From an uncultured Candidatus Saccharibacteria bacterium (GTDB lineage: Bacteria; Patescibacteriota; Minisyncoccia; UBA6257; 1-14-0-10-44-23): a stretch of DNA of 64,000 nucleotides. Location of the stretch: positions 142,196 to 206,195 of the forward strand of contig CAYMXN010000002.1 in NCBI GenBank assembly GCA_964394435.1, in the 5' to 3' direction. The notes below the pieces were generated by a model. The model saw only the letters and a list, made by a program, of their open reading frames with translations, did no database searches and was not told where the DNA came from. Made by a program: the position numbers and the translations under genes. Below are positions 1-64,000 of this stretch, one piece after another; positions within the stretch are counted from its first letter, which is position 1; every line of letters begins with the position of its first letter.

Positions 1-155
1 ATGGTGCCGATAGTGCTCACAAAGTCGAGGTGTCCACCGATAACGCGTACGGCGTCGATGGCTGCGTTGGTTGGCCTTGGCGCGACAAAAAATCCTAATG
101 AGCCAAGAAAGACTCCGATGATGACGATTTTTTGTGAGAGTTTGAGCGGCGACAT
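1..155 (-). CDS. Partial CDS, N-terminus of a membrane-anchored hypothetical protein (MSPLKLSQKIVIIGVFLGSLGFF...), continues off the left edge
   Basis: ATG at 155..153 on minus strand immediately after stop of downstream gene; hydrophobic N-terminal segment; no recognisable family. Confidence 0.35.
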   Translation of the reverse strand, partial: MSPLKLSQKIVIIGVFLGSLGFFVAPRPTNAAIDAVRVIGGHLDFVSTIGT

Positions 156-920
156 TTAACCGTTGAGTTTTTGCTTATCGATAAATGCGTTTATTTCAGA
201 AATAAGTTGGCGGGATTCGTTGATGACGATTGAGTTGAACTGGAGCACGAGAAAAGCTTGGAGTGGGTCGTTTTCATAATTAGCAGCTACACGTAAGATA
301 TTTTTTTCAGTTCCGAGAAAAGCGATTTGTTTTGTGTGAAAGATAAGGGCTGTGCGTGGGACGGAGACGTTATATAAATCTTGCTCGGCTTTGAGATACG
401 CGTTAGCGAGAGTCTGGTAGTCGGTTGGGAGCGGGTCTTGGCTCGTAGCAAACCGCACTTCGCTAAGCTTTACGAGAATATCATTGAGCGATGAAAAGTA
501 TTGAATGAGCGCTTCTTTGCTCGTATCATCGGCAATGATTAGCTTTGCGCTTTCTACGCTGGCTCGTAGTTTGTCGGAGTCAAAGTCGTGTATCGCCTCT
601 TCGATGGCGTTTTGAATAGCTTGATCTGGAGGGATCGCTGTTATTTGACGCTTACTGTCTTGCGTAACCGGCCCTTCGGGATTTTTTTCAATAATCTCCT
701 TGGCGACTTGGGCGCTAAACTTTGCGCTTAAGTTTTCAGGGGTAATTGAACTTCCCGCTGGAAGCTGCTCTACCTTGAGAAGCTCCGGTGTTTTTGCCAC
801 CTCTGTTTTTAGCGGCGCCTTATCGCCAAATATAAATATAACGATAAGGTATAGGGCGAAAATGGCGATAAAGCCAATGAGAGTTTTTGATATGATTCGT
901 TTCATTGGAGCGTACGCCAA
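156..920 (-). CDS. Hypothetical membrane-anchored protein (single N-terminal TM helix, soluble C-terminal domain)
   Basis: 254-aa ORF from track; hydrophobic segment LIGFIAIFALYLIVIFIF near N-terminus; alternative start ATG at 905 (MKRIIS); no family recognised. Confidence 0.5.
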   Translation of the reverse strand: MAYAPMKRIISKTLIGFIAIFALYLIVIFIFGDKAPLKTEVAKTPELLKVEQLPAGSSITPENLSAKFSAQVAKEIIEKNPEGPVTQDSKRQITAIPPDQAIQNAIEEAIHDFDSDKLRASVESAKLIIADDTSKEALIQYFSSLNDILVKLSEVRFATSQDPLPTDYQTLANAYLKAEQDLYNVSVPRTALIFHTKQIAFLGTEKNILRVAANYENDPLQAFLVLQFNSIVINESRQLISEINAFIDKQKLNG

Positions 921-975
921 TTTCTAACGTGCGCGCAGCACACGTCTTCTATAATTGTACACTTTTTTTCGCTAC

Positions 976-1761
976 TTAGTTAGTGGAAAAATAACCACAC
1001 AGCTCGAGGAGTTTCTCGAGAGTGAGATCTTGAGGTCTGACGGCGGGTTTAAGCCCGATTTTGCTGATGATTTCAGCTATTTCTGCTTTTTCGAGCTTCG
1101 CGGGGGCGCCCCCGAGGTTGTTGAGAAGTGTTTTGCGGGGTTGCTTAAATATCGCTCTGATTAAGCCATAGTAGGCTTTCGCGCTTACGGATTCTATTGG
1201 TGGTTTAGTTGTGAGCTTGATAATACTTGAGTCTACTTTTGGTGCGGGCTCAAAATCAGTTGATTTGAGATGCATAAGTATTTTTGGTTCAGCCCAGAAC
1301 TGCGTAGCGGCTGCCAAAAGGTTCATCTCTGGCTTGGTGGCGCTTATGCGCTGCGCGACTTCTTTTTGAATCATTAAAACAGTAATAACCGGTTTGTGCT
1401 TTAGCTCGCTAATAGTGCGCATCAAGTGGCCAGTAATGTAGTACGGGATATTGCCGATGATTTTATACTCCCCTTTAGTGAGATTGACGATATGTGGTAG
1501 TACGGCGAGCGCGTCTTCGATCACTACGCGGAACATACTATCCTCGTACTGCTTAAAGTTCTGTGCGAGGACGGGGTCACGTTCGATAACGGTGAGTTGG
1601 CAGTTTTTCGCTTTGCACATTTCAATGAGTGGCAATGTGAGCGCTCCTTTGCCTGGTCCGATTTCTATAATTTTATCGCCGGCAGTAAGCTCGAGCGCTT
1701 CAAGGCTCGTTTTGATTGCGGCGTTGTTTTTGAGGAAGTTTTGTCCAAGGCGAGATGGCAT
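976..1761 (-). CDS. rsmA: 16S rRNA (adenine1518/1519-N6)-dimethyltransferase RsmA/KsgA
   Basis: N-terminal GQNFL motif and SAM-binding IEIGPGKGALT motif characteristic of KsgA/Dim1 family. Confidence 0.85.
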   Translation of the reverse strand: MPSRLGQNFLKNNAAIKTSLEALELTAGDKIIEIGPGKGALTLPLIEMCKAKNCQLTVIERDPVLAQNFKQYEDSMFRVVIEDALAVLPHIVNLTKGEYKIIGNIPYYITGHLMRTISELKHKPVITVLMIQKEVAQRISATKPEMNLLAAATQFWAEPKILMHLKSTDFEPAPKVDSSIIKLTTKPPIESVSAKAYYGLIRAIFKQPRKTLLNNLGGAPAKLEKAEIAEIISKIGLKPAVRPQDLTLEKLLELCGYFSTN

Positions 1762-1865
1762 AAGGGGTTTGGATGACGAGTGAGTTACGAGTTATGAAGT
1801 ATGAGGCATTCCTACAAATCTTTTGATTTATCATACATCGTAACTCATAATTCGGATATATTTTT

Positions 1866-3689
1866 TTATTGTTCGATATACATATCATCCTCTGATGGGA
1901 GGCCGTGCATATTTCCGGTTGGGCTAATGAACTTGAGGAGTTCGGTCGGTATCTCGTAGAGGAAGCGCGACGGATAGGAGTGGAATAAAATGTAGAGCGT
2001 TTTTTTAGCGCGAGTCATCGCAACATACATCAACCGGCGCTCTTCTTCGACTTCTTCAAGACGCAACATTGATTTTTCGTGCGGTAAAACTCCTTCGTTT
2101 ACGCCAATGATAAATACGTGATCAAACTCGAGACCTTTGGCGATATGAATGGTCATTAAATTTATCTGTGCAGTTCGACGAGTTTGTTTTTCATTTGACG
2201 GGGCGTCGGCTGATTGTAGAAGCGAGACGCGTTCGATTAACTCTTCGAGCGTAGTGAATTGTGAGGCGAACTCGATGAGTTCGGCGACGTTTTCCATGCG
2301 CTCGATTGGATTTTCAAACTTACTTTCGAGGCGGTCTTTGTATCGACTTTCGACGAGGAAAAAGTTGATGAGTTCGACCGGGGCTAGCTTTTCTCCAGCT
2401 GCCCTAAGTTTTGGGACCAATTCGGCAGAAACCCTTTTGCCAAGCGCCTTTTCGAGCCTTTCAACGCTTAATGTGTCATTTGGGTTGAGGGCGATTTTTA
2501 ACCCGGCGATTAAGTCTTTAATTTCTTTGCGTTCATAGAATTTTAATCCACCGAAAATCTTGTACGAAAAATTGTACGAGATAAGCGATTGTTCGATCGC
2601 GCGGGATTGAGCGTTGGTGCGGTAGATGATGGCGATTTCCGCATTCGGGTTTTTAGTAAACAGATTGTCGATTTCCGAGGCGATCCAAGCAGCTTCGACA
2701 TCTTGATCTTCGGCGGCTACTAGGCGGACTTTTTCTCCGTCAGGATTTTCGGTCCAAAGATTCTTTTTGGTCTGAACAGTATTATTTTTAATAACCGCGC
2801 TAGCTGCAGAGATGATGTTTCCGGTTGAGCGATAGTTTTGTTCAAGGCGAACTATTTTCGCGTTTGGCCAGTCGCGTGAGAAGTTAAGAAAGTTTCTAAA
2901 ATCAGCTCCGCGAAATGAGTAAATGGCTTGGGCGTCATCGCCTACGACGCTGACATTGTTGTGTTTTTGCGCGAGGAGCTTGATGAGTTGATACTGGGTT
3001 GTGTTGATATCTTGATACTCATCGACGAGGATTTGTGAAAATTTCAGTTGATACTTTTCTAGGATTTCTGGGTTGGCGCGAAATAAGCGAACTGGTTTTT
3101 CAATGAGGTCATCAAAATCAAACGCATTATTCTTTTTGAGTTCGTTCTCATAGCGGTGGTAGATTTCGGCGAGTGTTTGCATCCACTCATCCCCTCCTTC
3201 GGCTAAATCTTCGATGCTGGCGAGCTCACTTTTTAGGTTGGAGATCTTCTTCAGGACTACCGCTGGCTTAAAACGATCGCCTGAAAGGTCCATTTGCTTA
3301 GTAATTTTTTTAATGATGCTTAGTGAGTCGTCGTCATCAAAAATAGTGAAGTTTTTAGTACGCCCGAGGTGTTGGGCTTCTTCTTTGACGATGCGGGCGC
3401 CAAACGAGTGGAATGTGCCGATAAATGGAATTCCCGGGGTTGGGAACGGACCTCCCCAGGCGGGTTTTGGCGCATCTTTACCAAATACGCGCTGGCGCAT
3501 CTCTTCGGCGGCCTTATTGGTAAAGGTGATAGCGACGATTTCTTGTGGGCGGACGCCTTTTTCGATAAGCATCTTTAGGCGACCTGTGAGGGCGCGAGTC
3601 TTGCCCGAACCAGCTCCAGCGGCCATTAATAGTGGTCCGCCAAGGTGGTTTATGGCTTCTTCTTGGGCTTTATTAAAGGATTTTTCCAT
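1866..3689 (-). CDS. ATP-dependent DNA helicase, UvrD/PcrA/Rep superfamily 1
   Basis: Walker A AGAGSGKTRALTGR at N-terminus, helicase motifs (DEYQD, QNYRS, VTRAK) typical of UvrD/PcrA. Confidence 0.85.
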   Translation of the reverse strand: MEKSFNKAQEEAINHLGGPLLMAAGAGSGKTRALTGRLKMLIEKGVRPQEIVAITFTNKAAEEMRQRVFGKDAPKPAWGGPFPTPGIPFIGTFHSFGARIVKEEAQHLGRTKNFTIFDDDDSLSIIKKITKQMDLSGDRFKPAVVLKKISNLKSELASIEDLAEGGDEWMQTLAEIYHRYENELKKNNAFDFDDLIEKPVRLFRANPEILEKYQLKFSQILVDEYQDINTTQYQLIKLLAQKHNNVSVVGDDAQAIYSFRGADFRNFLNFSRDWPNAKIVRLEQNYRSTGNIISAASAVIKNNTVQTKKNLWTENPDGEKVRLVAAEDQDVEAAWIASEIDNLFTKNPNAEIAIIYRTNAQSRAIEQSLISYNFSYKIFGGLKFYERKEIKDLIAGLKIALNPNDTLSVERLEKALGKRVSAELVPKLRAAGEKLAPVELINFFLVESRYKDRLESKFENPIERMENVAELIEFASQFTTLEELIERVSLLQSADAPSNEKQTRRTAQINLMTIHIAKGLEFDHVFIIGVNEGVLPHEKSMLRLEEVEEERRLMYVAMTRAKKTLYILFHSYPSRFLYEIPTELLKFISPTGNMHGLPSEDDMYIEQ

Positions 3690-3857
3690 GATTTTGGGGT
3701 AATTTGCTATTTTAGAATTTTGTTGTATTGTATCTTCCGAAAGTCGCTCAAATGTGCTAGTATATTAGCTATTAGTACTTTAGCTAGAAAACTGAATATT
3801 GCCAAAAAAGTCCTATCCCGCATCCTGTCCAGCACTCTTGCTTTACCGGTTGTCCTG

Positions 3858-4811
3858 ATGCTCGCGGGGGTTGTTTTAGATTTAGCTGTAATCATTCATC
3901 CGAGTGGTGCACAGGCTGTATATGGAGGTCCGGAAGTTGCTGTTCCACTTGGTGAGTCATTTTTCGACAGTGCGTACATCGCGGACAACTTTCCTGATGA
4001 CCTCGCTCTTTCTACGAGTGATCAGACGGCTGGTTTCTTGCTGCTTGATGAGTCGGCGGCTTTTGGGTCAAATGGGCCACTGGCTGGCAATTTGGCAAAT
4101 CGTGACGGCGTACTCACCTATCGCATTCAAAAGGGAGATACGCTTTCCTCGATTGCTGCGAGTTTTGGCATTTCTTTAAACACGGTCCTTTGGGCAAATC
4201 GTAGCTTGAGTGCGACCGCGCTCAAGACTGGTTCACAAATTGCGATTTTGCCTGTTTCTGGTGTTTTGCATCGCGTCAGCGAGGGCGATACCGTTCAATC
4301 AATCGCTGCGCTCTATGGAGTCCCAGCTGAACGGATACTCAAGTATAACAAAAATGTAACGCTCGCCTCGATTAATCAGGATTCGGTTATCGTACCAGGG
4401 GCAAAGCCGCAACAAAATGTTGCTCTAAATTCAACGACGAAACTTCCGAAGCTTACTGGATACTTTGCCGCTCCGACGAAGGGATGGATTTTTAAAACGA
4501 TTCACGCGAAGAACGGTGTTGATATTGCTAATGTGTGTGGGACTCCAGTGTACGCTTCGGCTGATGGTTTAGTTGCGGAGTCTTCTGATGGGTGGAATGG
4601 TGGGTATGGTAATCATATTGTCGTTGATCATCCAAATGGAACGCATACACACTATGCTCACCTTTCGAAGCGCATTGTTGATGCGGGTGATTATGTTTCT
4701 CAGGGTCAGTTGATTGGTGAGATCGGTAATACGGGTAATGTGCACGGGCCAACGGGCTGTCACTTGCACTACGAGGTTTGGGGCGCGGTTAATGAGCTAG
4801 GCGAAAACTAG
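3858..4811 (+). CDS. Secreted LysM-domain M23 family metallopeptidase (peptidoglycan hydrolase); start uncertain (track ORF begins 3645 but overlaps helicase and lies upstream of the putative promoter)
   Basis: Two LysM repeats (YRIQKGDTLSSIAASFGISLNTVLWAN; HRVSEGDTVQSIAALYGVPAERILKYN) and M23 motifs (GNHIVVDHPNG..HYAHL; GNTGNVHGPTGCHLHYEV); extended -10 TGCTAGTAT at 3755-3763. Confidence 0.7.
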   Translation: MLAGVVLDLAVIIHPSGAQAVYGGPEVAVPLGESFFDSAYIADNFPDDLALSTSDQTAGFLLLDESAAFGSNGPLAGNLANRDGVLTYRIQKGDTLSSIAASFGISLNTVLWANRSLSATALKTGSQIAILPVSGVLHRVSEGDTVQSIAALYGVPAERILKYNKNVTLASINQDSVIVPGAKPQQNVALNSTTKLPKLTGYFAAPTKGWIFKTIHAKNGVDIANVCGTPVYASADGLVAESSDGWNGGYGNHIVVDHPNGTHTHYAHLSKRIVDAGDYVSQGQLIGEIGNTGNVHGPTGCHLHYEVWGAVNELGEN

Positions 4812-4857
4812 TTTCCCCTCTCAAACTTTGCTAGTATATAGGTAATACATATTATTT

Positions 4858-5205
4858 ATGATTGAACAAAAAGTACTCGCACAGTTAAAGAGTAAGCTTG
4901 AGGCGACCAAGATTGAACTTGAGAAGGAGATGGCTGAACTCTCTAAAAACCCAGATATGGGTAGTGACGTCGATGCATTTGATGAAGAGACTGATGAGGC
5001 GGAAGAGTTTTCGGCTAACATGGGTATGCTCGAGTCAGTTAAGGAACGCTACCAGTCAGTAAAGGATGCGCTTGCAAAGATGGCTGCTGGTACTTATGGA
5101 TACTGCGAGAAAAGCCACAAAGAGATTGAGCTTGAAGTATTGCTCGCTGATCCTGAATCGAGGTACTGCAAGGAGTATAAGGTGAAATTGAATACAAAAG
5201 CTTAA
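4858..5205 (+). CDS. DksA/TraR-family-like small regulator (degenerate zinc finger, acidic coiled-coil tip)
   Basis: 115 aa, N-terminal coiled coil, acidic tip DVDAFDEETDEAEE, C-terminal C-x17-C remnant of C4 finger (YCEKSH...RYCKEY); family assignment tentative. Confidence 0.4.
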   Translation: MIEQKVLAQLKSKLEATKIELEKEMAELSKNPDMGSDVDAFDEETDEAEEFSANMGMLESVKERYQSVKDALAKMAAGTYGYCEKSHKEIELEVLLADPESRYCKEYKVKLNTKA

Positions 5206-5218
5206 CCGTTTAAGCTTT

Positions 5219-6766
5219 ATGACAAAGACTAGTTTTTCAAAAGTCTTGTCGGCAGAGCTTGAAGGTATTGAGGCGCGAGCTATTGAGGTGGAGACCGACG
5301 TGTATGTCGGTCTCCATTCGTTTTCAATTGTCGGACTGGCTGATAAAGCTCTTTCGGAATCAAAAGAGCGTATTAATGCGGCACTTAAGAATAGTGGTAT
5401 TAAGCCGCCAAGCAGAGAGAATAAAAAGATTATCGTAAATCTAGCCCCTGCTGATGTTAAGAAGACGGGATCGCAGTATGATTTGCCGATCGCACTTGGA
5501 TATCTATTGGCGAGTCAGCAACTTAAGCCGTTTGATGGCTCACAAAAACTATTTGTTGGTGAGCTCGCGCTTGATGGCGGTGTTCGACCGGTGAGTGGCG
5601 TGCTTAATATTGCCCGACTTGCTCGCGAGCGAGGAGTGCGAGAATTGTTTGTGCCACTTGAAAACGCGGCAGAGGCGGCGATTATACCCGAGCTCGAGGT
5701 CGTACCCGTCGAGCATTTAACGCAGCTTATCGCCCACCTTGAGGGGCGTAAGCGTATTGCCCTTCAGCCAAGTACGCGCATCGACCGTGAGCAGGCTGCT
5801 CATCCGGTTGATATTGGAGATGTGAAGGGGCAAGCTCATGCGAAGCGCGCGCTGATGATTGCGGCTGCTGGCGGGCACAATCTATTAATGGTTGGTCCAC
5901 CGGGTACGGGTAAGACGATGCTCGCACAGTCATTGACTTCGATACTCCCCCCACTTGAGCTTGAGGAGATTATCGAGGTGAGTCAGATTTATAGCTCGGC
6001 CGGACTTTTGAAAAATCAGGCGTATGTTGCGCATCGGCCGTTTCGTTCGCCTCACCAGACTTCTTCATCGGTTGCGATTATTGGTGGCGGACAGACTCCG
6101 CGCCCGGGAGAGATTAGCTTGGCGCATCGCGGTGTTTTGTTCCTGGATGAGCTACCGGAGTTTCGACGTGATCTGCTTGAGGCACTCCGACAGCCGCTAG
6201 AAAGCGGCAAGGCGATTGTTACGCGCATCAAGAATAATCTCACCTTCCCCGCCCATTTTATCTTAGTGGCGGCGATGAATCCGTGTCCGTGCGGGTATTA
6301 TGGTGATAGTGAAAAAGCTTGTCAGTGTTCGATGAATGAGATTTTGCGGTATCAGAAAAAGATCTCTGGTCCTCTATTAGACCGTATTGATTTACAGATT
6401 CATGTTCCGCGGACAAAAATTGGGGAGCTGCGAAGTGTCCAAGTTGGTTTAAGTGATGAGGCGAAGCGGATCAGGGAGCAAGTTCTTCTAGCGAGGCGGA
6501 AGCAGCGTGAACGACTTGGCTCGCGGAAGCACATCTTTACTAATGCCGAAATGAGCTCAAAAGATGTTGATGCTCTGGTTGAGCTTACCGCAGAAGCGGA
6601 AGATTTTATTAAGCAGATATTTGATAAGTCGATGATTAGTGCGCGTGGGTATTATCGGATTTTAAAAACTGCGCAGACGATTGCGGATGTTGAAGGAAGT
6701 AAAGTTGTGAGTAAGCCGCATATCGCTGAAGCATTTAATTATCGGTTGCGAGAGCAAGCTGCTTAA
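5219..6766 (+). CDS. comM: YifB/ComM family Mg-chelatase-like AAA+ ATPase
   Basis: N-terminal Lon-protease-like domain, Walker A GPPGTGKTMLAQ, ChlI-type AAA+ core, conserved C-terminal domain; typical 515 aa length. Confidence 0.85.
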   Translation: MTKTSFSKVLSAELEGIEARAIEVETDVYVGLHSFSIVGLADKALSESKERINAALKNSGIKPPSRENKKIIVNLAPADVKKTGSQYDLPIALGYLLASQQLKPFDGSQKLFVGELALDGGVRPVSGVLNIARLARERGVRELFVPLENAAEAAIIPELEVVPVEHLTQLIAHLEGRKRIALQPSTRIDREQAAHPVDIGDVKGQAHAKRALMIAAAGGHNLLMVGPPGTGKTMLAQSLTSILPPLELEEIIEVSQIYSSAGLLKNQAYVAHRPFRSPHQTSSSVAIIGGGQTPRPGEISLAHRGVLFLDELPEFRRDLLEALRQPLESGKAIVTRIKNNLTFPAHFILVAAMNPCPCGYYGDSEKACQCSMNEILRYQKKISGPLLDRIDLQIHVPRTKIGELRSVQVGLSDEAKRIREQVLLARRKQRERLGSRKHIFTNAEMSSKDVDALVELTAEAEDFIKQIFDKSMISARGYYRILKTAQTIADVEGSKVVSKPHIAEAFNYRLREQAA

Positions 6767-6774
6767 AACAATAC

Positions 6775-6800
6775 AAAAACCGCCGGAAGGCGGTTTTTTG
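6775..6800. terminator. Rho-independent terminator hairpin (bidirectional) after comM
   Basis: AAAAACCGCC-GGAA-GGCGGTTTTTT immediately after TAA at 6764. Confidence 0.7.
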
Positions 6801-6809
6801 TATTGTTTT

Positions 6810-7748
6810 CTATAAACCGAGTAAGCGCAGGGACTCTTTAAGTCCGTCGTACGATGTGTTGATTACGAAGTAGTTATTTACAATCGCGTAATTGAACGAG
6901 GCCCCATTGCTGCCCGTTGCGTACCTGTCGGTGATAGTTTTATACGTTCCGTTTTTGAATGGTGCGAGTTTTCCAGGATTGCTTACGTAGAAGTTTGTTA
7001 GGTCGTTTGTTTCAAGTAGGGCGACCCATTGTGCGAGTGTTTCGAGGTTCGCATCAGCTTTTAATTTGACGATGTAGCCAGGCCATGTGCCTTTGTTGTC
7101 TTTGTATACATAGGCCGTAAAGTCATCTTCCATCCAAGTGCTCGCCTGGGCTGCATCTGGGAAGCTTGGCAGTAAGGCGGTGAGATATTTCGCAAAAGCG
7201 AGCTGGCCTTTTTCATCGCTCATCAGAACTTCAGTAAGCGACTCATTAGCGGCGTTATCACCTACTGACTTAAGGATTCCATTGATTGACGCTAGGTCGA
7301 GTGCGGTTGGTTGAGCTGGGACTTTGCCGGCCGGCTCAAACACGAATGCGGAGGTGTGTGGAGTGAGCGTTGGGGCGACTGGAGCTATTGGTGCTTCTGG
7401 GGCGGATGGCACGGCTGGGGTTGCTGCTGGCGTTTGCGTCATTGGTTGCGGGGCGAGCATCGGATAGATGACGTAGTAGCCAAGTGCGGCGAGTCCGATA
7501 ATAACTACGAGGATGATGATCATCCAGAGCGCTTTGCCTGATTTTGGCTTATCGACAACTACCCCGAGATTGCTCATCTGATTATTTGTTTCTGGGGTAA
7601 AGACGGGGTCTTTTTCATCAAAAACCGAACTACCTGGCATTGGCTTTGCTGCCTGGTTGATATCCGATTGCATCGTGCGAATATCGGTTTGTGGGTTCAG
7701 AGATGGCGGGACCTGTTGATTAGGTTGTTGCGGATTAAGTGGATCCAT
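6810..7748 (-). CDS. Hypothetical membrane protein, paralog of the upstream 100-aa gene (P/Q-rich N-terminus, RTMQSDI motif, one TM, ~200-aa extracytoplasmic domain)
   Basis: Shares motif block ...RTM(Q/R)SDI...K..GK ALL/ALW..I..L(A)ALGY(F/Y)V(L/I)YPM with ORF 7773..8075. Confidence 0.55.
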   Translation of the reverse strand: MDPLNPQQPNQQVPPSLNPQTDIRTMQSDINQAAKPMPGSSVFDEKDPVFTPETNNQMSNLGVVVDKPKSGKALWMIIILVVIIGLAALGYYVIYPMLAPQPMTQTPAATPAVPSAPEAPIAPVAPTLTPHTSAFVFEPAGKVPAQPTALDLASINGILKSVGDNAANESLTEVLMSDEKGQLAFAKYLTALLPSFPDAAQASTWMEDDFTAYVYKDNKGTWPGYIVKLKADANLETLAQWVALLETNDLTNFYVSNPGKLAPFKNGTYKTITDRYATGSNGASFNYAIVNNYFVINTSYDGLKESLRLLGL

Positions 7749-7772
7749 GTGAGTGCGTTTTTATTTTAATAA

Positions 7773-8075
7773 TTATTCTGACGTGGGGACGTTTACTGGC
7801 GAAAATGATTTCATAACCATTGGATAGAGAACGAAGTATCCGAGGGCGAGTATCGCGAGCAGTATAAGGATGAGTAGTGCTCGCTTCCCCTTGCCGCCGC
7901 TTTTTATCACGGCGATCTGGCTATCCTCTTCGATGCTGTTCTCTATTTTTGACACTGACTCTGGCCGTGGTTCGACCTCTCCCCTGGCGACCGAGGCGAT
8001 ATCTGATCGCATCGTGCGGACCAGCACTTCTGGAGCTGGTGGTGGGGGGACGTTGGTATGTTGTTGATCGCTCAT
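7773..8075 (-). CDS. Small membrane protein (P-rich N-terminus, RTMRSDI motif, single TM), paralogous to N-terminal part of 6810..7748
   Basis: Tandem arrangement, 25-nt spacing, conserved motif and TM helix ILLAILALGYFVLYPMV. Confidence 0.5.
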   Translation of the reverse strand: MSDQQHTNVPPPPAPEVLVRTMRSDIASVARGEVEPRPESVSKIENSIEEDSQIAVIKSGGKGKRALLILILLAILALGYFVLYPMVMKSFSPVNVPTSE

Positions 8076-8128
8076 ATGTTTAGTCTACTACACGTCTTCA
8101 TTTTCCGCTTCTTTTGGTGTGTACAACA

Positions 8129-8156
8129 AAAAACCGCCCTATTGTGAGCGGTTTCT
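8129..8156 (-). terminator. Rho-independent terminator downstream of pnp
   Basis: Minus-strand hairpin AAACCGCTCACAATAGGGCGGTTTTTTGTTG directly after pnp stop. Confidence 0.6.
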
Positions 8157-8162
8157 TGTTAT

Positions 8163-10265
8163 TTATTTTTGTTCGAGGGCTTTGAGGGAGAGACCTATTT
8201 TGCCATTGGCCTCTACCTTCATAATTTTAGCCTTGACGATGTCACCCATTTTGACGACGTCCTCAACTTTTTTTACAAATCCATTTTTAAGTTCGGAGAC
8301 GTGGATCATACCGTCGTGGCCGCTATCGATTTGGACGATTGCGCCGAACTCGAGGATCTTTACTACTGGGCCTTCGATGATTTCACCTACTTCATACTCC
8401 TTAACGAGCGACTTTACCTCATTGTAGGCTGCGGTCGCAGTTGCTTTGTCTTTACCTGAAACAAAGACGAGGCCATCATCATCAATATCAATTGCGAGTG
8501 CGCCCGTGCGCTCGATAATACCGTTGATTGTTTTGCCGCCCGGACCGATGACTAGGCCGATTTTGGCTGGGTTGATACGGATCGAGAGGACGAGTGGAGC
8601 GAGCGGTGAGATTTCTGGGCGTGGGGCTGGGAGCGCCTTGGTGATGACCGAGAGAATCTCGAGGCGAGCCTTTTTCGCTTGAGCGAGCGTTTCGCCGAGG
8701 ATTTTTGGGGTAACGCCAGTAATCTTAACGTCCATCTGAATGGCGGTTACGCCATCGGCAGTTCCGGCAGCTTTAAAGTCCATGTCGCCATAGTGATCTT
8801 CATAGCCCTGGATGTCGGTGAGGACTTTGTACTCCCCTTTGTCATTAGACATAAGACCCATCGCGATACCAGCGGCAGGTTTTTTAATTGGCACACCGGC
8901 ATCCATTAAAGCGAGTGAGCCGGCGCAAACAGTTGCCATCGAGGACGAGCCGTTGGAAGAGAGAATTTCAGAGACGAGACGAATCGTGTATGGGAACGAC
9001 TCCTTTGAAGGAATTAAGTTTCGAAGTGCTTTTTCGGCGAGCGCACCATGGCCGATTTCTCGGCGACCCGGACCGCGGAATGGGCCGGTTTCTCCAACGG
9101 AGTAGGCTGGGAAGTTGTAGTGCAGTAAGAAACGACGCTTACCTGAGAAACTCATGGTTTCGATTAACTGTTCTTGTCCCGGAGGGGCGATAGTCGCTAC
9201 TGAAAGCGATTGCGTGTTGCCGCGAATAAAGAGTGCACTACCGTGTGTGCGTTTGAGTAGTGCGACTTCGGCGTGGAGATCTCGGAGTTCGTCGAGCTTG
9301 CGACCGTCTGGGCGCTTATTGTTTTTGATGATATTTTCGTGGACTATCTCGTCAGTAAGGGATTCGAGCATGTGTGCGGCGGCGGCTTTGCCTGCAGCGT
9401 CAATTTCTTTTTCGGTAAGTACTGTGTCGAGCAGTTCGCTAATTTTAGCGAGCTCTTCGTCGCGCTCCATGCGGGACTTAATATAAATCGCCTCTTCGAG
9501 CTTAGCTTTGACTGTTTTGGTAACTAACTCTTTCAGGCTCTCATCTTCAGAAGCGAGTTTTACCTGTGCTTTTGGCTTACCGATTTCTTTAACAATTTTC
9601 TTTTGGAAGTCGATAAGTTTATTGATTTCTTTTTGGGCGAGTTCAAAGCCAGCGACGACGTTTTGTTCGTCGGCGTCGATTCCTTCAAGCTCTACCATAT
9701 TGATGCGGTCGAGTGTTCCGGCGACAAACGTTTGGTATTCAAAGGTATCACCTACTTGTGAGTTAAGTGGATTGATGAGTACTTGGCCGTCTTTGCGGAC
9801 GATTTTGACACCAGCGACCGGGCCGTTCCATGGCACTTCGGAAATAGCGAGTGCGGTTGAGGCGGTGGTAAGTGCTAAGAAGTCTAAGTCCTCTTCTTCG
9901 TCGAGTGAGAGGATGGTGATAACTACTTGGACGTCACGGCGCATGCGGTGATCAAAGAGTGGGCGGATCGTACGGTCGATAACACGACCAGAGAGCACCG
10001 CTTCTTCGGAAGATTTTCCTTCGCGACGAACAAAGCGACTTCCTAATACTTTTCCAACAGCGTAAAAACGCTCTTCGTAATCAACCGTGAGCGGCAACCA
10101 GCCGATATCTTTATCTTTTTTGCCCAAAACAACTGTGGCTAAGACGGTTGTGTCGCCATATTTTCCAATAACTGAAGCACTCGCTTGTTCAGCGATGCGT
10201 GATACTTCGAGGGTAAGTGGGCGACCGGCGTAGTCGAGTGAAAATTGTTTGCGATTTAGTTCCAT
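8163..10265 (-). CDS. pnp: Polynucleotide phosphorylase (PNPase)
   Basis: 700 aa; two RNase PH-like domains, KH and C-terminal S1 domain (GEIIEGPVVKILEFGAIVQIDSGHDGMIHVSEL); classic rpsO-pnp neighbourhood. Confidence 0.92.
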   Translation of the reverse strand: MELNRKQFSLDYAGRPLTLEVSRIAEQASASVIGKYGDTTVLATVVLGKKDKDIGWLPLTVDYEERFYAVGKVLGSRFVRREGKSSEEAVLSGRVIDRTIRPLFDHRMRRDVQVVITILSLDEEEDLDFLALTTASTALAISEVPWNGPVAGVKIVRKDGQVLINPLNSQVGDTFEYQTFVAGTLDRINMVELEGIDADEQNVVAGFELAQKEINKLIDFQKKIVKEIGKPKAQVKLASEDESLKELVTKTVKAKLEEAIYIKSRMERDEELAKISELLDTVLTEKEIDAAGKAAAAHMLESLTDEIVHENIIKNNKRPDGRKLDELRDLHAEVALLKRTHGSALFIRGNTQSLSVATIAPPGQEQLIETMSFSGKRRFLLHYNFPAYSVGETGPFRGPGRREIGHGALAEKALRNLIPSKESFPYTIRLVSEILSSNGSSSMATVCAGSLALMDAGVPIKKPAAGIAMGLMSNDKGEYKVLTDIQGYEDHYGDMDFKAAGTADGVTAIQMDVKITGVTPKILGETLAQAKKARLEILSVITKALPAPRPEISPLAPLVLSIRINPAKIGLVIGPGGKTINGIIERTGALAIDIDDDGLVFVSGKDKATATAAYNEVKSLVKEYEVGEIIEGPVVKILEFGAIVQIDSGHDGMIHVSELKNGFVKKVEDVVKMGDIVKAKIMKVEANGKIGLSLKALEQK

Positions 10266-10268
10266 AGA

Positions 10269-10859
10269 TTATTCAATAGTTGGTTGTTTTGGTGTTTGCG
10301 ACTGGCGACGAGTGCGGTTGTGGATACGGTTGAGTGCTTTCGGAATATCTTCGAGTGCGGTGAACTCGTCAGCTACTTCACGGAGCTGGGCGTTAGTCGT
10401 GCGGCTAAATGCGACAACCTCCACCATTCTCCCCTTGCCCCACTTGAGGTATTCGACGAGCGGGACAAAGTCTCCATCGCCGGTAAGCAGTACGATAACG
10501 TCTAAGAAGTCAGCCATACGTACCGCGTCTACCGCCATACCTACATCCCAGTCGGCCTTCTTGCTTCCACCTGGAAAGACCTGAATATCTTTCATGCGCA
10601 ACTCGATGCCGGATTGCTTTAGGGCGTCGAAGAAGCTGCTTTCGGTTTTGCCAGTAGTTTGCGAGATGCCCGAGCCTTCAAGTACTGCTTCAGTTTTAAC
10701 TACATACGCCATCGCTCGAATTAACTTACGGTCTCCCACGATATGGTTAATCAGCTCTTTGTAGTTTACGCGAGCGTTATAGAGATTTTTGGATGAGTGG
10801 TACAAGTTTTGGATATCAATGAAGATACCAATACGTTGATCATTATGTTTGTTGAGCAT
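10269..10859 (-). CDS. NYN/LabA-like (PIN-fold) domain protein, putative RNase, co-transcribed with pnp
   Basis: GIFIDIQNLY...VVLLTGDGDFVPLVEYL signature of NYN/LabA domains; stop abuts pnp start (3-nt gap). Confidence 0.7.
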   Translation of the reverse strand: MLNKHNDQRIGIFIDIQNLYHSSKNLYNARVNYKELINHIVGDRKLIRAMAYVVKTEAVLEGSGISQTTGKTESSFFDALKQSGIELRMKDIQVFPGGSKKADWDVGMAVDAVRMADFLDVIVLLTGDGDFVPLVEYLKWGKGRMVEVVAFSRTTNAQLREVADEFTALEDIPKALNRIHNRTRRQSQTPKQPTIE

Positions 10860-10874
10860 GGTCCTAGGTAGTTT

Positions 10875-10904
10875 GAAAGCTCGGTCAGTTAAGCCCGAGC
10901 TTTC
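10875..10904 (-). promoter_or_regulatory. Stable hairpin between rpsO and NYN/pnp (rpsO terminator / pnp leader processing hairpin candidate)
   Basis: GAAAGCTCGG-N10-CCGAGCTTTC perfect 10-bp stem in the rpsO-pnp intergenic region, the classic site of the RNase III-processed pnp leader. Confidence 0.5.
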
Positions 10905-10918
10905 AAGATACTGCTATT

Positions 10919-11182
10919 TTATTTGAGTTCGAGTTTTTTGGTAATAGCCTTGTGAGCCTTCGGGTCTTTCTTGGCGAGATAGGCGAGCAATCGGCGACGC
11001 TTTCCTACCATCATAAGCAGTCCGCGGCGTGAGTGATTGTCCTTTGGGTGCTTCTTAAGGTGGCTGGTAAGCTCCTCGATTTGGGCGGTTACCAATGAGA
11101 CTTGGACTGGAACTGATCCGGTGTCCTTATCATTTGTTTGGTGCTCTTTGACGAGCCGTTTCTTTTTAGTAGTCGATAACAT
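10919..11182 (-). CDS. rpsO: 30S ribosomal protein S15
   Basis: 87 aa, strong match to S15 (GSVPVQVSLVTAQIEELTSHLKKHPKDNHSRRGLLMMVGKRRRLLAYL). Confidence 0.92.
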   Translation of the reverse strand: MLSTTKKKRLVKEHQTNDKDTGSVPVQVSLVTAQIEELTSHLKKHPKDNHSRRGLLMMVGKRRRLLAYLAKKDPKAHKAITKKLELK

Positions 11183-11221
11183 ATGTATTAATATAGCACA
11201 ATTTTTTTATTCTGTCTAGAG

Positions 11222-12307
11222 CTACTTCATTAACTTAAGAATGACGCGCTTTTCCGCTGGTTTGATGCTGTCAATCTTAAATTTGTACGACTTGCCTATT
11301 TCGAGCTGTTTCTTCATCTCGTCTACGCCGCCGAACTCGGAGACGTGGATCAAACCCTGGATGTCTGACGTAAGACCAATGAACGCACCAAATGGGTTGA
11401 AGCGGTTAACCGTACCGGTGACTTCTTGCCCCTCTTTGAACTTTTCCAAGATGGTGTCCCATGGGTTTGGCTTAAGTGCTTTAAGGGAGAGACTGACGCG
11501 GCCTTCTTTGATTTCAACGATTTGGGCTTTGACGACATCGTTTACTTTAACTACCTCCTTAGGATTCTCGATTAAGCGGTGGTCGAGCTCGGAGATGTGA
11601 ATGAGACCCTCGACTGCTGGCTGGTCAACAAATTTCACAAACGCACCAAAGTCGGCGACGCCCGAGATAAGACCGTCGATGATGTCCCCTACTTTGTATT
11701 TACCGAGGAGTTCTTTAACGCCCTGATCGGCAACCTCACGCTCGGAAACAATAAGTTTGTTGAGGTTTTGGTTGTTGTTGATGATTTTGACTTTAAGTTC
11801 CTGGCCGACGAGTTTGCGGAGCTCTTCGAGAATTTTCTCTTTGTTGCCGTCAGTGACGCGTGGATAGTGGTCGTTGCTAAGCTGGCTGACTGGCAAGAAC
11901 GCCTTGATGCCGGCGACTTCGGTCATAAGACCACCAGAGTTGGCGGCGCTGATCTTGACCATAATCGGCTCATTTTTATCCTTAATGTCTTTGATCTCCT
12001 GCCAGAACTTTTGCTTGCTCGCCTCGGTAAGGGAGAGTTCGACATAGCCCTCTTCATTTTCGAGCTCGACAACTTTGGCAGAGATTTTGTCGCCAATGTT
12101 TAAGCCTTTGATGATGTCTGAACCGTTAATAAATTCGATGCCAAAAACGATACCGGTACCAAATTGACCTAAGTCAAAATAGGCCTGCTTTTGGGCTTTT
12201 TTGATAAGCGTTCCTTCGACGAAGTCATTAAGTTTAATGGCTTTAATGATGCCAGACTCGTTTTTTAAGAGTTGGCTCAACGTTGAGTTTGATTTCTTTT
12301 CGGACAT
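11222..12307 (-). CDS. rpsA: 30S ribosomal protein S1 (short, four S1 domains)
   Basis: Four repeated S1 OB-fold domains (…G.V..I...GAFV.L..GLIHISE…); 361 aa short form seen in small-genome bacteria. Confidence 0.85.
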   Translation of the reverse strand: MSEKKSNSTLSQLLKNESGIIKAIKLNDFVEGTLIKKAQKQAYFDLGQFGTGIVFGIEFINGSDIIKGLNIGDKISAKVVELENEEGYVELSLTEASKQKFWQEIKDIKDKNEPIMVKISAANSGGLMTEVAGIKAFLPVSQLSNDHYPRVTDGNKEKILEELRKLVGQELKVKIINNNQNLNKLIVSEREVADQGVKELLGKYKVGDIIDGLISGVADFGAFVKFVDQPAVEGLIHISELDHRLIENPKEVVKVNDVVKAQIVEIKEGRVSLSLKALKPNPWDTILEKFKEGQEVTGTVNRFNPFGAFIGLTSDIQGLIHVSEFGGVDEMKKQLEIGKSYKFKIDSIKPAEKRVILKLMK

Positions 12308-12507
12308 ATATATTACGGAGAATCTAATTAATAATAATGAGTTATGGGCTGGATTCTCGCGCTTTTCTAGGGTTTTATCCCGGAGCGTCTCGTGGAGACA
12401 CGCGCATCAGCCCTAACTTATTGGTTCGCTTAGGATATCAGGAATCGGCCGAAAGGTCAATTTATCTCAACGTTTTGCGGTTTATGCAGTATAATAGAGG
12501 CAATCAT

Positions 12508-13395
12508 ATGGTTTCACTTAAAAAGGCGTTAGCGCAGGCGAAAAAAGATAAGGTAGCGATTGGGCATTTTAATATCTCTGATTTGGCGGCGCTCAAGGCG
12601 ATTTTTGAGGGTGCGCGCGAGCTTTCGGCGCAAGTTGGTAAGCAGCTTCCCATAATTATCGGACTTTCCGAAGGAGAGCGTGGATTTGTTGGTGCGGTCG
12701 AGGCGGCGGGGTTTGTGCAGTTTTTACGTAAAACGTATAACTACCCTATTTTTATCAACGCTGACCACACCCACTCGCTAGAAAAGTGTGTTGAGGCGGC
12801 TAGGGCTGGGTTTGATGAGATAATTTTTGACGGGAGTAAGTTGTCGATGGAGGAGAACATCGCTAAGACCAAAGAAGTGATTGCGGCGGTTAAGGCGATT
12901 AACAAAAAGATTTTAATCGAGGGAGAGATTGGGTACATCGGTTCGGGCTCGGAGATTTTAAAAGAGATTCCGGCTGGTGCGGCTATTAAAGAAGAAGATA
13001 TTACTAAACCAGAAGAGGCGGAGCGATTTGTGGCAGAAACGGGTGTAGATTTACTCGCTCCAGCGGTTGGTAATATCCACGGGATGTTTGCAGGAGCTCC
13101 CAACCCTCACCTATTTATTAAGGCGATCAAAAAAATTAAGCGAGCGGCGAAGCGACCGATTGTGCTGCATGGTGGCAGTGGTACGCCGGATGAGGACTTT
13201 ATTCAAGCGATCGAGGCGGGGGTGAGCGTGATTCATATTAATACTGAACTACGTCGGGCGTGGAGAGTTGGTGTTGAGTCGGCGCTTAAGGATCAACCAG
13301 ATGAGGTGGCGCCAGCGAAATTACTCGTTCCAGCCTATGAGGGCATGAAGCAATTGGTCATCGCCCGACTGAAATTATTCAATCGGATATCTTAA
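12508..13395 (+). CDS. fba: Class II fructose-bisphosphate aldolase (FbaA/tagatose-bisphosphate aldolase family); start moved to ATG 12508 (MVSLKKALAQAKKDKVAIGHFNISDL)
   Basis: Canonical class II aldolase N-terminus and metal-binding His motifs (NADHTHS, HGGSG); GTATAAT -10 at 12489-12495 only 12 nt upstream of ATG; track ORF start 12337 lies upstream of promoter. Confidence 0.8.
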   Translation: MVSLKKALAQAKKDKVAIGHFNISDLAALKAIFEGARELSAQVGKQLPIIIGLSEGERGFVGAVEAAGFVQFLRKTYNYPIFINADHTHSLEKCVEAARAGFDEIIFDGSKLSMEENIAKTKEVIAAVKAINKKILIEGEIGYIGSGSEILKEIPAGAAIKEEDITKPEEAERFVAETGVDLLAPAVGNIHGMFAGAPNPHLFIKAIKKIKRAAKRPIVLHGGSGTPDEDFIQAIEAGVSVIHINTELRRAWRVGVESALKDQPDEVAPAKLLVPAYEGMKQLVIARLKLFNRIS

Positions 13396-13479
13396 AATGA
13401 TTTTTCAAAAAATGCCTCTGTGGGGGCATTTTTTGATTAGTTGGTCAACTATTATTTTTTTAGGAGCTTGATATAGTTT

Positions 13480-14424
13480 ATGCATATGGAAGATCTTAAA
13501 GAAGATTTGAGTGGTGCGGGTAAGGGTGAGATTCAATCTGAACTCACTCCAACTAAACGCCCTATTGCTGCGGGCGCGGAGCAGTGGCTGGGAAAACCAA
13601 TCCAGTGTTTAGACAAAGGGTTTGTGTATTTGGTTGATTATATGGGAGATGATAGTGCTATTGTGCAGTCGGCTCGTGTGAGTTATGGCAAGGGAACAAA
13701 AAAGGTCTCTGAAGATCGCGGATTGATTCGTTATCTGATGCGTCATAGTCATACTACTCCGTTTGAGATGGTGGAGCTCAAGTTCCATGCGAAGATGCCA
13801 ATTTTTGTGGCAAGACAGTGGGTGCGTCATCGCACGGCAAATATCAACGAGTACAGCGGAAGATACTCGGTGATGCTCGATGAGTTTTATGTCCCAGATG
13901 TCGCGCAGCTTAAGAAACAATCAGCGACAAACCGTCAGGGGCGCAGCGATGATAACCTAACTATGGAGCAGCAGGCACGAGTTCTCGACCTGCTCAAAAA
14001 AGGATACGAGAGTCAGTATAAGGGGTATCAGGAGATGATGGATATGGAGCTGACTCGTGAGCTCGCGCGTATCGGACTTTCGGTCGCGAACTATACGCAG
14101 TGGTACTGGAAGATTGATTTACATAATTTGTTTCATTTCTTGCGACTACGAAAAGATGCGCATGCGCAGTACGAGGTTCGGGTATATGCGGACGCGATGG
14201 CTAAGATTGTGGCCGACGCCTTCCCTCTTGCCTACGAGGCGTTTACTGATTATCAGCTTGAGAGCACACGTTGGTCGGGACTTGAGCGCAAGGTTTTTTC
14301 CAAGTTACTTAATAAGATTGACGTAGTGCAGGCGGAGAAGTTGATGGATGAGGCGAAGATGGATAACAAGCGTGAACGTACGGAGTTTTTAGAAAAGTTA
14401 AAGTCGTTAGGATTACTACCATAA
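13480..14424 (+). CDS. thyX: FAD-dependent thymidylate synthase ThyX
   Basis: ThyX motif RHRTANINEYSGRY and HSHTTPFEMVELKFH. Confidence 0.85.
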   Translation: MHMEDLKEDLSGAGKGEIQSELTPTKRPIAAGAEQWLGKPIQCLDKGFVYLVDYMGDDSAIVQSARVSYGKGTKKVSEDRGLIRYLMRHSHTTPFEMVELKFHAKMPIFVARQWVRHRTANINEYSGRYSVMLDEFYVPDVAQLKKQSATNRQGRSDDNLTMEQQARVLDLLKKGYESQYKGYQEMMDMELTRELARIGLSVANYTQWYWKIDLHNLFHFLRLRKDAHAQYEVRVYADAMAKIVADAFPLAYEAFTDYQLESTRWSGLERKVFSKLLNKIDVVQAEKLMDEAKMDNKRERTEFLEKLKSLGLLP

Positions 14425-14437
14425 TTAATTTAGTACT

Positions 14438-15133
14438 ATGTTACTTTCGCGACCTGATATTGTGCGGCATATGAAGAAAGGAACGATTGTTATCGATCCT
14501 TTTGAAGAGAAGAACTTAAAAACGGTGAGCTACGACGTGACGCTTGGTGAGTATTTTTGGCGGGAGACGCATCCAGCCGGAGGGGCGACTGTGCACAATA
14601 TGTTTGACGAGCAGTCGACTAACTTTATTTGGAACGGTCCGCATAAGGCGGAGTCGGCTAAAGAAGTAAAAAAGCGCATCAATCTGGCCGAGCTGAATAA
14701 TATCCCGGATGACGCGCAGGTTATTTTGCTTGGTCCGGGAGAGACCATCTTGGGACATACGCAAGAGTTTATTGGTGGTCGTGAGGTGTGCGTGGCTAAA
14801 ATGTATGCGCGTAGTTCGATGGGGCGAAACTTTATTGAGGTGTGTAAGGATGCTGGCTGGGGTGATATCGGATACATCAATCGTTGGACGATGGAGATTA
14901 CCAACAACAGTCAATTTTTCACGATTCCCCTCGTTGTTGGTCGGCGTGTTGCGCAGATGGTTTTTTATGAAGTAAAGGGAGAGTCGGGAGATTATGCGGT
15001 TGAGGCGGGTAAGTATCAGACCTCTTCTGATCTCAAGACACTGAAAAAGGAGTGGAATCCATATAGCATGTTGCCGCGTATGCATATGGATTGGGAGATT
15101 GGTGGAAAGACGAAGAAAACAATCAAAAAGTAG
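14438..15133 (+). CDS. dcd: dCTP deaminase family protein (Dcd, possibly bifunctional dCTP deaminase/dUTPase)
   Basis: N-terminal SRPDI..G.I.IDPF....SYDVTLG motif of Dcd/dUTPase fold; adjacent to thyX. Confidence 0.7.
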   Translation: MLLSRPDIVRHMKKGTIVIDPFEEKNLKTVSYDVTLGEYFWRETHPAGGATVHNMFDEQSTNFIWNGPHKAESAKEVKKRINLAELNNIPDDAQVILLGPGETILGHTQEFIGGREVCVAKMYARSSMGRNFIEVCKDAGWGDIGYINRWTMEITNNSQFFTIPLVVGRRVAQMVFYEVKGESGDYAVEAGKYQTSSDLKTLKKEWNPYSMLPRMHMDWEIGGKTKKTIKK

Positions 15134-15140
15134 GATTTGA

Positions 15141-15175
15141 GCCCTCGGTCGCCCGAGGGCTTGAACTTTTTATTC
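15141..15175 (+). terminator. Rho-independent terminator after dcd
   Basis: GCCCTCGG-TCGC-CCGAGGGC perfect 8-bp stem followed by TTGAACTTTTTATT. Confidence 0.75.
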
Positions 15176-15199
15176 AAATCCTCTACTATATATGTCCAT

Positions 15200-15880
15200 A
15201 TGGAGCTAACTGCAGTAAAACGAGACCAATTTGGTCGCGCCGCGCGCTTAGTGCGGGAAAAAGGATTGATTCCGGCAGAGTTGTACGGAAACGGTATTAA
15301 AAACGAACACGTCGCTGTTGCTATTAAAGATTTTCGTCGCGTGCTTAAACAAGCTGGAGAAACGACGCTTATTACACTCGTAATTGATGGTAAGAAGCAC
15401 CCAGTGTTTATTCACGAAGTTACTACGCACCCAGTATCTGATGCGATTATGAGTATCGACTTCTATCAGGTTCGCATGGATGAGAAGTTGACGATGAAAG
15501 TTCCTCTTTTGTTTATTGGTGAGGCTTCGGCTGTTAAAGAGAAAGGTGGTGTGCTCGTTAAGGCTATGTCTGAACTCAAGGTTGAGGGTCTTCCAGCTGA
15601 TATTCCGCAGAACATCGAGATCTCTCTCGCCCCACTTTCTGACATTGGTTCGAGTATCCACGTTTCAGATCTTTCAATTGCAAAGAATTTGAAAATTGTT
15701 GATGACGGTCGTGCGGTAGTGGCGACGGTTATTGCTAAGATGACTGAAGAGCAAGAGGCTAAGTTAGCTGCGGCGACCGATGTTTCGACGATTAAGTCAG
15801 AAACTGAAGAGAAGGTTGCTGAACGTGCCGCTGCTAAGGAGGCTGGCGCTGCTTCTGCCGAGGCCGCTCCTGCGAAATAG
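15200..15880 (+). CDS. rplY: 50S ribosomal protein L25 / general stress protein Ctc
   Basis: MELTAVKRDQFGRAARLVREKGLIPAELYGNG matches L25 N-terminus; Ala/Glu-rich C-terminal tail; start moved from 15137 to ATG 15200. Confidence 0.8.
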   Translation: MELTAVKRDQFGRAARLVREKGLIPAELYGNGIKNEHVAVAIKDFRRVLKQAGETTLITLVIDGKKHPVFIHEVTTHPVSDAIMSIDFYQVRMDEKLTMKVPLLFIGEASAVKEKGGVLVKAMSELKVEGLPADIPQNIEISLAPLSDIGSSIHVSDLSIAKNLKIVDDGRAVVATVIAKMTEEQEAKLAAATDVSTIKSETEEKVAERAAAKEAGAASAEAAPAK

Positions 15881-15968
15881 AATATAGAAAAACCGCCAGT
15901 GCAAAACTGGCGGTTTTTTGTTGTCATGAAAGACGGTTGTCATACGATGCTATATAATGAGAACATCG

Positions 15969-17420
15969 ATGCGTATTATTCGTCCTCATACCATAGTTGA
16001 TATTAAGACTGCTCGCGTTACCAGTTTTACGCGTCTTTCGCGTAGAGTTTCGCTGTATCGAGCGCCTAAGCGATTTGTGGTTCGTCCTTTTTTTACTGGG
16101 TTGATTGTGAGCTTGCTTACCGCCTCACTTTTTTTGAGTGGATTTGTGAGCGCCCCTACTCATACCTCTCTCTCCTTAGCAGCGACTGACAGTAATGCCG
16201 AGCGCGCCCAGCTTGAGGCGCAGCTTGCGCAGCTCGAGGGTCAGATTTCACAGTATGAGGATACGATTTCTTCGTACAAGAAACAGGGTACGAGTTTAAA
16301 GTCGGAAATTGATCGACTTAATGCACAAGTAAACAAAATTAATTTACAAATTAAGGCCACTACCCTTTCGCTACAAAAACTTACTGACGAGATTACTACA
16401 AACCAGAAACAGATTGATATAACACAGCAGAAGATTGATTTACATAGAGATGCGATCGCTCGATCACTTCAGAGTGTCTATGAGAATGAGCGCGTAACAC
16501 TGGTTGCTGTTCTTTTGCAGCATCCAAATTTAACCGACTTTTTTGGTGACATTAACAATATGCTTGATGTACAGAGCGACCTTACGGTTTCCGTACAGGA
16601 GATTGATCAGCTTAAAGATGAGCTGCTTGATCAGAAAGATGAGCTTGCGGCCAAAAAGAGTGATGCGGAGGCGTTTAAAGCGTATCAAGATGCGCAGCGC
16701 AAGGCCGCACTTACTACTAAGCAGACCAAGGATCAGCTTCTTTCAGTCACAAAAGGACAAGAGTCGAAGTATCAGGATTTATTGCTTAAGACTCGGCAAA
16801 CAGCAGCGCAGATTCGGAGCCGTATCTTCGAGACGCTTGGTGGTGGTGAGATGACCTTTGAAGATGCGTATAAGTTTGCGCAATATGCGCAGCAGGCTAC
16901 GGGTGTTCGCGCTGCACTTATCCTTGCGGTACTTGATCATGAGTCGGCCTTGGGGCAAAACGTGGGAAGATGTAATTATAAGGGAGCGATGGCGCCGGGA
17001 GCGCCCAAGAGTAAGCGCGATGACGTAACTCCATTTTTGGCGATTACTGCTGAGCTAGGCATTAATCCGGATACGATTATGGTTTCGTGTGCAAACAGGG
17101 ATGGTGCGTATGGAGGTGCGATGGGTCCGGCACAGTTTATCCCAACTACATGGATGCTCTATAAGAACAGAATCGCTTCGCTTACAGGCAATAACCCCCC
17201 TTCTCCATGGCGTAATGGAGATGCGTTTGTTGCAACTGCTTTGTATTTTCAAGATGCGTTACGCGCGTGCTCGGCGTATACGGGTACTGCGCAAGAGCGG
17301 TGTGCTGCAGCCCGGTATTATGCGGGTGGGAGTTGGCGTAGCTTCTTGTATACCTATGGGGATCGCGTAGTAGTTAAGGCGCGTCAGTTTGAGCAGGATA
17401 TTCAAGTCCTAAGCTCATAG
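15969..17420 (+). CDS. Membrane-anchored coiled-coil protein with C-terminal lytic transglycosylase-like domain (peptidoglycan remodelling)
   Basis: N-terminal TM, long coiled coil (ERAQLEAQLAQLEGQISQYED...), C-terminal GAMGPAQFIPTTW motif typical of MltB/SLT family 3 lytic transglycosylases; extended -10 TGCTATATAAT at 15948-15958. Confidence 0.6.
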   Translation: MRIIRPHTIVDIKTARVTSFTRLSRRVSLYRAPKRFVVRPFFTGLIVSLLTASLFLSGFVSAPTHTSLSLAATDSNAERAQLEAQLAQLEGQISQYEDTISSYKKQGTSLKSEIDRLNAQVNKINLQIKATTLSLQKLTDEITTNQKQIDITQQKIDLHRDAIARSLQSVYENERVTLVAVLLQHPNLTDFFGDINNMLDVQSDLTVSVQEIDQLKDELLDQKDELAAKKSDAEAFKAYQDAQRKAALTTKQTKDQLLSVTKGQESKYQDLLLKTRQTAAQIRSRIFETLGGGEMTFEDAYKFAQYAQQATGVRAALILAVLDHESALGQNVGRCNYKGAMAPGAPKSKRDDVTPFLAITAELGINPDTIMVSCANRDGAYGGAMGPAQFIPTTWMLYKNRIASLTGNNPPSPWRNGDAFVATALYFQDALRACSAYTGTAQERCAAARYYAGGSWRSFLYTYGDRVVVKARQFEQDIQVLSS

Positions 17421-17588
17421 CGGCTTGTTGTGTAGAAATATCTTTCGGAGACGCTTCTGATGATGTAGTACTACCCTTTGAGCGCTTCAGGATGATGCGA
17501 GTAGTTAGAGTGTATCCTTCGGGGCACCTCAGGATGATGCGAGTACGCATCAGTTGTCAGGCTGGTCGGGAGTTGCTAGGATACCGGT

Positions 17589-18230
17589 ATGGAGCTACGT
17601 CTTTTGCAGGATATTATCGCAGATCAAATGGCGGTTAAGGAGGTTTCGACCGAGCGCCTTTGTTCTTTGACTGGCGTGAGTGAGACAGTGCTCTCCGCCC
17701 TTCTCTCTGGTCAGCGCGAGCAGCTACCAGCTCTTCCCTATGTGCGCAGCGCGCTTATTAAGATTGCCAATGTCCTTGAGCTTGATCGGGAGGTTCTTCT
17801 TTCGGCATATCGCAATGAGTATGCGAATAAGATGTCAGGCGTGCTGGATTTACTTCCAGGTAATCGATTTGCACTTCACCCAGCGACGTCTCGAAAATGG
17901 ATTTTCGTAAGCATCGCGGTTATTTTAGCAGTTATTTTTCTTATTTTTGGGCAGCAGATTTTTGGAAAGCCGTCATTGCGCTTAACGGTGCCTGATCCAG
18001 ATCAAAATCCGTATATCGCGGCTACTTCGACCATCACTCTTTCAGGTAAAATTGATGCGGGCGACAAGCTGGTTATTAATGGCGAGGATGTGGCGACGGA
18101 TGATCAGGGTTTTTTCACCTTAGAGTATCGTCTTAATCCGGAGTTGAATACGATTGAGTTTCTTGTCCGTCGTTTCCTGGGTAAGGAGATTACGGTTCTT
18201 AAGCAGGTCTACCTCCAGCCGACAGAATAA
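17589..18230 (+). CDS. HTH (XRE-type) membrane protein, RodZ-like architecture (cytoplasmic HTH, one TM, C-terminal periplasmic domain)
   Basis: N-terminal HTH segment (LCSLTGVSETVLSALLSG), TM IFVSIAVILAVIFLIFG, C-terminal beta-rich domain; located immediately upstream of recA. Confidence 0.5.
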   Translation: MELRLLQDIIADQMAVKEVSTERLCSLTGVSETVLSALLSGQREQLPALPYVRSALIKIANVLELDREVLLSAYRNEYANKMSGVLDLLPGNRFALHPATSRKWIFVSIAVILAVIFLIFGQQIFGKPSLRLTVPDPDQNPYIAATSTITLSGKIDAGDKLVINGEDVATDDQGFFTLEYRLNPELNTIEFLVRRFLGKEITVLKQVYLQPTE

Positions 18231-18272
18231 GGTAGTATAAGGGTAATTAGGTTTAATTATTATTTATATAAT

Positions 18273-19343
18273 ATGGCTAAGGAGAAAAAGGAGGATAAAA
18301 AGAAGGAAAAGGAAGAGTTTAAAGACATTGCGAGTTTAATGGAGGATTTACAGGGTCGTTTTGGTGAAGGTGCGCTGATGACCCTTGGTGATGCTCGTAA
18401 AACCAATGTCGATGTGATTCCGACTGGGTCGTTTTCACTTGATTTGGCCCTTGGTGTTGGTGGTTTGCCAAAGGGGCGTGTTGTGGAAATTTATGGGCCA
18501 GAAAGCTCGGGTAAGACGACTTTAGCGCTTAACGTAGTAGCACAGGCGCAGAAGCTTGGTGGGCGTGCGGCCTTTATCGATGCCGAGCACGCACTTGATC
18601 CTGAATATGCGGAAAAGCTTGGCGTGAAAGTTAAAGAGTTACTTATTTCTCAACCTGACAATGGTGAGGAGGCGCTGAACATTTTAGACAGCTTAGTTCG
18701 TTCGGGCATGCTTTCGGTTATTGTCGTTGACTCGGTCGCAGCTCTTACGCCGCGCGCTGAAATCGAAGGAGAGATGGGTGCGCAGTTTATGGGTCTCCAG
18801 GCCCGTATGATGAGTCAGGCGCTTCGTAAGCTGACTGCGATTACTGCTCGGTACAATGTGCTGATTATCTTCATTAACCAGATTCGTATGAAGATTGGTG
18901 TTATGTTTGGTAATCCGGAGACGACGCCGGGCGGCAACGCGCTTAAATTCGCCTCTTCGGTTCGTATTGATATCCGTCGTATTGCTCAAATTAAGAAGGG
19001 CGAAGATGTAGTAGGTAATCGAGTGAAGGCGAAAGTGGTAAAAAACAAAGTCGCTCCCCCATTTCGTGTTGCGGAGTTTGATATCAGTTATGGGCAAGGT
19101 ATTTCGTATGTCGGTGATGTGATGACGACCGCGATTAAGTATGGAGCAGTTACTAAGGCTGGTGCGACCTATAGCTTTGAGGGACAGAAGATTGCCGTAG
19201 GTATTGAGAACGCGACTAATAAGCTCAAGCAGGATGTGAAGCTCTTGCGAGATATTGAGAAGCGAACTAGAGAGATTGCAGCTAAAGTGGTGGTGGCTGG
19301 CGAGGGTCCAGAGGCCCCTGAAGACGCGAAAGAAGAAGAGTAA
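18273..19343 (+). CDS. recA: Recombinase RecA
   Basis: Walker [11 protein letters not shown]1/L2 loops, near full-length identity pattern to RecA family. Confidence 0.95.
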
Positions 19344-19350
19344 TGAGTTT

Positions 19351-19385
19351 TAAAATCCCGCCTCACTAGAGGCGGGATTTTTAGT
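19351..19385. terminator. Bidirectional rho-independent terminator shared by recA (+) and the cgs-like gene (-)
   Basis: AATCCCGCCTC-ACTA-GAGGCGGGATT 11-bp stem flanked by A/T runs on both sides. Confidence 0.75.
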
Positions 19386-22300
19386 TATTGCAGTTCTGGC
19401 GGAGCGAGAAGTACTTCTATTGTATTTGTTTTTTGATTGTTTGTGAGATGTATTTTGTTTTCAGTTAGTATTTTTCCATTTAGCTTTACTTGAGCAACCC
19501 CGCGGGTTGCTTGGTATGGATTCTGAATGTTGATTTGGTACGTTATGTTTTTGTGTATGAGGGTTAGCTGTGCTTCTTTCCAGTCACGCGGAATACTTGG
19601 ATTGATGGTGAGTACTTCTTCTTTAATGGTTATGCCGAATAGATATTCGATGATCGTTCGGTAAAATACTCCAGCTGAACCTGTGTACCAAGTCCAACCT
19701 CCCCTGCCGGGGTATGATGGTTCGGCGTAGATGTCAGAAGCAAGTACGTATGGTTCGGTTCGATACTGTTTAACCTCTTCGCTGGTTTCGGTTCGTTTGA
19801 GCGGGTTGATGAAATCAAGAATCATTTTTGCTTGGTCGGCGCTTCCTGTTGCAAAGAGTGCCTGACTTAACCAGAGTGCAGCATGGTTGTATTGCGCTCC
19901 ATTTTCCCGGACTCCTGCCGGGTAGTCTTTGAGGTATCCTGGGTCAATTAAGCCCTCGATAACTGGTGGGTTGATGAGGCGGACGATTTGATCGACTGGA
20001 TCAACGAGCTGCTTTACTGCTGAAGCGAGTGCCTTTTTGATGTGATCTTCTCGCTTACCACCTCCGAGTACCGCCCATGATTGAGTTATTGAGTCGATCC
20101 GATACTCTTTATTACGGTGTGATCCGAGTGGTGCGCTACTGTCGAAGTATGCGCGTTTATACCAGTTTCCATCCCAGGCGTGGCGCTCGAGTCCAACTTC
20201 TAATTTCTCATTTAGTTGCGTTAGCCATTCAATAGTTGTTTGGTCGTTTCGTTCTTGGGCGATTTGGATGAAGCGCGTACTTACGGCGCGTAAGAACCAG
20301 CCGAGCCAAACACTTTCACCTTTTCCTTTGATTCCGACATTACTTAGTCCATCATTCCAGTCGCTTTTGCCGATAAGTGGTAGATTGTGCGTTCCGAGTT
20401 GAGCAGTTTTTTTAATCGCGCGTAAGCAGTGTTCGTATAACGTATATGCTTCTTCGGTTTTTTGTGGAATACCAGCCCACTCTGGATAGTCTTCGAAGTG
20501 TGGTACTGGTGATTCGAGGAATGGGAGCTTGAGATCAAGCAGCTGTTTTTCATTGGTATTGTCGATGTAGTTGCTTATGACATACGGGAGCCAGATTTGG
20601 TGGTCGGTTGTGATTGTGCGAACACCGAAATCGTTATGCTCGTGCCACCAGTTTTGCGCATCACCTTCTTTGAATTGATGGGCTGCGGCCCGTAGAATCA
20701 TCTCTTTGGTTTTTTCTGGTTGAGTGTGTATAAGAGCGAGGCTATCTTGGAGTTGATCTCTGAAGCCAAAAGCTCCTGAAGGTTGATAATAACCTGTTTT
20801 GGCGACCAAGCGAGAGGTTATGGTCTGATAGATGAGGCGATAGTTAATCAGCGCATCCAGTTGCTCATCTGGTGTTTTGATCTGAATGTTTTTAGTTGTT
20901 TGCTGCCAGTATTGCGCGAGTTCGTTTTTGATTTTTTCTAGGCCGTGCATCGTACGGTAGTGTTTGATGCAGTTTCTCGCTTCGTGAATGTTTTTGGCTT
21001 GCCCGATGCGTACCTGGATTGATTTAGTTTCTCCAGGGAGGATGGTTATTTTGCTTTGGACTGCAGCGCAAGTGTCGACTCCTGTTTTGAGCGTATCTGA
21101 AAGTTCGGTTCGATAGAGTGCGGCTGGATTTTTTAAGCTTTGGCCGCGTCCAATAAACTCCTCTCGGTTATTCGTCGCTTTAAACTCACCCTGATTTATA
21201 TCAATAAAGACGAGTGTTGATTGGAACGAGTTGCTGCGATAGACGTTTTTGACAGTAAGGGCTTTTGTTTCACTGTCCCTTTCTATTTCGAGAAGGTTTT
21301 TAGTGTGTTGGCGATGAACTCCGAGTGATGGTTCGAAGTATCCAGTAAGTGAGATAGTGCGAGGTTTCGAGCTCGTATTTTTGAGCTGTATGTCGTAGAT
21401 TTTAATGCTGTCTTTGCTTGGAACGATTAGTGTCGTGGTGTGGTGAACTCCTTGGTAGGCGTGTTCAAATGAGCTGTAGCCAAGTCCGTGACGAATTATG
21501 TAGTTGCCCTTGGTTGGAATTGGTAGTGGCGTCGCACTCCAAAATTCTCCTGTTTCCTCGTCGCGAAGATAGATCGCTTCGCCGCTGTGATCAAGGAGTG
21601 GGTCATTGGACCAGCGTGTGAGATGATTGTCGTAGCTGTCTCCTGCCCAGGTGAAGCCCGATCCGCTTTCGCTTACTACAAATCCAATTTGCTCGTTAGC
21701 AATAATATTGGTCCATGGGGTTGGCGTTTGCAGTTGCTCGTTAGTAGTAATGACGTATTCGTTGTGCTGTTGGTCGAACCCACCATATCCGTTAAAGAAT
21801 TTTAGATCTTTTGGTAGGCGCAGAATTGGTGTCTCTTTTGCAAGGAGTAGTTTTGCAACTGGTTCAAGATGGGATGGTAGTGGGTGTGCTCCAGATTGGC
21901 TGGCGAGTTGATTTTCAAACGTTCCTTGCTTGCTATCCAGCTGAACGCTTGCTGCGTAGATGAGTGCCTGATTGTCTTCTGCGGGAATGAGGTCGGCTTT
22001 GATGTGAAATACTCTTCCGAGTTCTCCTTTTTCGTTTGGAGACTCAAGGGAGCGCATTAAAAAGTCGATTTCGTCGTGGAGCGTTTTGATGTAGCTTGTT
22101 GGCTGCTCGTTGAGAATTACTAAATCAAATGGGACTCCTTTTGCGTGGAGGTATTTGCGGCATTGTAGTACTTGCTTAGCGAAGGAGATATCGGCGATGT
22201 CAGATATTTTAAGGATAAGAAGCGGAAGAACGCCCGAAATACCGTATTTCCAGAGCGGGTTGCCGGTTGGCATTGTCTCAATAGTGAGCGGTTTTTGTTG

Positions 22301-25300
22301 TGGGTTTATGCCGCTGATAAGACGGGAGGCGATTTCTTGATATTGCATCGCTCGAGTTGCCGACATATTAAGTTGGCGTAAGACAGCGTTGCTTTGTTTT
22401 GCGATTGCGAACTCTTTAAATGCATCGCCGTTGCGATATTGCGCAATGAGCTTAAGAAGCTCTTCCCTGCTGTGAGCTGCGATATAGATGGAGAGAACGT
22501 GTACTTCGTGGTTAGGCGGGACAGCGATTGTTTTTTTAAGGCTGGCGATTGGGTCGAGTGGGTACTCTTTTTGTGGTTCGGTGTATATCTCGGTAAGGAT
22601 GCGCGGAGATTTTAAGCTGCCGTGGCGTCCCAAAAACATTTCGCGACTCGTTTGGTAGTCAGCGTGTTCCTTTGATTTAGTGTTTTGGACGAGGAGGTGC
22701 GCAAAGTAGATTTTTTCTTTTCTGTTTTGAGGGTGATGCCTTGAGAAGATCAGCGCTTCGAGCTTTTTATCAAATTCGGCTTTTACGAATAGTTTTTGAA
22801 ACGCACTGTGATGCAGGTCTTGGTCAGGAAGGGCGAGTGAGACTTCGCTGTATGTAATCAAGTCTATTTTTTTGGGCTCATCCCCTTCGTTATTGATACG
22901 TATATTACGCATCTCAACGTTTTGTGTTGGATGTACGACGACGGTTAGATTTGTTTTTATGTCTTCAGTAATTTGTTCAAACTCGGCTTTGTTTTCCGAA
23001 AAGATAATCGTTTTCTTTTTATTAGACTTGATTGGTTCGTGAGTTGGCGACCAAGCTGTTTCTTTATTTTGTTCGCGAAGGTATATAAATGAACCGTATT
23101 GTTCGGTTGTTGGGTCTGATTTAAAGCGAGTGAGTGCGATATTGCCAAACTTACTCCAGCCGGCGCCGCTGTTACTTATTCCGACTGTATAGGTTGTATT
23201 TCCGATGATCGCGTACCTTGGAACTTCTGTTTTGAGCGGAATATACTGTCCAGCTTCGGTATCTGTAGCTGATGTTTTAGGTTCGATTTCAATTTTAGCG
23301 ACTGGTGTAATTGGGCGCAGTGGAACAGCGGTTGGCATCTTTTCCTCAAGTAAGAGGCTACCGGTAGCGGCTAAGAGGTCTTGTTGCATGAGGGAGTGAA
23401 TTCGCCCATTAAATACCGCGTTGGTCAGCGAGGCGACTACGAATCCCTGGTGGTGGGCGTAGTGCGTTTTAACTGGGGCGCCATATTTCGCTCGTTTGCC
23501 GTTCGTAGTTGTGTAGTCGATCGCGTCATAGAAACCGTAGCGTCCCCACGCCCCTTCTCTGATGAGTCGCTTTAGGTTCTTTACGCTTTTTTGTGGAGCG
23601 ATTCGTAGTGAGAGCGCGGTAGTGTATGGGGCGACAACAAGATAATCCCCTAGTCCGCGTTTAAGTCCAAGTTCGGGTACGCCGAAGATTTGGTATTGGT
23701 AGTTTTGGTTGAGATCGAGCAAGTTAAATCCAGACTCGCCCATTCCCCAAGGGATTTTAAATTTCTTCGCATAACGCATGTGGCTGGTTACTGCAGTTTT
23801 CGCACATGCGCCGAGAACGCTTTCTGGGTGTGGGTCGAGGAAGATGAGTGAGGTTAGGTATTCGAACAGCGACCCTCCCCAAGAAATAAGAGAGACCCCT
23901 GCGCTTGTGCGGAACGATTTTCTGCCGAGATAGAACCAGTGTTTTTGGGGAACTTGATTTTTGAGAATAGCGACGAAGCTAGCGAGGTTAGCTTCAGAGG
24001 CTAAAAAGTCGTAGTACGAGTTGTCGATTTTGTTAAACGTTTGGTTGTAGCCAATATGGAAGAGTCCACGTTCCTTGTTGTATAAGAAACTAAAGTCCGC
24101 TTCTTCAAACAGCGTGGTACAGGTGGTGATATGTTTTTGGTAGTTTCTGTATAGCACCTCACCTTTGCGTTCGCTATATGAGACCGCATTTTTGATTTTA
24201 GCGGTCCAGGCTGCTAGTTTTTCTTGATCAGTGCCGGTAAGATTTGCGGTTGCAAGGAGTTGTTCGTTCTCGATTTTGGCGATTTTCTGACTCATCACCC
24301 TTTCATTTAAGTCGCTAATCGTTGGTGCGCTTGCAAGGTATTTACGCATCTCGTTGTATGCCGTTTTAAACGTAGCGCTCGCCTGTTCGAGATATATCTC
24401 TGGAAATTCCGCGCCGACTGTTTTATATCCCCAGAGTTCTTTTATTGTTTTCTCATGATCGGCGACAATTGCCTCGAGGTGTTCGGTCCAGAAGATAATA
24501 TCACTTATTTTTTCAGTACTCTCCGGCTCTCCTTTTTTCTCTATATAGCTGGCTATTTCAGCGAGTAGTTCTTTGCTGTGCGTAAGCGCTTTTTCAATTG
24601 AGCCTTGATTAGCTTGAGCTACCTCCCTTTTTATTTTTTCTGAAGTTTTTCCGGTTTGTTTTTGGATGTGCTTAATAATCAAACGAAGTTGTTTATCGTT
24701 GCCATTTTTTTTAAGAGCGGTTGCACACTCTTCTTCGATAACTCCGCAGAGGTCGAGAAGACCCTCGATGTCTTTTGTGCGGATAATCGGTTCGTTAGCC
24801 ACTGACCAAAGTCCTTGGCGAACTGCTATAAGGGCGATGAGGAAGTTTGCGCTATCAACGGTTGAGACGTATTGCGGGGTGGTCGCTTTCAGGGCTTCGA
24901 TATCGTACCAGTTATAAAGATGTCCCTTGAATCGATCGAGTTTGGTAATGCTCGTAAGTGAGTTTCCGATTTTCTCATTGAGTCCGGCGATACCAAGGTA
25001 CCCAAAGTCACGCGCTGATACGAGCGACATTAGTAGTGCGCCCAGGTTTGTTGGGGAGGTCGTCGATTGACTGCTTATTCTCGGCTCTTCTTGGAAGTGA
25101 TCAGGGATTAGCCAGTTGTGTTCTTTAGTAGATAGCTCGATGAAGTAGCGGATTGTTTTTGCCGCTATTTTACGCAGTGTTTGTTTTTCTTTATATGAAA
25201 ATGTTACAGACAGATCGCGAGAGGTTGAGAGTGTGTAGGCGATGAGTGGTGAGAGGAACCAGGTTCCTATAAACGTATACGGTGTTATCGCAACAGTTCC

Positions 25301-28111
25301 ATTTTGTATAAGTAGCCATAGTATAAAAAGTGTAATTGGTTGAGTGAGGACCATCGCTCGGTAGAATTCAAAAATTCCTCCGCGTAATTTTTGTCCGACT
25401 TCGTGCGCTGCGCGCCATTGGAGGAGGTGTTTTTTAGTGATAAGCTGGCGAATCAATGAGCGGATGATCGCGTCTACGGTCATAATCGCTTGATACAAAA
25501 TAAATGTCTGGCGGACGATCGTTTGCGCAATGCTCATACCTATTTCGCGGATGAGGCGAACGGTTTTTTCCTTGATGGTTAGATGGCGCTCTCTTTGGAA
25601 GATGGGCGTGAGGGCTGGAATTAAAAATGGAGCGGCTAAAATAATCGCTATATAGATAGGAAGTGCGAGGTTGTTTGGGTGCGCGAGCCAGGAGGCGATT
25701 AAGAGGAGCGTGGCTGCGACCGGGATAAGGCTCCGGCGTAGGTTGTCGAAGATTTTCCATCGATCGAGGAACGAGAAGTGTGTTTCTACTACTTTTCCTT
25801 TTGCATCTTTAATTTTTGATTTTAGCCAGCGCGTGATTTGCCAGTCGCCACGAATCCAGCGGTGGAGGCGGAGGATGTACTCGTGGTAGCGGGCTGGGAA
25901 GTTATCAAATACCTGAATATCGGTTGCTAGTCCAGTTTTGGCGTAGATTCCTTCGAGGAGGTCGTGGCTTAGGACGGTGTTGTCAGGAATGCTGTCTGCC
26001 ATTGTTCTTTCGATGGCTTTGATATCATAAATACCCTTTCCAAAGAAGATAGCGCTATCAAAAATATCTTGATATACGTCTGCTGATACGTTGGCGTATG
26101 GATCGATTCCTACCGCAAAAGAAAAGAGGCGCGCGAAGAGTGATTTTGTTGCTGATCCGAGTGGTGTGGCGACTCGCGGTTGGATAATTCCATATCCCTG
26201 GGTGATGCGGTTTGTTTTTGGGTGTATGACTGGTTGGTTGAGCGGGTGAGCGATACAGCCGATGAGCTGGGCGGCTGCCTCACGTGGGAGCTGCGTGTCT
26301 TCGTCGAGCGTGATCGCGTAGCGAACGCGAGGAATCTCTGAGTACTCCTTTTCAGTAAGAACGTAGTGTGTTTGTTTACTGCCCAGTATGAGTTGATTAA
26401 ACTGGCGGAGCTTTCCACGTTTGCGTTCATACTCCATATAGACTCCCTCGCCTGCGTTAAAAATACGCTTCTGATAGAACATAAAAAAACGTGGTTTTTT
26501 TATGGCGCCATATTTCTTGTTGAGATTCTCAATTTCCGTTTTAAGTGACCCAACGAGTTCGGCATCATCAGGCATCACTTGTGTTGGGGCGTCTTTGAAG
26601 CCAAGTAATAAGCCGTAATAAATATGCTCATCTTGATTACCAAGATAATTAATTTCCATTTTCCGGATCAACTCTTTATTGGAGGCGATGCTGCGGAGTA
26701 GTGTTGGTACGACGATAAATGTAGCGTGTTCGGCGGGTACTCCTTTGCGGAAATCGAGACGAGGGAGTTGTTTTGGAGGGATGAGATTGGTAAGGAAGCT
26801 GTTAAGGACAGTGATTGCCAAATCACTACTCAAGAGGAGTAGGAGGAGTATGTACATGATATTTCCCATTGGGTTGGCGAATGTTAGGGCGTAGAGCAGT
26901 GGAAGTGCGCCAATGATTGTTGCTATGCCGAGCGCAGAGAAGTAATAAGCGCTTGGGTGAGCTAAGAGGCTCCTGTAGAGGCGTTTTGCTAGCGGTGGGG
27001 TGTAACGGATCTCGGTTTCAAGAGTTTTTCTCCCCTTTCCGAGTAAGAGCCAGCCGATGTGCTGATTGTCTTTTTGGGCGAGCGTTATTGCTATTTTGGC
27101 GATTTCAGTTTCGGCGATGCCGGTTTGATCAGAGAGTTCGATGATCGTTCGGCGATAGATAAGGCGACTTTTTGCTTCGAGTTTCTCAAAGGCTTTTACT
27201 GGGTCTTTGGCGAGTATTTTGTCGAGTGGGTTAACTTCGTCTACAAAAACGTCCCAGCGGACCTGGTTGAGCCAGCGGAGTGAGTTGATGATATTGGTAA
27301 CGAGATTAATTTGTTTTTCGCGCCTTGCTCCTTCGATCTGCGAGAGGTTTTTGATATCAATACCCTGCTTGAGCAGGTTCAGCTTGAGCCATTTTGTGAT
27401 CGGCCTGACTTGTGCGGTTTGTTTTGGAAGTCGTTCAAGTAGTGCGATTGAAAAGTTCGCCGTAACGAACGGTTGATCTTTGGCTAACCGATTCAGTAGT
27501 TCGTGGATGCGTTCAGGCTCTTCTTCTTCGAGTGCGATTTTGGCACTTTGCGCCCAGGCTTGAGCCTTTTTAATTTCTTCGAGTGAGCTCGTAATCTCTT
27601 GTATCTTTTGGTCCATACTTTGAACCAAAATAATTTTAAGAATCATCGGCATCTCACCGAGTTCACGGAGCGTGAGTGGTGCGCGACGTTGATAGCTATG
27701 AATAAATGTTTTAAGAATCTCGTGCCCCACTTCGTTGTCTGTTTCGCTAAGCAATGCTTTTGCAATGGCATAAGCGCGTGGGATTGGATTAGCTGAAGTA
27801 CTCTCGTTAAATGGGAGTAGTCGAATTTCTTTTTTTGAGACTCCCGTGCGGATATCAGCTAGGGCGCCTTCGATAATATAAAAGTCGTTAAAAATCCATT
27901 CGACTTCGTGCGTGAGGTAGTGGAGTTCAGCTACGGTTTTGACGAGGCGTTGGTAGTTTGATTTAACCTCCTCGGGAAGTTCAAGAGCGGTTTTAATGAA
28001 GCTCTGTGCTCCTTTTGGCGAGAGTGCGATGCTGCTGGTTGATTTGAGCTCGTTGGCGAGGCGGATGATCTTCTTTTCGGCCAATGTGCTTGAGGGTGTT
28101 TGGGTTTCCAT
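19385..28111 (-). CDS. cgs: Giant (2908 aa) cyclic beta-1,2-glucan synthase-like protein (Cgs/NdvB/ChvB architecture: N-terminal membrane region, GT84 glycosyltransferase domain, central cyclase region, C-terminal GH94 glycoside-phosphorylase domain)
   Basis: Size matches Cgs (2830-2900 aa); GT84 motifs RLDFRKGVP, ERKRGKL, ITLDEDTQLPREAAAQLIGCIAHPLNQP, LHRWIRGDWQI; GH94 motifs GFRDQLQD, KSDWNDG, GESVWLGWF, RGGWTWYTGSAG; multiple TM helices between. Confidence 0.8.
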   Translation of the reverse strand: METQTPSSTLAEKKIIRLANELKSTSSIALSPKGAQSFIKTALELPEEVKSNYQRLVKTVAELHYLTHEVEWIFNDFYIIEGALADIRTGVSKKEIRLLPFNESTSANPIPRAYAIAKALLSETDNEVGHEILKTFIHSYQRRAPLTLRELGEMPMILKIILVQSMDQKIQEITSSLEEIKKAQAWAQSAKIALEEEEPERIHELLNRLAKDQPFVTANFSIALLERLPKQTAQVRPITKWLKLNLLKQGIDIKNLSQIEGARREKQINLVTNIINSLRWLNQVRWDVFVDEVNPLDKILAKDPVKAFEKLEAKSRLIYRRTIIELSDQTGIAETEIAKIAITLAQKDNQHIGWLLLGKGRKTLETEIRYTPPLAKRLYRSLLAHPSAYYFSALGIATIIGALPLLYALTFANPMGNIMYILLLLLLSSDLAITVLNSFLTNLIPPKQLPRLDFRKGVPAEHATFIVVPTLLRSIASNKELIRKMEINYLGNQDEHIYYGLLLGFKDAPTQVMPDDAELVGSLKTEIENLNKKYGAIKKPRFFMFYQKRIFNAGEGVYMEYERKRGKLRQFNQLILGSKQTHYVLTEKEYSEIPRVRYAITLDEDTQLPREAAAQLIGCIAHPLNQPVIHPKTNRITQGYGIIQPRVATPLGSATKSLFARLFSFAVGIDPYANVSADVYQDIFDSAIFFGKGIYDIKAIERTMADSIPDNTVLSHDLLEGIYAKTGLATDIQVFDNFPARYHEYILRLHRWIRGDWQITRWLKSKIKDAKGKVVETHFSFLDRWKIFDNLRRSLIPVAATLLLIASWLAHPNNLALPIYIAIILAAPFLIPALTPIFQRERHLTIKEKTVRLIREIGMSIAQTIVRQTFILYQAIMTVDAIIRSLIRQLITKKHLLQWRAAHEVGQKLRGGIFEFYRAMVLTQPITLFILWLLIQNGTVAITPYTFIGTWFLSPLIAYTLSTSRDLSVTFSYKEKQTLRKIAAKTIRYFIELSTKEHNWLIPDHFQEEPRISSQSTTSPTNLGALLMSLVSARDFGYLGIAGLNEKIGNSLTSITKLDRFKGHLYNWYDIEALKATTPQYVSTVDSANFLIALIAVRQGLWSVANEPIIRTKDIEGLLDLCGVIEEECATALKKNGNDKQLRLIIKHIQKQTGKTSEKIKREVAQANQGSIEKALTHSKELLAEIASYIEKKGEPESTEKISDIIFWTEHLEAIVADHEKTIKELWGYKTVGAEFPEIYLEQASATFKTAYNEMRKYLASAPTISDLNERVMSQKIAKIENEQLLATANLTGTDQEKLAAWTAKIKNAVSYSERKGEVLYRNYQKHITTCTTLFEEADFSFLYNKERGLFHIGYNQTFNKIDNSYYDFLASEANLASFVAILKNQVPQKHWFYLGRKSFRTSAGVSLISWGGSLFEYLTSLIFLDPHPESVLGACAKTAVTSHMRYAKKFKIPWGMGESGFNLLDLNQNYQYQIFGVPELGLKRGLGDYLVVAPYTTALSLRIAPQKSVKNLKRLIREGAWGRYGFYDAIDYTTTNGKRAKYGAPVKTHYAHHQGFVVASLTNAVFNGRIHSLMQQDLLAATGSLLLEEKMPTAVPLRPITPVAKIEIEPKTSATDTEAGQYIPLKTEVPRYAIIGNTTYTVGISNSGAGWSKFGNIALTRFKSDPTTEQYGSFIYLREQNKETAWSPTHEPIKSNKKKTIIFSENKAEFEQITEDIKTNLTVVVHPTQNVEMRNIRINNEGDEPKKIDLITYSEVSLALPDQDLHHSAFQKLFVKAEFDKKLEALIFSRHHPQNRKEKIYFAHLLVQNTKSKEHADYQTSREMFLGRHGSLKSPRILTEIYTEPQKEYPLDPIASLKKTIAVPPNHEVHVLSIYIAAHSREELLKLIAQYRNGDAFKEFAIAKQSNAVLRQLNMSATRAMQYQEIASRLISGINPQQKPLTIETMPTGNPLWKYGISGVLPLLILKISDIADISFAKQVLQCRKYLHAKGVPFDLVILNEQPTSYIKTLHDEIDFLMRSLESPNEKGELGRVFHIKADLIPAEDNQALIYAASVQLDSKQGTFENQLASQSGAHPLPSHLEPVAKLLLAKETPILRLPKDLKFFNGYGGFDQQHNEYVITTNEQLQTPTPWTNIIANEQIGFVVSESGSGFTWAGDSYDNHLTRWSNDPLLDHSGEAIYLRDEETGEFWSATPLPIPTKGNYIIRHGLGYSSFEHAYQGVHHTTTLIVPSKDSIKIYDIQLKNTSSKPRTISLTGYFEPSLGVHRQHTKNLLEIERDSETKALTVKNVYRSNSFQSTLVFIDINQGEFKATNNREEFIGRGQSLKNPAALYRTELSDTLKTGVDTCAAVQSKITILPGETKSIQVRIGQAKNIHEARNCIKHYRTMHGLEKIKNELAQYWQQTTKNIQIKTPDEQLDALINYRLIYQTITSRLVAKTGYYQPSGAFGFRDQLQDSLALIHTQPEKTKEMILRAAAHQFKEGDAQNWWHEHNDFGVRTITTDHQIWLPYVISNYIDNTNEKQLLDLKLPFLESPVPHFEDYPEWAGIPQKTEEAYTLYEHCLRAIKKTAQLGTHNLPLIGKSDWNDGLSNVGIKGKGESVWLGWFLRAVSTRFIQIAQERNDQTTIEWLTQLNEKLEVGLERHAWDGNWYKRAYFDSSAPLGSHRNKEYRIDSITQSWAVLGGGKREDHIKKALASAVKQLVDPVDQIVRLINPPVIEGLIDPGYLKDYPAGVRENGAQYNHAALWLSQALFATGSADQAKMILDFINPLKRTETSEEVKQYRTEPYVLASDIYAEPSYPGRGGWTWYTGSAGVFYRTIIEYLFGITIKEEVLTINPSIPRDWKEAQLTLIHKNITYQINIQNPYQATRGVAQVKLNGKILTENKIHLTNNQKTNTIEVLLAPPELQ

Positions 28112-28140
28112 CTCCCTCTAGTATACCTGATTTCCAGTAT

Positions 28141-28728
28141 TTATTTCTGGATTTTTTTGATGAATTTCTTTTGCAAAAGACGTTCGGCGACAAAGAGGAG
28201 TCCGAAGAGTATGAGTACGAATATTTCGATACGCTTCATAATCTTTTTAAAGCCTAAGAGCTCGATTGTTAGTCCGAAGAAGTATCCTGCGAGCATGACT
28301 GTTAGCGCCCACGCAACTCCTGCCCAAACAGTAATTTTGAAGAATTTCTTGAATTCGAGCTCGTGCCAACCGATAAGAAATACTGTCGGGTGGGTAGTAA
28401 AGTACATAAATTTGGCAAAAATCGCGTATTTGCCGTAGTTGGCGACTACGTTGTCCTTGATCCAACCACCTTGTTTTTCGTAGCGATTGTCGAGCCAGTT
28501 ACCAAATCGAGTCCCCTTCAGCAATCGGCCGAGCCAGTACCAAAATATATCGCCTATGATTACTCCTGTAATAATGGCTACGCCTAAGTAAAACCAGCTA
28601 AGGTGTCCCTGCCAAGCGAAGACGCTTGAGAGCAAGATAATACCCTCTCCTTCGATGAACATACCCAAAAAAATCGCAGCGTAGGTTAGGACTGGGTTGG
28701 CGATAATAAAAAATTCAATTCCAGACAT
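28141..28728 (-). CDS. dedA: DedA/TVP38 family membrane protein
   Basis: FLGMFIEGEGIILLSSV and GDIFWYWLGR motifs of DedA/SNARE-associated family; 30 nt upstream of cgs-like gene, same strand. Confidence 0.8.
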   Translation of the reverse strand: MSGIEFFIIANPVLTYAAIFLGMFIEGEGIILLSSVFAWQGHLSWFYLGVAIITGVIIGDIFWYWLGRLLKGTRFGNWLDNRYEKQGGWIKDNVVANYGKYAIFAKFMYFTTHPTVFLIGWHELEFKKFFKITVWAGVAWALTVMLAGYFFGLTIELLGFKKIMKRIEIFVLILFGLLFVAERLLQKKFIKKIQK

Positions 28729-28742
28729 ATGTATGGATAGAA

Positions 28743-37293: not shown

Positions 37294-37857
37294 ATGTTGG
37301 AAGCTGAAAATGACATCATAGCCCGGGCACGCCTTGGCGATGCCCAAGCCTTTGGTCTCCTGTACGACCATTACGCGCAACCGATTTATCGGTTTATCGC
37401 CGTAAAAGTGTCGGTGAGGCAGGAGGCTGAAGATTTGCTTCACGAGGTGTTTCTTGCCGCATGGCAGAAACTCCCGGGCTACGCCTCTTATGGCTTCCCT
37501 TTTTCTAGTTGGCTGTATCGCATTGCGCGAAACCGAGTCATTGATCACTATCGGACTCGTCGAGCGCATTCGAGCTTTGATGATGAGCGCGCCCCTTCAT
37601 TAGAAGATCAGGCACTGCTTATTGATGAGCGACCTGGCGATGCGGTAGATATGAAAATCAATCTTGCGACTGTTCAGGGAGCGATAAAAGAGCTCTCTCC
37701 GGATCAGCAAGACGTACTCATCTTTAAGTTCGTTGAAGATATGGATGTGCCAGAAATTGCACATCTGATGAACAAAAAAGAAGGGACCGTTCGTATCATT
37801 CAGCATCGTGCGATTCTTCAACTCAAAAAAATTCTCGCCAAAAAGAAATCCCGTTAA
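37294..37857 (+). CDS. ECF-type RNA polymerase sigma factor (sigma-70 family, group 4)
   Basis: Region 2 (YRFIAVKV...EDLLHEVFLAAW) and region 4 HTH (MDVPEIAHLMNKKEGTVRIIQHRA) typical of ECF sigma factors. Confidence 0.85.
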   Translation: MLEAENDIIARARLGDAQAFGLLYDHYAQPIYRFIAVKVSVRQEAEDLLHEVFLAAWQKLPGYASYGFPFSSWLYRIARNRVIDHYRTRRAHSSFDDERAPSLEDQALLIDERPGDAVDMKINLATVQGAIKELSPDQQDVLIFKFVEDMDVPEIAHLMNKKEGTVRIIQHRAILQLKKILAKKKSR

Positions 37858-37858
37858 T

Positions 37859-38269
37859 ATGGAACAATCCATTATCAACATTTTAAAAGCATTTAAGCGC
37901 GCTACTCCACGGCCGGAGTTTTTGGCTTCATCTCGCCAAATCATTTTGGGTAACATTTTGGGTAAAGAGCAGCTTTCTTCTTCGCGATTTATTTCTTCAC
38001 GCGTACGTCTTTTTGAAACCCTTCGTTTTTCTACTGCGCTGGCCCTAGGTGCCGTACTCCTCTTTGTTGTTCTTGGCGGGATTAGCTATCTCCGAAATGA
38101 TTCAGGCTCGCTCGCTCGTTCGAATGAAACTATTTTGGGTGAAGCAAACTCCTTGAACCTTCAGATTCAGATTAAAGAAGCAGCATATTTCAGCAAGACT
38201 GCTGAAGATGTCGCTGTAGCGCTTGATCAAATTGCGGGTACGCCAACAGCTCCAGACGTTAAGTACTAG
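37859..38269 (+). CDS. Putative membrane-anchored anti-sigma factor (start ATG 37859, 1 nt after sigma stop)
   Basis: Genomic context directly downstream of ECF sigma; cytoplasmic N-terminus, single TM (ALALGAVLLFVVLGGISYL), extracytoplasmic tail; no sequence family recognised. Confidence 0.4.
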   Translation: MEQSIINILKAFKRATPRPEFLASSRQIILGNILGKEQLSSSRFISSRVRLFETLRFSTALALGAVLLFVVLGGISYLRNDSGSLARSNETILGEANSLNLQIQIKEAAYFSKTAEDVAVALDQIAGTPTAPDVKY

Positions 38270-38274
38270 ACGAG

Positions 38275-39102
38275 ATGAGTGTATTTCAAAAATCAATTAT
38301 CGCCGCTCTTCTGCTTACCACTTTATTTAGTGGTAGTTTTTCATTTGCAGCAGCTCAATCAGAAGAGCTTCAAGGTGCTTTAGAAAATGTTTCTGCTGGC
38401 CTTGAGAAGGTTGCCGACACAAGCAACTTGAGCAGTCTTATTGCTGATCGAGAGGCGCGCAAGGCGGCATTGGTTAAGATTTTTGATTTTTCGCTGATCG
38501 AGACTTCTGATTTGCGGAAGAAAATTGTTGCTGCTTCGTTAAATGGAAACTCACAGCTTGCGCTTGCACGGACAAAAATTCTTGCTGATCTTACTGCTTT
38601 TGCGGCTCATATCGAAACGATTAGAAAGCAGACGGCGAGCGAGACTGAAATCGCGCATGTTCAACAGACTGCGAGCGAGTTTCGTATTTGGCGTGATCAA
38701 ACATATAATCTTGGCATTAAGCGTGGATTTACCCTCCTTCTTCTTGTACGTGGCAACTCGGTACTTTCTGTTGCTGATGCGCGCTTAGCCAGTATCGTGG
38801 CTGATGTTAAGACGTTGCAAAGTCGTTTTCCTGATGAGGCGGTTAGACTGCAGGGATTTTTAGATGTTTCTTCGAAGGAGATTCGTGAGGCGCATCGAGT
38901 GTATTTGGAGGCGCAGGATCTTTTCTTAGATAGCTTTACGAGTTCAAATAATTCTTCGGATGTACTTTTCGAGATTGATCCAACTGGATCTCATGCGGCG
39001 CCAGAAAGCATCCAGTCTCTAATAAAGCAGTCGCTTGGGCATATCAGCTCTGCGTACAAGGTGTTTTTGGATATGAGTCGGCTAGCCAAGAAGCTTCTCT
39101 AG
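38275..39102 (+). CDS. Secreted hypothetical protein in sigma/anti-sigma operon
   Basis: Signal peptide MSVFQKSIIAALLLTTLFSGSFSFAAA; helical, Ala/Leu-rich; no family recognised. Confidence 0.4.
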   Translation: MSVFQKSIIAALLLTTLFSGSFSFAAAQSEELQGALENVSAGLEKVADTSNLSSLIADREARKAALVKIFDFSLIETSDLRKKIVAASLNGNSQLALARTKILADLTAFAAHIETIRKQTASETEIAHVQQTASEFRIWRDQTYNLGIKRGFTLLLLVRGNSVLSVADARLASIVADVKTLQSRFPDEAVRLQGFLDVSSKEIREAHRVYLEAQDLFLDSFTSSNNSSDVLFEIDPTGSHAAPESIQSLIKQSLGHISSAYKVFLDMSRLAKKLL

Positions 39103-39201
39103 CGTTTATTTGCTCGGTTTTACATCTGTCCTAAGCGTGGCTATAATAATGGCACGCTGTTTTTATATATCGGCGTACTAGACGGTCAATTAACATTTTC
39201 T

Positions 39202-41037
39202 ATGAATACATTTCTAAAAAATATTTTCTGGGCGATTGGGGCGTTGCTTCTGATTGCGGTCATCTTCTCGTTCTTTGTAACGGCTGATACTACGGCAAAG
39301 GTTTTTTCAATGAGCGACTTGGCCACAAAGATTAATGCGAACGAGGTTACTAAAATAGTAGTAAGCGGCAATAATCTAACGATCACCCTTAAGGATGATA
39401 CGGAGGTTAAGGCGACAAAAGAATTTGAGAGTGGCCTTACCGAGACACTTAAAAATTATGGAGTAAATCCAGTCGCTCTGCAGAAGGTGGCGCTTGAGAT
39501 TCAGGAAGATTCCGGTTCTTCATTTTGGCTTAGCGTGCTCGTGCCTTCGTTGCTTCCGATACTTATTTTCGTACTCTTCTTCTGGTTTATGCTTCGTGGC
39601 GCCAAGGGTGGGCAGAATCAGGTAATGAATTTCGGTAAGTCGAATATTCGTCTGTCACTTCCTATGGGCGAGCGCGTTACGTTTGCTCAAGTTGCAGGAC
39701 TCAAAGAAGCGAAGCAAGAGCTTGTTGAGGTTGTTGATTTCCTCAAGAATCCAAAAAAGTTTTTAGATATGGGGGCGAAGATTCCGCGCGGCGTACTTCT
39801 TATGGGAAGCCCGGGAAGTGGTAAGACGTTATTGGCTCGTGCAGTAGCTGGCGAGAGTGGCGTACCGTTCTTCCATATTTCTGCCTCTGAATTTGTAGAA
39901 ATGTTTGTTGGTGTTGGTGCTTCACGTATTCGCGATGCGTTTGCTACTGCGAAAAAAGTTGCCCCTTCTATATTATTTATTGATGAGATTGATGCGGTTG
40001 GTCGTCAGCGTGGCGCTGGTCTTGGTGGTGGACATGATGAGCGTGAACAGACTTTGAACCAGATTCTTGTTGAGATGGACGGATTTGAGCGCGAAAACAA
40101 AGTAATCGTGCTCGCGGCTACGAACCGGCCAGATATTTTAGACTCTGCCCTGCTCCGCCCAGGACGTTTCGACCGTCGGGTATTTCTTGATACGCCAGAC
40201 ATTAGCGATCGCGAAGCAATTCTGAAGATCCACGCTAAGAATAAGCCAATCGAGAAAGATGTTGATTTGCGCCGTGTCGCAGTTCGTACTCCAGGGTTTT
40301 CTGGTGCCGACCTCGAGAATCTCTTAAATGAAGCGGCTATTTTAGCTGCACGACACAACAAGAAAACGATTGCGCAGATTGATTTGTTTAATGCGATTGA
40401 AAAAGTCTTGCTTGGCCCGGAGCGTAAGGGGCGCGTTATCTCTGATCGTGAGCGAAAAGTAACGGCGTATCATGAGGCTGGGCACGCTCTTATTGCTGCT
40501 TCTCTAAAGGATGCTGACCCGGTGCACAAAGTTTCGATTATTAGTCGTGGAATGGCTGGTGGCTATACTCTCAAGTTGCCACTTGAAGAAAATCGTCTGC
40601 GTACTAAGAAGCAGTTTTTGGCCGACCTAGCGACGATGATGGGTGGGTATGCTTCAGAGCAAATTATTTTCAAGGACCTTTCGACGGGAGCTTCGAACGA
40701 TTTAAAGGAGGCGAGCTCACTCGCGCGTCGCTTAGTTACGAAGTATGGTATGAGTGAGGCGATTGGACCAGTTACATTTGGTGATAATGAAGAGTCTGTT
40801 TTCTTGGGGCGAGAGATTAGTAATGAACGCAAGTATTCAGAGGCGGTTGCTTCTCAAATCGATGGCGAGGTTTCGAAATTCTTAAATGGTGCGCACGAGT
40901 TAGCAAAGAAGATTATCAATACGCGTAAAAAGGTCCTTGATGCGATTGCAAATGCGCTCTTAGAAAAGGAGACGCTCGAGCACGAAGACTTTAATAAGTT
41001 GATTAAGGATTTAGACGTCAAGCCATTCGTTGTATAG
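39202..41037 (+). CDS. ftsH: ATP-dependent zinc metalloprotease FtsH
   Basis: Two N-terminal TMs, AAA+ Walker [17 protein letters not shown] zinc-binding motif. Confidence 0.95.
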
Positions 41038-41110
41038 CCCCCTTTACCCGCCTGCCCAAGGCGGGTAAACTTTTGGCGGGAGTTAGGTATACTCTAGAGA
41101 GGTAGGTTTC

Positions 41111-41182
41111 GCGCGCTTAGCTCAGTGGTAGAGCAGCCGTCTTATACACGGCCGGTCCCTGGTTCGATCCCAGGAGTGCGCA
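41111..41182 (+). tRNA. tRNA-Ile with genomic anticodon TAT (UAU, decodes AUA)
   Basis: GCGCGCT acceptor (one G-U), D-arm GCTC-AGTGGTA-GAGC, anticodon stem GCCGT/ACGGC, loop CTTATAC (34-36 = TAT), T-arm CCTGG-TTCGATC-CCAGG. Confidence 0.75.
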
Positions 41183-41239
41183 CTTTCGGTAAGTTATTTT
41201 GACGATTGGCACATTTCCTGCTTAAATACGTTGGTGTCT

Positions 41240-41311
41240 GCGCTCTTAGCTCAGCGGTAGAGCAGTGCTTTTACACAGCAAAGGTCGGGGGTTCGACTCC
41301 CTCAGGGCGCA
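41240..41311 (+). tRNA. tRNA-Val (anticodon TAC)
   Basis: GCGCTCT acceptor, D-arm GCTC-AGCGGTA-GAGC, anticodon loop TTTACAC, T-arm GGGGG-TTCGACT-CCCTC, acceptor AGGGCGC-A. Confidence 0.85.
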
Positions 41312-41315
41312 CAGG

Positions 41316-41903
41316 TTAGAACTGTAATTCTGTTTCTGAAACTAAAAACCCTTCACCAAAACCGAAGGTTTTTTTGTCATCAAAAAGATACTGATGAATC
41401 AGTTCGGGATTCTTTTCCAACTCCCCTTTTGTCTTGATATACGTTTCGATTATTTTTAGACGAAATGAATGCGAGATGATTGTTATGTCCTGCTTTTTTT
41501 GAGCAAGGCATTTTGTTAATACAGTTCGAATTTCATCAAAGATTTTTTGACGAGAAATTAATAATCTATCTTCAATAAAAAGTTTTTTAAAAAGAATGCG
41601 AATGAGCGTACTCCCTTTTTGCTCCCATTCAATTTCGCTGCAGTCCTTTGTTATATCAAATGGGATTTCGCGAAGTTCAGGGAGTATTTGATTTTTTGCA
41701 TCCCCTTCGATTTTTATGGATTCTTGAGCGCGGCGTAGCGGAGAAGAAAAGACAGTGCCTTTAGTAAAAGTTATTTTTTGTGTTGCGGTACTTGCTGGAT
41801 CTTTGGTTTGAGTAAGAATGTCGGTAATGTATCGAAAAGTTTCAGCTTGTGAAAGTTGTTTTGGATATAGTTCGTATTTAAGAATTTTCGTAAAACTGAT
41901 CAT
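41316..41903 (-). CDS. AT-rich hypothetical protein with weak histidine-phosphatase (PGM/SixA branch) remnants
   Basis: SSPLRRAQES and IISHSF segments resemble His-phosphatase motifs but the N-terminal RHG is absent; GC markedly lower than neighbours. Confidence 0.35.
   Translation of the reverse strand: MISFTKILKYELYPKQLSQAETFRYITDILTQTKDPASTATQKITFTKGTVFSSPLRRAQESIKIEGDAKNQILPELREIPFDITKDCSEIEWEQKGSTLIRILFKKLFIEDRLLISRQKIFDEIRTVLTKCLAQKKQDITIISHSFRLKIIETYIKTKGELEKNPELIHQYLFDDKKTFGFGEGFLVSETELQF
41345..41385 (+). terminator. Hairpin plus T7 run downstream of tRNA-Ile/tRNA-Val pair (plus-strand terminator), overlapping the 3' end of minus-strand ORF 41316..41903
   Basis: CCTTC-ACCAAAACC-GAAGG followed by TTTTTTTG. 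Confidence 0.5.
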
Positions 41904-41950
41904 ATAGGAAATAGGTGCCAGGCGGACGGACGGAGTCCGTCCGCCTGGGC

Positions 41951-42745
41951 TTAGTAAACTGCAATCGGGTTATGGAGGATTCCTGCGCCAGTTTGGAGAT
42001 ACCACGCTAGGTTAGTTGTGGTGTGGTTGGCGATAAGCGCATTGTTGCTTTGCGCCCACGTCCCGAGCGTGAGGTATTGCGCAGCAGTGCGCAGTGTCCG
42101 AGCGAACATCTCTTCCGCCGTGAACGGTGCGATGCGCCTATACATCTCGCTTCTGGCGATTGAGTCGGTCGTAATTCGAGCAGAGAGCCCACTATCACTC
42201 CTAATTCTTTGCATCCAGAGCTTTTCTTGCTCTGCGAATTCGGGAATGACGCTTGTCATTGCGGCGACACACCAACCATCTTGCTTTACCGCAGAGGCGA
42301 TCGCTTCGATCGTCTTCCTTATTTTCGTGCGGAAGCTTTCAATCGACTCACCCACTGCCTTACGCAAACTTTCATCGTCTGCTTCTTGGTCTGCAACTGC
42401 GACCGTAACTTCGACTTCGGTGAGTACTTGGCGAGCCGCTCGCAAAAAGTCGATTTGTTTTTGTGCGAGTAGTGAGATGCCGTTGTTCAGCTGGCGAAAT
42501 GTATACTTGCCATCGCAGTGGCTGTAGTCAGGGCAAGCCGGAGCGATAATTTTTGGGCGACCTGACAGTAAGGCAAATCCGATTCGCTGCAATACTTTGC
42601 GTCCTGCGGAAGCTGGACCGCAGAGTGAGAGAATTTTCTTGAGCTGCTCTACCACTTCACTTACGCGATCAGGCGCAATCTGACTAGTGCGAGCTTGTTG
42701 AGCAAGTGAGCTGTATATCCTCTTCCAGTTGACGAGTGTCTCCAC
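41951..42745 (-). CDS. Hypothetical protein (track ORF N-terminus truncated: first ~52 codons are read-through of tRNA-Trp); putative GTG start 42745 after GGAGGAG
   Basis: ORF 41951..42901 overlaps tRNA-Trp 42775..42850; no ATG between tRNA and residue ~200; Cys-containing PACPDYSHCDGKY segment; no family recognised. Confidence 0.35.
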   Translation of the reverse strand: METLVNWKRIYSSLAQQARTSQIAPDRVSEVVEQLKKILSLCGPASAGRKVLQRIGFALLSGRPKIIAPACPDYSHCDGKYTFRQLNNGISLLAQKQIDFLRAARQVLTEVEVTVAVADQEADDESLRKAVGESIESFRTKIRKTIEAIASAVKQDGWCVAAMTSVIPEFAEQEKLWMQRIRSDSGLSARITTDSIARSEMYRRIAPFTAEEMFARTLRTAAQYLTLGTWAQSNNALIANHTTTNLAWYLQTGAGILHNPIAVY

Positions 42746-42774
42746 GTCTCCTCCAATCTTTTTCGTAAGAGTAA

Positions 42775-42850
42775 TGGCACGCGCTGAAGGAGTCGAACCT
42801 CCAACCTTCGGATTTGGAATCCGGTGCTCTACCAGTTGAGCTAAGCGCGT
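42775..42850 (-). tRNA. tRNA-Trp (anticodon CCA), 3' CCA encoded
   Basis: ACGCGCT/AGCGCGT acceptor, D-arm GCTC-AACTGGTA-GAGC, anticodon loop TTCCAAA, T-arm GGAGG-TTCGACT-CCTTC, discriminator G + CCA. Confidence 0.85.
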
Positions 42851-42972
42851 GCGCAAGTTTGAAACGCCGCTCTCAAAGAGCGGACGCTGCGTTTTATTCA
42901 AAGCGCAATGTTCGATCTTTGAGATATATATATTTTTGCCACCAATTTATTTTCATATAGAAATGCCTTGAG

Positions 42973-43263
42973 TTATTTTTTTAACGCGTCTTTGAATCCG
43001 CCCTTGGAGTTGATAAGCGCCTTTGCGCCGCGGATTATTGTTGCGATACTCACATGAAGTTCGGCGGCGATATCGCGCTGCGGCATTCCACTCGCAATTC
43101 GTTTTACAATTTGCCAACGCGCCACGAGTTCGTGGAGCTCTGAAGGAGTAAGGAGGTCAGCAAGTAGTGCGCGAAGCGAGCTCTCGTTTTTTGCAGCAGA
43201 GAGAAATAGTTGCACAAGCTCATCCCCTTCCCGTTTTCCGATATTAGCGTTTTTGTTTCTCAT
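42973..43263 (-). CDS. TrpR-like / YerC-YecD family DNA-binding protein
   Basis: LLTPSELHELVARWQIVKRIASGMPQRDIAAELHVSIATIIRGAKAL matches Trp-repressor-like YerC/YecD fold. Confidence 0.65.
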   Translation of the reverse strand: MRNKNANIGKREGDELVQLFLSAAKNESSLRALLADLLTPSELHELVARWQIVKRIASGMPQRDIAAELHVSIATIIRGAKALINSKGGFKDALKK

Positions 43264-43528
43264 GTATCAATGTACTAGTACATTGTATATGAGCCAATAT
43301 GTTCGTCAAGTACCTATGATGCGTAATGGGTGTCTGTGCCAACAAGTTATATAGATACTTGTCTGTGTGATTTTTAGACGGGATAGATCTCGAGTATAAC
43401 CACTTACTTCTCATGCATTCGTTCACCCCCTGAAGCCGACTTGTTAGATTCGGGATGTATTCTCGGTGTCCTCGTATTCCCCTTTTATTCATAATCCGGC
43501 AAAGCGACTATTTGCCGGATTATCTATT

Positions 43529-43566
43529 GGCTAATCTGTGAAACAAATTTGTTTCACAGATTAGCC
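43529..43566. repeat. 38-bp perfect palindrome GGCTAATCTGTGAAACAAATTTGTTTCACAGATTAGCC containing everted parS half-sites
   Basis: Read directly; both halves exact reverse complements. Confidence 0.9.
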
Positions 43567-43706
43567 TCTGAAATAGAGGGTTTTCGCTGTGAAACAAAAT
43601 GTGAAACACTCTACAGTGTTCAGCTGTGTTTTTCGCGAAGTGTTTATCGTGAAACATTGTTTATCGCTTTTTTACTGTTGTTTCACGGTTTTTTTACCCT
43701 GTAATT

Positions 43707-43722
43707 TGTTTCACGTGAAACA
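43707..43722. promoter_or_regulatory. parS site 1 (TGTTTCACGTGAAACA, perfect consensus ParB/Spo0J centromere site)
   Basis: Exact match to chromosomal parS consensus tGTTtCACGTGAAACa. Confidence 0.85.
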
Positions 43723-43894
43723 ACCCGTCTTGTCGCCGCCGGATCTTACTTTCCATTTCCGGCAGATTTTTATTTCGCATCTCTAGGCACCATGCTTGCT
43801 GTTTATCGTGAAACATCGTCATTGGTTTTTTGTTTATAAACTTTGATGTTTTTCGTTAAATTGGTTCCATATCGCTTGCTTCTACCGAGATCAT

Positions 43895-43910
43895 TGTTTG
43901 ACGTGAAACA
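43895..43910. promoter_or_regulatory. parS-like site with one mismatch (TGTTTGACGTGAAACA)
   Basis: 15/16 match to parS. Confidence 0.6.
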
Positions 43911-43951
43911 CTACCATTGGCTTCTGTTTTACAATTTTTTACCCTGTAATT

Positions 43952-43967
43952 TGTTTCACGTGAAACA
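43952..43967. promoter_or_regulatory. parS site 2 (TGTTTCACGTGAAACA)
   Basis: Exact consensus; embedded in a ~230-bp degenerate direct repeat shared with site 1 (TTTTTACCCTGTAATTTGTTTCACGTGAAACA). Confidence 0.85.
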
Positions 43968-44042
43968 TGCTGGTTGGTAGTTATTGTTTTTCGATTTCTT
44001 TCTTTGCTGTAAAACATTACCGCTGTTTTTCACCCAGTTACT

Positions 44043-44058
44043 TGTTTCACGTGAAACA
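44043..44058. promoter_or_regulatory. parS site 3 (TGTTTCACGTGAAACA)
   Basis: Exact consensus. Confidence 0.85.
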
Positions 44059-44112
44059 AGTAACCTGGTAAAATTGAATTAGATTACGTTAACCATAAGG
44101 AACACATAAATG

Positions 44113-44128
44113 TGTTTCACGTGAAACA
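44113..44128. promoter_or_regulatory. parS site 4 (TGTTTCACGTGAAACA) immediately upstream of yraN
   Basis: Exact consensus. Confidence 0.85.
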
Positions 44129-44135
44129 CTGCGCT

Positions 44136-44522
44136 ATGAAAAATACCACAAGCATCGGATCGTTGGGCGAAGATATCGCTTGCGACTTTTTAAAGAAGAG
44201 GGGACAAAAAATTCTTTTTCGAAATGTTCGTCTTACGGGTGGAGAGCTGGATATTGTTTCACGTGAAACATCGGGCTTGGTATTGTTTGTTGAAGTTAAG
44301 ACTATTCAGGGTTCGGATGATACATTTCGTCCAGAAGATAATTTTTCACTTAGTAAGAAAAAGAATATGGATCGTGCCATACAGTTGTTTAGCGTGAAAC
44401 ATCCAGAATTGTTTAACGAAAAGTTGGGGTGGCGAGCTGATCTTATAACGATTCGAATTAAGAATAGCTTATTGACAGATTATAATAAAGATTGCGAAAT
44501 AAATTATTATGAAAATGTATAG
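44136..44522 (+). CDS. yraN: YraN-family (UPF0102) predicted endonuclease; start set to ATG 44136 (track GTG 44112 lies inside a parS site)
   Basis: SLGEDIACDFLKKRGQKILFRNVRLTGGELDIVSRE...VFVEVKT matches YraN/UPF0102 PD-(D/E)xK motifs. Confidence 0.7.
   Translation: MKNTTSIGSLGEDIACDFLKKRGQKILFRNVRLTGGELDIVSRETSGLVLFVEVKTIQGSDDTFRPEDNFSLSKKKNMDRAIQLFSVKHPELFNEKLGWRADLITIRIKNSLLTDYNKDCEINYYENV
44255..44270. promoter_or_regulatory. parS site 5 (TGTTTCACGTGAAACA) inside the yraN coding sequence (encodes D-I-V-S-R-E-T)
   Basis: Exact consensus in frame within CDS. Confidence 0.85.
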
Positions 44523-44652
44523 TTCGTTGCCGAATTATTGCCGGATTACTTGACAGAAAATTTTCTTACGGTAAGATGAACGTATCTGAAAGGTCGCCTC
44601 GTTGGCGGCCTTTCGTCGTATTTATTACCAAAATTAATTAATAAAAATTCAC

Positions 44653-45855
44653 ATGTTGATGGATTTAAAAACAATCAAGCGTGCGATTGAGCAGGTTTCT
44701 GAAGAGAAGGGTATTAATCCAGATCGCGTTGTAGAAGCGATTGAATCTTCGATTGCCGCCGCGTACAAAAAAGAATATGAGAAGAAAGGAGAAATTATTA
44801 AAGCTCGTTTTGATTTAAAAACTGGCGAGCTTAAGTTTTGGCAGGTGAAGTCGGTCGTTGATGAGACGACGGTTCGTATGCCGGTTGAGGGTGAGGTTGT
44901 TGAAGAAGAGCCGGTCGTTGAGGGTGTCGTAGGCGAAGAGAAGCTTCCACGATTTAATTCTGATCGTCATATGCTTCTTGCCGATGCAAAGAAAATCAAA
45001 AAAGATGTTTCGCTCGGCGATGAGCTTGAGTTTCCGCTCGAGTCACATGAAGATTTTGGTCGCATCGCTGCGCAGGCTGCGAAACAAGTTATTTTACAGC
45101 GTCTACGCGAAGCAGAGCGTGAATCGATTGTTCGTGAGTTCAAGGGTCGCGAAGGTGAGATCGTTTCTGGTCTGGTGCAGCGCATGGATCGCGGCAATGT
45201 GTTTATCGACCTTGGTCGCGCAACGGCAGTAATGCCGTACGGCGAGACAATTCCAGGTGAGCACTACCGAGTAAATGAACGATTGAAGTTTCTTATTTTG
45301 AGTGTACAAGATGATGCGCGCATGCCAGGTATTTTACTCTCGCGCTCACACCCGAAATTTGTTGGTAAGCTTTTTGAGCTCGAAATTCCTGAAATTACTG
45401 ATGGAACGATTGAGATTAAGGGGATTGCGCGTGAACCAGGTAGCCGTACGAAGGTTGCTGTAGTGAGTAAGGTGGATGGTGTTGATCCGGTTGGAAGCTG
45501 CGTAGGTCAGCGTGGCACTCGCGTTATGGCGGTCAGCAATGAACTTGGTCAGGAGAAGATTGATATCATCGAGTGGAGTGAAGACCCGGGTCGCTTTATC
45601 GCCGCCTCACTTTCTCCTGCTAAAGTTGAAGAAGTAGAGGTTTTGCCAAATCACGAGGCGCGCGTATTTTTACCGAATGATCAGCTTTCGCTTGCTATTG
45701 GCCGTGGCGGACAGAACGTTCGTCTCGCTGCTAAGCTCTCCGGTTGGAAGATTGATGTTCGCAGTCGAACCAACCCAGATGAGGCGGTTGATGGTGGCGT
45801 TGCCGAGGCTGCGGTTGTTGCCGAGAAAGATCCAGATGATAAGGTGAGTGAGTAG
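44653..45855 (+). CDS. nusA: Transcription termination/antitermination factor NusA
   Basis: N-terminal RNAP-binding domain, S1 domain, two KH domains (GQRGTRVMAVSNELGQEKIDII; IGRGGQNVRLAAKLSGWKIDV). Confidence 0.9.
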   Translation: MLMDLKTIKRAIEQVSEEKGINPDRVVEAIESSIAAAYKKEYEKKGEIIKARFDLKTGELKFWQVKSVVDETTVRMPVEGEVVEEEPVVEGVVGEEKLPRFNSDRHMLLADAKKIKKDVSLGDELEFPLESHEDFGRIAAQAAKQVILQRLREAERESIVREFKGREGEIVSGLVQRMDRGNVFIDLGRATAVMPYGETIPGEHYRVNERLKFLILSVQDDARMPGILLSRSHPKFVGKLFELEIPEITDGTIEIKGIAREPGSRTKVAVVSKVDGVDPVGSCVGQRGTRVMAVSNELGQEKIDIIEWSEDPGRFIAASLSPAKVEEVEVLPNHEARVFLPNDQLSLAIGRGGQNVRLAAKLSGWKIDVRSRTNPDEAVDGGVAEAAVVAEKDPDDKVSE

Positions 45856-45881
45856 TATTAATTTAATTCGTATACATATAT

Positions 45882-46430
45882 ATGAACCCACAATCACACT
45901 TTCATGTTATTCCGCAGGACAAGGCTCCAAAGATTCTTAATTTAATTGTTGAGATTACCAAAGGGGACTTTAACAAGTACGAGTACAACAAAGAGTACGG
46001 TATTTTAGAACTAGACCGTGTTTTGTTTGGTCCGACCTTTTATCCAGTAAACTACTGTGATGTTCCACAGACGTGGAATGATGGTGATAACGATCCGCTT
46101 GATGCGGTTCTCTACAGCAGCGGTTCGGTAATGCCGGGTACGCTTGCGAAGGGGCGTGTCGTTGGTGTTATGGAGATGTGGGATAACGGCGAAGTTGATC
46201 ACAAGATTATTTGCGTCAACGAAAAGGATCCACGCTATAAGCACGTGGCGACGATTAAAGACTTGAGTCCGTATGAGCTCACCGATCTTAAGAATTTTAT
46301 GGAGATGTATAAGATTCCGCAGACGGGTGCGGGTTCGGTAAAAGTAGGTGAGTTTCATGGTCCGGAGAAGGCGTATGAACTCATTACTGAAGCGATGGAA
46401 GTTTATAAGAAAAAGTTTGGTACTAAGTAA
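45882..46430 (+). CDS. ppa: Inorganic pyrophosphatase (family I)
   Basis: LNLIVEITKGDFNKYEYNKEYGILELDRVL and DGDNDPLD motifs of family I PPase. Confidence 0.9.
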   Translation: MNPQSHFHVIPQDKAPKILNLIVEITKGDFNKYEYNKEYGILELDRVLFGPTFYPVNYCDVPQTWNDGDNDPLDAVLYSSGSVMPGTLAKGRVVGVMEMWDNGEVDHKIICVNEKDPRYKHVATIKDLSPYELTDLKNFMEMYKIPQTGAGSVKVGEFHGPEKAYELITEAMEVYKKKFGTK

Positions 46431-46437
46431 CTAACTC

Positions 46438-47679
46438 ATGAAACCAGCAATTAAAAAATTACCAGCCTCACAGGTTGAGGTTGAGGTGAAATTAACTGAC
46501 GCTGAATTTAAAGTATATTTCGAACCAGCATTTGAGCAGGCTCTTTCCCAGGTTCAACTCAAGGGTTTTCGCCCGGGGATGGCACCAAAAGATTTAGCCG
46601 CGCAGGCGGTTGATCATGATAAGGTGTTTGAAAAAGCATTTATGGCTGCGGTTCGTTCTACGCTTGATCAGATTAAAGTCGAGAATGACTGGACGTTTAT
46701 TGATCAGCCTCGTGTTGAGATGCTTGAGCAGAAAGATGGTGTTGGCTACAAGGCCGTGTTAACACTCTTTCCAGAAATTGACCTTGGTGATTACAAGAAG
46801 ATTGCGGCGAAAGTTTTTTCACAACCATCAGAGATTAAGATTGATGAAGCGGAGATTGAGAAGACCCTCAAGTGGTTACGTGAGTCGCGGGCAAAAGTTA
46901 CGCTTGTTGATCGCGTGAGTGCTAACGGGGATATGATTGAGTGCGATATTGAGACGAAAGTTGAAGGGAAGGTGCTTGATAACGCTTCCTTTAAGAAAGA
47001 GCGTTTTGTAGTTGGTGATAGCCGCTTTATCAAAGGATTTGATGAGCAGCTTGTTAACCGCAAGGCAGGAGAGGAGTTTAGCTTCTCGTTGGTCGCGCCA
47101 GCTGATTATTGGCAGGAAGATCTTCGCAAGAAGAAGCTTGATTTTACCGTGAAGATTCATGGTGTGTATGAGCGAACACTTCCAGATTTAACTGATGAGT
47201 TTGCGCAAGCACTCGGCCCTTCATTTAAGACTGTTGCTGATATCACGAAGAACATTCGCGAAGGCTTGACCCAGGAGAAGATGGACAAGGAGGTTGAGCG
47301 CAAGCGCTTAGAGGTTCTTAATCAGGTTGTAAAAGGTTCGAAGATGGAGCTTCCTGAAGTTATGGTTTCGCGAACTCTTGATGGTATCGTGGCTGATATG
47401 AAGCCGATGTTAACGCTTGAGGCTGGGCAGACGCAGGAACAGCTTGATAAAGAGCTGCGCGTAAAACTACTTGATCGTGCGAAGCAAAATGTAGCGAGCA
47501 ATCTTGTGCTCTATAGGATTGCGCAGATTGAGAAGCTTGAGCCAACCGGTGAAGAGGTGGAAGCGGAAGCGAAAAAGCACCAGGTTGACCCTGGAACGCA
47601 CTACGATTATATTTATGGCAGATTACAAAACCAAAAGGTCTTTCAGCTCCTTGAGAGCCTAGCTTCTAAGGAGAAGTAA
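46438..47679 (+). CDS. tig: Trigger factor
   Basis: N-terminal ribosome-binding domain with GFRPGMAPK signature, PPIase-like and C-terminal domains; precedes clpP as in many bacteria. Confidence 0.85.
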
Positions 47680-47693
47680 TTACTTCATTCTCT

Positions 47694-48299
47694 ATGAACA
47701 AAGAAATTACCAATCAGTATTTGATTCCGACTGTTCTTGAAAAGACACAGTATGGTGAGCGCGCATACGATATTTATTCGCGATTACTTAAAGAGCGCAT
47801 CATCTTTTTAGGCGGTCCGATCAATGATGCGGTTGCCAACCTTGTTGTTGCGCAGCTGTTATTCCTTGCGCACGAAGATCCTAAGAAAGATATTCAGCTC
47901 TATATCAACAGTCCGGGAGGTTCGGTGGTTGCTGGTATGGCGATTTATGACACGATGCAGTTCATCAAGCCGGATGTTTCGACGATTTGTGTCGGTATGG
48001 CCGCTTCGATGGGTGCGACGATTCTCACCGCCGGAGCAAAAGGTAAGCGTTTTGCGCTTCCAAACTCTGAAATCCTTATCCATCAGGTGATGGGTGGGGC
48101 GGAGGGTCAGGCGACCGAGATTGAGATTACTGCCAAACAGATTTTGAAGATGAAAGCGAAGTTGAACCAAATTCTTTCAAAACACACCGGTCAGACGGTC
48201 TCTAAGGTGGAGAAAGATACGGACCGCGACTACTATATGACGGCGAGTGAGGCGAAAGAGTATGGTTTGATTGATGAGGTGATTAAAACGATTCGATAG
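47694..48299 (+). CDS. clpP: ATP-dependent Clp protease proteolytic subunit ClpP
   Basis: Catalytic Ser (GMAASMG), His and Asp motifs; near-universal ClpP core. Confidence 0.95.
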
Positions 48300-48366
48300 G
48301 TGGTAAAAACCGGCGCTATGTGCCGGTTTTTGATTTTAGTGGGGTAGCGCGATACAATTACTTTAT

Positions 48367-49551
48367 ATGGCTAAAGTACTTACTGACGAGGCGAAGATTA
48401 ATCGTCTTTTGACTCGTGGCGTAACCGAGATTATTGACCGCAACCACTTAAAGGATGCGCTGTATTCGGGTAAGCAGTTGCGGGTAAAACTTGGCTTTGA
48501 CCCAACAGGAAGTAAGATTCATATCGGGCGCGCGATTGTACTGCGTAAACTGCGTGAGTTTCAGAATCTTGGGCACAAGATTGTATTTATTGTTGGAGAT
48601 TTTACCGCGCAGATTGGTGACCCGTCAGATAAGCTCGAGAAACGGCCGATGCTTACTGCGGCGCAAATTGGGCAGAATTTGAAGACGTACAAAAAGCAGG
48701 TAGGAAAGATTTTAGACTTACGTAAGACCGATTTCTTGTTTAATAGTAAGTGGCTTAAGAAATTAAAGTTTGGAGAGATTACCGAACTTGCAGAGGCGTT
48801 CTCGGTAAACCAGATGCTTGCGCGCAGAAATTTTAAAGACCGCTTTGAAAAAGGTGAGGAGATTAGTATGCGTGAGTTTCTCTATCCGTTGATGCAAGGC
48901 TATGATAGCGTGATGGTCAACGCTGATGTTGAGCTTGGTGGCTTTGATCAGCTGTTCAATTTGATGGCGGGGCGCGTTGTGCAAAAGCACTACGACTTAC
49001 CGCAGCAAGATATTTTGACTATCGAGATGCTTGAGGGAACTGATGGGCGTAAAATGTCTACGAGCTGGGGGAATGTGATTAATATTACCGACGAGCCGAA
49101 TGATATGTTTGGCAAGGTGATGAGCGTGAAAGACGAGCTTATTGCTAAATACTTTTTGCTTTGTACGGATTTAGAGCAGAGCGAGATTGATGCGATTGCT
49201 GGAAATCCAAAAGAGCGGAAGATGCGGTTGGCGTTAGAGATTGTAAAACTGTATCACGGTGAAAAGGCGGCTTTGGCGGCGCAGGCAGAGTTTGATGCGG
49301 TTTTTGGAAGGAAGGGACTACCGAGCGAGATTGCTGAAGTTGAGGTGAGTGATCACGCGATAAAGCTTGTAGACCTTGTTATGGTTGCGCAGCTGGCGGT
49401 GAGTAAGAGTGAGGCGCGGCGACTGATTGAGCAGGGAGGGGTTAGGGTGAGTGAGATGAAAAAGACTGATCCAAATGAAACGATCGCGATTGAGGATGGG
49501 ATGGTGCTCCAGGTTGGCCCGCGCAAGTTTGCGAAGATTGTGAAGAAATAA
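48367..49551 (+). CDS. tyrS: Tyrosine--tRNA ligase (class I, with C-terminal S4-like domain)
   Basis: GFDPTGSKIHIGR (HIGH), GDFTAQIGDPS, KMSTS motif and C-terminal S4 fold (SKSEARRLIEQGGVRV). Confidence 0.85.
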   Translation: MAKVLTDEAKINRLLTRGVTEIIDRNHLKDALYSGKQLRVKLGFDPTGSKIHIGRAIVLRKLREFQNLGHKIVFIVGDFTAQIGDPSDKLEKRPMLTAAQIGQNLKTYKKQVGKILDLRKTDFLFNSKWLKKLKFGEITELAEAFSVNQMLARRNFKDRFEKGEEISMREFLYPLMQGYDSVMVNADVELGGFDQLFNLMAGRVVQKHYDLPQQDILTIEMLEGTDGRKMSTSWGNVINITDEPNDMFGKVMSVKDELIAKYFLLCTDLEQSEIDAIAGNPKERKMRLALEIVKLYHGEKAALAAQAEFDAVFGRKGLPSEIAEVEVSDHAIKLVDLVMVAQLAVSKSEARRLIEQGGVRVSEMKKTDPNETIAIEDGMVLQVGPRKFAKIVKK

Positions 49552-49552
49552 C

Positions 49553-49584
49553 AAAAAGGCCGCGCTGTTGTGCGGCCTTTTTGC
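49553..49584 (+). terminator. Rho-independent terminator after tyrS
   Basis: AAAAAGGCCGCG-CTGTTG-TGCGGCCTTTTT. Confidence 0.8.
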
Positions 49585-49611
49585 TTATAGTATATTCAGT
49601 TTACGCGATGC

Positions 49612-49790
49612 TTGGCTGGTTCTTTTTGCCAGGCTCGTTTCTTGGAGGTTTGCATGCAGAGTCCGCTCGCGAGTGTCGTTCGTCCGACGACGGTAGCGAT
49701 CGTTGTCTTAGAGATCAAGGTCCCCGCAGCTCCCCGATGAGCCCTTCGTCCCGCCTGGCGTTTGAACGTTAGGCGGGGCGTTTTCTTTTC
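49612..49790 (+). ncRNA. Candidate small structured RNA (unidentified) between tyrS and murC, ending in a rho-independent terminator
   Basis: GC-rich 180-nt intergenic segment with multiple internal stems (GTCGT-TCGTCCG-ACGAC; CCCGCCT...AGGCGGG + GCGTTTTCTTTTC terminator at 49748-49788); overlapping short ORFs on both strands look spurious; no family recognised by eye. Confidence 0.25.
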
Positions 49791-49820
49791 AAAATAGGTT
49801 AACGCGCTATACTGACGGTG

Positions 49821-51227
49821 GTGTTTACTCAAGGTGCAAAAATTCATCTTATTGGGATTAAGGGTGTAGGTATGACCGCGCTCGCGCAGATTTTGCAGGG
49901 GCGGGGGTGTGTTGTTTCCGGGTCAGATGGACCGGCAACTTTTTTTACCAATGCGGTTTTAAAGAAGCTCGAAATTCCATTTTTTGAAACATTTGCGGCT
50001 GATCATATTTCTGATGATGTTGAGATTGTTATTTCTTCGGCCGCGTATCTTCGTCCGGCGCAGGGTGATCACGAAGCGCAGGCGCTTGGAGGAAATGTGG
50101 AAGTTGTAGAGGCTTTGAAGTGTGGCGTGAAGTTGCTGACGTATCCGCAGGCGATCGGGATTTTGGCAAAAGAGTATAAGGTGATCGCGGTCGCAGGCAG
50201 TCATGGAAAGAGTACGACGACCGCTCTCCTTGGTTGGATTTTAGAAAAGACCGGTATTGATCCGACGGTGATTGTTGGTACGAAAGTTAATAAATGGGGG
50301 TCGAATGCGCGCGCTGGCAGGGGTGAGTTTTTGGTTGTTGAGGCGGACGAGTATCGTGAGGCGTTTTTAAATTATGAGCCGTACGGAGCGATTATCACGA
50401 GCATTGATTATGATCATCCGGATTACTACAAGACTCCTGCTGATTATCTGAAGGCGTTTGAGAAGTTCGCGAATTTGGTTAGTCCGAAGGGATTTTTAGT
50501 TGGCTGTGGAGATGATGCGGCTGTGAAACAAATTTGTTTCACAGCGAGTAGGCGAGGGGTGCGGGTGCTTACGTACGGATCTGGTGAGCTCAATGATGTG
50601 TTTGTGGCTGATAAGGGAATTGATAAACACTTACAGATGTTTCACGTTATGTTTAGTGATAAACATTTTGCCCTAGCCGCGATCGCATTTCCTGGTCGGC
50701 AGTACATTTTAAATAGCGGGGCGGCACTTGCGACGGCTTTGCTTATGGGGGCTGATCGCACAAAGGCGGTTGAAGCGGTAAAGAGCTTCCCGGGAACGGC
50801 TCGCCGCCTTGAGGTGATTAAATCAGCGACTAAGCAAGAGCCGGCGATTATTATTGATGACTATGCGCATCATCCGACGGCGATTTCGATTACGCTTGAA
50901 GGAGTAGCGAAGATGTATAGCGGGTATAAGCTGGTCGCAGTATTTCAGCCGCATATGTTTTCGCGAACGGCTGTACTGCTCGATGAGTTTGCGAAGAGTT
51001 TTTCGATTGCGGATGAGGTTGGACTGATGGAGATTTATGCTTCGGCGCGTGAGACGGGTGGAGCTGTTTCGGGAAAAGATTTAGTTGCTAAGGCGCAGCA
51101 GTATCATGAGCACGTTACTTATTTACCGACGCACGAAGCCGGGAAGGAGTTTGTGAAACAATTTGTAAAACAAAAAGCCGTAATCGTATTAATGGGAGCG
51201 GGAGATGTGTATCGTTTAGCTGAATAG
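49821..51227 (+). CDS. murC: UDP-N-acetylmuramate--L-alanine ligase MurC (Mur ligase family); start probably the second GTG (49821), leaderless
   Basis: IHLIGIKGVGMTALAQIL N-terminal Rossmann, GSHGKSTTTALLGWIL P-loop, Mur ligase middle and C-terminal domains; TATACT -10 at 49808-49813. Confidence 0.8.
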   Translation: MFTQGAKIHLIGIKGVGMTALAQILQGRGCVVSGSDGPATFFTNAVLKKLEIPFFETFAADHISDDVEIVISSAAYLRPAQGDHEAQALGGNVEVVEALKCGVKLLTYPQAIGILAKEYKVIAVAGSHGKSTTTALLGWILEKTGIDPTVIVGTKVNKWGSNARAGRGEFLVVEADEYREAFLNYEPYGAIITSIDYDHPDYYKTPADYLKAFEKFANLVSPKGFLVGCGDDAAVKQICFTASRRGVRVLTYGSGELNDVFVADKGIDKHLQMFHVMFSDKHFALAAIAFPGRQYILNSGAALATALLMGADRTKAVEAVKSFPGTARRLEVIKSATKQEPAIIIDDYAHHPTAISITLEGVAKMYSGYKLVAVFQPHMFSRTAVLLDEFAKSFSIADEVGLMEIYASARETGGAVSGKDLVAKAQQYHEHVTYLPTHEAGKEFVKQFVKQKAVIVLMGAGDVYRLAE

Positions 51228-51255
51228 TGCGGATTCTGCTATACTAGAGGCATAT

Positions 51256-52404
51256 ATGGAAGAGCTTTCAGTACCTGGGGTGGTATATGACGATATTGGG
51301 CCGGAGCTCATCGTTGAAACATGGGACCCAGACCTCGATTTTCGAGGTGTTTTAGTCATTGATAATAGTAATTTGGGCGTTGGAAAGGGGGGTATTCGCA
51401 TGACGCCGACCGTTACGACCCCGGAGGTAGCGCGGCTGGCTCGGGCGATGACCTATAAGAACGCTTTGGCTGGACTCCCATTTGGTGGTGCGAAAGCTGG
51501 TATTATTGCTGACCCAAAGACGTTTTCTAAGGCGCACAAGCGAGCGGTGATTGAGAGCTTTGCCCGTTCATTGGCGCACTTGATTCCGAAGTTGTATATC
51601 GCCGGACCGGATATGAATACGACCGAGCTTGAGATGGAGCAGTTCGCACGCGCGCATGGGAGTTTTGATGCGGCGACGGGTAAGCCGGCGAGCTTTACTA
51701 CTAAGACTGGTGGCAAGAAGCGACAGGGTTTGCCGCACGAGCTCGGGAGTACGGGGTTTGGTGTTGCGCTTTCTGCGGTGCTGGCAGCAGGGCATAAGGG
51801 TATCAACTTAGACGGTATCAATGTTTCAATCGCTGGGTATGGCAACGTAGGTATGTTCGCGCATCAATTTTTACAGGAGCGAGGTGCGCGAATTATTGCG
51901 ATTTCTGATTCAACTGGGACGGCGTATGACCGTAAAGGGTTGGATCACAAAACGATGATGGATGTGAAAAAGAAATCGGGCAGTGTGCAGCAGTATCCTG
52001 GGGCGAAGCGCTTAACGCGTGATGTAGTCTATGAGATTACAACTGATATTTTGATTCCAGCGGCTGGTCCAGATGTGATTACGAGTGAGAATGTTAGCCG
52101 AGTCAAAGCGCAGATTATTGTGCAGGGAGCGAATATTCCGATGAGTGAGGCGCACGAGGCGCAGCTGCACCGCAAGGAAGTTTTGATTATTCCTGATATT
52201 ATCGCGAATGCTGGTGGGGTTATTTCTTCGTTTGCTGAATACAAAGGATATGATGCGAAAAAGATGTTCGCGCTTGTCGAAGATAAGATTACTACGAATC
52301 TTAAGGAGATCTTAGAGATAGTCGGCAAGGGTACGGTTGCTCCACGAAATGCGGCGATGAAAATAGCACGGCAACGAGTACTGGGTGCAAAAAAGAAAAA
52401 GTAA
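51256..52404 (+). CDS. Glu/Leu/Phe/Val dehydrogenase family (NAD(P)-dependent amino-acid dehydrogenase)
   Basis: GVGKGGIRMTP lysine-containing catalytic motif and GGAKAGI; Rossmann GYGNVG; 382 aa. Confidence 0.8.
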   Translation: MEELSVPGVVYDDIGPELIVETWDPDLDFRGVLVIDNSNLGVGKGGIRMTPTVTTPEVARLARAMTYKNALAGLPFGGAKAGIIADPKTFSKAHKRAVIESFARSLAHLIPKLYIAGPDMNTTELEMEQFARAHGSFDAATGKPASFTTKTGGKKRQGLPHELGSTGFGVALSAVLAAGHKGINLDGINVSIAGYGNVGMFAHQFLQERGARIIAISDSTGTAYDRKGLDHKTMMDVKKKSGSVQQYPGAKRLTRDVVYEITTDILIPAAGPDVITSENVSRVKAQIIVQGANIPMSEAHEAQLHRKEVLIIPDIIANAGGVISSFAEYKGYDAKKMFALVEDKITTNLKEILEIVGKGTVAPRNAAMKIARQRVLGAKKKK

Positions 52405-52405
52405 A

Positions 52406-52432
52406 TCAAAAAACCGCGACAAGCGGTTTTTT
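52406..52432 (+). terminator. Rho-independent terminator after dehydrogenase gene
   Basis: AAAAAACCGC-GACAA-GCGGTTTTTT. Confidence 0.8.
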
Positions 52433-52463
52433 GATTGGTGCTCGCAGTGAGCTTGCCGAACTG

Positions 52464-52535
52464 TGCTCTCAAGGGGAATCGAACCCCTATTTCCGCCGTG
52501 AAAGGGCAGCGTCCTAGCCATTAGACGATGGGAGC
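52464..52535 (-). tRNA. tRNA-Glu (anticodon TTC)
   Basis: D-arm GTCT-AATGGCTA-GGAC, anticodon stem CTGCC/GGCGG loop CTTTCAC, T-arm AGGGG-TTCGATT-CCCCT; one C-A mismatch in acceptor stem. Confidence 0.75.
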
Positions 52536-52772
52536 TTGCTTTAGGGCTATATTCGATAATGGCTTTGTCGCTGCGGCCCGGCGGTATGCGTACCCGCATA
52601 CATACACGCCGTGCCTGGCTTCGCGCCCTTATCGAATCTATCTCCTAAATCAATCCTACTTCTCAGTTTATTCTTGGCAAATCTCTTATACTTACAATAT
52701 CTTCTTGTTGCCTACCTACTGCTTGAGTTTACTTAAAATACCGCATTTTTGCTATACTAGCAATATCAACCT

Positions 52773-53177
52773 ATGATTCAGATATTTCTTCTTTTGAGCG
52801 GTCTCGCAACCCTTATTTTGCGGGTGGTAGTGGGTGGTATTTTCCTAGTCCATGGCTGGAAGAAGTTTAAGCATTATAAAGGGACGATTGAGTGGTTCCG
52901 CTCGATTGGTTTTCGGCCAGCTGGTCTCTGGGGGGCGCTATGTACGTTTGCCGAGCTTGCTGGAGGGGCGATGCTTATACTTGGCTCCTTTACTCAATTA
53001 GTTGCGATCATGCTTCTTATCAATATGCTCGTAGCTATTACGTACAATATCCTTTCTCATCAGTCATTTTTCAAAACGATCGAGCTGGATCTGATTTTGA
53101 TCGCGGCACTGTTTATGCTTATTTCACTTGGTAGTGGTCCGCTCGCAATGGACATGTATCTCGGATTCCGTTGGTAG
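52773..53177 (+). CDS. DoxX-family membrane protein
   Basis: 134 aa, four TMs, LRVVVGGIFLVHGWKKF typical of DoxX; TATACT -10 at 52753-52758. Confidence 0.65.
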   Translation: MIQIFLLLSGLATLILRVVVGGIFLVHGWKKFKHYKGTIEWFRSIGFRPAGLWGALCTFAELAGGAMLILGSFTQLVAIMLLINMLVAITYNILSHQSFFKTIELDLILIAALFMLISLGSGPLAMDMYLGFRW

Positions 53178-53185
53178 CGTTTTGG

Positions 53186-55348
53186 TTACTCAAGGTGGAG
53201 ATCTTTCGTAAGGGTCTCCATTTTTGTTTTGAGTAGTGGGTATGGCTTAAGATCGGCGTCTTTCTCGAGCAATAGTTTTGCGCTATCTTGAGCGGCCTTA
53301 ACAAGCAGTGAGTCGCCAAGGGCGTTCATGGCGAAGTCTGGGGTGCCGGTTTGTTTGTCGCCGAGAAACTCTCCTGGGCCGCGAAGAGAGAGGTCTTTTT
53401 CAGCGAGTTCGAACCCATTTTTTGCTTCAAGCAGTGCGTTGAGTCGGTTGATCGTTGTTTCGGAGTTTGAGTCGGTAAAGAGGAGACAAAATGATTGATG
53501 TTCGCCACGGCCGACGCGTCCACGGAACTGATAGAGCTGTGAAAGCCCAAAGTGCTCGGCGCCTTCGATGACCATAATGGTCGCGTTTGGAACATCGACA
53601 CCTACCTCAACTACGGAAGTTGAAACGAGAATATCAACTTCGCCATTTTTAAACTCGCCCATAATCTGTTCTTTTTCTTTCGGCTTCATCTTACCGTGGA
53701 GCATCGCTACTTTGAGGTCAGGGAATACTTTCTTTGAAAGATTTTCAAACTCAACCTTAACTGATTTCGCATCGCTCCAAGCTACTTTACGTTTATCAGC
53801 CGATGGCGTCTCTTCGTCAGTCTCCGGGGCAGAGACCTCGATGCGTGGGTAGATGAAAAACGCTTGGCGTCCTTTTTGGATTTGTTCACGAATAAACTGG
53901 TGGGCTTGCGGACGGTTTTTTGGGTCGACAATTTTTGTGACAATCGCCTTACGTCCTTTTGGGAGCTCGTTAATTGTTGAGAGGTCGAGGTCGCCAAATA
54001 CGGTGAGTGCGAGTGTGCGCGGGATCGGGGTCGCACTCATCGAGAGGAAGTGGGGGATGAGTGAGTTGTTTTTTTTGCGAAGGAGTGCGGCGCGCTGTTC
54101 AACGCCAAAGCGGTGTTGCTCGTCGATAATAACCAGGCCGAGATTGTTAAATGAGAGCTTAGTTTCTTTTTTGCCTTTTTCTTTGGCGATGAGCGCGTGC
54201 GTGCCAATGATGATCTTAATCGTTCCCGCTTCGATGTCTTTCATGAGGTGCGGCTTACTCTTTTTTTGCTCAAGATGTTCTTCGTGGAAAACGCGAGCTT
54301 CACTGCCCGTAATGAGTGCGACGCCTACTGATGTTTTACTAAAAATACCGGTGAGTGTTTTGTAGTGTTGGCGGGCGAGGACTTCGGTTGGTGCCATAAA
54401 GACCGCTTGGTATCCACTATCAGCGGCGATGAGTGCGGCTAGTGCGGCGACTACGGTTTTGCCCGAGCCAACATCTCCTTGAAGGAGTCGGTTCATTGGC
54501 GTGTTTTTGCTGATATCTTTGCGCATTTCTTGTAGCGATTGGAGCTGTGCTTCAGTGAGCTGGAATGGCAGCGTCTTGAGCATCTCGGCCAGTTTTTGGT
54601 CGCCGACGTTGAGCTCTGGAGCTTTTTCTTTCGCAAGCTTAGCGCGCAGTTTGGCGTTTTTTAGTTGCAATAAAAAGAGATACTCAAATGCAAAACGTTT
54701 TTGTGCTTCGTGTGCTTGGGCGGCGAAGCGCGGGAAGTGAATGTGTTTGAGCGCGAGTGAGAGACTTGGTAAGTTATTGGCTTCGAGAATCTCGTGAGGA
54801 ATAAAGTCTTCCATTGGGCCGAGGATTTCGAGGAATGTTTTGAGGATATGACGAATCCCCTTGCTGGTGAGTCCGCGCGTTTCAGGGTAGACCGGAATGA
54901 GTCCGGCAGTGTGAGTAGTTTGGGTTGTTCCCTTTAAGACTTCGTAGCTCGGGTTAGAGAGAAATGTCCCTTTTTGTGAGGTGAGTATCTTGCCGGCAAA
55001 GTTTGCGTGTGTACCCGCCTTGAGACTCTTGGCGATATACGGTTGGTTAAACCAAACCGCGGTAATACCACCGGTCTCGTCGGTTAAAATCGCTTCGGTG
55101 ACAAACATGTTGCGCCCCCAGGCGCGGCGGACCGTTACTTTTTTTACTTCAGCGCGGAGTGTCGTGGTGTCGCCAACTTTAAGTTCACTGATTTTGCTGA
55201 TGCGCGAGTAGTCTTCGTAGCGAGTTGGAAAGTGCCAGAGAAGATCTCTGACTGTAATGAGCCCTAGCTTTTCCAGCTTGCTGCCGAACTTCGGCAAGGT
55301 TCCTGCTTTGATTTGGCTAAGCTTTGTATCGAGCGTTATAAGATTCAT
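53186..55348 (-). CDS. recG: ATP-dependent DNA helicase RecG; start set to ATG 55348 (MNLITLD) because the track start overlaps tRNA-Lys
   Basis: N-terminal wedge domain, SF2 helicase motifs (GDVGSGKT, DEQHRFGV, QLRGRVGRG), ~720 aa. Confidence 0.85.
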   Translation of the reverse strand: MNLITLDTKLSQIKAGTLPKFGSKLEKLGLITVRDLLWHFPTRYEDYSRISKISELKVGDTTTLRAEVKKVTVRRAWGRNMFVTEAILTDETGGITAVWFNQPYIAKSLKAGTHANFAGKILTSQKGTFLSNPSYEVLKGTTQTTHTAGLIPVYPETRGLTSKGIRHILKTFLEILGPMEDFIPHEILEANNLPSLSLALKHIHFPRFAAQAHEAQKRFAFEYLFLLQLKNAKLRAKLAKEKAPELNVGDQKLAEMLKTLPFQLTEAQLQSLQEMRKDISKNTPMNRLLQGDVGSGKTVVAALAALIAADSGYQAVFMAPTEVLARQHYKTLTGIFSKTSVGVALITGSEARVFHEEHLEQKKSKPHLMKDIEAGTIKIIIGTHALIAKEKGKKETKLSFNNLGLVIIDEQHRFGVEQRAALLRKKNNSLIPHFLSMSATPIPRTLALTVFGDLDLSTINELPKGRKAIVTKIVDPKNRPQAHQFIREQIQKGRQAFFIYPRIEVSAPETDEETPSADKRKVAWSDAKSVKVEFENLSKKVFPDLKVAMLHGKMKPKEKEQIMGEFKNGEVDILVSTSVVEVGVDVPNATIMVIEGAEHFGLSQLYQFRGRVGRGEHQSFCLLFTDSNSETTINRLNALLEAKNGFELAEKDLSLRGPGEFLGDKQTGTPDFAMNALGDSLLVKAAQDSAKLLLEKDADLKPYPLLKTKMETLTKDLHLE

Positions 55349-55363
55349 ACATGCTCTATTTTG

Positions 55364-55436
55364 TGCATCCACCAGGGATCGAACCTGGGACCATCTCCTT
55401 AAGAGGGAGCCGCTCTACCAACTGAGCTATGGATGC
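55364..55436 (-). tRNA. tRNA-Lys (anticodon CTT)
   Basis: GCATCCA/TGGATGC acceptor, D-arm GCTC-AGTTGGTA-GAGC, anticodon loop CTCTTAA, T-arm CCAGG-TTCGATC-CCTGG. Confidence 0.85.
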
Positions 55437-55590
55437 GCTACAACCCTTGGAATAGGGGTGGTTGGCTTCAAGATGCTGCTATTTTACGCTAAAGATTGTG
55501 TTTTGTGAAGAGTGGCGCTCGTTTGGGGCGTATTGTGCTAAGATTAGACATATAGTCGCTTTTTTCAGCTTTTAGTCTTTAATCAAATGT

Positions 55591-56064
55591 ATGCAAACTA
55601 TTTGGAAAATTGTCTTGTTCGGTATCGGGCTTATCGTCTCACTTCTTCTGGTTATGTTCATCTTTAGCACTATTCGCTCCCTTAACTTTGAACGTCCGGT
55701 TGGCGCCGAGGTGGTTATTAACGGGCATACCTATCTCGCCGAATTGGCAGTTGGGTCGGCTCAACAGGCGCAGGGGCTATCAGGACGTCCGAGCTTGAGG
55801 CCGGGGCACGGCATGCTTTTTACGTTTACTAAACCAGACGTGTATCCATTTTGGATGAAGGGGATGAAGTTTCCGATTGATTTCATTTGGATAGCGAATG
55901 GGAAGGTGGTTGATGTATTTGAGGGTGCTCCTCCGTTTACGTTTGGTATTCCGACTATTTATCGTCCGAGCGTTGCGATTGATCAGGTGTTAGAGCTCTC
56001 GGCAGGAACTATTTCCCGAGATGGAATTAGCGTTGGCGCAGAAGTGGTTATTACGAAGCGCTAG
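55591..56064 (+). CDS. DUF192 (COG1430) family protein with N-terminal TM
   Basis: GMLFTF...FWMKGMKFPIDFIW motif of DUF192. Confidence 0.6.
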   Translation: MQTIWKIVLFGIGLIVSLLLVMFIFSTIRSLNFERPVGAEVVINGHTYLAELAVGSAQQAQGLSGRPSLRPGHGMLFTFTKPDVYPFWMKGMKFPIDFIWIANGKVVDVFEGAPPFTFGIPTIYRPSVAIDQVLELSAGTISRDGISVGAEVVITKR

Positions 56065-56145
56065 GTTCTTTTTGGTGGAGTAGTATACTAAGAAGGAGAA
56101 AACCCTTTTGTATTTATAAAAATTGTAATCAACTATCATTTATAT

Positions 56146-57183
56146 ATGGCAAAAATTGCTATCAATGGGTTTGGGCGTATTGGAAGATTATTTTTTCGAC
56201 AGGCGTTTGATACGGTTCGTAAACTAGATATCGTCGCGATTAATGACTTGGGTGACATCGAAAATCTCGCGTATCTGTTAAAGCACGACTCGGTGTATCA
56301 CAACTACGATCGAGAAATTATTTGTAGGCGAAATCCAGACGGAATTGGTGGCGAATTAATTGTTGACGGTAAAAAAATTATCGTACTTCAGGAGAAAGAT
56401 CCAACCAAGTTGCCGTGGGCGAAGATGAAGATTGATGTTGTGGTTGAGTCGACGGGTATTTTTGAGTCATTTGAAAAAGCTTCGGTACATGTTCGTGAGG
56501 CGGGTGCGAAGCGCGTGGTAATTAGCGCCCCGGCCAAAGACGATGAGGGGGTGAGCGGCGGACGAACAGTGCTTGCGGGGGTAAACGAGGATGCGCTTCA
56601 GACGTGCTCTATTTCTTCTAATGGTTCGTGCACGACTAACGCGACCTCGCCTGTGGCAGCGATTATGTCGGAGAGCGTCGGTATTGTTAAAGCAGTTTTG
56701 AGTACGATTCACGGGTACACTGCGACGCAGACGTTAACTGATTCGCCAACGAAAGGACATGATTTTAGGCGCGGGCGTGCGGCAGCGGCGAATATTACCC
56801 CGTCAACTACAGGTGCGGCTATTTCGGTTGCGCGTGCGTTTCCGGAGCTGCGCGGTAAGTTTGATGGTATTGCGATTCGCGTGCCGGTTATTACCGGCTC
56901 ACTGATTGATTTTACGTTTTTAGCAAAGCGTAAGACGTCAGTTGCGGAGATTAATGAGATTTTTAAGAAGGCGGCGAAAGATAAGCGTTGGAAAGGTATT
57001 GTAAAGATTGCCGACGAACAGCTTGTTTCTACTGATATTATTGGTGAGCCCTATGGTTCGATTATTGATCTTGAGTACACCAAGGTGATTGATGGTGATT
57101 TAGTTAAAGTATTGGCGTGGTATGACAATGAGTGGGGGTACACAGCGACGCTTGTCGATCATGTCGTCAAAGCTTGTAGCTAG
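56146..57183 (+). CDS. gap: Glyceraldehyde-3-phosphate dehydrogenase (type I)
   Basis: INGFGRIGR NAD-binding motif, catalytic SNGSCTTN, WYDNEWGY C-terminal motif. Confidence 0.95.
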   Translation: MAKIAINGFGRIGRLFFRQAFDTVRKLDIVAINDLGDIENLAYLLKHDSVYHNYDREIICRRNPDGIGGELIVDGKKIIVLQEKDPTKLPWAKMKIDVVVESTGIFESFEKASVHVREAGAKRVVISAPAKDDEGVSGGRTVLAGVNEDALQTCSISSNGSCTTNATSPVAAIMSESVGIVKAVLSTIHGYTATQTLTDSPTKGHDFRRGRAAAANITPSTTGAAISVARAFPELRGKFDGIAIRVPVITGSLIDFTFLAKRKTSVAEINEIFKKAAKDKRWKGIVKIADEQLVSTDIIGEPYGSIIDLEYTKVIDGDLVKVLAWYDNEWGYTATLVDHVVKACS

Positions 57184-58159
57184 TATTATAGTCGTTGGCA
57201 TACTCGGGTATATTTCGGGGCTTTTTTTGCTTCGTGTATTGTTCGCTCCTACGATTACACTCCCTGTTTCATATACACAAGTTGTGCTGCGGCCGGAACG
57301 AATGTATACGATGTTGTTTGTGGGAGATATTATGCTCGACCGGTTGGTGAAAAAGCGAATTGACCGCGCAGACAACCCTTTGCTGCCATTTCTTCTCATT
57401 GCTGATGTGTTGCGTTCCGCTGATTTGGCGGTGGCGAATCTCGAGGGGCCGGTTTCTGATCGCGGGGTAAATCAGGGGAGTAAGTATTCGTTTCGTTTTG
57501 AGCCAAGGGGGACTATGCGCGCGCTGACGTTTGCCGGGTTTGATGTGATTAACTTAGCGAATAATCATATTTGGGATTGGGGTACTGCTGCGCTTTTAGA
57601 TACACTTACGCATTTACGGAGCGCGGGTATCCAGACGATTGGTGCGGGTGCTAATCAGGCAGAGGCGAATCAACCAGCGATTGCTACTCTTGGTGATGCG
57701 CGGGTTGGGTTTTTGGGATATACCACGTTATACCCTAAGAGCTTAGAAGCAACGGCTACGCGTGCGGGAGTAAGCTCGCCGCAACTTTCTTTAATTACTG
57801 CGCAGATCGCAGATTTAAAGGCGAATCAGAATATAGATCTTGTTGTAGTTTCGCTCCACTGGGGGATTGAGTATGAGGATCACTCAACAACGAGCCAACA
57901 GCTTTTTGCGCACGCGCTTATTGATGCGGGGGCGGACTTGGTAGTTGGTCATCATCCGCATGTTGTACAGGAAGTAGAAAAATACCATGGGAAGTACATC
58001 GCGTATAGCTTGGGTAATTTTGTGTTTGACCAAGATTTTTCCAAAGAGACGATGCAGGGCTTAATGTTCGAGGTGGGTGTGCGCAATAAGCAGATTGAGG
58101 CGGTGCGCGAGATTCCGGTTGAGTTGAGTGCGATATATCAGCCAAGGATTATCGAGTGA
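57161..58159 (+). CDS. CapA/PGA_cap family metallophosphatase-like protein (capsule/poly-gamma-glutamate biosynthesis-type), N-terminal TM; overlaps gap by 23 nt
   Basis: MLFVGDIMLDR, ANLEGPV, NNHIWDWG, GHHPHVVQ motifs of CapA family. Confidence 0.7.
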   Translation: MSSKLVASIIVVGILGYISGLFLLRVLFAPTITLPVSYTQVVLRPERMYTMLFVGDIMLDRLVKKRIDRADNPLLPFLLIADVLRSADLAVANLEGPVSDRGVNQGSKYSFRFEPRGTMRALTFAGFDVINLANNHIWDWGTAALLDTLTHLRSAGIQTIGAGANQAEANQPAIATLGDARVGFLGYTTLYPKSLEATATRAGVSSPQLSLITAQIADLKANQNIDLVVVSLHWGIEYEDHSTTSQQLFAHALIDAGADLVVGHHPHVVQEVEKYHGKYIAYSLGNFVFDQDFSKETMQGLMFEVGVRNKQIEAVREIPVELSAIYQPRIIE

Positions 58160-58171
58160 TATACTTAGTAT

Positions 58172-58606
58172 ATGAAGATTTACCTCGCGGCCGATCATGC
58201 AGGCTATAAGCTAAAAGAGGCGATTAAATCATATCTAATTACTAAGGACTACGAAGTAAAAGATTGTGGTGCGTTTGCAGTTGAACCAACCGATGACTAT
58301 CCGGATTATGTGAGTCGGGCGGCTGAAGCTGTGGCGAGTGACCATCACAGTATGGGTATTATTTTTGGTGGTTCGGGGCAGGGTGAGGCGATGGATGCGA
58401 ACCGGTATGCTCATGTGCGCTGCGCTGTTTATTATGGCGGCAGTTTGGATATTATCCGTCTTTCACGTGAACACAATGATGCGAATATGCTTTCACTTGG
58501 TGCGCGATTTGTCAGCGAACAAGAGGCGCTCAAAGCCGTTGCGCTTTGGCTCAACACTCCATTTTCTGATGAGGCGAGGCATAAGCGCCGCATAGAAAAA
58601 TTCTAA
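58172..58606 (+). CDS. rpiB: Ribose-5-phosphate isomerase B (RpiB/LacAB family)
   Basis: MKIYLAADHAGYKLKE...CGAF and GIIFGGSGQGEAMDANR motifs; TATACT -10 six nt upstream of ATG (leaderless). Confidence 0.9.
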   Translation: MKIYLAADHAGYKLKEAIKSYLITKDYEVKDCGAFAVEPTDDYPDYVSRAAEAVASDHHSMGIIFGGSGQGEAMDANRYAHVRCAVYYGGSLDIIRLSREHNDANMLSLGARFVSEQEALKAVALWLNTPFSDEARHKRRIEKF

Positions 58607-58613
58607 TATCGTA

Positions 58614-59303
58614 ATGAGTATTATTCCTGCGATTAATTGTCAGACGTTTGAACAGGTACAAGAGCGCCTCCATTTGGCGCAGGAGATTTTGCTTAGTGAT
58701 TATCAAAAGAAGGGAGGAGAACCTCGCTGGGTACATATTGATATTGCGGATGGGAGTTTTACGGCTGGATATCAGACGTGGCGTACTGCCCAGCAACTTA
58801 CCGAGCTTGTTCGTCACAGTAACGTGCGTATCGAGGTGCATTTAATGGTGACGCGCCCCCAGGAGGTGATTGCGCAGTGGTTGGCCGTTGGTATACAGCG
58901 GGTAATTGTGCACGCGGATATGCCACTTAACTTTCGAGCATTTATTGATGAGTGCCATGCTCATACCGCAGAAATTTTCTTGGCTATCAAGCCAGAGACT
59001 TCGGTTGATGTACTTACTCCTTTTTTACCCTTAATTGACGGATGTCAGCTTCTCGCAGTTGAGCCGGGGCTTTCGGGGCAGCGGTTTGATATTGGTACGC
59101 CCGATAAGATTGTCGCTTTGCGGCAGGTAGCTCCTAAGCTTTTAATTGAGGTAGATGGGGGTATAACGCCAGAAACCGCACAGCTATGTGCTTTTGCGGG
59201 GGCGAGTCAGCTTGTAAGCTCTTCGTATATTTTTGAGAGTAAAAAGCCCCTGGAGGCTTATCAACAGCTAGCAACTATACCTGCGTATCAGTCAAGCTCA
59301 TAA
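58614..59303 (+). CDS. rpe: Ribulose-phosphate 3-epimerase (divergent N-terminus)
   Basis: HIDIADGSF, VHLMVTRP, AIKPET, VEPGLSGQRF, IEVDGGI correspond to RPE metal/substrate motifs. Confidence 0.75.
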   Translation: MSIIPAINCQTFEQVQERLHLAQEILLSDYQKKGGEPRWVHIDIADGSFTAGYQTWRTAQQLTELVRHSNVRIEVHLMVTRPQEVIAQWLAVGIQRVIVHADMPLNFRAFIDECHAHTAEIFLAIKPETSVDVLTPFLPLIDGCQLLAVEPGLSGQRFDIGTPDKIVALRQVAPKLLIEVDGGITPETAQLCAFAGASQLVSSSYIFESKKPLEAYQQLATIPAYQSSS

Positions 59304-59336
59304 TTTGCTAGACTATATACAAGTTTTAGTGTGAGA

Positions 59337-59464
59337 TTCATCCCGTTAGAGGCAGGGTGCTTGGAGCGCCCGTTTCATGAGCGAGTATGTATTATATCGC
59401 ACTACTATTTATGAATTATTACGGGTCATTTATATACTATATGAGTTGCATCTAACGGGATGAA
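59337..59464. repeat. Inverted-repeat-bounded intercistronic element copy 2 (TTCATCCCGTTAGAGGCAGG ... TCTAACGGGATGAA), between rpe and transketolase N-subunit; right arm contains the tkt ATG
   Basis: 14-bp perfect terminal inverted repeats identical to copy 1; interior unrelated to copy 1 and contains a TATACT -10. Confidence 0.7.
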
Positions 59465-60317
59465 ACTGTACACCTCGCGTCTTACATTTTTACAGCAAAA
59501 AGCAAACGATATTCGAGAGGATATTATTCGTATGCTTGTTGAGGCTGGGAGTGGGCACTCGGCAGGTCCCCTTGGTATGGCGGATATTTTTACCGCGATG
59601 TATTTTCATATTTTGAATCATGATCCGAAGCGTCCTGAATGGGCGGATCGCGATCGACTCGTGCTTAGCAATGGACATATTTGTCCGGTGCAGTATGTGG
59701 CGCTTGCTCACGCTGGTTATTTTCCTATAGAAGAACTTCTTACGTTGCGAAAGATTAACTCACGTCTGCAGGGCCATCCGCACCGTGGATCACTTCCAGG
59801 GATTGAGACTACCTCCGGTCCGCTTGGGTCGGGGCTTAGTCAGGCGATTGGCATCGCACTCGCTGGGCGAATGAATAAGCAGCGTTATCAAACGTATTGT
59901 CTGACTTCCGATGGTGAACATAATGAGGGAAATCACTGGGAGGCGGTGATGTTTGCAGGGAAGGAGAAGCTCTCAAACCTTACGATGGTGATTGATCGGA
60001 ATAATATTCAGATTGATGGATTTACAGAAAATGTTATGCCGCTTGAGCCGCTCAAAGATAAGTATGAGGCGTTTAATTGGCATGTACTTGAGGTGGATGG
60101 GCATAATATTGCTCATTTCGTTGATGCGGTGAACGAGGCGAAGGTAATTCATGAGCGTCCGACAGTGATTATTGCGCATACTACTCCGGGCAAAGGAATT
60201 GATTTTATGGAAAATGATTATCTTTGGCACGGTAAGCCTCCGACAAAGGAGCAAGCAAAGGTCGCGCTTCATGAGCTTAGGACTCTCGGACAGAAGATTC
60301 GCAGTGAGCATCAATAA
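59460..60317 (+). CDS. Transketolase, N-terminal (TPP-binding) subunit
   Basis: GSGHSAGPLGMADIF and TPP-binding GDGE motif; ends where E. coli TktA PP domain ends. Confidence 0.9.
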   Translation: MKLYTSRLTFLQQKANDIREDIIRMLVEAGSGHSAGPLGMADIFTAMYFHILNHDPKRPEWADRDRLVLSNGHICPVQYVALAHAGYFPIEELLTLRKINSRLQGHPHRGSLPGIETTSGPLGSGLSQAIGIALAGRMNKQRYQTYCLTSDGEHNEGNHWEAVMFAGKEKLSNLTMVIDRNNIQIDGFTENVMPLEPLKDKYEAFNWHVLEVDGHNIAHFVDAVNEAKVIHERPTVIIAHTTPGKGIDFMENDYLWHGKPPTKEQAKVALHELRTLGQKIRSEHQ

Positions 60318-60340
60318 CATTAAGTACGTACTATATATCT

Positions 60341-60589
60341 ATGAAACAAAAACGAATGTCAGCTTCCCCATTTCACTTTTCGTGCTGTTTATTGCCTATT
60401 TTTTCGAATTTATTTTGGTTTGGCGCACTTCTTTCGGTGGTATGCGCTTGGCTTGCTGGCGAGGGCACTGTTTGGGGTTGGGCGGCTGAAATTTGGTATG
60501 TAAATGCGCTTGCGCTTGGTATTTTATCAATCGGTGCTCATCAGCAGCAGGGTTGTAAGCTCTGTAACGCGACGACTTGCCGCTATTAA
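60341..60589 (+). CDS. Possible small Cys-rich hydrophobic protein in the spacer between the split transketolase genes (weak)
   Basis: 82-aa ORF, hydrophobic core, C-terminal CKLCNATTC; no RBS; could be non-coding spacer. Confidence 0.2.
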   Translation: MKQKRMSASPFHFSCCLLPIFSNLFWFGALLSVVCAWLAGEGTVWGWAAEIWYVNALALGILSIGAHQQQGCKLCNATTCRY

Positions 60590-61587
60590 TCTCTATGCTT
60601 CGTCCTCAAGCCCATCTTTCTTCAAAGCTTTTTGCGTCTGACGTACATCAGGCGCCAACTCGTGATGGGTATGGCGAGGGTCTTTTGCTTGCCGGGCAAC
60701 AAAATAAGCAAGTTGTTGCGCTTTGCGCTGATTTAACCGAGTCTACTCGCGTACAAGAGTTCGCCAAGGCGTATCCGGAGCGATTTTTCCAAGTTGGAGT
60801 AGCCGAGCAAAATATGGCGACGATTGCCGCTGGCTTAGGCGTGAGCGGCAAGATTCCTTTTATTTCTTCGTATGCGACGTTTTCTCCGGGTAGAAATTGG
60901 GAACAGATTCGTACGACGATTGCGTATAATAATGCGAATGTAAAAATTGCCGGTCATCACGCTGGGATATCAGTTGGGCCAGATGGTGCGACTCATCAAG
61001 CGATTGAAGATATTGCGACGATGCGTGTGATGGCGAATATGAAAGTTATTGTTCCGTGTGATGCGATTGAGGCGCGCAAAGCGACGTTAGCTGCTGCGCT
61101 TATCGTTGGGCCGATGTATTTGCGCTTTGGGCGTGAGAAGTCTCCAGTGATGACTACCGAGGCGACCCCGTTTATTGTCGGCAAGGGTGAGATTTTTTGG
61201 GAGTCGAAGAAGCCGGAGGTCGCGCTGATCGCGTGTGGTTCGATTTTGTATGAGGCGCTTACTGCTGCGCATCAACTCGAGAAGGTGGGTATCGGTGCGA
61301 TTGTTGTTAATATGCCGACTGTGAAGCCGCTCGATGAGAAGTTGGTGCTTGAGGTTGCTAAGACGTGCGGGGCGGTGGTTTCGGTTGAGGAGCATCAGGT
61401 GATGGGTGGTTTGGGTGGTGCGATCGCTGAATTATTGGCACTACGGCAGCCAACTCCGATGGAGTTTGTTGGTATGCAAAATCGCTTTGGGGAGAGTGGT
61501 GCGCCTGCCGAACTCCTTACTAAGTACGGAATGGCTGCGCATGATATCGCTCTTGCGGCGCAGCGGGTTATAAAGCGAAAAGGGTAG
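60577..61587 (+). CDS. Transketolase, C-terminal (pyrimidine-binding + C-terminal) subunit; true start possibly ATG 60595
   Basis: TRDGYGEGL, VALCADLTEST, GVAEQNMATIAAGL, GPDGATHQAIEDIA motifs. Confidence 0.9.
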   Translation: MPLLISMLRPQAHLSSKLFASDVHQAPTRDGYGEGLLLAGQQNKQVVALCADLTESTRVQEFAKAYPERFFQVGVAEQNMATIAAGLGVSGKIPFISSYATFSPGRNWEQIRTTIAYNNANVKIAGHHAGISVGPDGATHQAIEDIATMRVMANMKVIVPCDAIEARKATLAAALIVGPMYLRFGREKSPVMTTEATPFIVGKGEIFWESKKPEVALIACGSILYEALTAAHQLEKVGIGAIVVNMPTVKPLDEKLVLEVAKTCGAVVSVEEHQVMGGLGGAIAELLALRQPTPMEFVGMQNRFGESGAPAELLTKYGMAAHDIALAAQRVIKRKG

Positions 61588-61640
61588 GAGTTATCCCGAT
61601 TTCTTTTTCCTAGTTAAGCCCAAAATGCTATACTGTGGTT

Positions 61641-62663
61641 ATGTTTGACGTTATTACTATTGGAACCATCACTCGTGATGTGTTTCTGCGAAGTCCATTA
61701 TTCAAGGTTCTTAAAGACCCTGAACATTTACAAAAGCTTGGGTTTATTGACGGAGTAGCTGAATGTTTCGCATTTGGCGGTAAAACCGAGGTTTCTGACC
61801 CGGTTTTTACCATCGGAGGGGGTGCGGCCAATACTGCTGTTGGTTTTGCTCGCCAAGGTCTACATACGGGTGTTTTAGGCACAGTAGGTAAGGATTTTAA
61901 TGGTGATGCGGCTATTGCCGCACTTGAGGCGGAAAAGGTCAGTTCGTTGGCTTTACGTAGCAAGCACTCGACCGGGTATTCGACTATCTTGCTCTCGCCA
62001 AGTGGTGAGCGAACGATTCTTGTTTCTCGTGGGGCTTCTCAAGAGCTTTCTCTTTCGCCGGCTACGCTTAAGGGGTTGAAGGCGAAATGGGTGTATGTGG
62101 TTCCTGGCGCAATTGCCAAGGGTTCAATTGAAAAAGTAATTCGTCATTTTAAGAAAAACGGCTCTCGAGTAGCTATTAACCTTTCCGGGCACTACGCCAA
62201 ATTTGGTACTACTTCGTTGCAGGCGATTTTATCGCTTTCAGATGTTGTTATTGTAAATCGGAGTGAGGCCGCTCTACTTCTTAGTGTTTCGTTTGATACC
62301 CCAGAGAAGGTATTGCTTTCGAAAATGGCACGTTCAGTTCATGGTCTTTCAGTTATTACCGATGGCTCAAAGGGTTGTTTCGTTGGAGATGGCTCGTATA
62401 TGTATCATGCGGGAATATTTCCGGAACGTGAGTTAGTTGATCGAACGGGTGCGGGTGATGCGTTTGGAAGTGGATTTGTTTCTGCTTTAATTGGCAAAGA
62501 GTCATTTTCTTCCCAAGTTATTGAGCAGGCGGTCCGCGCAGGAAGCGCCAATGCCACTTCTGTAGTTGAGTATATTGGAGCTTGGGAAGGGCTTTTGACC
62601 GAGCGTGTTCTTAAGCAAAACAAGCGTTGGGCTCATTTGGTTGTTCGCAAAGTACTGCTTTAA
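61641..62663 (+). CDS. PfkB-family carbohydrate/nucleoside kinase (ribokinase-like)
   Basis: GGGAANTAVG N-terminal motif and C-terminal DRTGAGDAFGSGFVSAL anion-hole/catalytic Asp motif; TATACT -10 six nt upstream of ATG 61641. Confidence 0.8.
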   Translation: MFDVITIGTITRDVFLRSPLFKVLKDPEHLQKLGFIDGVAECFAFGGKTEVSDPVFTIGGGAANTAVGFARQGLHTGVLGTVGKDFNGDAAIAALEAEKVSSLALRSKHSTGYSTILLSPSGERTILVSRGASQELSLSPATLKGLKAKWVYVVPGAIAKGSIEKVIRHFKKNGSRVAINLSGHYAKFGTTSLQAILSLSDVVIVNRSEAALLLSVSFDTPEKVLLSKMARSVHGLSVITDGSKGCFVGDGSYMYHAGIFPERELVDRTGAGDAFGSGFVSALIGKESFSSQVIEQAVRAGSANATSVVEYIGAWEGLLTERVLKQNKRWAHLVVRKVLL

Positions 62664-62670
62664 TTCTTTT

Positions 62671-63906
62671 ATGAAAGAAATTAACTCTTTAGCTCTCATT
62701 CTTGGTATCACGCCAAAGTCTCTTTCTGATTTAGATGAGGCGATGGTTTTAGCAACCGGGAAGAAGCATGTGCTTGAGCACCTTTATCGAAAGAATGAGG
62801 GGATGATGAAGTTTGTGCTCGAGGCGCTTAAGCAAAAGGATTTTTCGAGTGAGGCGGTCAGCGGTGCTCTTCGGCAGGTTCTTTTTGAACAGGAGCGTCG
62901 GTTTTTTGATTTTTTACAGATCATCGAAGGCAAGGATGATTTTGAGCGCGCTGCAATTCTTGCTCGAAAAATTGCGCAGGTTGGCAAAGGGTTTTTTCTT
63001 AAAAAGGAGTTAGGTAAGGAGATTCTTCGTAAGCGGCAACCAAAGAATTTGTTGGCGTATTTGCAGGTGCGTGATGTTGAAGAGTTGATTGCGAAGCATG
63101 ATATTACCGAAATATTCAGCGCTTTGCGGTTCATTGAGACTGATGAGTGGATGCACGAGACTTTTGCGGTCGCGTATTCACAATTCGGTCCTGCGGATTT
63201 TGAGGAACGTGATATTGAGATCCGTGTTCTTGGCCCGCAGTGGCATGAGGTCGCAGAGAAGTTTGTGGCAAAAAAGCATCACAATGTAAGTCATCTTAAA
63301 GAGTTTGGTGTTATCTTTATCAATCCAATTGCTGAAGATATTCCTGGAAAGTTTTTGCGCGACTTTGCGCTCTTACTCCATTATTTCCACGAGATTGAAT
63401 TTTATTCGAAGTTATTTAAGCGTTATGCTCAACTTCCGGATTTTAATGAGCGCTTCAACTCATTGCTTCGTGGAGATATTTTGAATGTAATGACTGTTAA
63501 GCCAGGGGAGTGGTTGATTGTCCAGCGCTATTTGGCAAAGATTAATCCAAATGATCCGCGTTTATTTTTGCCTCACGTAAATCCAGAATCGCTTCACTGG
63601 ATGCGTGGGGAGCGTGACCTGACTCTTTTTCGACCGAAGGCGGCTTATTTAGACCTAAGTATCTGGCAGAACCTTGATTGGGTTGGGGGAGTTTTTGCTG
63701 ATGGGTCTCGAGAAGTTGTGAGTTTTGATCTTGAGGACAATGCGATGTCCTTGGTTTCATTTATGGAGGGCAAGCAGCAGCGGTTTAATTATCATCAGCG
63801 AGAGGCCCTTTGGACAAAGCTATTCATTGAGTATGCGGGCGGAGAGGATAAGGCGGAGCAACTTCTTCTTGAGTATTTTGATAAAGGATTAGTTCGGTTT
63901 TGTTAA
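62671..63906 (+). CDS. Hypothetical cytoplasmic protein (412 aa), start set to ATG 62671 (MKEINSLALILGI)
   Basis: Long ORF with coding-like composition following pfkB; no family recognised. Confidence 0.5.
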   Translation: MKEINSLALILGITPKSLSDLDEAMVLATGKKHVLEHLYRKNEGMMKFVLEALKQKDFSSEAVSGALRQVLFEQERRFFDFLQIIEGKDDFERAAILARKIAQVGKGFFLKKELGKEILRKRQPKNLLAYLQVRDVEELIAKHDITEIFSALRFIETDEWMHETFAVAYSQFGPADFEERDIEIRVLGPQWHEVAEKFVAKKHHNVSHLKEFGVIFINPIAEDIPGKFLRDFALLLHYFHEIEFYSKLFKRYAQLPDFNERFNSLLRGDILNVMTVKPGEWLIVQRYLAKINPNDPRLFLPHVNPESLHWMRGERDLTLFRPKAAYLDLSIWQNLDWVGGVFADGSREVVSFDLEDNAMSLVSFMEGKQQRFNYHQREALWTKLFIEYAGGEDKAEQLLLEYFDKGLVRFC

Positions 63907-63945
63907 AAACTAAAAACACCCTCGTCATGAGGGTGTTTTTAGTTT
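63907..63945. terminator. Bidirectional rho-independent terminator
   Basis: AAAAACACCCTC-GTCAT-GAGGGTGTTTTT. Confidence 0.8.
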
Positions 63946-64000
63946 ACTTTTTCTTTCTTAGGAACGCAGGAATCTCCCAGGTGTCTGACTTTTTCTTTGC
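63944..64000 (-). CDS. ftsZ: Partial CDS: C-terminal tail of FtsZ (…SDTWEIPAFLRKKK*), gene continues off the right edge
   Basis: Conserved FtsZ C-terminal peptide (D/E)IPAFLR(K) followed by stop; only 18 codons visible. Confidence 0.45.
   Translation of the reverse strand, partial: AKKKSDTWEIPAFLRKKK

Follow-up and report, generated by a model that had tools for sequence, protein, structure and literature searches.

A dense parS array interleaved with yraN as the probable centromere of a Paceibacterota bacterium

The stretch of DNA analysed here, 64,000 nucleotides in length and referred to below as the window, carries a compact array of parS sites: nine sites with up to two mismatches lie within 760 bp (43641–44401), against 0.03 expected from shuffled sequences, and none was detected in the other 63 kb. 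We consider that this array is probably the chromosomal centromere, or the main part of it, of a Paceibacterota (CPR) bacterium, its sites being those at which ParB would nucleate. A dedicated centromere had already been proposed in a preliminary description made from the sequence, and it is kept as the best reading in view of the confinement of the sites and of the selection that acts on them. Since the 16-mers are confined to one locus of the window, they do not represent a dispersed, generic repeat.

Measured against the 16-bp palindrome of canonical parS, TGTTNCACGTGAAACA, the motif scan of the 64-kb window gave five exact 16/16 copies (TGTTTCACGTGAAACA, at 43707, 43952, 44043, 44113, and 44255) and a 15/16 copy (TGTTTGACGTGAAACA, at 43895), all six of them located and identified as parS by the preliminary description, as well as three 14/16 copies that it had not listed, at 43641 and 43800 (both TGTTTATCGTGAAACA) and at 44386 (TGTTTAGCGTGAAACA). 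These sites and the associated features, including those from a half-site census, are given below with their state in L217, a relative around 90% identical to the window, which comes from another sample and another assembler and has a homologous array.

43529–43566, unstranded: perfect palindrome of 38 bp (19 + 19 nt, 100% complementary), left edge of the array
43536–43559, unstranded: 24-bp core of that palindrome, CTGTGAAACAAATTTGTTTCACAG, two parS half-sites swapped, tail-to-tail, around AATT
43589–43608, plus strand: two lone half-sites GTGAAACA in direct orientation (starts at 43589 and 43601; half-site census)
43641–43656, unstranded: degenerate parS, 14/16, TGTTTATCGTGAAACA (motif scan)
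43679: additional half-site, TGTTTCAC (half-site census)
43707–43722, unstranded: perfect parS in the first 33-nt block; homologous site of L217 also perfect
43800–43815, unstranded: degenerate parS, 14/16, TGTTTATCGTGAAACA; identical variant retained in L217
43895–43910, unstranded: near-perfect parS, 15/16, TGTTTGACGTGAAACA; L217 counterpart, TGTTTTATGTGAAACA
43952–43967, unstranded: perfect parS in the second 33-nt block; ~100-nt unit missing from L217
44043–44058, unstranded: perfect parS over the −35 element of a promoter-like site; conserved in L217
44113–44128, unstranded: perfect parS within the 5′ leader of yraN, ending 8 nt short of the likely ATG (44136)
44136–44522, plus strand: yraN (UPF0102, PD-(D/E)XK nuclease; Pfam PF02021, E = 2e-15)
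44255–44270, unstranded: perfect parS within yraN, in frame, read as (I)VSRET; perfect in L217
44386–44401, unstranded: degenerate parS, 14/16, TGTTTAGCGTGAAACA, within yraN in another frame, read as LFSVKH; identical in L217
50521–50544, unstranded: second, identical copy of the tail-to-tail 24-mer, inside murC, read as AVKQICFTA

The array sits upstream of yraN and runs into its coding sequence, where, as described before, the site at 44255 is in frame; it encodes IVSRET. The intergenic segment (43493–44111) is indeed AT-rich, with 36.8% GC against 46.7% for the whole window. The murC copy of the 24-bp palindrome lies beyond the last parS, ~6.1 kb further to the right. An 18-nt direct repeat (43505–43522 and 44531–44548, 15/18 identical) brackets the array together with yraN.

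Spacing between consecutive sites is irregular (57–142 nt), and within the window the 16-mer cores are 93% pairwise identical, compared to 34% for their 30-nt flanks. The preliminary description had reported direct repeats with a sequence occurring twice, which is confirmed by the 33-nt block TTTTTTACCCTGTAATTTGTTTCACGTGAAACA (43690–43722 and 43935–43967), although the offset is 245 nt instead of the ~230 bp proposed. The two flanking units show the same site order and similar spacing (66/57 and 93/91 nt), their spacers being mostly decayed. Local duplications of multi-site units, here of three sites and ~245 nt, have enlarged the array. Copy number varies, as the ~100-nt unit with the 43952 site is absent from L217, one unit having been gained or lost, and all the perfect sites common to both sequences remain perfect. 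In the intergenic alignment, 62 of the 64 site columns (97%) are identical between the window and L217, compared to 136 of the 204 spacer columns (67%; Fisher p = 1.5e-7), indicating that the 16-mers are under purifying selection relative to the spacers; selection on the 16-mers alone would maintain the array.

Loaded ParB-CTP spreads, and ParA and SMC then act (PMC7333895). By analogy with the studied ParABS systems, the nine canonical or near-canonical sites would serve as nucleation sites for ParB dimers, each of them loading CTP-bound ParB clamps that would slide onto the flanking DNA. With nine such sites packed into 760 bp, ParB would load at a high rate and form a robust partition complex for ParA-driven segregation, SMC loading, or both.

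In the chromosomal ParABS systems of B. subtilis, C. crescentus, S. coelicolor, M. xanthus, and P. aeruginosa, the same 16-bp palindrome is found in multiple grouped copies, parS sites are tolerated within coding sequences, and half-sites are present too. Clusters on the studied chromosomes are looser, with kb-scale spacing, so the array of the window, with nine sites in 760 bp, is denser; it also differs in that at least the nearest 20 kb contain no parB and the window shows no origin signature, and in the interleaving of its sites with one specific gene, yraN, which recurs in other lineages. Half-parS motifs are reported to be bound by P. aeruginosa ParB (PMC5961200), and parS numbers range from 1 to ~23, with clustered sites and site counts given near the origin (PMC7333895).

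The earlier statement that parS sites are normally scattered singly was too strong, as at least 120 loci from many phyla carry two perfect parS separated by 50–80 bp, the criterion of our scan, and at least eight loci (8 among the 120 listed) carry five or more perfect parS within 800 bp. Of the 117 matches listed from other phyla, 69 (59%) have a genuine ParB gene beside the dense pair, one of these proteins being confirmed by Pfam (ParB_N + HTH_ParB + ParB_C), and yraN accompanies none of the 117.

In agreement with the preliminary description, neither ParA nor ParB was detected in the window (Pfam on 37 of the larger ORFs; a local ParB profile on every ORF of 60 aa or more). The search for ParB, ParA, and SMC genes was negative in the 64-kb window and in every fetched Paceibacterota locus; the local ParB profile gave no match in the fetched loci, L209–L217 included, and the precomputed Pfam lists showed no ParB domain in L261 and L262, two loci outside the profile scan. 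The array is unlinked from parB in several Paceibacterota lineages.

What the array goes with in Paceibacterota is yraN, and not parB or nusA. Palindromes of the parS family were found just 5′ of yraN or inside it in 10 of 19 Paceibacterota yraN loci, regardless of the neighbouring genes, a sample in which L061 had been found through its parS and L209–L211 had been picked through a VSRET footprint. In the unbiased samples, sites of this family were present in 3 of 12 clade-A yraN loci (L124, L198, L208) and in both of the clade-B ones (L261, L262). Arrays were observed at yraN in L061 (7 perfect + 1), L261 (6 + 1), L262 (10), and L210 (6 perfect), as well as in L211, L209, L124, L198, and L208, with neighbour genes that differ among the array-bearing loci. 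In the complete relatives, the array is located near 417.5 kb of 661,662 in OZ241963.1, near 176 kb of 847,186 in ERZ25069580 ctg105479, and near 72 kb of 633,654 in ERZ24894577 ctg522042. Regular periods are seen in L210 (48 nt), L262 (115 nt), and L061 (~175 nt), and sites of the parS family occupy the position equivalent to 44386 in L198 (+232) and L208 (+242). Away from yraN, the 10–20 kb loci of the relatives contained no canonical parS (up to two mismatches), the only strays, in L124 and L211, being single variant palindromes.

That yraN is the constant partner was missed in the preliminary description, which had placed the array upstream of or within yraN-nusA: the loci of 80 NusA relatives (52–83% identical; 690 kb) are essentially devoid of canonical parS near nusA unless yraN is present, and a link to nusA was rejected. 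As many syntenic relatives, L122, L125, L127, and most NusA loci among them, carry no canonical parS here, a centromere at this locus is not universal in the clade.

The interleaving of the putative centromere with yraN, in this and several other lineages, would involve the promoter, the leader, and the coding sequence of the gene. The encoded protein retains an intact GELD...EVK motif, with E37, D39, E53, V54, and K55 invariant in alignment A2. The sole good promoter candidate upstream of yraN (44046–44074: TTCACG, 17 nt, TG-TAAAAT) is likely to be the yraN promoter, and its TGgTAAAAT motif, the parS at 44043, and the leader parS at 44113 are all kept in L217. At the protein level, VSRET or FHVK footprints of in-frame parS were present in 14 of 120 YraN homologues, an unbiased sample, against ~0.07 footprints expected; they fall at variable loop positions and include in-frame tandem copies of 16 aa (48 nt). 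For P0070, P0073, and P0083, the DNA behind the footprints was inspected: it reads as perfect parS in two of the loci (L210, L211) and as a site with one mismatch in the third (L209).

These positions raise the possibility, in our opinion an unlikely one, that the array is mainly a regulatory or functional module for yraN, either through a bound ParB-family protein or another palindrome-binder that controls its expression or through the action of YraN at the centromere. Such a module is compatible with centromere function. In its favour, each of the ten array-bearing lineages has a site no further than ~150 bp from the yraN start, the array accompanies yraN through rearrangements, and L217 retains both the overlap of one perfect parS with the −35 element and the location of another in the leader. 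KorB and other regulators of the ParB family are known to act at promoters, and the KorB-OB operators of plasmid RK2 resemble the present sites in that they overlap or flank promoters; the sites of the window are, in contrast, canonical chromosomal parS, and regulation of yraN by them is a proposal drawn from their positions. Chromosomal ParB usually has mild effects on transcription, which speaks against the module, as does the finding that about half of the yraN loci carry no such sites. Moreover, sites located inside yraN are inseparable from it, so the physical interleaving is sufficient to explain why the array and the gene move together through genome rearrangements. The function ascribed to YraN, that of a transformation D-loop endonuclease partnering ComM (bioRxiv 10.1101/2024.02.06.579203), would suit a module as well.

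A second class of palindrome at the same locus also bears on this question. Relatives carry TGTTT[AG]CCGG[CT]AAACA there, with 9 of its 10 copies at yraN; it was detected in Paceibacterota only, with none in 873 kb of parS loci from other phyla and none in the 64-kb window itself. The association of this class with yraN counts for the yraN module, and its sequence could point to another binding protein. The variant palindromes, with GCCGGC, ACCGGT, and AACGTT centres (L198, L124, L210, L211), have only TGTTT...AAACA in common.

This shared outline, the lack of ParB in any of the fetched Paceibacterota DNA, and the tail-to-tail half-site palindromes, whose geometry is not expected for the binding of a ParB dimer, would suit a different explanation, according to which the palindromes are operators of a non-ParB DNA-binding protein, e.g., a lineage-specific HTH protein, and their identity with parS is convergent. 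We consider this improbable, because canonical parS is kept with 16/16 pan-bacterial identity in two distant clades, with just 26% identity between their YraN proteins, which is very hard to reconcile with anything but the conserved ParB helix-turn-helix. An operator array for the adjacent TrpR-family repressor was rejected, since that gene is accompanied by a separate E. coli-like operator palindrome, AATGTACTAGTACATT (43269–43284), unrelated to the 16-mer.

Noc is a Bacillota protein. The NBS sites of this ParB paralogue of switched specificity, for which the residues involved have been defined (PMC7383237), offer a parallel to the CCGG-centred palindrome of the relatives, which also has an altered centre, with C in place of A beside the central CG; its sequence differs from that of NBS, however, its copies are clustered with parS at one locus instead of dispersed, and the window itself has none. 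A bolder proposal, which we put forward only tentatively and consider rather unlikely, is that the centromere and yraN form a functional unit in Paceibacterota, with ParB gating yraN or YraN acting there, and that the CCGG palindromes, found alongside parS or in its place at this locus, are read by a second, CPR-evolved ParB-like specificity. Chromosome segregation would then be tied to natural transformation or recombination, and a second natural switch of ParB specificity would exist besides that of Noc.

A further alternative is that the region is oriC or adjoins it, its parS being of the usual origin-proximal kind; the preliminary description had taken the array to suggest an origin-proximal window. 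For a streamlined genome, the non-coding gap (848 bp, 36.8% GC) is of unusual size, the relatives show an enrichment of perfect DnaA boxes over the 1 kb preceding yraN (5 in 15.9 kb versus 3 in 248 kb, P ~2e-6), and L124 has one of them 2 nt upstream of a parS site. Nevertheless, GC skew in the window stays positive to the left and to the right of the array and cumulative skew rises monotonically over its whole length, no DnaA box with up to one mismatch was found between 43264 and 44111, nor any enrichment across the window, and dnaA and dnaN were absent from the Pfam map of 37 of its larger ORFs. The only local skew switch, in L261, was rejected as an origin, as it coincides with an inverted nusA-ppa-tig block beside an IS element. 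As the window shows neither a skew switch nor a cluster of DnaA boxes nor dnaA, its proximity to the origin is unsupported, and an origin at the array, which we rejected, is very improbable; from the skew, the lack of DnaA boxes near the array, and the absence of dnaA and dnaN, oriC would lie at least 43 kb to the left of the array.

The array is real. The alternatives of misassembly or of a repeat that is neutral or mobile, which would agree with short-read unitigs ending at both ends of the left half of the array and with the 18-nt direct repeat flanking the array plus yraN, deserve practically no credence, as independent assemblies are 100% identical to the window where they cover it, the diverged L217 shows the same array, selection is seen on sites and not on spacers, the motif occurs nowhere else in 64 kb, and the neighbours are housekeeping genes. 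Specifically, Logan contigs match the window up to 43558–43562 and from 43938 on, breaking within the repeats, and Logan unitigs of five runs stop inside the 38-bp palindrome (43529–43566).

Other types of element were discarded too. A CRISPR array was rejected because the repeats, which are palindromic 16-mers, are irregularly spaced, and a non-coding RNA or riboswitch because the Rfam search (gathering and E-value thresholds) gave only sub-threshold noise, with no match near any gathering score. The tandem centromeres of plasmids and phages (F sopC, R1 parC, and the canonical-parS arrays of IMG/VR) share with the present array the packed head-to-tail sites derived from unit duplication; in contrast to them, it is found in a chromosomal housekeeping context, with irregular spacing (57–142 nt) and no adjacent partition operon, so a plasmid-type iteron centromere (sopC/parC-like) does not fit a window with such neighbours and no parAB. 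Among the 43 canonical-parS arrays from IMG/VR viral contigs, none carried yraN, and a search for YraN relatives in viral contigs found none.

ParABS biology is known almost wholly from cultivated phyla, and the literature searched contained no description of ParABS or ParB in the CPR, of centromeres in CPR/Patescibacteria, or of a centromere array arranged in this way with yraN. In several Paceibacterota lineages, the likely centromere can now be assigned to a defined, easily recognised locus unlinked from parB. The present data also show how a parS array arises and is kept, through duplication of multi-site units, in-frame expansion in protein loops, and selection acting on the 16-mers only, which bears on a question that reviews call open: what makes parS sites cluster and vary in number. 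On the practical side, the arrays break short-read assemblies beside yraN and introduce false N-terminal extensions (MFHVKH...) and VSRET insertions into YraN annotations. In the window, taking the GTG at 44112 as the yraN start produces such a spurious MFHVKH N-terminus, and the YraN homologue P0001 is annotated with it.

A mismatch search of the window with TGTTTCACGTGAAACA, allowing up to two mismatches, returned nine matches, all of them between 43641 and 44401 (0.03 expected from dinucleotide-preserving shuffles), and no copy in the other 63 kb. All five exact sites and the single 15/16 copy of the preliminary description were recovered, in addition to three 14/16 sites absent from its list.

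43707, 43952, 44043, 44113 and 44255: parS, exact (16/16)
43895: parS, 15/16
43641, 43800 and 44386: parS, 14/16
42973-43263, minus strand: TrpR-family repressor gene
44136-44522, plus strand: yraN (UPF0102)

The divergent TrpR-family and yraN genes are separated by 848 bp of non-coding DNA that holds six of the sites and has 36.8% GC in its right-hand 619 bp (43493-44111). Site 44113 ends 8 nt 5' of the yraN ATG (44136), and the two in-gene sites translate as IVSRET (44255) and LFSVKH (44386). The array region also showed isolated parS half-sites and a 38-bp perfect palindrome (43529-43566) with the two parS half-sites in swapped order. A 33-nt block is present in two identical copies (43690-43722 and 43935-43967), belonging to two repeat units with common order and spacing, three sites each and decayed spacers; the direct repeat reported earlier is real, with an offset of 245 nt and not of 230 nt.

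Logan unitigs from several independent runs were 100% identical to the window, stopping at 43558-43562 and resuming at 43938, with ends inside the 38-bp palindrome and the 33-nt repeat, as these repeats interrupt short-read assembly. A homologous array was found in the ENA contig L217, which comes from another sample and has ~90% nucleotide identity; in it, all shared perfect sites are still perfect, two degenerate variants are identical, and one ~100-nt unit, that carrying parS 43952, is missing. In the intergenic comparison of both sequences, 62 of 64 site columns were identical versus 136 of 204 spacer positions (Fisher p = 1.5e-7); inside the window, pairwise identity was 93% for the 16-mers and 34% for their 30-nt flanks. 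This higher conservation of the sites shows that selection maintains them, the array itself evolving through gain and loss of units.

The association with yraN extends to relatives. In the second Paceibacterota YraN clade (clade B), the Kaiserbacteria-like L061 (OZ241963.1), a complete Paceibacterota chromosome retrieved by a parS-pair scan and with its UPF0102/YraN confirmed by Pfam, presented seven perfect sites and a near-perfect one directly upstream of yraN. The same arrangement was found in two clade B loci selected on YraN homology alone, L261 (six perfect sites plus one, from -519 to -140 from yraN) and L262 (ten sites from -640 to -139, in 115-nt tandem units). Among loci of the window's own clade (clade A), picked irrespective of parS, L124 had yraN preceded by two perfect sites and four copies of TGTTTACCGGTAAACA; L198, whose NusA is the most closely related (81%), contained TGTTTGCCGGCAAACA twice (one upstream, one in-gene) and TGTTTAACGTTAAACA once; and L208 carried two in-gene sites, with yraN downstream of nusA. 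Nine other clade A yraN loci, chosen likewise, showed no such sites. Across 80 NusA-relative loci (690 kb), the relaxed pattern TGTTT-N6-AAACA occurred only 13 times, eight of them at or inside yraN, in four of the nine loci having any.

In relatives, a CCGG-centred palindrome, TGTTT[AG]CCGG[CT]AAACA, is found at yraN alongside canonical parS or in its place, with nine of its ten copies in Paceibacterota loci located at this gene.

L124:9721-9948; L198:209 and 594; L210:9972; L211:426 and 792: CCGG-centred palindrome

It was found neither in the window nor in other phyla (873 kb of parS-rich loci), and may be a sign of altered or second ParB-like specificity.

The in-frame sites leave a footprint in the protein, VSRET in one frame and FHVK in the other. 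Of the best 120 YraN homologues, VSRET was present in 11 (0.0085 expected) and FHVK in 4 (0.057 expected), one or both being carried by 14 proteins at varying locations (over-called N-termini, the loop that follows the FVEVKT strand and a variable C-terminal loop); in one homologue, exactly 16 residues (48 nt) separate two copies. The three footprint genes fetched, which were selected through the footprint and show its meaning rather than its frequency, had the sites confirmed on DNA, arrays surrounding the gene and different neighbours each time: in L210, six perfect sites span -214 to +443 and follow a 48-nt period upstream of the gene; L211 has variants besides its two perfect sites, and L209 has five one-mismatch sites.

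A density scan for two perfect sites 50-80 bp apart, with one genome per species, detected close pairs at at least 120 loci from many phyla, and in eight loci among the matches listed five or more perfect sites fall within 800 bp (e.g., seven in a Lachnospiraceae locus, six in one from Treponema). Tandem canonical arrays, with up to 8 sites repeated every 26-63 nt, were also found in 43 IMG/VR viral contigs (L218-L260, e.g., L249:6137-6460 and L220:2833-2938). A local profile made from 35 ParB ORFs of other loci, one of them Pfam-checked, detected canonical ParB in only one of the 43, which are possibly phage-plasmids using host-type centromeres. Since they appear across many phyla and in viral contigs, dense arrays are recurrent, and the rarity previously attributed to this one does not hold; the literature consulted on parS mostly treats looser clusters. 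Among the matches listed, 69 of 117 non-Patescibacteria loci of 8 kb included a ParB gene and none included yraN; dense loci of other phyla thus often adjoin parB, whereas the Paceibacterota arrays adjoin yraN. The parS cluster as such is of an already known kind; new are its repeated embedding within yraN, its lack of linkage to parB, the insertion of parS in frame and the variant palindromes that accompany it.

ParB is the only known reader of the exact parS 16-mer, and the motif stays perfect in two clades with YraN proteins of only 26% identity, a retention that implies a conserved trans-acting factor. On both grounds, the best-supported reading is that proposed in the preliminary description, and the array is quite probably a centromere, that is, a site of ParB nucleation and loading. 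ParB would load as a CTP-dependent clamp and slide, with ParA-driven segregation and SMC loading thereafter, as in studied systems (PMC7333895), and many closely spaced sites would raise its loading rate. Regarding yraN, a physical account is the simplest: array and gene are inseparable because sites lie within its promoter, leader and coding sequence, and local duplication would enlarge the array in place, 48-nt units preserving the reading frame. The two may also be linked in function. In the window, site 44043 overlaps the -35 of the sole good promoter-like site ahead of yraN and site 44113 is within the leader, both being conserved in L217. YraN has been described as an endonuclease resolving the transformation D-loop with ComM, in a work with no mention of parS or ParB (bioRxiv 10.1101/2024.02.06.579203). 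The window has genes for both ComM (5219-6766), the helicase reported to partner YraN, and RecA (18273-19343). In the L125 locus, comM is on the strand opposite to yraN, ~1.2 kb upstream of it, and two small ORFs, one of them LAGLIDADG, separate the two genes.

All YraN and NusA homologues belonged to Paceibacterota/Parcubacteria (Liptonbacteria, Wolfebacteria, Harrisonbacteria, Kaiserbacteria). The window is ordinary chromosome, encoding UvrD, ComM, PNPase, ThyX, L25, RecA, RNR, FtsH, TrpR, YraN, NusA, PPase, trigger factor, ClpP, TyrRS, MurC, RecG, GAPDH, transketolase and ten tRNAs, as well as a single 2908-aa ORF (19385-28111, minus strand). Neither ParA, ParB, SMC nor DnaA is encoded in these 64 kb, in agreement with the absence of parAB noted before, and the local ParB profile gave zero matches in the window.

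GC skew was positive over the entire window, long minus-strand genes included, with a steadily climbing cumulative skew, and DnaA boxes were not enriched in the window nor present close to the array; oriC is therefore outside the window, somewhere to the left and at least 43 kb from the array. With no skew switch and no DnaA boxes near the array, the origin proximity formerly suggested is unsupported rather than refuted. Perfect DnaA boxes (TTATCCACA), of which the window has none, were concentrated in relatives within 1 kb upstream of yraN (5 in 15.9 kb versus 3 in 248 kb; P about 2e-6).

L122:~9920; L124:~9680; L125:~9228; L144; L176: DnaA boxes upstream of yraN

The L124 box precedes a parS site by 2 nt, and a duplicate of this pair is found 600 bp away. 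In L261 (8375-9164 and 3606-5120), an IS (DDE_Tnp_1) was found just upstream of the array, ~300 bp from the first site; its nusA-ppa-tig block is inverted with respect to the window, and the local GC-skew switch, considered as an origin, is a mimic produced by this inversion.

Other elements surround the array. The 24-bp perfect palindrome CTGTGAAACAAATTTGTTTCACAG, with parS half-sites in swapped (tail-to-tail) order around AATT, has two identical copies 7 kb apart, one at the left edge of the array (43536-43559) and the other in frame in murC (50521-50544 within 49818-51227), translated as AVKQICFTA; a relaxed copy occupies the equivalent position in L122, at -565 from yraN. To the left of the array, at 43492-43522, is a CCGGCAA...TTGCCGG hairpin, TAATCCGGCAAAGCGACTATTTGCCGGATTA, which together with a partial second copy directly after yraN (44531-44548) flanks array plus gene on both sides, and similar hairpins were found upstream of yraN in relatives (L198:50-85; L135, at -378 from yraN). 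The nusA leader contains a promoter-like TTGACA-16-TAAGAT (44550-44577) and, preceding the ATG (44653), a terminator-like hairpin with a 12-bp stem and a T-run (44587-44625) that could be an attenuator; the arrangement is conserved in L217. Finally, an E. coli-like trp-operator palindrome, AATGTACTAGTACATT (43269-43284), was found just upstream of the TrpR-family gene, which is followed by tRNA-Trp (42775-42850); its L122 homologue heads a trpD-C-F-B-A operon.

Follow-up and report, generated by a model that had tools for sequence, protein, structure and literature searches.

Introduction

The Correia/NEMIS elements of Neisseria and the ERIC/IRU elements of enterobacteria are bacterial MITEs that are co-transcribed and form long RNA hairpins. 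Correia elements duplicate the dinucleotide TA and are found in either orientation. Integron attC sites act as folded single strands with a tyrosine recombinase, and crossover sites for serine or tyrosine recombinases are known from IS607-type transposons, from the att sites of large serine integrases and from dif/lox-type sites. At the level of translation, the MS2 coat-replicase pair and the ATGA and UAAnnAUG junctions are examples of translational coupling, with start codons gated by long-range structure.

MITEs have been defined in general terms (PMC11602168 and PMC10969869), and these two surveys hold no text match for 'start codon'. The REP2 repeats of Neisseria and similar upstream repeats of Borrelia are dispersed, 120-150 bp long and located immediately upstream of many unrelated ORFs (PMC3184786). 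Rickettsia palindromic elements (RPE) are palindromic and mobile, occur in reduced genomes and are compatible with expression of the host gene (PMC10969869).

Here, we describe an inverted-repeat element that occurs twice in a 64-kb window, the whole stretch of DNA that we analysed, which comes from an uncultured Candidatus Saccharibacteria bacterium. Copy 1 lies between znuC and znuB and copy 2 lies upstream of tktN. We consider it likely that copy 2 is a recent insertion of a non-autonomous, hairpin-forming, MITE-like element of about 107-134 bp, a member of a family that extends across the CPR/Patescibacteria. The element is not a metabolite- or gene-specific regulatory leader. Full-text literature searches on the arm sequence, on MITEs or palindromic elements of CPR bacteria, on start-codon duplication and on leaderless CPR transcripts turned up no account of the element.

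Two copies of one element in the window

The original prediction held that the loci at znuB and tktN carry copies of one inverted-repeat element, and that the two arms of copy 2 pair perfectly over 14 bp with the tktN start codon inside the helix. Both statements are borne out (Table 1). The right arm of copy 2 holds the tktN ATG (59460-59462) together with a UAA (59453-59455) and a UGA (59461-59463), the inverted repeat can be extended to 21 nt at 90% complementarity (59334-59354 with 59447-59467), and 33 nt separate the rpe stop codon from the left arm. With up to two mismatches, the TTCATCCCGTTAGA pattern matches the window four times against 0.47 expected, and 0/100 shuffles reach four. 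The 64-kb window holds no more diverged copies with four or fewer arm mismatches in total, and the window total is two.

Table 1. Features of the two element copies and their neighbouring genes, in window coordinates.
Feature	Position	Strand	Details
Element copy 1, core	36354-36476	-	123 bp; whole copy region 36351-36479
Copy 1, 14-bp arms ATCCCGTTAGAGGC / GCCTCTAACGGGAT	core 36354-36476		
Copy 1, arm-proximal hairpin GGATGTGC-TTTTG-GCACATCC	36369-36389	not assigned	
znuB-like ABC-3 permease	35594-36355	-	253 aa; PF00950
znuC-like ABC ATPase ORF	36476-37180	-	PF00005 in orthologous locus
Element copy 2, core	59340-59461	not assigned	122 bp, ATCCCGTTAGA to TCTAACGGGAT
Copy 2, left arm TTCATCCCGTTAGA	59337-59350	+	invariant family arm is 59340-59350
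Copy 2, right arm TCTAACGGGATGAA	59451-59464	+	exact reverse complement of left arm
Copy 2, arm-proximal hairpin GGGTGC-TTGGA-GCGCCC	59355-59371	+	
Copy 2, internal 28-codon ORF	59377-59463	+	ATG at 59377; UGA stop overlaps tktN AUG (AUGA)
tktN, transketolase N-terminal subunit	59460-60317	+	285 aa; Transketolase_N; PF00456 and PF13292
rpe, ribulose-phosphate 3-epimerase, upstream gene	58614-59303	+	PF00834

At the znuC-znuB junction, read on the minus strand, the znuB ATG (36355-36353) lies inside the hairpin-proximal arm, which is the canonical orientation of the family, and the znuC stop codon (36478-36476) lies inside the other arm. The upstream copy of the start codon has been lost here: the site reads ATAA, and its TAA is the znuC stop. 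The long-range arm helix is part of the minimum free energy structure of both RNAs, at -43 kcal/mol (z = -9.0) for the minus strand of copy 1 and at -52.5 kcal/mol (z = -5.6) for the plus strand of copy 2.

Other details of the first reading have to be adjusted. The outer right terminus of copy 1 is TCTAACGGGATTAT rather than a sequence ending in GATGAA (2 mismatches). The interiors had been called unrelated, yet in each copy the same arm leads directly into a GC hairpin and then GTT (Table 1). The geometry was said to be the same at znuB; the ATG does lie in an arm at both loci, but in the hairpin-proximal arm of copy 1 and the hairpin-distal arm of copy 2. The TATACT reported as a -10 element is present in copy 2 at 59433-59438, but a two-hexamer promoter scan found none in either copy.

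Copy 2 departs from the family in several respects. Its hairpin is the counterpart of the family's ACGG-stem-loop-stem-CCT hairpin, which normally lies beside the gene-proximal arm, and contains a U·G pair on the plus strand where the minus strand has a C·A mismatch. The interior is inverted relative to tktN, the rare orientation, and copy 2 is one of only seven such opposite copies. Its upstream ATG has been lost and its left flank palindromised: the outer TTC now complements GAA in the right flank. ATGA is the left flank typical of the family, and the start region reads ATGAA at the empty site and ATTCA at copy 2. It is because of this palindromised flank that the stem reaches 14 bp; only 3/133 family copies, copy 2 among them, have a palindrome extended outward by at least 3 nt. 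About 18 nt upstream of copy 2 also differ from the empty-site sequence, a difference for which simple insertion does not account. We suggest that copy 2 is a derived copy in which a template-switch or inverted-repeat event may have inverted the interior and overwritten the upstream ATGAA with ATTCA. The same event would have extended the helix to 14 bp and done away with the upstream ATG. The resulting helix probably depresses tktN initiation unless it is opened, for example by translation of the 28-codon ORF that ends at AUGA, which is, by inference only, a candidate coupling uORF.

Orthologous sites without the element

Are the two helices regulatory devices of tktN and znuB? The original prediction compared them to a riboswitch, an RNA thermometer or a protein operator, and a stable helix that contains the AUG and is common to two operons of the window speaks for such a gene-specific cis-regulatory RNA. 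However, three relatives whose TktN is 96-97% identical (L124, L135 and L136) have the same intergenic site without the element, as a 37-nt spacer that ends in ...ACGAG/ATGAAACTG and has a single ATGAA. The tktN site is filled in the window and in L121-L123, in which copy 2 is identical. The znuC-znuB site is likewise empty, reading TAA-T-ATG, in L130, L132 and L133, relatives with 91% and 73% identity in ZnuB. These empty orthologous sites already contradict a gene-specific regulatory RNA. Moreover, the genes that carry the element in at least 120 stretches are unrelated, copy 2 has the reverse orientation to copy 1, and the variable interior lacks a conserved unpaired ligand core. No Rfam family was found in a gathering-threshold scan of the window, in E-value scans of both copies or at 15 loci with canonical copies; these scans returned tRNAs only, plus one chance CRISPR-DR match at E = 6.9. 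A gene-specific regulatory RNA is therefore scarcely tenable, and the tktN and znuB helices are not worth pursuing as riboswitches.

A family across the Patescibacteria

In a collection scan, the 11-nt arms ATCCCGTTAGA…TCTAACGGGAT, spaced 107-134 nt apart, were found in at least 120 stretches. Judged by the titles of the first 80 of these loci, almost all belong to Patescibacteria lineages, including Saccharibacteria, Paceibacterota/Parcubacteria groups, Levyibacteriota and Kerfeldbacteria; a few contigs among the 80 are from Omnitrophota, WOR-3 and Sedimentisphaerales. A scan of viral contigs for the element gave zero matches, and phage origin was dropped on this account. The family set used below comprises 133 exact-arm copies from 120 loci, itself a lower bound, plus the window, and selection for exact arms biases this sample toward intact or young copies.

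Each arm consists of 11 invariant nucleotides and 3 covarying nucleotides (positions 12-14). Read in the sense of the gene, the 5' side runs (A)TGRA/TCCCGTTAGA-RRY and then into a variable, AT-rich interior, and the 3' side runs T-RYY-TCTAACGGGA/TGRA-ORF. The 3' arm is preceded by one of two alternatives, either an ACGG-hairpin-CC or a long-range GC helix with a 4-nt AYCU bulge. Invariance is confined to the 22 paired arm positions and one C-T step 3 nt upstream of the 3' arm, and the interior varies. Some interior motifs are sense-specific: YGGGA is present in 25/94 copies and its complement in 5, and the corresponding counts for GTCGA are 16 and 1. Decaying copies and mini-derivatives are present as well, and solo arms are decayed copies.

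The invariant 11-bp sequences could be protein-binding sites, and promoter looping by a transcription factor bound to both palindromic half-sites was the alternative offered in the original prediction. However, the arm spacing varies by 27 nt without helical phasing, positions 12-14 covary as a helix, the insertions are polymorphic with target duplications and tandem arrays, and about 40% of copies are at operon-internal junctions that lack a promoter. Looping is without support; the element length spans 107-134 nt and the arms behave like transposon termini, and a dimeric factor on a DNA operator is the explanation to which we give the least credence.

Insertion at start codons

A long ORF begins exactly at the arm ATG in 121/133 copies, against 24% in a null model of TGRA specificity and at most 52% in one of ATGRA specificity. 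The same is true of 10/13 diverged copies. ATGAA and ATGGA together account for 34% of ordinary starts but for 88% (97/110) of element-bearing starts. The original prediction had contrasted a conserved design with a random insertion. The AUG-occluding helix is indeed conserved and non-random, with the ORF start in the arm and arm positions 12-14 covarying, and the choice of site is start-codon-specific; it is nevertheless an insertion.

In 110 copies an ATG flanks the element on either side, and in 100 of these 110 the direct repeat is at least 5 nt long. In the TCCCG…CGGGA register, the duplication measures 4 nt in 100/137 copies (TGAA in 72, TGGA in 22), 3 nt in 7 and 5 nt in 6. ATGRA on both flanks is equivalent to a 4-bp TGRA target duplication, and an alternative description of this structure is two perfect 11-nt half-sites with a GR dinucleotide between them; the register (2, 4 or 5 nt) is ambiguous because the element ends mimic the target. 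The target is shown to be the start codon, A/TGRA, with a 4-bp duplication. Since the terminal A and the duplicated TG rebuild an ATG, the downstream ORF stays intact and its start codon lies within the 3' arm. The AUG serves as the fixed point of the repeat: the right junction is precise and the left one varies.

Orientation is biased too. The interior has the same orientation as the gene in 79 copies and the opposite one in 7 (about 92% co-oriented), with same:opposite ratios of 32:0 for the long-range class and 33:6 for the hairpin class. Five loci (L012, L015, L058, L080 and L093) hold head-to-tail tandem arrays in which adjacent units have one ATGRA in common. About 40% of the targets (41/103) are start codons inside operons, where a promoter would not fit. 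The start-codon and orientation biases could reflect selection or survivorship instead of the mechanism of insertion.

Taken as a MITE, the element is short (within the 50-800 bp of MITEs), non-coding and multi-copy, has terminal inverted repeats of at least 10 bp and target duplications of 2-10 bp, and is polymorphic by site. MITEs are also expected in either orientation, and here the counts are 79 and 7; this one-way orientation is a departure from a typical DDE-mobilised MITE, whether through mechanism or through selection. The invariance of the 11-nt arms across a whole superphylum is also unusual for a MITE and counts against the explanation that we favour.

Helix, covariation and reading frame

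Arm positions 12-14 contain 123 double-change cells, compared with 49±13 in shuffles, and 0/500 shuffles reach as high a value. Covariation was the check proposed for a functional helix, and it is present; it is, however, covariation among paralogous copies, for which maintenance of a palindrome at the DNA level is an equally possible source. Exceptions to pairing comprise 7 G·U and 5 A·C, and because these show no strand bias, the pattern could reflect mutational palindrome correction rather than selection for an RNA helix. Folding is slightly stabler for the sense strand than for its antisense (-1.0 kcal/mol, p = 0.027). As a test of whether the arm complementarity originates in RNA or DNA, the G·U and A·C counts did not discriminate, and the difference in folding energy is small.

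Does translation pass through the element? Read from the upstream ATG, the interior is free of stop codons in 35/98 copies; the other sense frames are open in 9 and 6, and the antisense frames in 8-17. The bias persists with one representative per cluster (33, 8 and 6; p = 2.6e-7). Where the ATG-to-ATG distance modulo 3 is 1, the frame is open in 24/45 copies and ends at the arm UAA (UAA-N4-AUG); where it is 2, 10/33 are open and end at AUGA; in the in-frame class only 1/20 is open (Fisher p = 2.6e-4). These statistics suggest that termination-reinitiation keeps the host gene expressed. Ribosomes would start at the retained upstream ATG, traverse the element and unwind its helix. Termination at the UAA four nucleotides ahead of the real AUG, or at the UGA within AUGA, would then be followed by reinitiation. 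The leader frame has early stop codons in 63/98 copies (about 64%), and both window copies lack the upstream ATG, so coupling is not the sole route of translation. A conserved encoded peptide was considered and rejected: the leader ORFs have only MNPVR/MDPVR in common, which the arm encodes.

At the sampled loci, only 14% of ORFs have an SD-like motif, and in these genomes many genes carry a -10-like hexamer 6 nt before the ATG; going by these motifs, leaderless transcripts are suggested at many genes. Targeting of the transcription starts of leaderless genes was tried as an explanation, but ordinary genes likewise show the -10-like peak, 6-7 nt before the ATG, and since about 40% of targets are operon-internal, start-site targeting is rejected as a general mechanism.

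Two broader alternatives bear on the helix and its orientation. In the first, the element is of mobile origin but has been domesticated, so that the AUG-occluding helix now serves genome-wide translational control as an RNA thermometer, as an operator for RNase III or another binding protein, or as a coupling valve. The helix with the AUG in its arm is kept throughout the family, the orientation bias is strong in both structural classes, there are sense-specific motifs and a slightly stabler sense strand, the arms are invariant across very distant lineages, and CPR bacteria have retained RNase III (PMC12641178), all of which agree with such a role. Against it, the element is carried by unrelated genes, close relatives differ in whether a site is occupied, copies decay, the arms show no strand bias of G·U over A·C, almost nothing unpaired is conserved outside the arms except the C-T step, and the reading-frame statistics fit avoidance of harm equally well. 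We judge domestication, in all these forms taken together, to be unlikely.

In the second, the element acts at the RNA level, either excised like an intron (by RNase III or an endonuclease plus a ligase) or spread by reverse transcription; in the latter case, the 5' part of an element-bearing and often leaderless transcript would be copied, and AUGRA microhomology would make the repeat. The sense orientation, the AUG-anchored repeat with its variable left and precise right junctions, and the -10-like hexamers 6 nt before the ATG with few SD-like motifs, which point to leaderless transcripts, speak for action at the RNA level. However, the frame statistics show translation entering the element, which argues against its removal from the mRNA, and with about 40% of targets (41/103) operon-internal, a model based on the 5' ends of transcripts is not general. 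Perfect terminal inverted repeats and head-to-tail arrays suit DNA recombination better, and association with a reverse transcriptase was not seen. The RNA-level readings, counted jointly, are quite improbable.

A probable mobile element and the search for its enzyme

We return to the MITE-like insertion as the favoured explanation. The element would have an excised, probably circular form whose palindromic junction, TCTAACGGGAT-GR-ATCCCGTTAGA, recombines with ATGRA, and a site-specific recombinase or transposase encoded in trans would drive the recombination. Mobilisation of this kind has indirect support from the way the junction is built, the polarity of insertion and the tandem arrays. A search for an autonomous version, which covered 939 kb and sampled about 0.8% of each genome, found no arms paired at a distance of 0.3-2.5 kb, and near the elements no transposase family is enriched except IS200-like Y1 genes, whose ends are unrelated. 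With no autonomous partner or mobilising enzyme found, the case for mobility is comparative throughout.

The Y1 genes raise the alternative of a REPIN-like doublet mobilised by a REP-associated tyrosine (Y1/HUH) transposase. Y1_Tnp genes (PF01797) lie within the 8-kb stretch around the element at 7/120 loci, and their nearest NCBIfam model is the REP-associated tyrosine transposase, with a score below its cutoff. The size and long-hairpin architecture of the element are similar to those of REPINs, and orientation-specific insertion beside a pentanucleotide recalls IS200/IS605. However, 80 metagenome loci chosen for Y1 genes (444 kb) hold 5 elements, a density no higher than that of the window, and the Y1 genes are flanked by their own unrelated, IS200-like hairpins. 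Neither self-complementarity nor a GTAG or CGTC tag is seen in the arms (ATCCCGTTAGARRY), and a matched but sequence-variable duplication (TGAA, TGGA, TGCAA and others) is not a Y1 product. Together, these data make a REPIN-like origin very improbable.

A more specific form of the favoured explanation can be offered only tentatively, and we would sooner doubt it than rely on it. The element may represent a start-codon-homing class, not described before: a hairpin of about 120 nt that is excised and integrates in one polarity through TCTAACGGGAT-GR-ATCCCGTTAGA by means of a conserved, trans-acting CPR recombinase, rebuilds the ATG and brings its own expression-rescue leader, which starts at the upstream ATG, crosses the helix and ends at UAA-N4-AUG or AUGA. 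Such an element would have lasted with unchanged arms throughout the superphylum and was perhaps co-opted as a genome-wide translational valve.

Implications

If the insertion reading is correct, the CPR/Patescibacteria, which are among the most reduced and least understood bacteria, harbour a widespread mobile element with a property unreported for bacterial MITEs. Such an element would hit start codons, regenerate the ATG and seem built so that translation still reaches the gene. It would provide a handle on translation initiation in organisms in which SD-like motifs are rare, and would point to a recombinase or transposase conserved throughout the superphylum. A polarity-specific integration system that uses a short site could also have practical use. 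Annotation would be affected as well: start codons inside a repeat and spurious leader ORFs of the MNPVR… type are traps for gene callers and ncRNA screens.

Comparison with known systems

Which described systems does the element resemble? Integron attC sites recall the element in several ways: they are imperfect palindromes (57-141 nt) whose ends are conserved and whose centre varies, one strand has an extrahelical bulge, and they lie in a fixed orientation to the genes. The attC motifs GTTRRR and YYYAAC are literally present in the element as GTTAGA and TCTAAC. An attC identity was nevertheless rejected. The order of the core sites is inverted (GTTAGA 5' and TCTAAC 3', against 5'-RYYYAAC … GTTRRRY-3'), and attC sites lie 3' of cassette ORFs in arrays beside intI, whereas the elements are single, dispersed and at start codons. 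IS200/IS605-derived PATE, which have subterminal hairpins at both ends and neither terminal inverted repeats nor a duplication and which insert 3' of a fixed tetra- or pentanucleotide, were rejected too: the element has long terminal inverted repeats and a matched, variable duplication, and resembles PATE only in one subterminal hairpin and in orientation-specific insertion next to ATGRA. REPINs with their RAYTs offer an inverted pair in a hairpin of about 110 nt that can be abundant and vertically persistent and is mobilised in trans; unlike them, the element has no REP palindromes (20-40 nt) and no clustering with Y1 genes, and does have a target duplication.

The junction TCTAACGGGAT-GR-ATCCCGTTAGA, of tandem copies or of a putative circle, is like the crossover sites of serine and tyrosine recombinases in its perfect inverted half-sites and short asymmetric core. 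An asymmetric core at both junctions would fix the polarity of insertion, and resident junctions would attract further copies and so give rise to tandem arrays. In contrast to such sites, the target has only ATGRA in common with the junction, the 3- and 5-nt duplication classes misfit a strict 2-bp core, and a candidate recombinase was not found.

Like the element, REP2 provides the downstream ATG initiation codon and has internal stem-loops; unlike it, REP2 lacks terminal inverted repeats, brings a promoter and RBS of its own, has no reported target duplication or long-range helix, and is confined to one genus with about 25 copies (PMC3184786). RPE are inserted in-frame inside ORFs and translated as part of the protein (PMC10969869), whereas the element lies outside the ORF and in-frame read-through is avoided (1/20).

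Correia/NEMIS and ERIC/IRU are like the element in being about 100-150 bp long, non-coding and multi-copy, with terminal inverted repeats and a short target duplication. They also lie beside or inside transcription units, form a hairpin in the mRNA and vary in presence between strains. The element differs from Correia in that the (A)TGRA of a start codon is duplicated, the ATG is rebuilt and about 92% of copies are co-oriented with the gene, and from both Correia and ERIC in that its arms are invariant across a superphylum rather than a genus and no parent IS is known. In the route proposed here for its translation, the element would behave like the coupling systems, in which upstream translation opens the helix at an AUG and nearby termination permits reinitiation. 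What would set it apart, on statistical inference, is that the device is carried by a mobile element and copied to many genes.

Two inverted-repeat copies in the window

The original prediction described two inverted-repeat copies with arms pairing over 14 bp at tktN, and the sequence matches that description. With up to 2 mismatches allowed, the TTCATCCCGTTAGA pattern turns up four times in the window where 0.47 would be expected, a number reached in 0 of 100 shuffles. The inverted repeat of copy 2 reaches 21 nt at 90% complementarity and its right arm contains the tktN ATG. The minimum free energy structure of the plus-strand RNA includes the long-range helix (-52.5 kcal/mol, z = -5.6). This gene follows rpiB and rpe and precedes the C-terminal transketolase subunit; its closest homologues are from Patescibacteria and Harrisonbacteria, which, like the tRNA-Ile(UAU) described below, marks the window as Patescibacteria-like. 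A promoter scan found no consensus promoter in or near copy 2, contrary to the TATACT -10 placed inside it.

In copy 1, the left arm bears the ATG (36355) of a znuB-like ABC-3 permease and the right arm the TAA that ends the upstream ABC ATPase ORF, and the RNA likewise forms a long helix (z = -9.0). The interiors, described as unrelated, have one feature in common: in both copies the same arm is directly followed by a GC hairpin and then GTT. This arrangement defines an internal polarity, by which copy 2 is inverted with respect to its gene and copy 1 is not. Thus, the geometry proposed to hold at both genes does so for the ATG and the helix, but not for the interior.

Dispersal and anatomy of the family

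One genome per species was scanned for ATCCCGTTAGA-N(85-115)-TCTAACGGGAT, whose 22 fixed bases give a chance expectation of about 2 matches; at least 120 stretches matched. Organism titles of the first 80 of these loci are Patescibacteria almost throughout. The matches listed come from Saccharibacteria, many Paceibacterota/Parcubacteria groups, Levyibacteriota and Kerfeldbacteria, with a few contigs labelled Omnitrophota, WOR-3, Sedimentisphaerales or Gammaproteobacteria. The same arms lie on long contigs (loci L059, L075, L077, L016 and L057) labelled Sedimentisphaerales (210 kb and 81 kb), Omnitrophota and WOR-3. Copies outside Patescibacteria reflect either horizontal spread or mis-binning. 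Viral contigs gave 0 matches to the arm pattern, scans of the window and of 15 canonical-copy loci matched no Rfam 15 family to the element, and literature text searches did not find it described.

The 133 exact-arm copies within 939 kb are 107-134 nt long. On the gene strand they read ATGR/ATCCCGTTAGA-RRY, a variable AT-rich interior, and then -T-RYY-TCTAACGGG/ATGRA-ORF. Before -T-RYY-, the interior ends either in a local hairpin (ACGG-stem-loop-stem-CC) or in a long-range GC helix (CGCGRTC/GAYCGCG) whose 3' strand carries a bulge of 4 nt (AYCU). A long ORF begins exactly at the arm-end ATG in 121 of the 133 copies. The interior has the polarity of its gene in 79 copies and the opposite one in 7 (same:opposite, 32:0 for the long-range type and 33:6 for the hairpin type). 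Arm positions 12-14 are variable yet complementary (AU 50/GC 40; AU 48/GC 38; CG 47/UA 43). Double-change cells number 123 (49±13 in shuffles), and pairing drops to ~40% in slid controls. The arms therefore covary, but the pairing exceptions are balanced (G·U 7, A·C 5), so arm complementarity is silent on whether RNA, single-stranded DNA or mutational palindrome correction maintains it. The gene-sense strand is marginally stabler than the antisense (-1.0 kcal/mol, p = 0.027).

Insertion and duplication of the start codon

Three relatives with tktN 96-97% identical (L124, L135 and L136) have an empty site, a 37-nt rpe-tktN spacer ending in …TTACATTACGAG/ATGAAACTG; the site is filled in the window and in L121-L123 (99-100% identity). 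znuB relatives at 91% and 73% identity have TAA-T-ATG between both genes and no element. These empty orthologous sites, together with presence in at least 120 stretches, rule against the gene-specific riboswitch or leader originally favored: the element is a dispersed family, not the leader of tktN or znuB. A more distant relative carries a different insertion in the same spacer (L126; see table).

ATG lies on both sides of 110 copies, and the direct repeat from ATG is at least 5 nt in 100 of these. Read as TCCCGTTAGA…TCTAACGGGA, the element has a perfect 10-nt terminal repeat, and in this register 100 of 137 copies have a 4-nt duplication (TGAA 72, TGGA 22), 7 have one of 3 nt and 6 have one of 5 nt. 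The new ATG would then consist of the element's terminal A and the duplicated TG, a reconstruction that fits three copies with GTG on the left and ATG on the right. Of the start contexts in these loci, ATGAA and ATGGA together account for 34% at ordinary genes and 88% at element-bearing ones (97/110). Under a rough null that lets no insertion inside a gene survive and treats all non-coding sites alike, 24% of copies (TGRA specificity) or at most 52% (ATGRA specificity) would be at start codons; 91% are. Diverged copies are also found at ORF starts (10/13), and decayed copies and mini-derivatives occur. Adjoining units of head-to-tail tandem arrays (L012, L015, L058, L080 and L093) have exactly one ATGRA in common. 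Judged by these sequence comparisons, the element is an insertion that duplicates the start codon.

Copy 2 as an atypical copy

Copy 2 is one of the 7 opposite-orientation copies and one of only 3 in which the palindrome continues into the flanks (3 nt in copy 2 and 6 nt in L091; that of L040 is the natural palindrome ATGCAT). Comparison of the empty site, GAG-ATGAA-ACTG, with the filled site, GAG-ATTCA-TCCCG…CGGG-ATGAA-ACTG, indicates that the left copy of the duplicated TGAA was turned into TTCA, the reverse complement of the right copy. Quasipalindromes are known for template switching. A single such switch within the molecule, from one arm of the repeat to the other, would leave the interior inverted and the left flank rewritten as the complement of the right one, removing the upstream ATG and lengthening the helix from 11 to 14 bp; we infer such an origin for copy 2. 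The perfect 14-bp stem around the AUG is therefore a peculiarity of copy 2 rather than the conserved design first proposed. The overwritten flank of L091, with its 6-nt palindrome gain, is the same phenomenon. Flanking DNA around copy 2 is ~92% identical to the empty site except for ~18 nt upstream, a mismatch that simple insertion does not account for.

The modelled helix of copy 2 likely lowers tktN initiation unless opened. An internal ORF of 28 codons ends in the UGA of the AUGA at the tktN start and, from its position, could couple to tktN translation.

Other features of the window

The repeats at 43500-44270 might form an array of operators or iterons, or belong to an origin-like region; the sign of the GC skew stays the same there. 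The tRNA-Ile(UAU), uncommon in bacteria, implies decoding of AUA without lysidine.

Coordinates of features in the window and in related loci (L numbers)
Feature	Location	Description
Copy 1 core	window 36354-36476	between two minus-strand ORFs; arm pair
Copy 2 core	window 59340-59461	before plus-strand tktN
Copy 2 arms	window 59337-59350; 59451-59464	TTCATCCCGTTAGA; perfect reverse complement
tktN	window 59460-60317	285-aa ORF, Transketolase_N protein
Internal ORF of copy 2	window 59377-59463	28 codons
Segment upstream of copy 2	window 59320-59337	CAAGTTTTAGTGTGAG; unrelated to empty-site segment
Empty-site segment	L124:1478-1500	AGGAATCTATTACATTACGAG
L091 copy	L091:2761-2903	upstream flank overwritten by reverse complement of gene's first codons (GAGCGCTC/ATCCCG…CGGGAT/GAGCGC)
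Tandem mini-derivatives	L152:45-125	two, ~38 nt each, arms around 18-nt loop (GTCCCGTTAGAGGTTTGTCCACAAACTCTCTAATGGGA); just upstream of IS200-like gene
IS200-like Y1 genes with own hairpins	L017:230-1040; L152:160-900; L206:3690-4460	e.g. ACTTGGGTGC-TCC-GCACCCAAGT
Insertion in rpe-tktN spacer	L126:681-1155	tktN 80% identical; 130-aa PDDEXK_3 (PF13366) gene between 14-bp terminal inverted repeats CTAATTACTAATCC / GGATTAGTAATTAG
-10-like spacing ahead of tktN	L126:1120-1160; also L124:1470-1503	GATATAAT-CAATAT-ATG (L126)
Repeat-dense region	window 43500-44270	630-nt intergenic region dense in GTGAAACA/TGTTTCAC 8-9-mers
Perfect 16-bp palindrome	window 43952, 44043, 44113, 44255	TGTTTCACGTGAAACA, four exact copies; one-mismatch copy at 43895
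Perfect 19-bp palindrome	window 43529-43566	
136-aa ORF	window 44112-44522	contains two TGTTTCACGTGAAACA copies; YraN-type endonuclease-like by eye
tRNA-Ile	window 41111-41183	anticodon UAU
GC-rich segment	window 32001-34000	local GC up to 0.54 vs ~0.46 elsewhere

Expression of the host gene

How is a gene expressed after insertion? The original initiation signals would precede the upstream ATG copy, opening a leader that begins MNPVR… or MDPVR…. This frame has no interior stop in 35 of 98 standard-junction copies; the remaining two sense frames lack one in 9 and 6 copies and the antisense frames in 8-17. Interiors show essentially no relationship to one another (94 clusters), and one representative of each gives 33, 8 and 6 open (p = 2.6e-7). 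Open leaders end at a UAA that lies in the 3' arm and precedes the real AUG by 4 nt (ATG-ATG distance mod 3 = 1; 24/45 open), or at the UGA of AUGA (mod 3 = 2; 10/33 open). When the ATGs are in frame, the leader is open in just 1 of 20 (Fisher p = 2.6e-4), and elements of such lengths are themselves underrepresented. Leader peptides compared among copies show no conservation. Statistically, this pattern is what selection would give if ribosomes that start at the upstream ATG do run into the element, extra N-terminal residues do harm, and termination beside the AUG aids reinitiation. Early leader stops in ~64% of copies (63/98) and an upstream ATG missing in 16% mean that other routes must exist. 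The helix may breathe, 70S ribosomes may scan, or a ribosome that terminates at the base of the helix may unwind it; copy 1, where the znuC stop abuts the 5' arm, offers an example of the last.

A -10-like hexamer peak lies 6-7 nt upstream of the upstream ATG copy. Ordinary genes in the same loci have the same peak, with TATAAT-like hexamers concentrated sharply at exactly 6 nt before the ATG (L001-L120 and the window), and SD-like motifs are equally low there (90/633 ORFs, 14%). These patterns suggest that leaderless transcription and translation may be widespread in these Patescibacteria loci. We rejected targeting of leaderless-gene transcription start sites, which the peak at element copies had made attractive, as a general mechanism because ordinary genes have the same peak and 41 of 103 targets are operon-internal junctions, 12 ATGA overlaps included.

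How the element might move

No copy examined encloses a gene, and no arm pairs lie 0.3-2.5 kb apart in the 939 kb of loci. The only mobile-element protein recurring near elements is a Y1 (IS200-like, RAYT-like) transposase (7/120 loci). Metagenome loci chosen for Y1 (80 loci, 444 kb) held only 5 elements, a density not above that of the window, and in CPR contigs the Y1 genes (PF01797) have GC hairpins of their own on either side, which bear no relation to the element arms. We therefore reject a REPIN-RAYT relationship.

The end-to-end joint seen in tandem arrays, TCTAACGGGAT-GR-ATCCCGTTAGA, consists of two perfect inverted half-sites and a short asymmetric core, the architecture of serine- and tyrosine-recombinase crossover sites. 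Such a core would account for the fixed polarity, for its own presence at both junctions and for a tendency to insert at resident junctions. A DDE transposase making a 4-bp staggered cut would account for the duplication, but polarity would then have to come from selection. There is a substantial, though less than even, chance that the mechanism is a new one, recombinase-type start-codon homing with built-in translational rescue.

Comparison with known systems

The riboswitch lead for tktN or znuB should be dropped; the value of the finding is as an entry point to an element family. This element lacks the hallmarks that define riboswitches, REPINs, attC sites and IS200/IS605 derivatives. It works most like co-transcribed hairpin MITEs (Correia/NEMIS, ERIC). 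Similarly, Neisseria REP2 repeats supply the ATG of many unrelated genes (PMC3184786), as this element does. It matches MITEs in its size, copy number, terminal repeats, duplicated target and polymorphic insertion sites. It departs from them in being specific to start codons, regenerating the ATG, keeping a near-fixed polarity, and having arms that are invariant across a superphylum.
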